A stretch of DNA of 26,563 nt from a virus. Its lineage: Duplodnaviria > Caudoviricetes. Where the stretch lies: the IMG/VR virus record IMGVR_UViG_3300030397_000412, positions 1-26,563 of that record. One strand, given 5' to 3'. Below, in pieces: positions 1-26,563 of the stretch (the stretch's first letter is position 1; each line of letters opens with the position of its first letter). Under the pieces are notes generated by a model, which worked only from the letters and a program-made list of their open reading frames with translations, did not search any database and was not told the DNA's origin. The position numbers and the translations under genes are program-made.

Positions 1-213
1 AGTGCGCTTGAGCAGCTCAATCTTTGGGCGGTCAAGCTGTAGCTCATTAAGTTCAGTGACCTGCTGCTGTGGCTCTTTCTCTACCACCTGACGTACAACC
101 TCTACTGCTTCGACATGCTCCTCCTCAGGTTTCTTTTCGTCTTTCTTCACCTCAGGCTTTTCTTTTTTTTGAGCCTTTTTTGCAGGCTCCTTTTTTTCTT
201 TTGTTTTACCCAT
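1..213 (-). CDS. N-terminal part of a probable Bet/RecT-like ssDNA-annealing recombinase (runs off the left edge)
   Basis: Not in the ORF track. ATG at 213 gives MGKTKEKKEPAKKAQKK...ELQLDRPKIELLKRT, open to base 1. The end resembles the 'QIELIKRTVAKGAT' start of Bet-family proteins, and it lies near a Gp157/Gam-like gene. Confidence 0.55.
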   Translation of the reverse strand, partial: MGKTKEKKEPAKKAQKKEKPEVKKDEKKPEEEHVEAVEVVRQVVEKEPQQQVTELNELQLDRPKIELLKRT

Positions 214-216
214 ACT

Positions 217-447
217 CTATGATTCGCTTAAAATATCCTCGAACTCAACCTCATTGACATTTCTATGGTACTTTGGTGTTTCTCCCTTTTTCAGCACACC
301 GACAGTCATTTTTGAGTACCAGACATCAATGCGTGAGCCATCCCTTGTAAACCTCAATAGCTTTTGGCTTTCGTCTTCTGCGAACAATCCCCATCCAAGA
401 GCACCGGAAAGACCGATGACATCTTCTTTTTGCATCGTCATTTTCAT
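217..447 (-). CDS. small hypothetical phage protein
   Basis: Tightly packed between neighbours; ATG at 447 (or 435); GW...RIDVWYSKMTVG motif. Confidence 0.7.
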   Translation of the reverse strand: MKMTMQKEDVIGLSGALGWGLFAEDESQKLLRFTRDGSRIDVWYSKMTVGVLKKGETPKYHRNVNEVEFEDILSES

Positions 448-451
448 AGGA

Positions 452-1078
452 CTATCCAACAATAGACTCCTCCTCGTATATCTCTACGCCAGGGATTTTA
501 GTGCCACCAAGAGCAGCTCGACGCAGCACACTCTTGTTGCTCCAGTCAATGAAACCGAGTTTTGCGAGTGTCGCAAGGTCGTAGGGACTCAGTTCTTCCA
601 CAGGCTTGTATCGTAGGTTCTTTGTCACACGTGACTTGAGTCCTGCACGTGTTGCTTCGGTCTTTTTCTGTTCCAGTTGTTCGCTGGCTTTCTCAAAAGA
701 TAGTTTGCCCTCTTGTAGCTTTTTGGAGATGGTCTCCTCCTTTTTAGCGTTTCGAGCGTCTATCTTTTGTTTGTACTTGAGTACCGCACTTGCGAGAACT
801 TTCTCTGCGTCTTTGTACTGGTCTTCGATTGGCTTCCAGAAATCTCGTATTGCCGTTACCGTAGCGTTTGCCGGGTCGAGCTGTTTCTTTTTTTCCTGAG
901 TGATGAGCTTCCCGACTTTCTTGATGTTGGCAAGCATCTCGCTTGCTTCATCGTATTTTGCATCACTTTTGAGTCCTTTGGACATTGACTCTGCTGCTGA
1001 CACTGCTCCGGATACTTTCTCCCGAACGACAGCAACATCTTTAGTCTCCAAGTCCTTTGGTGTTACTTGTTGGTTCAT
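452..1078 (-). CDS. coiled-coil recombination-module protein (Gp157/Gam/DUF1351-like)
   Basis: 208 aa helical, K/E-rich, with LDP...IRDFWKP and a C-terminal KIPGVEIYEE motif typical of proteins encoded beside phage annealases. Confidence 0.65.
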   Translation of the reverse strand: MNQQVTPKDLETKDVAVVREKVSGAVSAAESMSKGLKSDAKYDEASEMLANIKKVGKLITQEKKKQLDPANATVTAIRDFWKPIEDQYKDAEKVLASAVLKYKQKIDARNAKKEETISKKLQEGKLSFEKASEQLEQKKTEATRAGLKSRVTKNLRYKPVEELSPYDLATLAKLGFIDWSNKSVLRRAALGGTKIPGVEIYEEESIVG

Positions 1079-1331
1079 ACTTGGCTTTTTGAATGTTTAA
1101 ATACTTGATAATGTTAGTACCTTTAATCTTGTAATCCCGGCCACGACCCTCGCCGGTTATCTTGGCTTTAAGAATCTTGCCAGCAATAAAATCATCCATC
1201 ACAGCGTTCACATACGAGATGTTGTTGCTCTGACTGATCCACGGAAAGAAGTTGCCTTTGCGCATTTCCGTGATGTTGTAGACTGCTTGCTCGTCTACTC
1301 GACTTATTGCTTTTTCGATCCTTTTAAGCAT
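1041..1331 (-). CDS. small basic putative DNA-binding regulator (MerR/excisionase-like wHTH?), leaderless
   Basis: MLKRIEKAIS...GKILKAKITGEGRGRDYKIKG. The ATG at 1331 sits 6 nt after a TATACT -10 box, so the longer ORF-track start (1463) runs through the promoter. Confidence 0.6.
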   Translation of the reverse strand: MLKRIEKAISRVDEQAVYNITEMRKGNFFPWISQSNNISYVNAVMDDFIAGKILKAKITGEGRGRDYKIKGTNIIKYLNIQKAKYEPTSNTKGLGD

Positions 1332-1337
1332 GGGTGT

Positions 1338-1366
1338 AGTATAGTCTCTTATTAAAAGAGATGCAA
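1338..1366 (-). promoter_or_regulatory. sigma70-type promoter with palindromic operator in the spacer
   Basis: TTGCAT-N17-TATACT; spacer contains CTCTTTTAATAAGAG (1346-1360); perfect DnaA box TTATCCACA at 1374-1382. Confidence 0.75.
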
Positions 1367-1396
1367 GAAGAAATGTGGATAATAAAAATAGACAAC

Positions 1397-1636
1397 CTAC
1401 CAAATATATGCCACAAGATTTTGCCTGCCAAAAATAAGAGCATCCTCTGTGTCGGCCATCCAAATATCAAAGTTTTCACAGCCGTAGCGACTATTCATGC
1501 GGTCTTGTACCTCATATTTCTTGCCATTGATTTCTACGGTCGTACCGAACTCAAGGCAGTTGTTGGCTACAATTCCATCCCTTACACGTTCTCCAGAAGC
1601 AGTGATGAACGGTGTGTCGTCATGGGTGGTGGGTCT
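1397..1636 (-). pseudogene. 3D-domain (MltA-like lytic transglycosylase) coding frame lacking a start codon
   Basis: Manual translation: RPTTHDDTPFITASGERVRDGIVANNCLEFGTTVEINGKKYEVQDRMNSRYGCENFDIWMADTEDALIFGRQNLVAYIW*. It shows the 3D-family motifs TASG, QDR, FDIW and FGRQ and is preceded by in-frame TAG-TCT-TGA. Confidence 0.75.
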
Positions 1637-1642
1637 TCAAGA

Positions 1643-1891
1643 CTATTCATGGCGACTTGGATCACCGATTGGCGCACGGCCAACTGGTGCATTAACCTCT
1701 ACCCCTACGTGGTCACATTGCTTTTTCTGCCACTCACTCAGGTAGAAGTTGGGGAAACTGTCTGCATAGTCTGCCCATTTTTTACACTCGTGTGTTGCGT
1801 TTCTTTGTACACCCCCACCTATCACGAGAATGAGAAAGAAGACCACAACACCAGAAGTGAATATGATTGCAACAATATCTTTTGTACGCAT
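1643..1891 (-). CDS. small membrane-anchored protein with two cysteines
   Basis: MRTKDIVAIIFTSGVVVFFLILVIGGG transmembrane helix, then ECKKW...WQKKQC; ATG at 1891. Confidence 0.65.
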   Translation of the reverse strand: MRTKDIVAIIFTSGVVVFFLILVIGGGVQRNATHECKKWADYADSFPNFYLSEWQKKQCDHVGVEVNAPVGRAPIGDPSRHE

Positions 1892-1919
1892 ACTTGGCTT
1901 TTTAATTATTGAATAAATT

Positions 1920-1983
1920 GGTGGGGAAGCGTGCGACATGAAATCGCTTTTGGGCGTTGCACCCTGGCATGAACCTCCCCACC
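1920..1983 (-). ncRNA. three-way-junction intergenic RNA structure
   Basis: Closing stem GGUGGGGAGG/CUUCCCCACC encloses hairpins GGGUG-CAA-CGCCC and GCGAU-UUCAU-GUCGC; AU-rich flanks. Confidence 0.45.
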
Positions 1984-1992
1984 GAAATAAAG

Positions 1993-2277
1993 TCAACTCC
2001 ACTCTTGTGGAGGAATCTCCTCACCGTGCATGACGCCGACTTCGTTCCACGCTTCTTGCGTTCCGACATCGGCTGTCCTGGCCCGGACACTTGAGACCTC
2101 ATCCATCTGTTCGAGCATGGAGAGAACCAGGTCTACTTTCCACAGCTCGACATGTCGGACTCTGACACTGATCTCGTAGCCATGTTGACTGTCACCCTCC
2201 CAGTCTTGACGCCACGAACGACTGACTTTTGGGGTGATCGGTGGGTTTGGGTACGGATCACACTTCGTCTTGGCCAT
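1993..2277 (-). CDS. hypothetical protein (possible ACT/ferredoxin-like half domain)
   Basis: MAKTKCDP... with SD GGAGGAG upstream; YEISVRVRHVELWKVDLVLSMLEQMDEVSSVRAR has a beta-alpha-beta pattern. Confidence 0.6.
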   Translation of the reverse strand: MAKTKCDPYPNPPITPKVSRSWRQDWEGDSQHGYEISVRVRHVELWKVDLVLSMLEQMDEVSSVRARTADVGTQEAWNEVGVMHGEEIPPQEWS

Positions 2278-2437
2278 CTTTCTCCTCCGTTTCTTCCGGT
2301 GCTTCTGTGATCTCGACAATCTTCTCGTACTCAGCAAGCCTAGCCTGGACACTCTGCCGTGCAGCTTCTTCGCTCCTTGCTGGTGTGCTGATGACGATGA
2401 GATACCGTTTGATGTGTGGGAAACCCCCTCGACTCAC
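2258..2437 (-). CDS. 59-aa hypothetical protein
   Basis: GTG at 2437 preceded by AGGAGG (2448-2443); MSRGGFPHIKRYLIVISTPARSEEAARQSVQARL...; acidic tail. Confidence 0.6.
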   Translation of the reverse strand: MSRGGFPHIKRYLIVISTPARSEEAARQSVQARLAEYEKIVEITEAPEETEEKDGQDEV

Positions 2438-2442
2438 GTTGA

Positions 2443-2690
2443 CCTCCTGTGTGTTGTTGGCAGGTGGGGAAAGGCATATCTCTGTCTTGAGATAAATCAA
2501 GGTTAATATCACCATCGCCTAGATATGCGTATATGGCATGGACATTCTCAATCCCCCATCTGCCAACAACGTGACTCCCTCGACCCTCAACCCATGAAAT
2601 GAGTTAAGGGCGGTTTTACACTATCGAGCTTGGCAGTACGATTGTGTCCTCATAGAATGAGGGTCAAAGGAATCACTATCAAAGAACTCT
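2443..2690 (-). ncRNA. ~250-nt highly structured, apparently bistable leader RNA / ncRNA
   Basis: Helix 1 pairs 2676-2658 with 2589-2571 (19 bp, 3 G-U, extendable). Abutting helix 2 pairs 2570-2552 with 2471-2453 (18 of 19 paired). An 8-bp pseudoknot pairs 2528-2521 with 2481-2474. It starts just after a promoter. Confidence 0.7.
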
Positions 2691-2696
2691 GTGGAC

Positions 2697-2726
2697 AGTA
2701 TAATCCTCTTATTAAAAGAGAGTCAA
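2697..2726 (-). promoter_or_regulatory. sigma70-type promoter with the same palindromic operator
   Basis: TTGACT-N18-TATACT; CTCTTTTAATAAGAG at 2706-2720; TGTCCACA boxes on both sides (2728-2736, 2690-2698); boxA-like GTTCTTTGA just downstream. Confidence 0.75.
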
Positions 2727-2737
2727 GTGTGGACAAC

Positions 2738-2765
2738 GACAAAACCACCCGTAGGTGGTCTTGTC
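2738..2765 (-). terminator. intrinsic terminator-like hairpin ending the late/lysis operon
   Basis: GACAAGACCACC-UACG-GGUGGUUUUGUC with a cUACGg tetraloop and U-tract, downstream of the CHAP gene. Confidence 0.65.
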
Positions 2766-2812
2766 AATGGGTACTCCCCTTTGAATCGGTAAGCCAAGTA
2801 ACCGAGACTACT

Positions 2813-3250
2813 CTATTGTACCACAAGGGGTTTCCAAAATCCCCTTATACTATGGTGGTTTTTGGGGATACGTCTTTTTGTCTCTTTGCAGTGCTGCCAG
2901 TTTCCCTCTGTGATCCAATATCCAATTTCATCTATTGACGTTACGACAGAAACATGTGCTACTTTTGAATCAATCAAGACAAGTACACCTACCTCTGGTT
3001 CAGCGTTTGGTGTCAGGTCTTTTGCATTTATACCGTAGGGTATTTTTATGCCTTTTGATCGAGCATATCTGATGCAAGAGCACTCGATAGGGCCGTGAAG
3101 CTCCTCCAGATAGGGGTCAGCTTCTGTGCCTTGAGGGTGTGGATTAATTACCACTTGCTCAGTTGTAACCATCATGGTCTGGTCAGCAAGACATTGGTTG
3201 ATGTCAGGCTGTAAAAACAAACCTATGAAAGCTGTGAGAATGTCAGGCAT
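2813..3250 (-). CDS. CHAP-like cysteine peptidase / peptidoglycan hydrolase
   Basis: CSCIRYAR (Cys), P-x-VG, AHVSVV (His), ITEGNW (Glu) and a terminal IRGF; located in the lysis module. Confidence 0.75.
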   Translation of the reverse strand: MPDILTAFIGLFLQPDINQCLADQTMMVTTEQVVINPHPQGTEADPYLEELHGPIECSCIRYARSKGIKIPYGINAKDLTPNAEPEVGVLVLIDSKVAHVSVVTSIDEIGYWITEGNWQHCKETKRRIPKNHHSIRGFWKPLVVQ

Positions 3251-3271
3251 GATACGCCTTTACAGACTTTG

Positions 3272-3538
3272 CTACTTCTTTGCGAAGAAGTAGACACCCG
3301 TTGAACCCAAGAACACGAGAAGTGCGTCAGCAAAACTCTGAATGTCCATAGGGTCAACTTCACCGCCTGAAAGCACTGAGCTTCCTACGACAGAGAGAAA
3401 AGAGAATAGAGCAACGACAAAGCGCAAAATAGGCTTTCGTGATCCATTACTCAAAATGTTGCTTGCTCCGATTTTCTTCACACCACTGGTGAGCAGTGCG
3501 ACAACGAAAGGAGAGAGCAATAAAAGTAACTGTTCCAT
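3272..3538 (-). CDS. putative holin
   Basis: 88 aa with three hydrophobic segments and a basic C-terminus, adjacent to the endolysin. Confidence 0.65.
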   Translation of the reverse strand: MEQLLLLLSPFVVALLTSGVKKIGASNILSNGSRKPILRFVVALFSFLSVVGSSVLSGGEVDPMDIQSFADALLVFLGSTGVYFFAKK

Positions 3539-3539
3539 A

Positions 3540-4217
3540 CTACGTTTGGTTAGTTTTAATTCTAATAATGGCCTGCAATAATTCTACTATCCTTTTAAGC
3601 AAAACTCTCACTCGTTCTTCCACATCCGGTACATACTCAGTAAGACCCCTCGCCTCTCGTATAGCGTCTATGATAGCCTTTGCTGCTTTTTGTTTACCAG
3701 ACGGCCACAGTATTTTGTTTCTGTCTATAGGGCTTGAAAGGAACGCAAGCTCAACAAGCACCGTCTTGCACTTTATTTGTCGGAGCCATCCCAGGGAACC
3801 TACATAGGTTTCTGAGTCATGTTTTGCTCCACGGTTTGCGATCCCCAGCTCCTCTGCCACATGTCGAGAAAAAATCTCTGCCAGCTTTGGGGGGTTATCT
3901 GCGTAGTAGGCTTCACATCCTGTCACAGATGTGTTCCTGTTTGAGTTCATGTGCAAGTCGATAGCAATGTCGCCAGGTTCAGCTCTTTCGTTCACCCAGT
4001 CAATAGATCGTCTCAGGTTGAGATTGTCGGGCACGTACAAATACTCAGGATGCTTTTGCCTGATGAAGTCCCGTACAGCCATGACGATCTCCCCCTCAGA
4101 ATGAAAGAAATCTTGGTCTGCATCCTCGTCATGTGGATCAGGCACTTGTGCTCCGGGGTCTTCTACTGCTTTTGTTACTGGATCATCCCAGTGTCCTGCG
4201 TTGATGAATATTCGCAT
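3540..4217 (-). CDS. endolysin, N-acetylmuramoyl-L-alanine amidase (Amidase_3)
   Basis: IFINAGH, SEGE, IDLHMN, TGCEAYY, NRGAK and VLVELAFLS Zn-binding/catalytic motifs. Confidence 0.9.
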   Translation of the reverse strand: MRIFINAGHWDDPVTKAVEDPGAQVPDPHDEDADQDFFHSEGEIVMAVRDFIRQKHPEYLYVPDNLNLRRSIDWVNERAEPGDIAIDLHMNSNRNTSVTGCEAYYADNPPKLAEIFSRHVAEELGIANRGAKHDSETYVGSLGWLRQIKCKTVLVELAFLSSPIDRNKILWPSGKQKAAKAIIDAIREARGLTEYVPDVEERVRVLLKRIVELLQAIIRIKTNQT

Positions 4218-4218
4218 A

Positions 4219-4476
4219 TTACTCGATTACTGCTTTTTCAATTCTCATTATAGACTCCTCGATGTTTCCCAAGCGCACTTCAATCTCTGAACGGGGTACA
4301 AAGTCATGTGATGTAGGTGATGTCTGGTGTGCATCCACTCGTGTGTTGAGGATAGACAAGTTGCTTACCACATAGGCTGAAACACCTATCATGGTGATGA
4401 CAAGGGCGACAGAAACAGTGGTCTGCTTGTTGATTGCTTTTACCGGGTCTGATGCTTGTGGTTTTTCGTTTGGCAT
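4219..4476 (-). CDS. single-TM protein with C-terminal coiled coil (lysis-associated?)
   Basis: TM segment VSVALVITMIGVSAYVVS; RLGNIEESIMRIEKAV. Confidence 0.6.
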   Translation of the reverse strand: MPNEKPQASDPVKAINKQTTVSVALVITMIGVSAYVVSNLSILNTRVDAHQTSPTSHDFVPRSEIEVRLGNIEESIMRIEKAVIE

Positions 4477-4477
4477 A

Positions 4478-6142
4478 CTATTGTCCTGCTGCTTCTACAA
4501 TTTTACCTCCTACGATACCTGCTCCCACCGATCCGACAGCGCCAAGAGCACCTATACCTATCTTCTTAGGCAGGCTCAGTCTTCCAACCTTTTCTGCTTC
4601 TCTCTGTGCAATACGTTCAAGGGCAGTGAGCAAGAGGTTTTCGTGTTTGAGCAGACCCTTAAAGTTTCGTACTTCTGCTGGGATTACTTCTCTCAGGAAT
4701 GGGTCGGCAGCAATAAGCTCATCAAACTGTCGGGCTACATCATCAGGAATGTTGTCTGCGATGAACTGGTTGACCTCACTACGCATCTTTCCGTAGATGT
4801 TCTTAGCTTGTGCATTTGTCTGGTTGATGGTTCCTGTTGATCTGTCGAAGAAGTTAGGGAATGTAGCGTCAATTTGCCTGTCCAACTCTTTACGAGCCTT
4901 GAATAGCTCAGCAAGGTTGTTTTTCTTTGCTGCTTTCGTGAAGTCGTTAAATACCTTGCTAAACGCAGTATCCACAGTCTTGTCAGTTGCAAACAGCAGA
5001 TCATTGTCCTTTTTGATCTTACTGAGCGCATTTTCAAGCTGCTTAGTGTTGAATATTACAGACTTGCCTTTCACTGGCCCGTCAATTGAACCAAGAGCAC
5101 GGTCAATGATGTTGTCGATAGGTGTAACGGTGCTTTGGATGGCATCAATGTTTTGCTGTGGGCTGTTTCGTTTGGAGATCACTGAGGATGCTGCCTTTGC
5201 AATTTCCTTGTCTCGTGCATCGGGTAGAATCTCAGGACGCTTTCTCAGGATACCTTTCTGCACTGAACCCTGTGATCCTTGTTTGATACGTGCCACGTTT
5301 CCACCTCTCTTGAGAATTGGCTTGGTGATTTCGAGTGCTTCTTCTTCAAGTGTTCCCTGTCGCAGTTTTCCTAAAATACCACTCGATTGTCCTGAACGCT
5401 TTGCAATACTCTTTACAGCCACATCACCCAGCTTTCCTAGAGCACCACCCGTTGCTGCACCCAGGATACCACCGGCTGTTGCGTCAATGAATGTTCCAAT
5501 GTCTACATCTCCAGTGTCTTTTATCTCTCCACCTGCTCCCTCGAGAAGTCCTGTTTTTCCACCGACACGTACACCGGACCGGAACGGGGTCTTGCCAGGT
5601 TTTGCGTTGATAATCCTGTTGAGTCCTGCACGTGCTTCACTACCACTGGAGAGTGAGTCGAGAACACGCTCGTCTATAGGTTTTCGTACTCCAGGACGTG
5701 CTGCTACTTTCTGTGCTGTTTTGGCTGCGGTTTTTGTTGCACCACGTTTTAGTGCTTGGTTTCCTACAGCACGAAGACCTCCACCACCGACACCGAGTGC
5801 TACTGTTTCAAGTACTCGTCCTGTATCACGTATGACATCTTTCTTGCCACTTACAGTGTCGATTTCTCCGAAAAATGGCAGGTTGAGTCTCTGGTCTTTT
5901 GGTGCTTTTCCTGATGCTGCCAGACCAAGTTGTACGGGACGTGCAGCAAGGGTAACTGCTGGTTTAAAGATGTCACGTACAAACTTTCCTACAGCTCCTT
6001 TTGGTTGGGTTCTCTCAGTAAAAGTAGGCTCAAGGCTGATGCCTTTATTTTTGAGCAATCTTCCTGCGTTGTTGTTTCCATTTCTGGCTCTTTCCCGCAA
6101 GATTTCTATTGCCTGTTCTCTTGTTAGATTTAGTGGTGGCAT
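4478..6142 (-). CDS. putative internal virion / DNA ejection protein
   Basis: 554 aa, basic, G/A-rich with GGILGAATGGALG and a C-terminal glycine-zipper segment; podovirus position after the tail genes. Confidence 0.55.
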   Translation of the reverse strand: MPPLNLTREQAIEILRERARNGNNNAGRLLKNKGISLEPTFTERTQPKGAVGKFVRDIFKPAVTLAARPVQLGLAASGKAPKDQRLNLPFFGEIDTVSGKKDVIRDTGRVLETVALGVGGGGLRAVGNQALKRGATKTAAKTAQKVAARPGVRKPIDERVLDSLSSGSEARAGLNRIINAKPGKTPFRSGVRVGGKTGLLEGAGGEIKDTGDVDIGTFIDATAGGILGAATGGALGKLGDVAVKSIAKRSGQSSGILGKLRQGTLEEEALEITKPILKRGGNVARIKQGSQGSVQKGILRKRPEILPDARDKEIAKAASSVISKRNSPQQNIDAIQSTVTPIDNIIDRALGSIDGPVKGKSVIFNTKQLENALSKIKKDNDLLFATDKTVDTAFSKVFNDFTKAAKKNNLAELFKARKELDRQIDATFPNFFDRSTGTINQTNAQAKNIYGKMRSEVNQFIADNIPDDVARQFDELIAADPFLREVIPAEVRNFKGLLKHENLLLTALERIAQREAEKVGRLSLPKKIGIGALGAVGSVGAGIVGGKIVEAAGQ

Positions 6143-6144
6143 AT

Positions 6145-7731
6145 TTAAATGAAACTATTTACATCTTCATCGCTTGCTTCTTCTTGAACTTCCGCAGAAG
6201 AATTGCTGACACTACCAGCCAACGCCTCAAGATCAGGGAACAAACTTGGGAAGTCCTCAAAGCTGATACCGAGCTGTGTTTGGTATTTGTCTCGTAGTCT
6301 GTTCATTGCTTGGATGATCCCACGGCGGTTTTCAAGCGGTTGTTTTGTTGGCAGTGGCAAGAGTCCCTCAAGGAACTTACGCTCTTTGTCGGACACCTGC
6401 ACACCAGACAATGCTTTGATGTAGGAAGCAGTGAAGCCAGTTGCAGCAGCTTTGAAATCGTTAAACTGCTCCAGCTCTGCTGATTCCTTTCCAGTTCTTG
6501 ATTGCACGGTTGCCTTGCGACCAGCTACCGGGCCTGTGTCTACACCACTGTTGAGAAGATCAAGAAGCCTGCCTGCTTCGCTAAATGTTCCGATAGTTGC
6601 AAATGCACCGTCTTGCTGTCCTACTGGCAAGTCTCTTACGATCTCACGTAGTACGTTTCTTTCTTGGAATGGATCGCCAAAAGATGCACCAAGTACCTGT
6701 CCTCCACCGCCAGACTCAAACTCACGTGCAGCACCACTTGCGATCAGTTTGCCCTCTGCATCAAAGCGTCTCTCTCCTGGGCTGAGTGTAAATGCTTCAC
6801 CTACGCCACTGAGGTCGTTGAGACCGTTGAGTATTCCAATCACATCATTGAGTCCTACCCCTTGTCCCTCGATCGCACGGAAAATAGCAATAGGATCGTC
6901 TGACCCCACTTGATCTATAGCGTCTGCAATGAGTAGTGTTTTTTCCTGTGCTTCTTCGTCTGCAAAAAGTGTGTCGATCTGTTCTCTGATTCCAAGCTCT
7001 TGTGTGAGTAGGTCAAGTTTTCGTGTTTGTGCTTGCTCCTCCTCGGTGAGTGTTTCATCTATACGGGTCAAGTCCTCAGAGAGTCCAGTTTGCGCTGTAC
7101 CGAGCACTCGCTCAATTCTTCCAAGCTCATCAGTGAGGTCTCCACGCTCTGCTGCAAGTTTTCGGCGAAAGTTTGCGTCAGGTACAACAAAGCCACTCAC
7201 TCGTTCCTTGATGTCACCCTCAAGGTTGTCAAGTAGCTCAAGTGTGGTCTGCTGTTCTCCTCGTAGTCCCTCTACGAGTTCTCTTTGAGTGTCCACATCG
7301 AGACTTCTTTCAAGTTCGTCTCTACGTCCTGCTTTATCAAAATCAGAAATCCCACCAAACGCCTCTGTTAAGCGGTCTAATACAAAGTCCTTATCACTCC
7401 TTTGGTTTGATCGTTCTGCTATTACATCACCAATAGGAGAATCTGTAAATGAACCAGCGACGAGGGGTGATGGTGTACTAATACCTGGTCTGAAAGTTGC
7501 TCCTGCTGGTGCAGTGTTTGCTGTTCCTGGAGCAGATGCAGGTACAGATACTTTGGGGATTGTAGATGTTGGCGTGCTTTTTCTTTTAGCAATTACAGAC
7601 TGTCTCTTTTTTTCAAACATGTCAGCAAGCCCTTTTTTAGAGCTGGCCTCACGATTAAAATCATCTTTTACATTAAAAGACTTTTTGGCCAACTTTATTA
7701 CTGGACTTGTCAAAAGTGAAAGTGGTGGCAT
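6145..7731 (-). CDS. putative internal virion / DNA ejection protein
   Basis: 528 aa with coiled coil, FTLSPGERRFD...LIAS motif and SGVQVSDKERKFL motif common in ejection proteins. Confidence 0.55.
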   Translation of the reverse strand: MPPLSLLTSPVIKLAKKSFNVKDDFNREASSKKGLADMFEKKRQSVIAKRKSTPTSTIPKVSVPASAPGTANTAPAGATFRPGISTPSPLVAGSFTDSPIGDVIAERSNQRSDKDFVLDRLTEAFGGISDFDKAGRRDELERSLDVDTQRELVEGLRGEQQTTLELLDNLEGDIKERVSGFVVPDANFRRKLAAERGDLTDELGRIERVLGTAQTGLSEDLTRIDETLTEEEQAQTRKLDLLTQELGIREQIDTLFADEEAQEKTLLIADAIDQVGSDDPIAIFRAIEGQGVGLNDVIGILNGLNDLSGVGEAFTLSPGERRFDAEGKLIASGAAREFESGGGGQVLGASFGDPFQERNVLREIVRDLPVGQQDGAFATIGTFSEAGRLLDLLNSGVDTGPVAGRKATVQSRTGKESAELEQFNDFKAAATGFTASYIKALSGVQVSDKERKFLEGLLPLPTKQPLENRRGIIQAMNRLRDKYQTQLGISFEDFPSLFPDLEALAGSVSNSSAEVQEEASDEDVNSFI

Positions 7732-7745
7732 AGTTCAATTATACA

Positions 7746-8723
7746 TCAGTTTAATGTGAAAGTTTGTTCCCGTGAGTCTTCTTCTGGGAAAAAGAAGCCC
7801 GGCCCTCTCGACCCTTGAGGTGGGTAGTATCCTGTATCGAGCATCCCTGACTGTTCGTCTATCATTTGTCCAAGTAGACCTGCTGCCTGTTCGTTCTTTT
7901 TCAGCAATCCTGCTTCCTTTCCGCCATCGTAGAGTCTCCAGTAGGACTGAGCCATCGCACGATCTTGCAAAGACTGGAAGTACAGTGCCATAGGTCGATA
8001 CACACACAACATGTGGTATTCGCCTGGAAAAATAGGAAACTCAGCGAGTGTGTAAGATGCTGTTGCTGCTGCGATCGTTGTTCCCTCGTATGGACTTGCC
8101 AGCGTTATTGTGGTGTCACCATCAATAGACGCAATAGGATACCATCGGTCATCTCCATCAGTACCAGCAATCTTGATCCATTGCTCGCCAAGTGGCTTTC
8201 TACTGTTCCAGCTTGTACCAGAGCCTACGAGTGCTTTTGCACCACTGGTGATACTGGTGATCGTACCAGTCGTGTAGTCTGCTTTGCTCATGTCTACAGG
8301 TCGTTTTCTTCCCCGTACACGGATTGTACGTCCTGCTGTAGAAAATGCTGGCCAGATCAAAAGGTCGTCTTTTTCTTGCTTAAAGTATTGTGTGATGTCG
8401 GAAGAAGCAGGGTCAAGTCGTTGCAGTCTCTCCCAAAAGTCGTAGTCTTCCACTGGGTCTGGTGTCTCATCCACATTGCCACTTGCGTCAAGTGTGACCA
8501 CGGTCAAAATCTTGCGGATGCTTGTGTGTACATCGTACCTGGCAGTGTCGGCCACTGTTGTGATGTCTTTGGTGAACTCAAGAAAAGGAAACTTACCGCC
8601 ACCTGCTGCGCATGCAATGCGCTGCGTGTCGTTGATCCACCTTTGGAACTTGGTCAAGAAAGCTGCCGTGTCGTCACCCGATATGTCCTGACATTCTGTG
8701 TAGATTTCTTGGTACGATTTCAT
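7746..8723 (-). CDS. putative head-tail adaptor / tail tubular protein A-like
   Basis: N-terminal helices (RWINDTQR), LLIWPA and P-x-FP-x-EYH motifs with an inserted T/S/G-rich beta domain; synteny. Confidence 0.55.
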   Translation of the reverse strand: MKSYQEIYTECQDISGDDTAAFLTKFQRWINDTQRIACAAGGGKFPFLEFTKDITTVADTARYDVHTSIRKILTVVTLDASGNVDETPDPVEDYDFWERLQRLDPASSDITQYFKQEKDDLLIWPAFSTAGRTIRVRGRKRPVDMSKADYTTGTITSITSGAKALVGSGTSWNSRKPLGEQWIKIAGTDGDDRWYPIASIDGDTTITLASPYEGTTIAAATASYTLAEFPIFPGEYHMLCVYRPMALYFQSLQDRAMAQSYWRLYDGGKEAGLLKKNEQAAGLLGQMIDEQSGMLDTGYYPPQGSRGPGFFFPEEDSREQTFTLN

Positions 8724-8724
8724 A

Positions 8725-10542
8725 CTAGCGAGATGCTACATATTCTTGTAAAAACTTCTCAAGTTCTGGTGAGGTGTCAGTACCTCGTAACTCTGCTTTC
8801 AGTTGAATCCATGAGGATCGTTTTGCAACTGTGTAAATCTTGTGTTGTAGTGCCTGGTCTGAAAACGTACCGAGTTTTGTCCAGTTTTGTGGTCTGAAAA
8901 TAAACGTGCCACTGTTGTCTACGTTTGGTACTTCTTCATCGATCACGATGGTGTAGTTGTTACCACTCGTGTTCGTAATGCTTGAAACATGGGCTATAGC
9001 TCCTGCCTGGTTTCCCCTCAAAATCTCTATCTCGTCTCCTACACTAATTTTTACACCATCAGCGTCGTTTATTGTAAAGGTGTCGTCATTTGACGAGTCC
9101 CATGTCCCCGTAAAAAATGTGTTGGCAAAATTGCCCTCCTCAAAGTTCTTATCCTTGACTGTTCTGTATTTTATGATAACACGATCTGTGGCATTTTCCA
9201 TGTGTGTTTTCAGGAATAAATTGAGTTTTGTCCACAGTTCACGGAGTGCATTGCCTGTCAGTGGCACAGTCACCAAGTACCCTCTCTGATCGGCAGAATC
9301 TTTCGTTTGTGAAGCCAAAAGTACGTCCATGCCAGTAGTGCTTGCGTCTTCATATAGCAAAGCACCTGCGAGCAGTCTCCCATGCTCTACATCTACCTGT
9401 TTCAGTGCTCCCACAGCGTTTACTTGCACGTCACCCCACTCATCGTTGGTGACGCCATCGTATTTACTCAAAGAGTATTTTTGATATAGTCCGTTTTCTG
9501 AAAGTGCCCATACACCACTCGGCATATCCTCAAACACCTGTGCATTGTTGTCCCCGACCATGTTATTCATCAACATGTGCAGGTGACCGTCAATCACTTC
9601 CATGCCGTTGCGGTGTACCATCAGGTCATTTTCGTTTGAAGCAAAGAGGTCTTCCCACTGGTTTGCTTTTTGCATGTTGGGGAAGCGAGCAACCTCCTCA
9701 AGTTCCTGTCCGTTGTTGAACAATACTTGACCACGAGTATTGATAGTATGCAAGACCCCGTTTACGTTCTGTCCTGCCATTGTCGCACGAGCATAGCAGC
9801 GTAGTGGTTCATCGTATTGCTCGCTGACACCATCCCAAGGGAAAATCAGAGCCTCACCCTTTTCAACGTGGCGTGTTCCAAAGTAGACCCTAGTGGCGTC
9901 TTGTTCGATCCATGCAATTTTGTACTGTTCTGGCCACTGGAGTCGTTCAGTGGTCACTACAAGGCTCTCATCAACGGTATGTACCGTATTGTCCTCTACC
10001 ACCAGCAAAAGGTTCAGAAAAGTGTGGATGTCGATATATCTTCCTGCTGTCAGGCTTGATTGGCTCAGTGTTCCAGTCCACCACGTATCATCCCAGGTGG
10101 TGCTCCCTCCGAGCATAGCAAGATCACCAGCTACAGGAGTTCGCATTGTAATGAGCCTATCGTTTCCACTGTCCTTGCCAAAGACTGCAAGCTGATCTCG
10201 TGCATCAGTTGGTGTGTCTGTGAAAGCGTCTTGTGCCCAACTTGTCAGAGGATCGTCACTATCTGTTTTAAACAGCACCCCGTTTGCGGTGTCTACAGAC
10301 TGTGTAATCATCCACCAACGATCTGTACCATCTCCTGCGTCAGAACGTACGATTTGTTTTGGTATCCTGAAATCACCATCATCGTCATCGTCATAGACTC
10401 GGTACAGACGCTCTGAAAGGAGAATAGATCCAGGTTTTTTGTCAAAGTCAATGTTTTTTGTATACAAAATGTTGCCAAAGTTCTCACCCTTTGATGATAC
10501 CCCTACTTTCTTATCTTCGTTTGGTACTGATATTGCTGGCAT
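8725..10542 (-). CDS. putative tail nozzle / stabilization protein (beta-propeller, P22 gp10 or T7 gp12-like)
   Basis: ~605 aa, beta-rich with WDG repeats and C-terminal WIQLKAELRG. The likely start is MPAISVP at 10542 (TAA-T-ATG coupling). Confidence 0.55.
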   Translation of the reverse strand: MPAISVPNEDKKVGVSSKGENFGNILYTKNIDFDKKPGSILLSERLYRVYDDDDDGDFRIPKQIVRSDAGDGTDRWWMITQSVDTANGVLFKTDSDDPLTSWAQDAFTDTPTDARDQLAVFGKDSGNDRLITMRTPVAGDLAMLGGSTTWDDTWWTGTLSQSSLTAGRYIDIHTFLNLLLVVEDNTVHTVDESLVVTTERLQWPEQYKIAWIEQDATRVYFGTRHVEKGEALIFPWDGVSEQYDEPLRCYARATMAGQNVNGVLHTINTRGQVLFNNGQELEEVARFPNMQKANQWEDLFASNENDLMVHRNGMEVIDGHLHMLMNNMVGDNNAQVFEDMPSGVWALSENGLYQKYSLSKYDGVTNDEWGDVQVNAVGALKQVDVEHGRLLAGALLYEDASTTGMDVLLASQTKDSADQRGYLVTVPLTGNALRELWTKLNLFLKTHMENATDRVIIKYRTVKDKNFEEGNFANTFFTGTWDSSNDDTFTINDADGVKISVGDEIEILRGNQAGAIAHVSSITNTSGNNYTIVIDEEVPNVDNSGTFIFRPQNWTKLGTFSDQALQHKIYTVAKRSSWIQLKAELRGTDTSPELEKFLQEYVASR

Positions 10543-10543
10543 A

Positions 10544-11209
10544 TTAAAAACGTCTTTGTAGGTATTGTATACCACTAATAAACATGGTTTTTTGCACCGC
10601 TTCACTTTCTATCATGTGTCCAGTCCAAAGAACAGAAGGAGCAGTCACTGGAAGATTGTCTCTGACAACACCTTTAACATCTCCATCCACACGAAACTCA
10701 ACTTTATTACCAGGTAAGAATCTTGCGTCTACAGCGTATAAAGTTGACGTGGATATAGTTATAAGGTCTACTGTTGTTCTATTAGAGCTACCAGTTTGAG
10801 CCATACCTTGCAGTGTGTTTCCATTTATCCTGAAACCATAAGCATCGTTTGTACTCGTATGTGTGCCCATTATCAAATATCCTTCTTGGTTGTCATCCTC
10901 AGTGAAACTTACATAGGAACGCATCCTACTAGGGTTTGCGAAGGAAAAAGTACCAAGCAATGAATTAGAAACCTGTATGGTCGATGTGCCTGATCCACTA
11001 GCAGGCGTTCTTACGTCTGCTCCACCACCGTCAATAACAACATTTCCAGTTATATCAAACCCATCTGTCCCTTCAAAAAAGGTCAAATAAAGGAAGAAAT
11101 CATCCCATAAAACATCAAAAATACTATCCTGTACAAATCTGTCTATATGACGCTCTATGGTTTTTCTCGCTTGCTGGTCAAGTGGAAAGTTGATTTGTGA
11201 CTTTGGCAT
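10544..11209 (-). CDS. virion protein with lectin/ConA-like beta sandwich
   Basis: Beta-rich; VEFRVDGDVKG...NLP motif. Confidence 0.5.
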   Translation of the reverse strand: MPKSQINFPLDQQARKTIERHIDRFVQDSIFDVLWDDFFLYLTFFEGTDGFDITGNVVIDGGGADVRTPASGSGTSTIQVSNSLLGTFSFANPSRMRSYVSFTEDDNQEGYLIMGTHTSTNDAYGFRINGNTLQGMAQTGSSNRTTVDLITISTSTLYAVDARFLPGNKVEFRVDGDVKGVVRDNLPVTAPSVLWTGHMIESEAVQKTMFISGIQYLQRRF

Positions 11210-11210
11210 A

Positions 11211-12884
11211 TTATTGTATAAAAATTATTCTCCTGGCTGCCTCATGTTCGACCACCAACTTAGGGTCTTGAGATGTTCCTGTTTCGTCTGCGGTAGAAAC
11301 AACAATACTATTGTCTTGGCCATTTGACATGACAACCGGATTATCTAAAATATCGTGACCTTCTCGAGCTCCAAACTTTGTAATTCCGGTTTTTGAAATA
11401 TTATTTATACCTGTCGAATTAAGAGCCCAATCATTATAGGCACTCGTGCTTATACTTTCGATTTGAATACGTGCCCCCGTGTCGTGCATTTCCGTTGGAT
11501 CGTCAATAGCGTCACCAATCAAATCGAAATCCTGTGTGACTAATGCAGTATCGCTTGCAGGATTTGAACTTACTATAGCAATAAAGTCATCACCGTCATC
11601 ATCATCATTTGTTGCAGATGTTCCATACAAACTCATGGTCGCAGATGAGATTGTATCGCTATCTGGTATAGAGGAAGTGTCAAAAAGGTAAGCATTACGT
11701 ATAATTGTGTACTCGCCATCACCCTCTATTCTTGCCCTGATTCTTGCCGTTACTGAGGTATCATTTATTGAATCCCCATTTGATGAATCATGAGCACTAT
11801 TCCACGTTGTCTCATTTTGTTCGTTGATCTGTCCGTCCACACTGGTTGTTTCAGTATCAGCATCAGGGTAGACAGTGGTTGTCGTGTCAGTGAGCACAGG
11901 ATATGTTGCGTTTGCAAGAAACGTACTTGGAAGAATCTTTGACAGCCTGTAGCTGCCATCTCCCATAGGAGATATATCGGCTTGAATGTCTACAACATCA
12001 GATACAAGTTGTGAGGAGGTTGCACTTGTGGTGTGATCCCACGCTTGAAACTTTCTGAATCCAATGCCACGTGTCTCTGAATCGGGACGTGCTATTCTGA
12101 CAGGACTTTTTTTAGGAACACCCAGCGCTGATTGTTCAGTCCAGCGTGTCTTTTTGCCACGTACAAACCTGTGAAACTCTGAGTCTTCTATGTCAATCTC
12201 AAACTCAAAAACATTGCTCGGAGGTTCAGAGTTGAGTCTCACGAGCTTTGCGAGTCTTGGTGCTGTGCCATGTTCCACGTAGTAGATAAGATCACCGGTG
12301 GGGTATGCACCATCGTATACCACGTAGTTGACATTCTCACGTATGCCTGTAGGCATCAACAAGTCACCAACTTCAATTCTTCCTGGTACATCAACCACTC
12401 CCAAAGCTGTAATTTCCATCCTGTAAGGCTGTTCTGTGATCTCCTCGTTAGTTCTGTTGTCCCATCGGTTATTGTTGATGAGAGCGGCCGTTTTTCCAGC
12501 CGTAGGCGGCAATAAAACATTAAATGGGGCCTCTTTTACCGTAAAACCAATATTTGTAGATACAAAAGAAGTATCTATGACCTGAAAGTCACCATTCTCA
12601 TCAAGATAGTTTAGCCATCCCTCGTAAAAGGTACTCTCAAACTTTGTTGGAGTTACTTCTACGGTCTCGTTGGGCAACAACCAGGATTCCCTGATAACAG
12701 CAGTACCCTCTATAGGGATTGTCTCACTATTCCATCCACCAGTGCGCAATTCATCTCTTACTTCTTCTGTGAGCGGTAAGTTTTTATGCGTGACTTCTTC
12801 TGGTATTGCAGTAACTCCAGCAGTAGAGAGTGCGATTGCTATTGCCGCTCCCGAAACTCTTTTTGTAATTCTTTTTTCTGGCAT
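11211..12884 (-). CDS. signal-peptide-bearing protein with C-terminal DNRLRE/CBM96-like domain
   Basis: N-terminal KRITKR plus hydrophobic stretch; ATYPVLTD linker; RNAYLFDTSSIP...ISSATMSLY...DPKLVVEH. Confidence 0.6.
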   Translation of the reverse strand: MPEKRITKRVSGAAIAIALSTAGVTAIPEEVTHKNLPLTEEVRDELRTGGWNSETIPIEGTAVIRESWLLPNETVEVTPTKFESTFYEGWLNYLDENGDFQVIDTSFVSTNIGFTVKEAPFNVLLPPTAGKTAALINNNRWDNRTNEEITEQPYRMEITALGVVDVPGRIEVGDLLMPTGIRENVNYVVYDGAYPTGDLIYYVEHGTAPRLAKLVRLNSEPPSNVFEFEIDIEDSEFHRFVRGKKTRWTEQSALGVPKKSPVRIARPDSETRGIGFRKFQAWDHTTSATSSQLVSDVVDIQADISPMGDGSYRLSKILPSTFLANATYPVLTDTTTTVYPDADTETTSVDGQINEQNETTWNSAHDSSNGDSINDTSVTARIRARIEGDGEYTIIRNAYLFDTSSIPDSDTISSATMSLYGTSATNDDDDGDDFIAIVSSNPASDTALVTQDFDLIGDAIDDPTEMHDTGARIQIESISTSAYNDWALNSTGINNISKTGITKFGAREGHDILDNPVVMSNGQDNSIVVSTADETGTSQDPKLVVEHEAARRIIFIQ

Positions 12885-14638
12885 TATTCTCGAACAACTT
12901 GGTAATAGATTGAGACGGAAACCTGCGTAACTGTTCCTGTTACAGTGCCTATATCAATACTCCACCAGTCGCCTGAATCAAATGTTGCGTTGCTGAGAGT
13001 GCCATCATCCTCTGCACCATCATTGTCACACGTTATTGTAGAGTCAAAAGATGCTGGAGAATCACCCGTGCTGTTTCTTTCCTGTATGTCTATAACAACT
13101 GACTCTGAACTATCCGCAGGATCAACAATACAGTGCACATCTGTAATAGTTATCCCAAATGGTAGTTTACCTATTAAGAAGTTGTCTGCATCGTCAGGAC
13201 TCTCTATTGTAATGGACGGCCACCTTCTTGGGTCAATGACATCTGCATCAGCACCGTATACAAGTTGGTCTGCACTTGTATCATGTGCAATTTCACCGTC
13301 AGCGTCTATTGTGTTACCTGTCCCATTTGGAACTTCAAAACTATCTGCGACACCAAAATCTATAACTTCTGATGACGAAATTGTTGTCACTCCTCCCGTT
13401 TCTGTAAAAAGCATAGACTGAACACCACCTGCTATTACTGCAACTTGGTCATTACTACCTCCGATCCCAGTGTTCACGTCAAACCTGTATGTAGGAGATG
13501 TAATAGATGGTGCAGCGTTAGCGATAGTCCAGGAGAAAGCTCCAAGATTTGATCTAAAAGAGTTTTCTCCAAAATTCCAATTCTGTAAACCTCCTCCGGC
13601 AATAACCAAGTTTGATCCGTCGTGATATATACCATCTCCGCCACCAAAATCAAGTGTCGGCGTCACTGCGTCATTGCTTGATGGTAATTTAAACCTTGCA
13701 GTGGCGGTTGTTGTCCCCAAAGTTAAAGTATGATTTACATCATCCCACACAAAATCAGAATCACCTCCGAAAGCTCCCCCATTATTATATTGAACTTGTG
13801 TATCAGAACCACCAGGTGATCCTCCCCCACCTCCTCCATCACCTTGGAGCGCCCATGTGTTTGTAGACTCACATGCGTATATCCTCTGACCAGAAGTTGC
13901 GTCTGTATCAAAGTAAACGTCACCTACCTCACACGTTGCTGGCAATGTGATGCTATTCGGTATTTGTAGTACACCACTACCGATATCATAATCACCTGTT
14001 ATTGCGAAATCATTTGCAATATTTAAAAGAGACTCATCAGCAACAATGGAATCAAGTTCAGAAAATGTGTCAAACAAACCGTTGTGGGTAAGTGTCACGT
14101 CAGTTATATAGCTATTTATCTCAGAATATGTATCTATCTCCTCAGTTGATCCTCCTGTTACTCCAAGCAAACCTGTATATGCAGATACATCAGCTTCAAG
14201 ACCGCCCCTTTCGTGTTCTATAGTCCCGGCAGAAAAGAAAGCAGTAGCAGAATCACCTGCGTTTGCCGTGTCAGCAGTTGGCCAGTTATTCCCTGCGTCA
14301 ATAAGGAACTTATTTGCACTTGGTTCAGTAAATATTGAGTTAGTGTCGTTGTCAGTTGCGATTTCTACAAGATCAGCAGACTCATTTGAGTCATCATCGC
14401 CTAAATCCAAAATGACAGCACTACCGCCTCCGCCGCCACAACCGCTACATGTACCAGTAACAGTCAAATCTCCTAATTCTACACCCCAAGAAGAATCAAC
14501 AGGCTTTAGTGTTGTACCGTCAAGAAACCAGAGTGTGATCTGGCCATTTGCGATCTGAAACGACATGGCAAACATTGCCAGAGCGACAATGAGCATCGAG
14601 AGTGCGTTTTTGTTTATGAAATCTCTTATTTTTTGCAT
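12884..14638 (-). CDS. tail fiber/spike-like protein with N-terminal signal peptide
   Basis: Polyglycine linkers, PGGSDTQVQYNNGGAFGG fiber motif, ATCEVGDVYFDTD motif; very acidic. Confidence 0.65.
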   Translation of the reverse strand: MQKIRDFINKNALSMLIVALAMFAMSFQIANGQITLWFLDGTTLKPVDSSWGVELGDLTVTGTCSGCGGGGGSAVILDLGDDDSNESADLVEIATDNDTNSIFTEPSANKFLIDAGNNWPTADTANAGDSATAFFSAGTIEHERGGLEADVSAYTGLLGVTGGSTEEIDTYSEINSYITDVTLTHNGLFDTFSELDSIVADESLLNIANDFAITGDYDIGSGVLQIPNSITLPATCEVGDVYFDTDATSGQRIYACESTNTWALQGDGGGGGGSPGGSDTQVQYNNGGAFGGDSDFVWDDVNHTLTLGTTTATARFKLPSSNDAVTPTLDFGGGDGIYHDGSNLVIAGGGLQNWNFGENSFRSNLGAFSWTIANAAPSITSPTYRFDVNTGIGGSNDQVAVIAGGVQSMLFTETGGVTTISSSEVIDFGVADSFEVPNGTGNTIDADGEIAHDTSADQLVYGADADVIDPRRWPSITIESPDDADNFLIGKLPFGITITDVHCIVDPADSSESVVIDIQERNSTGDSPASFDSTITCDNDGAEDDGTLSNATFDSGDWWSIDIGTVTGTVTQVSVSIYYQVVRE

Positions 14639-14639
14639 A

Positions 14640-14933
14640 CTACTTGAAACTTATTATCTCCATGTCCATGCTGGCTTGAGTGCTTTGGAAATAGAGCGTG
14701 ACCTTTGAGCTTTTAATGTCGGTTTCCTTGTGTGTCTCTCCTTGACTGATTGTGAAGTAAGTAGTGCCGCTATCTCCCTCTACCATCGCTACTTTTGCCG
14801 GGTAGCCCGGGTCTCGCAATCTCATCCAAAACTCTGTTGTGCCCTCTGGTAGTTCGTAACTGTATTCAGTGTTGGCACTGGTCATTGCGACATTCGCCGT
14901 TGTTGGTTTTGCTTTGGTTGCTACTACTTCCAT
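14640..14933 (-). CDS. small beta-rich virion protein (paralog 2)
   Basis: KPTTANVAMTSANTEYSYELPEGT, paralogous to the adjacent gene. Confidence 0.7.
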   Translation of the reverse strand: MEVVATKAKPTTANVAMTSANTEYSYELPEGTTEFWMRLRDPGYPAKVAMVEGDSGTTYFTISQGETHKETDIKSSKVTLYFQSTQASMDMEIISFK

Positions 14934-15202
14934 GTTTCAATCTCTGCCACCTGTGATGCGGTAGGTGACTGGAAATAAATTGTTGCACCACCGACCTTTG
15001 CTTTCATTTCCAGCTTGTCGCCGTACGGAACTGTGAAAAATGTGGTACCACTCGCACCTTCGACAAAAGCAACCTTCAACAGAGCATTGAGAGCACGCAA
15101 GCTGATCTTGAAAGCCCGTGTGCCTTCCGGGAACGTGTAACTATACTCGGTGTTGGCCGATGTCATTGTCTCGTTTGCAATTGTAGGTTTTGCTGGCAGC
15201 AT
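14924..15202 (-). CDS. small beta-rich virion protein (paralog 1)
   Basis: KPTIANETMTSANTEYSYTFPEGT. Confidence 0.7.
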   Translation of the reverse strand: MLPAKPTIANETMTSANTEYSYTFPEGTRAFKISLRALNALLKVAFVEGASGTTFFTVPYGDKLEMKAKVGGATIYFQSPTASQVAEIETWK

Positions 15203-15208
15203 ATACGT

Positions 15209-15976
15209 TTAATTATTTACTAAAATGAGGTTGTACTGCAAATATACTGATGTGTTGTTGGCATCAACGGCTGCTGTCCACTTCAAATCTGTCTTTTCAG
15301 TAATGGCCATCGGTATCGTGAAAATAAAGTCGGGAGTGGTAGACGTTCCCTCGTTTTTGAGATCAACTTCCTGCTGTAATCTCCATGCGCCGCCAAATGG
15401 CTTCATAAAGAGTCGCAAGCGTGCCTCTTTTGATCCTGCGCCTGACGATGAGGCAACCCCAGCTTGACCACCTACCATGTAAGCCGTTCTGTCTGCCGGG
15501 ATAGTATAGTGAGAAATCAGTGTTTGGCCATCACCTGCGGCAATAAATGCCTGTCTTGAGCCTGAACCTGAACTTGTCGGGTCAGCAGTAATGTCACCAT
15601 CGTTGGTTTCAACAGAGCCAGCAGTTGCAACAAACATTCGGTGAACCCTCAAATATGATTTCGTAGTAGTGACGGTGCTTGTGCCATTGGGCGTGACAGT
15701 TTCTTCGATCTCCTTATAGTCAGCATCAAGGCCCTGAATCATCACAGTACGAACACCCGTTCCTGCAGGATCACCGTCATCGTTTGTGCTTGTTGATGCA
15801 ATGTCCATAGTCTCGGCAGCAGAAAGATACGCCCTTGCTCCACCACCAGCCCAAATATCTTCTTCGGCTGCAGTATCAATGTCAGCATTTCTTCCAAACT
15901 TTTGCACAGCAGTATGACGGGGTATGTTGCCCTTTGCCACTTCGAGAAAAAAGTCTTTTGTGATTTTATCGGTCAT
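15209..15976 (-). CDS. conserved phage structural protein
   Basis: KFGRNADID...EDIW...IQGLDADY...YTIPA motifs, recognised from phage structural regions. Confidence 0.65.
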   Translation of the reverse strand: MTDKITKDFFLEVAKGNIPRHTAVQKFGRNADIDTAAEEDIWAGGGARAYLSAAETMDIASTSTNDDGDPAGTGVRTVMIQGLDADYKEIEETVTPNGTSTVTTTKSYLRVHRMFVATAGSVETNDGDITADPTSSGSGSRQAFIAAGDGQTLISHYTIPADRTAYMVGGQAGVASSSGAGSKEARLRLFMKPFGGAWRLQQEVDLKNEGTSTTPDFIFTIPMAITEKTDLKWTAAVDANNTSVYLQYNLILVNN

Positions 15977-16500
15977 TTTTTTGTTTGTTTATAAGTTTTG
16001 CCTGTTTTGTGCCAGTATGCTAAATCTTCGGCTTCTTTGAGTTTTGCTTCGCCGTTTTCGTACATCTTCCGTGCTTCACGTTCTCGCTTCTCGATCTCTT
16101 TTTCAAGCTCTGAAAGCTCTTTAGTCTTGTCACGGACTTGACGGATGAGGTCGTTGTAAATCTTCTCTGTTTTAAAAATGCGCTTTTGTGCGTCTGCCAG
16201 CCTGTCCATTGCTGTGTCGGCAGATTTCAGGAGAGAAGACAAGCCCTTAAAGAAAAGATTGAGCGATTCTTCTACTTCTTTGCCTTTTTGGGCAACCTTA
16301 TCACTGACCGCATCAAGGTATGTGATTGATGAATCAATAGCCTTGTGCAGTTTTTTAAGGAGGGCTTGTGCTTCGTTGTGACGCTCGGCAAGCCAAGTGT
16401 CTTTTTCCTTTTGCAAGACCTCAAAATCAGCACGTGCTTTGTGGTAGCTTTCGATGGCTTTCACCGTCCTATTGTGCTGTTCTGTGTTTGGGTCTTGCAT
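15973..16500 (-). CDS. coiled-coil hypothetical protein
   Basis: 175 aa with heptad pattern; 4-nt overlap with the downstream gene. Confidence 0.7.
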   Translation of the reverse strand: MQDPNTEQHNRTVKAIESYHKARADFEVLQKEKDTWLAERHNEAQALLKKLHKAIDSSITYLDAVSDKVAQKGKEVEESLNLFFKGLSSLLKSADTAMDRLADAQKRIFKTEKIYNDLIRQVRDKTKELSELEKEIEKREREARKMYENGEAKLKEAEDLAYWHKTGKTYKQTKK

Positions 16501-16503
16501 ATA

Positions 16504-17082
16504 CTACTCCTGTGTGTTGTCTGTTGTGTCTCTTGCTTCGTGATCGGTAATGAGTTTCAAGAGTTCTTCGGGACTCTTGCGAGCATCAAACTTAATACCT
16601 AGCTTCTCTAGCTCTTTGACGATCTCCTTTTTGTCCACAGGTAGACCGTTGTTCATACGCTCAACCTTTGCACCCATCTCCTTTTGAATCTGCTCTGTTT
16701 TCTCTTTCATCACCTGTGCTTCGTTCTTCACTGGTGGCAGTGGCTGCTCCTCTTGGCGCTGGATGATCTCATCGGCAAGTTTATCAATTGCCTTGTCGTT
16801 GTAGATGCTTTTCTTCACATCTCGACCACTCTGCCGGTCTTTGTTTGGGTCTACGAGACCTTGTACCGCCGCTTGCTTCCGAGCAACTTTCATGGCCAAA
16901 TGTTTCGCCATCAAGATACCAACAGGTCGCACAAACGCTTCCACACGTCCTGCTTCTATGTAATAAGGTTCTCCAGCGTAGGTGTGCTGGAAGTCCTCAT
17001 CGTCTATGTTTTTAATGTACACGATGGAATTGTTAAGGCGCTCCATCTGACGCTCATAGCCTGACTGTTTTTTTGTAGGCAT
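16504..17082 (-). CDS. hypothetical protein with C-terminal HeH/LEM-like motif
   Basis: KKEIVKELEKLGIKFDARKSPEELLKLI. Confidence 0.7.
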   Translation of the reverse strand: MPTKKQSGYERQMERLNNSIVYIKNIDDEDFQHTYAGEPYYIEAGRVEAFVRPVGILMAKHLAMKVARKQAAVQGLVDPNKDRQSGRDVKKSIYNDKAIDKLADEIIQRQEEQPLPPVKNEAQVMKEKTEQIQKEMGAKVERMNNGLPVDKKEIVKELEKLGIKFDARKSPEELLKLITDHEARDTTDNTQE

Positions 17083-17089
17083 AACGCTA

Positions 17090-17207
17090 TTGCTAAAACT
17101 AATAAGCGATCCGGCTCTCTATACGAGAGAGCTTTCCGCAAACGCTCATTTTTGCGGTAGAGCTTCGGTAGCTCCAGTGGAGGTCTCAGATTGAGACCCC
17201 CTAGCAA
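17090..17207 (-). ncRNA. four-hairpin pseudoknotted RNA element
   Basis: Hairpins at 17201-17179, 17176-17158, 17157-17136 and 17132-17114; loop AAUGAGCG pairs with CGCUUAUU (17108-17101); closing stem UUGCUA/UAGCAA. Confidence 0.65.
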
Positions 17208-17903
17208 CTACAGAAGATTGACGTCAATCATTGCGCCCTCGTCTGCTGTACCGTTGGCGACAAGACAACGACCGAAAGTCGAAGCATCGTCAAAGGTTTC
17301 ACCAGAAGCGACAGTGATGACCTGGCCCTCAGTGTCGTCACCTGGTGTACAGAGTTCGTTTGCAACAAGTGCTGCTCCTGCAAGAACGGTTCCTACTCCT
17401 CGGCGGAGTGCCCAACCAAACTCGCCAGATGCAAATGCTACCTGTGCTACACCAACTGGTACTTGGTGAAGAACGGTAATAGCAGTCTTATCAGCAAGGA
17501 ATGGCGTAACGAGCACAATGTCAGAGTCAGATACGCTCAGTGCAGTAGTAAGCGCTGTCTCAGAAGTCAACTGCAAGGTGTCAGCAGTGTTAGTGCGAAC
17601 CTTGAAAAACTGACCTGATCCAGTTCCAGCGTCTACGAGTCCGTAGGCTCCTGCAAATTGTCCAGCAGTCCAACCAGCAGATGCTTGAGTAAGAAGTGTA
17701 ATCTTACCCTCGCCGTCTGTTGCTGATGCAATGGTATCTGCATCGACATTTGCAGCACGAGTGAGAGCGTGACCAAGCGAGATAGCCTCGTTAGCCTCGA
17801 TGTACACCCACTCACGGCCGTCAGGAGTCATAGCGACATCTCCTAGACCTGATGTTTTCACAGCAGTAGTCTGTAGAGTTTGTCCAAATGTAATTTCACG
17901 CAT
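17208..17903 (-). CDS. capsid cement/decoration protein
   Basis: Directly after the MCP; DGREWVYIEA and PVGVAQVAFASGEFGW motifs; A/T/G-rich. Confidence 0.65.
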   Translation of the reverse strand: MREITFGQTLQTTAVKTSGLGDVAMTPDGREWVYIEANEAISLGHALTRAANVDADTIASATDGEGKITLLTQASAGWTAGQFAGAYGLVDAGTGSGQFFKVRTNTADTLQLTSETALTTALSVSDSDIVLVTPFLADKTAITVLHQVPVGVAQVAFASGEFGWALRRGVGTVLAGAALVANELCTPGDDTEGQVITVASGETFDDASTFGRCLVANGTADEGAMIDVNLL

Positions 17904-17915
17904 AATGCTTTTGCT

Positions 17916-17982
17916 TTAGCTCCACTCCCCCCTCTGTCATCTGCCTAGAGTTTCCTCTAACGACAGAGCAGGGAGTGGCTAA
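17916..17982 (-). ncRNA. long bulged GAAA-tetraloop hairpin between MCP and cement genes
   Basis: UUAGC-CACUCCC-UG-CUCUGUCG-UUAGAG-GAAA-CUCUAG-GCAGA-UGACAGAG-GG-GGGAGUG-GA-GCUAA; no U-tract. Confidence 0.55.
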
Positions 17983-17994
17983 TGATGGGGAACT

Positions 17995-19038
17995 TTAACC
18001 TGTAATTCCCTCGACAGACCCCATCCGTCGTGGATCACGACCAACGAAGTTACCAATGAAATACAAGTGTCCGACCTGTGCTGGTTGGCCAGTTGATCGA
18101 AGCAATCCAGTCCAGTTAAAGCCACGTGGCACTGGGATAGATTGTGGGCCATCAATGTTGGCGTCAGAAACATTCACTGTTTCGTAGTCATCAATATCAA
18201 TACCCATGAAGTGGAAGTAGTTTTCGTTCAACCACTTCATTTCACCTGATGGAACTTTCTCATCTTCTACGACAGGTGTGCCACGGAAGAAGATAGAGTC
18301 AAATCCGAGTTCACCACCAAGTGCTCGGCGTGATTCAATCGTACCGGTACGGGTAACTTGTGGGAACCCGTTGGTTTGATAACCAGCCTGCACAACAGCA
18401 GTGAGAAGACCCTCGTATGCTGTCCAGCTTGTAACGTCAGCGAGACAAAGTGTTGGGCCTTGTGAGCCGATCTTCACAGCGTTGTGTGCTGCGGTAAGGT
18501 CAGCTCGTGCCAGCGTACCTACTCCTGTGGAGAGGTAACCATTGAGAGTGGTGTACGTTGCACGTGCCAAACCACCGTAGTTTGCGTGGTTTGTTGCGTC
18601 ATCCGCAGCGTTCTCGATCGAGTCAAACTCGTCTCCAGAACCGTTTGCGCCGTAGAGGTCAGTACCCATCTCGTCTAAGAGGTCTTCTGCAATAGAATCC
18701 ATCTCGGTTGCGAGCAACATGAGCACCTGCTCGTCACCTTTGTTGAGCTGGCTCTCAATGTCGTCAATCACCACTGGCTTGTGGCGACGCTTAGGATCGA
18801 ACTGCATCCTCTTTCGAGTATCAGCTCGTGTGGTGTCGAGACTGCCACCAAGACCAACGAGTCCACCACTGGAAGACTTTTGGTACTTGATAGGAACTTC
18901 AAAACGGTATCCCGTTCCCCACGGCTTTGCGTTGCCGAGAAGACGTAGAAGACCGATGTTTCCCTTTAAAACAGTGTCATACACCTTTGGTACAATCGCT
19001 TCACGAGTGATTGTAGTAACTGTATCAGTAAACTGCAT
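17995..19038 (-). CDS. major capsid protein (HK97 fold)
   Basis: 347 aa after the scaffold; IVPKVYDTV, YGGLARAT, GFDSIFFRGTPVVEDE and DPRRMG motifs. Confidence 0.85.
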   Translation of the reverse strand: MQFTDTVTTITREAIVPKVYDTVLKGNIGLLRLLGNAKPWGTGYRFEVPIKYQKSSSGGLVGLGGSLDTTRADTRKRMQFDPKRRHKPVVIDDIESQLNKGDEQVLMLLATEMDSIAEDLLDEMGTDLYGANGSGDEFDSIENAADDATNHANYGGLARATYTTLNGYLSTGVGTLARADLTAAHNAVKIGSQGPTLCLADVTSWTAYEGLLTAVVQAGYQTNGFPQVTRTGTIESRRALGGELGFDSIFFRGTPVVEDEKVPSGEMKWLNENYFHFMGIDIDDYETVNVSDANIDGPQSIPVPRGFNWTGLLRSTGQPAQVGHLYFIGNFVGRDPRRMGSVEGITG

Positions 19039-19065
19039 AGGCTAACAAAATATCAGTTGAGTAAA

Positions 19066-19926
19066 TTACTGTCTGCCTTTCAACATGTCATGCACAAGGT
19101 CACGTGATGAATGTGCGCCAGAGATTTTGCTGAAAGGTACAGATTGCTCTGACTTTCCACCTCCGGGTACGTTCACTGGAGCATTTCTGTCCTGCTTATT
19201 CTTGATCGCATTTTTGGTTGCAGTTACAGTCGCCTGTCGCTGCTCAAAGTATGCGGAGTAAACAGAGCGCAAATCCTGTACAGTTTTGACCGGAAAATTG
19301 TGAGTGGCAGCGTACGTAAAGAACGCTTTCTCGTCAAATTGTGGGTCAACTGACCTGATCTGATCCATCAATCCGTCCACTTGCTCTTTAGCTTGTTGCC
19401 GAGCTTCGGCAAGGTGCTTTTGCTCCTGCTGGATACCGAGACGTATCTGCTCAGCAGTATACTCTCGTTCCTCTTTCATTGCTTGCTGGAGTTCCTCAAG
19501 TGTCTGAGGGTTCCAACCCTCACGCATAGAGGGGGGGAGCTTGGAAGTGTCTTGGACTGGTGGGGCTTCATGCCCTGGACGTTGTGCTGGATGTTGTCCA
19601 GCACCGAGTGGGCCATACTGTTGTTTGTATTGCGCCAACTCGTTTTCTGCCGTACTGCGAGCATCTTGCTCTTTGTGCCAGTTCGACATCATTTCTCGGA
19701 CTCTCGTATCAGCGTCTGATGCTGCCGGTTGTTGGGTGTTTTCACCATCCGGCTGGTCATCTTGCTGACCTGTGCCATCCTGATTTTGGTCTGAGTCCGT
19801 ACCTGAACCAGGAGTATCTGCTTGATGAACCTGAGCGTCATCACCGTTTGACGAACCAGCTTGCTGCTGATTGTCCACAGTTTCTTGACCGCCCGGATTT
19901 TCAAGGCCTAAATCATTTGAGTTCAT
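19066..19926 (-). CDS. capsid scaffolding protein
   Basis: Disordered D/Q-rich N-terminus and coiled coils; lies between portal and MCP. Confidence 0.7.
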   Translation of the reverse strand: MNSNDLGLENPGGQETVDNQQQAGSSNGDDAQVHQADTPGSGTDSDQNQDGTGQQDDQPDGENTQQPAASDADTRVREMMSNWHKEQDARSTAENELAQYKQQYGPLGAGQHPAQRPGHEAPPVQDTSKLPPSMREGWNPQTLEELQQAMKEEREYTAEQIRLGIQQEQKHLAEARQQAKEQVDGLMDQIRSVDPQFDEKAFFTYAATHNFPVKTVQDLRSVYSAYFEQRQATVTATKNAIKNKQDRNAPVNVPGGGKSEQSVPFSKISGAHSSRDLVHDMLKGRQ

Positions 19927-19954
19927 AAGAACATCTATGGGATAACCAATAAAT

Positions 19955-19984
19955 AGAACTTGGGAGAACCTTGTAGAACTTAGG
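19955..19984. repeat. three tandem 10-nt imperfect repeats
   Basis: AGAACTTGGG / AGAACCTTGT / AGAACTTAGG. Confidence 0.7.
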
Positions 19985-20082
19985 CCAAACTGCCTTATGA
20001 AGCACTTGTCAGTAGGGTGTAGAGAGTAAGGATTGTGTGGTGTAGTGTGTACCTCGACAAGTACTTTAGAAGACAGTCTGAC
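19984..20082 (-). ncRNA. long stem presenting a 35-nt G-free loop (scaffold/MCP leader)
   Basis: GUCAGACUGUCUU/AAGGCAGUUUGGC, AAGUACUUGUC/GACAAGUGCUU and GGUA/UACU, with several G-U pairs; the loop at 20049-20015 has no G. Confidence 0.65.
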
Positions 20083-20083
20083 A

Positions 20084-20120
20084 CTATTCAGTTGTAAATG
20101 TGCTTACCAATACTATACCA
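20084..20120 (-). promoter_or_regulatory. extended -10 promoter candidate followed by a boxA-like motif
   Basis: TGgTATAGT (20120-20112), then GCACATTTACAACTGAATAG (20103-20084). Confidence 0.45.
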
Positions 20121-20370
20121 TATCGCTCGCTGCTCGCTTCATTTTTTGAAACTTGTCCACAGTGCCTGGACTTTCAGCTTTCACGATACGATAGTGATTT
20201 CTTGGGCCGCCAAACTCTTTCTCACTGTTACGAGACTGCTGCTCAAGAGTCAGGATGACGACATATTTTTTGCCATCTTCCCAATCCTTTTGAACTGGCA
20301 GCACACGATCTTCAAGAAAAATCTCCGGTGCTCGCTCGTCTGGTTCAAACTTTGACATTGCGTGTGGCAT
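20113..20370 (-). CDS. small hypothetical protein
   Basis: Operonic; KDWEDGKKYVVIL motif. Confidence 0.65.
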   Translation of the reverse strand: MPHAMSKFEPDERAPEIFLEDRVLPVQKDWEDGKKYVVILTLEQQSRNSEKEFGGPRNHYRIVKAESPGTVDKFQKMKRAASDMV

Positions 20371-20376
20371 ACGATT

Positions 20377-20592
20377 TTAGTTATACTTCTCGTCTTCTTC
20401 CTGAGTAAGTTTCTCAACTGTTGCCTGACCACTGATAGGACTGAGCCACGGCTTTTTTTTGTTGAGCTGGCTTTTTCGGAGCAATTCACCGTTTGAACGG
20501 TCAATGTGTGTAAACTTACCGGTAGCCTTTCTGCTGGCAGCTTTCTTCTTTGGAGAAGCCTTTGCCTTGCTTGATGTTTTTTTAGCTGGCAT
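20377..20592 (-). CDS. small K/A-rich basic protein
   Basis: MPAKKTSSKAKASPKKKAASRKA histone-H1-like N-terminus. Confidence 0.65.
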   Translation of the reverse strand: MPAKKTSSKAKASPKKKAASRKATGKFTHIDRSNGELLRKSQLNKKKPWLSPISGQATVEKLTQEEDEKYN

Positions 20593-20621
20593 GTTTAACG
20601 TGTTTAGATACTTTAGTAAAA

Positions 20622-22598
20622 CTAGGTTCGACCTCCAACTGACAACGCTTGTTGTTTCAATCTCTGAATCACACTCAATTGCTCCTCTTTAGGAAGCTGA
20701 GCGAACTCAGTGCTGGATACTATTTGTTGGATTCTCTGTAGAATCTGTGCCTGTCCTTGATCTGCACCACCATCCTCTGTTGGTGGAGCACCGCCGTCCT
20801 GTGGTGGCTGTTGTGGTTGCGCTGCTTGTGCCTTTATCTGTTCGAGCTTCACCATGAGCTGCATTGCCTTTACAAGACGCTCGGAATCATCCTCGTCAAT
20901 ATCAATCAGCGACAGTGGGTTTACTTCCTTGAGCGTAGCACGTTTTGCTATCTCTTGTGGGTTTTCGTATCCACCGGACATCTCAAGGTATGTCTCATTG
21001 TCGATGATTCCTGCCTTTACGTCCTCGCTGGCTTTTTCAGCCTTAAATACTTTGTCCTCAGGTAGCGTCTGTCCAGGCAAAATCTTCACCTCAATACCCT
21101 CCTGTAGATCATCTTGCATGAGTTCAATGGTTTCATCTGCTTGTGTAGCTCCGAGAGGTTTGACAAGGTGACTCTCTGTGTAGTGTACTTTCATCATCTG
21201 GAACCACCAGTTGTAGAGATCACGCCCCAAGTTATCAATCAGCGAACTCATCTCATCGAGTCGTGACAGGCTTTCTTCACGCAAAATCGCTCGTCCGGTT
21301 GCTGTTTCACCTTTGCCCTGTTCTCCTCGAAATGTGTCAGTTGTGCCGAAAATGGCATCAAGCTCACTTCGAGAGTCTTGCAGGTCTGTGAAGACCATCT
21401 CAGGTAGCGAGCTACCAAACTCACGCTTCACACCGTTTGATACACCGTGACCGTACACAAGTCCCTCAGGATCGTAGTGTGCTTTCTGTGCATCTGCACG
21501 GGACATGCTCACAATGGCGGTATCTACTTTGGTGATACCGTTCACAAAGTCTGCATTATCTGCAATTTGACGCTTTCGCTTGCTGATGTTGTGCTGTAGG
21601 GATGTAGTGATCTCAATAAGACTCGTTTCTCCTATAGGCTTGGACTCTACCTCAAGCACGGTGCCGAAAATGTATGGCTTTCGTACTGTATCAAAATGGT
21701 TAAAGAGATATTGCTCAAAAATAGGTGCGTCTGCTTCTTTTTCCTGTGCTTCTCGCTCCTCCTGTACCGATCTGATCTCTTGAAACTTCTGTCGTCTCCT
21801 TTGTCCGTTGACTCGTGGTACTTTTGTTTCAGGATCAATCTGCTCAAGGTCAGCAACTTCTTCAGGTGTGACCAGTAAACCCTTAAAGTCCCAGTGAGGA
21901 TTGCGCTGCTTCTTGAGTATCTTGTTTTTGAACTTCCAGAAGACACCATCACCAATCCATACCTCGTGATACTCAACTGTTGGGTTGTTTACCATTGCAT
22001 CACGCTTTGAGATACCTTGTGCGCTCAAAATGTCATTTTCCCTGTCTGGAAACTTCTCAATCATGTCCATGATGGTCTTATCGTCAATGATTTCAGCGAC
22101 AAACTCTGCCTGCTGCTCTTTTGTGGCGGTTTTGGTGAAGCGCACTTTGCGTGGATCAACAGCAACGACGTCCACATCGTCAATATCCATATTCCAAAAA
22201 GGTTTTAGTACGACCAAGCGAGAGAAATGCACAAATCGGAGACCTCGCTTGATCTCCTTTTTTACATTCCTGTCTCTGTAGTGTTCAATGAACACACTTT
22301 GTAGGTTCCTGGCAATTGTTTTTGCTTCATCACTACCGTTTGCTGGTGCGACCATAGGCTTGACAGGTCGTGCAGTAAGTTTGTTTATTTGTGACTCTGT
22401 TGCAAGGAAAATACGGTTATCCTGAGTCTTTGATCGTTTTCTTGGGATGGAAGCAAGCCAGTCAGGTTTACCCAGCCACTCCTTTTTGTTCTTCTTGTAT
22501 ATTTTTTCGATCTCTTCCCAAAGACTTGCTGAATCTTTCCAGCGATTATCAAAAATACTTACGAGTTCCTTGTCCTTGATTGTCATTACATTCAGCAT
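20622..22598 (-). CDS. portal protein (P22-like)
   Basis: 658 aa following TerL; VDPRKV, LQHNISKRKRQIADN and ETATGRAIL motifs; Q/P-rich tail. Confidence 0.85.
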   Translation of the reverse strand: MLNVMTIKDKELVSIFDNRWKDSASLWEEIEKIYKKNKKEWLGKPDWLASIPRKRSKTQDNRIFLATESQINKLTARPVKPMVAPANGSDEAKTIARNLQSVFIEHYRDRNVKKEIKRGLRFVHFSRLVVLKPFWNMDIDDVDVVAVDPRKVRFTKTATKEQQAEFVAEIIDDKTIMDMIEKFPDRENDILSAQGISKRDAMVNNPTVEYHEVWIGDGVFWKFKNKILKKQRNPHWDFKGLLVTPEEVADLEQIDPETKVPRVNGQRRRQKFQEIRSVQEEREAQEKEADAPIFEQYLFNHFDTVRKPYIFGTVLEVESKPIGETSLIEITTSLQHNISKRKRQIADNADFVNGITKVDTAIVSMSRADAQKAHYDPEGLVYGHGVSNGVKREFGSSLPEMVFTDLQDSRSELDAIFGTTDTFRGEQGKGETATGRAILREESLSRLDEMSSLIDNLGRDLYNWWFQMMKVHYTESHLVKPLGATQADETIELMQDDLQEGIEVKILPGQTLPEDKVFKAEKASEDVKAGIIDNETYLEMSGGYENPQEIAKRATLKEVNPLSLIDIDEDDSERLVKAMQLMVKLEQIKAQAAQPQQPPQDGGAPPTEDGGADQGQAQILQRIQQIVSSTEFAQLPKEEQLSVIQRLKQQALSVGGRT

Positions 22599-22641
22599 AC
22601 TTTTGTATAATACATCATTTTAATCTTGTAAAGTGATAAAG

Positions 22642-24267
22642 TTATTCACATGACATGTTGCGCTCCTCAAAATAGTCTTCCAAAGATCGCATCTTGAAAC
22701 CGCCCTCTGGGGTTGCCTGTACAAACTCCTTTTTTTCTTCCGTTTCTTTTGATGAAATGTGCTCTGCTGGAGTGCCCATAGACCGAGCTATGTAGTAGTA
22801 CACTGTCGCATGACACCAGTGATCCTGAGCGTGTTGGCTATTTTTGTTCCATGAAAACTTTGGTAGTCCGGTGCGATTGTCGATCTCTTTGGTCTTCACC
22901 ATGACTTCCCAGTGCCGTATGTACGCTTCAAGGTCTTTTGGGTCAAGGGAGAACTGAATACTTGCTCGTATTATAGCATTTACTGTGGCATCTATCACCC
23001 TGTAGCGCTCTGATGATACTGTTCCCAGTTTGTCGTTCTCACCCCAGTGTATGAAATCTCTCTTGTCGGTGTCATTTCGGTAGCTGTTTGCGTAAAACTT
23101 TGGGTATTTCTTGCGAAACTCTCCTGCCCATGTTCTTTCCGGCCCTGCGTCCATCACAACAGTAGGGTTCCAGTGCTCAATCAGCAGCTCTACCTCCTCA
23201 CGGGTTTTTACCTTGCCAATGGTGTGAATACCGTCAAGATTGCCAACGACAAAATGCTTGATGTTTCCAATGTCTATACCCATGAAGTGTGGGCCAGCTT
23301 TCCTGAGGTCTTTTGGTGTCCAAGCGTCTGTGATGTACTGGCGAAAGTCCTCTGCATCCCCTGTTCCTACGGCTTCACCGAGCACAAAGTTGTAGAAGTA
23401 GTCCTCGTCAGTTTGTGCTTCTTCAATCAACAGCTCTTTTGCACTGATCCAGGAAGCCATCATTTGCGAGATATGGTAGCCACTGATGTCGCTATCCTCT
23501 CCTGTCTGAATCCACCTGCCTAGCCTGCGTGTGATGTCATCAAGCTCGTGACCACAGTGCATGCAGACGTACATTTGGGCCTGCCTGTCTACGTTCTTGT
23601 TCCAGTCCATGATCTGCTCTTTTTGGCACGATGAGTTGGGACACTTCACCGCCCACTCTTTTTTGTCCGAGAGTTTGTACGTCAGGTCAACACCGACATT
23701 CTTGGTGCTCGGGTTGGAAAGCTCCCAAATGCCCTTGTACTCTGATTTCTTGATACGTGATCGGTAGTCTTCGATTATGGTATTGTCCGACCGGTCTTTC
23801 TCATCATGAATAAGCAAGTCAGCAGTGGTCATAATAGGTGCAGTCTTTGAGCGTGTGCCTTTAAAGTGCCAGTCTGCACCCCACATATCTTTCAGAAAGG
23901 TAGTGTTTTTGTCCTTGTTCAAACCCTCCCTGATAGCTGGATTGTTTACGATGATCTTGTCAGTTTTGGTAGGTACAAACTCAATGATGTCTCGGTCAGA
24001 GGGCAGTGTGTAGATGATGTTCAGGCCCATAGTCTTCAAGACGTAGGGACATTTAATGTTCATCATCACAGAAACACCTACCTGTGAGCATTTCTTGTAC
24101 ACCTGCAATGGAGAGAAGTCAGCGTATGGCTCAAACAAGAAAAGGTGATCCTGAAAGGTAAGCGGTTGCATCCTCTCAGTCACGAGATTGTTTTCGTGTA
24201 TCCAGTGGTGGATGCCAAACTCAGGATTGCTTGGAGAGGTTTGTTGTGTTGGGTTTTGAAAAGTCAT
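22642..24267 (-). CDS. terL: terminase large subunit (GpA-like)
   Basis: Walker A variant KCSQVGVS, Walker B LLIHDE, SNP coupling motif, CxxxxC/CxxC Zn finger, nuclease MGIDIG, VMDAG and DHW. Confidence 0.9.
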   Translation of the reverse strand: MTFQNPTQQTSPSNPEFGIHHWIHENNLVTERMQPLTFQDHLFLFEPYADFSPLQVYKKCSQVGVSVMMNIKCPYVLKTMGLNIIYTLPSDRDIIEFVPTKTDKIIVNNPAIREGLNKDKNTTFLKDMWGADWHFKGTRSKTAPIMTTADLLIHDEKDRSDNTIIEDYRSRIKKSEYKGIWELSNPSTKNVGVDLTYKLSDKKEWAVKCPNSSCQKEQIMDWNKNVDRQAQMYVCMHCGHELDDITRRLGRWIQTGEDSDISGYHISQMMASWISAKELLIEEAQTDEDYFYNFVLGEAVGTGDAEDFRQYITDAWTPKDLRKAGPHFMGIDIGNIKHFVVGNLDGIHTIGKVKTREEVELLIEHWNPTVVMDAGPERTWAGEFRKKYPKFYANSYRNDTDKRDFIHWGENDKLGTVSSERYRVIDATVNAIIRASIQFSLDPKDLEAYIRHWEVMVKTKEIDNRTGLPKFSWNKNSQHAQDHWCHATVYYYIARSMGTPAEHISSKETEEKKEFVQATPEGGFKMRSLEDYFEERNMSCE

Positions 24268-24270
24268 GGT

Positions 24271-24804
24271 CTATTCCATGAGAGCCTCACGTGCATGCTC
24301 TTCTTCTGTTTTCTGTTTCAGTGTCTTACCATGCAAGCCCAGTGCAGCATACTTGTTGTGCATATCCTCCTCTCGCTGTTGAAATCGTTTGTACAGTGCT
24401 TCGTATGGATCGCCATACATGGTGCGGAATCCGTACTGACTTGGTTGTAGAAAGTCTTTTACTTCTTTTGATGCCATGTACTTCACTTTGAGAGACTGTT
24501 GGTAGTAGGGATCGAGCTTTTTGCTGCTGATGTACCGGTAGACGAGTTGTTCACACTGAGGGCAAAAGCTGTGCCAGCAGCCAGTGTCGTAGTATTCAGT
24601 CCACACTTTGTACGCAGGAGCAACAAAGTCTATCTGACACCGGTTACACCAGAAATCATGCTTGCTCTGCTCTGGTAGCTTATCAAAGGCTCGTTTTTCT
24701 TTCCGTGCAGCTTTGTCTCTCTCTTTGAGTTTCCTGCTCTTTTTCAGGTCGCCTTGATAGTCCTCAACGCTCTTTTTGATCCTCTGCTCGTAAGTTCCTG
24801 GCAT
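24271..24804 (-). CDS. zinc-ribbon protein
   Basis: CNRC and CPQC pairs flanked by basic helices; an alternative TTG start exists at 24825. Confidence 0.7.
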   Translation of the reverse strand: MPGTYEQRIKKSVEDYQGDLKKSRKLKERDKAARKEKRAFDKLPEQSKHDFWCNRCQIDFVAPAYKVWTEYYDTGCWHSFCPQCEQLVYRYISSKKLDPYYQQSLKVKYMASKEVKDFLQPSQYGFRTMYGDPYEALYKRFQQREEDMHNKYAALGLHGKTLKQKTEEEHAREALME

Positions 24805-24985
24805 ATAGTTCGATAACGTGCTCAATTACTTGAAAATGGCCGATGTCTGGGACTTTCATGCGTTCAAGCATCACCTGACGTATCATTTCTACCTCTTTGG
24901 CAATGTCTTTGCTGACAGGCATCCAGTAGTCGATGTCCTCATCTGGCATGTACTTACCTCGTTTTTTGCGTTGTTCTCTATTCAT
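24764..24985 (-). CDS. small hypothetical protein
   Basis: MNREQRKK start, common in phage ORFs; overlaps both neighbours. Confidence 0.55.
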   Translation of the reverse strand: MNREQRKKRGKYMPDEDIDYWMPVSKDIAKEVEMIRQVMLERMKVPDIGHFQVIEHVIELYARNLRAEDQKER

Positions 24986-25286
24986 TGTCTAGTTCTCGCT
25001 CTTGGGCCTTTCGGCTCTTGGCGACAAGGTTTTTAATCTTGTTGACGCTGCCTGGTGCAGTATCCTCCTCCATCTGTATTGCTTCTTCGTCTGTCATCTG
25101 TGGGAGAAACACAGCAGGCTCTTTTGGTTTGGTTGCTGCTACAGCCTGTTTCATGGAATCAACACCAATACGAGCGTCTACATCAGACTTTGACGCCTTT
25201 CCCCAAGCATGGTTGAATCCCAAAGTGAATCCGATCACAAATGTGACGCTTGCCAAAAGTGCTCCTATTGCTATACCCAAAAGCAT
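24978..25286 (-). CDS. N-terminally membrane-anchored protein
   Basis: MLLGIAIGALLASVTFVIGFTLGF transmembrane helix. Confidence 0.7.
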   Translation of the reverse strand: MLLGIAIGALLASVTFVIGFTLGFNHAWGKASKSDVDARIGVDSMKQAVAATKPKEPAVFLPQMTDEEAIQMEEDTAPGSVNKIKNLVAKSRKAQERELDNE

Positions 25287-25287
25287 A

Positions 25288-25545
25288 TCACTTGTATGTT
25301 ATCACAACTTTTTCTTTGTCGTTGGGCACTCTCGTCCAGACACCATCCTGTGCAATGATCTCCTCGGTATCAAGGTTTCTCACGACCATAGTGTTCTTGG
25401 GTATCTGTAGGCCAACGAGACGCTTTTGTAGCTCAAGTGTGGTCTTTTTATAAAACTTACGCTTTTCTTCTGCGACCTTTTCACGCTCAGCTTCAACTTG
25501 AACAGGCGTGTAGAGTCCAAAGATGCGTGCTATGAGTGATTTCAT
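25288..25545 (-). CDS. small hypothetical protein
   Basis: ATGA overlap with the groEL stop codon. Confidence 0.65.
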   Translation of the reverse strand: MKSLIARIFGLYTPVQVEAEREKVAEEKRKFYKKTTLELQKRLVGLQIPKNTMVVRNLDTEEIIAQDGVWTRVPNDKEKVVITYK

Positions 25546-26563
25546 TGTGGCATTGGTGGCTTGTGAGGATTCTCTGATTTCTCCTCTTTCGGCTCGTCAT
25601 ATACAACAGCGTTTGTAATTAAGAACAGTCCGACCACAGAGGATGCCTGCTCTAATGCTACTCGCTCAACTTTGAACGGGTCAACAACGTCATCAGGTAG
25701 TGCGTATGGGTCTTTGTTCCCCTCTAGCACCAATTCAGGGTTCTTTCCTTGATTCTCAAGTATTTGTGCTGCTGGTCTTCGCACTGCATTTCGTATGATC
25801 TGGTAGCCTGCACGGACATCACTGTCTCTCTCGTTGTTGATGAGCTTGTCGAGTACCTTTGATGCTTCATACAAGGCCATACCGCCACCGGTCACAATAC
25901 CCTCCTCGATAGCAGACTTTGTTGCGTTCACTGCGTCCTCGATACGGTACTGCTTTTCCGTTGATTCTTCTGCTGTTGCAGCTCCTACACGGATGACAGC
26001 AATACCACCTGCCAATCGAGCCAAACGCTTCTCCAGCTTATCTTTCTTGTAGCTGCTCTGCTCGTCTTTGAGATCACGCTTTATGCTGGCAATACGTGCT
26101 TTCTTGCCTTTTGCTTCACCTTTCGCTCCGATAATGACAGCACGGTTCTTGTAGACCTTAATCATATCTGCACGTCCCAGGTCTTCCATCGTTACGTCCT
26201 CAAAGTGGTCTCCGGTCTCCTCTGCGAATGTCTTTGCACCGGTAAGCAGAGCAAGATCATCGAGTTGTGCTGCTTGGTCGTCACCGTATCCTGGTGCTTT
26301 GATAACTACCACAGGCATGACTCCTTGCAGCTTGTTTTTGAGCAACACTACCAATGCTTCGCCCTGACATTCACGGGCAATAATCACCAGTGACTTGCTC
26401 TTGGTGTTGTCGTGTACCAGGTTCAGTACGTTTGCTACGTCTTTCACTGAGTTGAGTGGATGATTGACCAGAGCAATGTACGGATCATGCAGCTCAGCAA
26501 TGCCACGCTCTATGTTGGTCATAAAGTATGGGTTTACCCAGCCACTCTCAATCTGCATGCCCC
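25542..26563 (-). CDS. groEL: phage-encoded chaperonin GroEL-like (C-terminal part; 5' end beyond window)
   Basis: GMQIESG, KAPGYGD, DLGRA, KLEKRLARLAGGIAVIRVGA, RIEDAVNATKSAIEEGIVTGGG and VDPFKV. Confidence 0.95.
   Translation of the reverse strand, partial: GMQIESGWVNPYFMTNIERGIAELHDPYIALVNHPLNSVKDVANVLNLVHDNTKSKSLVIIARECQGEALVVLLKNKLQGVMPVVVIKAPGYGDDQAAQLDDLALLTGAKTFAEETGDHFEDVTMEDLGRADMIKVYKNRAVIIGAKGEAKGKKARIASIKRDLKDEQSSYKKDKLEKRLARLAGGIAVIRVGAATAEESTEKQYRIEDAVNATKSAIEEGIVTGGGMALYEASKVLDKLINNERDSDVRAGYQIIRNAVRRPAAQILENQGKNPELVLEGNKDPYALPDDVVDPFKVERVALEQASSVVGLFLITNAVVYDEPKEEKSENPHKPPMPQ

Follow-up and report, generated by a model that had tools for sequence, protein, structure and literature searches.

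The window, by which we mean the whole stretch of 26,563 nucleotides analysed here, is a podophage fragment of 26.6 kb in which the genes for terminase, portal, major capsid, SU10-type adaptor, amidase and GroEL all lie on the minus strand. Its capsid protein finds its best GenBank match in a TM7 phage (33% identity), and GGAG stands ahead of the start of only 5 of the 35 minus-strand open reading frames (ORFs); on these two grounds the host is likely to belong to the CPR. One relative sits in a contig of a Woesearchaeota bin. The phage-encoded GroEL-like chaperonin occupies 25542-26561 (-), and the TM7 phage record has one too. Three DNA sequencing runs, all from one study that may be the source of the record, cover the stretch, and the element described below is identical in them; no RNA run is listed among those carrying it. 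Full-text searching of the open-licence literature turned up no account of RNA regulation in phages of the CPR.

The element, a folded RNA at 2690-2453 (-), is placed 3' of the lysis genes and 5' of a run of small genes, which we take from their position and promoters to be early. The features of this part of the window are as follows.

2697..2726, minus strand: sigma70-type promoter TTGACT-18-TATACT (10 of 12 match), start expected near 2690
2677..2690, minus strand: single-stranded 5' terminus, for which weak pairing to the SD or first codons of the 59-aa gene is predicted
2571..2676, minus strand: module 1, stem-closed, predicted to be bistable from folding and shuffles
2630..2658, plus strand: promoter-like TTGGCA-17-TAGAAT (10 of 12 match); RNA from there would be antisense to 2666-2690
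2453..2570, minus strand: module 2, predicted to fold with an 18-bp closing stem, an inner hairpin CCAUGCC/GGCGAUGG and a 15-nt loop
2258..2437, minus strand: 59-aa orphan ORF with GTG start and SD GGAGG at 2447-2443; a gene caller favours starting at 2515, which gives 85 aa
1993..2277, minus strand: 94-aa orphan ORF with SD GGAGG and GGCCAAG right after the start codon; an ACT-like lead only (score 0.81)
1338..1366, minus strand: second promoter copy, TTGCAT-17-TATACT, with the same spacer, from sequence match

By reading, both the 59-aa and 94-aa products are charged and lack a hydrophobic stretch, and neither has a Pfam match. The ACT match of the 94-aa product falls under the tool's lead threshold. 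Neighbouring proteins were of no use as a homolog anchor, giving one weak locus. The two SD-led genes end at a terminator-like site and a GC-rich multi-hairpin (1982-1922 and 2012-1987, minus strand) that lie immediately ahead of the gene at 1891. Further downstream, a reading frame that lacks a start (1627-1400, minus strand) continues in frame past two stops after the 82-aa gene and is possibly a remnant; we presume a resemblance to a 3D-domain cell-wall protein, and it has no Pfam match.

The first-pass annotation of this DNA had proposed a structured minus-strand RNA with two competing folds, and this much is supported. The helices of minus-strand 2690-2453 are real and beyond chance: 2700-2430 folds with a z of -7.66 on the minus strand (0/200 shuffles as strong) and only -3.02 on the plus strand, and after correction for composition the element is the top of 1054 contig windows for fold strength. 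It resolves into two abutting stem-closed modules, each of which folds alone (z -6.8 and -5.5), with zero unpaired bases between their closing helices P1 and P2. Both helices of the long-stemmed fold B were found as described, P1 (2676-2658/2589-2571) having 19 bp with 3 G-U and 9 further bp past one mismatch, and P2 (2570-2552/2471-2453) having 11 bp, an A.C mismatch and 7 bp. The local hairpins CCUCAU/AUGAGG and 2611-2599/2595-2583 and the pairing GCAUAUCU/AGAUAUGC are likewise present where they had been placed. A G-U bias pointing to the minus strand as the functional RNA is borne out for module 1 (z -6.79 on the minus and -2.43 on the plus strand) but not for module 2 (-5.52 versus -5.19), which folds equally well on both strands. 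The element had also not been recognised as a known family, and the window indeed has 0 Rfam matches at gathering level, so that no riboswitch, ribozyme or sRNA family can claim it; the best sub-threshold scores were 20.2 of 47 bits for RNAI (E 0.22) and 16.3 of 44 bits for PK-repZ (E 0.42). ARAGORN made no tRNA or tmRNA call.

Within module 1 the two alternatives are a 28-bp rod and a cloverleaf made of a 12-bp stem and three hairpins, separated by 0.8 kcal/mol and with predicted occupancies of 63% and 37%. When the interior was shuffled the mean gap was 12.7 and 0/400 shuffles had a gap as small as that observed; when only the 17-nt linker was shuffled the mean was 9.4, with 1/400 as small. 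Thus the bistability that had been claimed for the whole element holds inside module 1 and does not extend outside it. A short duplication could also produce this property. The loop CUGCCAAG (2636-2629) is present in rod and cloverleaf alike.

For module 2, the 8-bp pseudoknot suggested earlier (2528-2521/2481-2474) is plausible, but 53/1000 shuffles also yield an 8-bp helix inside the module. CAUGCCA occurs inside units of three phages (the window at 2541-2535, minus strand; L144 at 15301-15307; L143 at 19823-19829) and in two of the three it opens a hairpin with a 15-nt loop.

The promoter TTGACT-18-TATACT ends 7 nt upstream of the folded region. Its 15-nt spacer motif (2706-2720) recurs at 1346-1360, two copies where 0.06 are expected, and a pattern scan for spacer plus TATACT gave 0 matches in viral contigs. 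The common spacer is a short inverted repeat, CTCTT...AAGAG, possibly a repressor or activator site. A terminator-like hairpin with a cUACGg loop (2765-2735) closes the unit upstream of the promoter. Together, the promoter match, the duplicated spacer and the upstream hairpin make a transcript starting at about 2690 likely. The unit that this hairpin closes, and the sites with which it may pair, comprise the following.

2815..2823, minus strand: TGGTACAAT, an extended -10-like sequence that may be the predicted small RNA's promoter, read in the sequence
2735..2809, minus strand: predicted small RNA of ~75 nt, or late transcript 3' end; fold z -3.89, 0/200 shuffles, with ends that we infer
2786..2805, minus strand: seed hairpin UCGGU-UACUUGGCUU-ACCGA, its loop complementary to downstream AAGCCAAGUA sites
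2735..2765, minus strand: terminator-like 12-bp hairpin, cUACGg loop, U-rich 3' side, from the fold; absent from the terminator-scan list
1891..1900, minus strand: predicted target, a 10-nt seed-loop complement whose last base is a start codon's A
1655..1670, minus strand: predicted target, the best ungapped whole-hairpin complement, at the 3' end of the 82-aa gene
1154..1168, minus strand: predicted target within a coding region, where a bulged A separates 8 bp from 6-7 bp
1078..1087, minus strand: predicted target, a 10-nt seed-loop complement ending in the A of the 208-aa gene's start codon

The predicted RNA at 2809-2735 would consist of the seed hairpin, a small hairpin and the terminator-like hairpin; its extended -10-like site has no -35 match and is absent from the promoter-scan list. 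All three complements of at least 8 nt to the seed loop on the minus strand lie downstream, at 1087, 1168 and 1900, and two of the three finish in the A of a start codon, although these two motif-bearing start regions are 78% alike over 32 nt and so are not independent sites. Among ungapped complements of the 24-mer, the top four (at 1671, 1313, 1908 and 1095) fall within 813 nt, a clustering equalled by 0/1327 real control 24-mers and 0/500 shuffles. Of 752 overlapping tiles ranked for binding to the seed hairpin, 7 of the top 12 are in 1-2700. The hairpin had been chosen as a query after its motif had been noticed. Hairpin queries from 19 records gave 6/1312 with sites clustered inside 1.5 kb, of which 3 are repeats, this hairpin being the tightest of the others, and no convincing equivalent in the relatives; a looser control (4/6 sites within 2 kb) was satisfied by 242/2318 hairpin queries. 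An alternative SD role for AGCCAAG was rejected because it is not a general start motif in the relatives, where its count is 2/105, like that of its permutations.

The loop of module 1 also carries GCCAAG, together with an in-register AAUCG match to the stem of the seed hairpin (11/15 positions). At equilibrium it is a weak target of that hairpin (-6.9 kcal/mol, with 146/752 tiles binding better), kissing interactions lying outside the model; the loop of the ~75-nt RNA could nonetheless kiss that of module 1.

Capsid and tail alignments yielded relatives at 52 + 15 viral loci, 22 loci in metagenomes and one in a genome, and 21 related records were examined whole or nearly whole. The closest capsid relatives (67-73% identity) are encoded on contigs of 37.8-39.3 kb. 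Searches for the element itself found no homolog: blastn gave only three 22-nt chance matches in phages and none in plasmids; pattern scans of viral contigs gave 0 matches, 43 without similarity beyond the pattern, and 7 that were all inside long reading frames; a DNA search of the 21 records returned only short chance matches; single-sequence covariance models run over 97 sources (1,315,753 bases) found self only; a module 1 covariance model run over 23 records, with no positive control, found none; and the contig holds no second copy. What the related phages do have is long-stem units, 39 of them non-coding (3 in the window, where the coding mask was lifted by hand over 2430-2812) as against 30 coding, or 150 versus 28 per Mb. 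AT-rich non-coding DNA is enriched in hairpins for ordinary reasons.

Several of these units resemble the arrangement in the window. In G002 a promoter-like site comes first, followed by two units (176 and 169 nt, z -6.99), a tRNA-Met, a row of four small genes with SDs and a homolog of the gene at 1891; the window has the same order, but with two SD-led genes and without the tRNA. The G002 units share no alignable sequence with modules 1 and 2, and of four relatives only G002 has a cassette directly upstream of the 1891-gene homolog. In L165, at 6883-6600 (-), a promoter match is followed by a 118-nt long-stem unit and, 14 nt on, by tRNA-Thr, itself enclosed by a flank stem of about 25 bp. 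L045 (12581-12669, plus strand) and L093 (400-488, plus strand) carry homologous 89-nt leaders before homologous genes, in which 29/29 pairs are kept with 9 double changes, as judged from two sequences of a unit different from modules 1 and 2.

We tentatively favour, at a little under an even chance, the reading that the element is a processed RNA cassette of two stem-closed modules which has a trans-acting antisense partner. According to this proposal the two abutting modules would head a likely early transcript, and their stems would offer RNase III-type processing a handle by which the modules are freed or stabilised; the upstream ~75-nt RNA would repress likely early messages by pairing at GCCAAG sites; and the alternation of rod and cloverleaf would set both the availability of the full 28-bp stem for cleavage and the presentation of the GCCAAG loop, while leaving access to the SD of the 59-aa gene unaffected. 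The cassette part is suggested by the promoter with its duplicated spacer, the independent folding of the modules, the long-stem units of relatives and the G002 layout, and further by the kept pairs of the L045/L093 unit, the stem around the tRNA in L165 and the precedent of RNase III stems in T7; the antisense part by seed-loop complements that all lie downstream, by the clustering of four sites and by the tile ranking. The proposal is weakened by the lack of a module homolog, by the cassette's presence in one of four relatives, by ordinary hairpin enrichment and by a P2 of only 18 bp, and its antisense part by the post-hoc query, the looser control, the lack of an equivalent in relatives, module 1 being a weak target, and the missing -35. 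The first-pass annotation, which had also listed an antisense trigger and a standalone ncRNA, overlooked the promoter and the terminator that lie upstream, the modular layout that the window has in common with related phages and the upstream antisense hairpin, the last of which adds weight to those two options.

RNase III substrates have about two helical turns of near-continuous duplex. The P1 rod (19 + 9 bp) is of this length and P2 (11 + 7 bp) is borderline, and RNase III-type processing appears to be the simplest known use of long stems here. In the passages of the T7 account that bear on this, RNase III stems mature the early RNA (PMC8708148), and in a corresponding part of a study of CPR rRNA, intervening sequences of RNase III type are described as inferred only (PMC11270868). 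The likeness to T7 R1.1 lies in the long stems, imperfectly paired, that an early phage transcript carries before its small genes; in contrast to R1.1 as portrayed in those passages, the stems here close folded inserts of 50-80 nt, two of them abut, and one has an isoenergetic alternative (PMC8708148).

For the proposed antisense partner the closest likeness is to C4 of P1/P7. The CI RNA of P4 is of the same kind as the C4 antisense RNA. The predicted 2809-2735 RNA, with the ends assumed here, agrees with C4 in size (~77 nt), in three stem-loops and in a loop directed at a ribosome-binding region, although the Rfam C4 models had no match in the window. As the relevant sections of two papers describe, the loops of the P1/P7 RNA pair at ribosome-binding sites (PMC5320573; PMC12197685); both it and the predicted RNA would be three-hairpin RNAs of about 75 nt with a loop complementary to translation starts of the neighbouring operon, and with partial pairing. 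Unlike C4 as it appears in those sections, the predicted RNA seems to owe its ends to a promoter-like site and a terminator of its own and not to RNase P, and one seed loop has several predicted targets over 1.6 kb, with orphans rather than icd/ant downstream. Because module 1 shows the GCCAAG motif of the targets it could also be a decoy, much like the anti-sRNA sponges AgvB and AsxR; these, in the portion of the source that deals with them, are sponges of host sRNAs, whereas here decoy and sRNA would both be the phage's own and in tandem (PMC12197685).

A cis switch governing the two SD-led genes, controlled by antisense RNA or by time in the manner first annotated or like IncI repZ, seems unlikely. 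In such a scheme the cloverleaf would form first, its loop would pair with UUGGCAG and delay P2, and the balance would be tipped by the upstream small RNA or else by RNA made on the plus strand from 2630-2658. The bistability of module 1, which is far past that of shuffles, speaks for it, as do the local hairpins being lowest in energy for the prefix to 2581, the stage right before P1 becomes able to close, the weak Rfam likeness to PK-repZ and RNAI, and the pairing of the SD in the long-range fold when this is forced; blocking 2690-2666 frees the SD, but leaves the GUG paired. Against it, the two near-equal folds (37%/63%) expose the SD identically, which gives no support to the gating of the next gene that had been put forward. 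CUGCCAA and UUGGCAG can indeed pair at the sites named (2636-2630 with 2566-2560), but the 7-bp pairing of the module 1 interior with the P2 arm is at chance level, being matched by 1088/2000 shuffles. The SD-hiding fold, which requires it, has -81.8 against -106.2 kcal/mol, a cost overstated by the pseudoknot-free model, and an ensemble probability of 0.0; it could at most be a short-lived co-transcriptional state. Nor are the two SD claims of the annotation confirmed: the CCACCUG/CAGGAGG pairing that was to hide the SD yields only -5.8 kcal/mol with a mismatch, and the SD said to be exposed in fold B is mostly paired at 5/6 end-points of the folded sequence, its exposure being set by weak pairing, either with the 5' end or with codons close by, and shifting with the end-point chosen. 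With low-energy folds that share SD exposure and an SD-hiding fold 24 kcal/mol higher, a translational riboswitch is not supported; the leader shows no terminator-like alternative. The plus-strand promoter-like site is possibly due to chance, the scan having found 7 such sites where 5.7 are expected; if RNA does start there, it could, with reversed polarity, be a motif decoy that covers the 5' end of the leader.

Two classical leader systems bear on the same scheme. In Inc RNA/repZ control the antisense RNA is fully complementary to its target loop and encoded opposite it, with a rep gene downstream. The hok/sok-type leaders have metastable local hairpins that yield to long-range stems, and a 5' end that pairs near the translation start. 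The element resembles hok/sok in setting local hairpins against long stems and in its 5' end pairing near the start, but differs in the charged proteins encoded downstream and in having no established antisense RNA of full complementarity; type I toxin-antitoxin identity is not supported, both ORFs being without a hydrophobic toxin peptide. It resembles the IncI system (named in titles cited by PMC10724649) in its UUGGC/GCCAA loops and in a leader loop that can pair with a downstream stem arm, but here the antisense is not opposite its target, loop polarity is reversed, there is no rep gene and the score is 16.3 against 44 bits. Inc RNA/repZ control is not supported, since no plus-strand promoter match covers the loop and the downstream ORFs are orphans.

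It is also doubtful that the element is a constitutive, unprocessed 5' leader that stabilises its message, the alternative fold being a by-product of a short duplication and AAGCCAAG a protein-binding site or a trace of shared ancestry of gene starts. Consistent with this are the 17/39 long-stem units found no more than 35 nt from the start of an ORF, compared with 198/755 random non-coding positions, the likeness of the two motif-bearing start regions, and the similarity of CCUUUGACCCUCAU to CCCUUAACUCAU. It leaves unexplained, however, the exact reverse complement of the motif in the adjacent hairpin loop, the in-register matches to the hairpin stem at 1670 and in module 1, and those units of relatives that enclose a tRNA or lie between promoter and terminator.

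More improbable is one standalone structural RNA of ~240 nt, a coaxial two-domain rod that functions as one piece and perhaps binds a protein, the ACT-like product of 94 aa being an example. P1 and P2 do abut, and an equally tight pair is essentially unmatched elsewhere (one GC-rich match in the 1,424,236 bases of a redundant set), but the units of relatives stand singly or 14-100 nt apart, no terminator follows P2 and the ACT match is under the lead threshold. A DNA-level element (cruciform, origin or mobile-element end) is very improbable: module 2 would allow it by folding equally on either strand, but module 1 pairing is G-U-rich and strand-specific, a promoter match is directly upstream and there is no second contig copy.

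The favoured reading of cassette plus antisense partner, if real, would amount to a compact system in which a phage antisense RNA with several targets, their sites predicted exactly, stands beside a bistable module, and to a class of stem-closed non-coding units across this phage group that is absent from Rfam. A bolder extension, which we consider speculative and rather unlikely, is an all-RNA timing circuit in a CPR phage, in which the small RNA, encoded where late genes meet early ones, would silence several early genes through one seed and the bistable decoy would soak that small RNA up. Were it true, the decoy, carrying the same motif, would be the first product of the early promoter, and stem-closed cassettes would be a general, uncatalogued mode of small-RNA delivery in these phages.

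Other units seen in the course of this analysis deserve mention. The L045/L093 leaders are a candidate new RNA family with a conserved anti-SD-like loop, UCCUCCUAG, and no Rfam match for the L045 copy. A 163-nt stem-closed RNA in L073 (8992-8830, minus strand), also present in L061 (3365-3527, plus strand), lies between a TTGACC/TATACT match and a U-tailed terminator, has no Rfam match and is likely to be a standalone ncRNA. L067 (12542-12337, minus strand) and L090 (11924-11700, minus strand) have stem-closed RNAs around a long insert, with what we take to be tRNA-like D- and T-arm sequences; neither matches Rfam and L090 has no ARAGORN call. In the window itself, the third long-stem unit (20082-19984, minus strand; z -4.81) has a 35-nt G-free loop and stands 58 nt upstream of the gene ahead of capsid.
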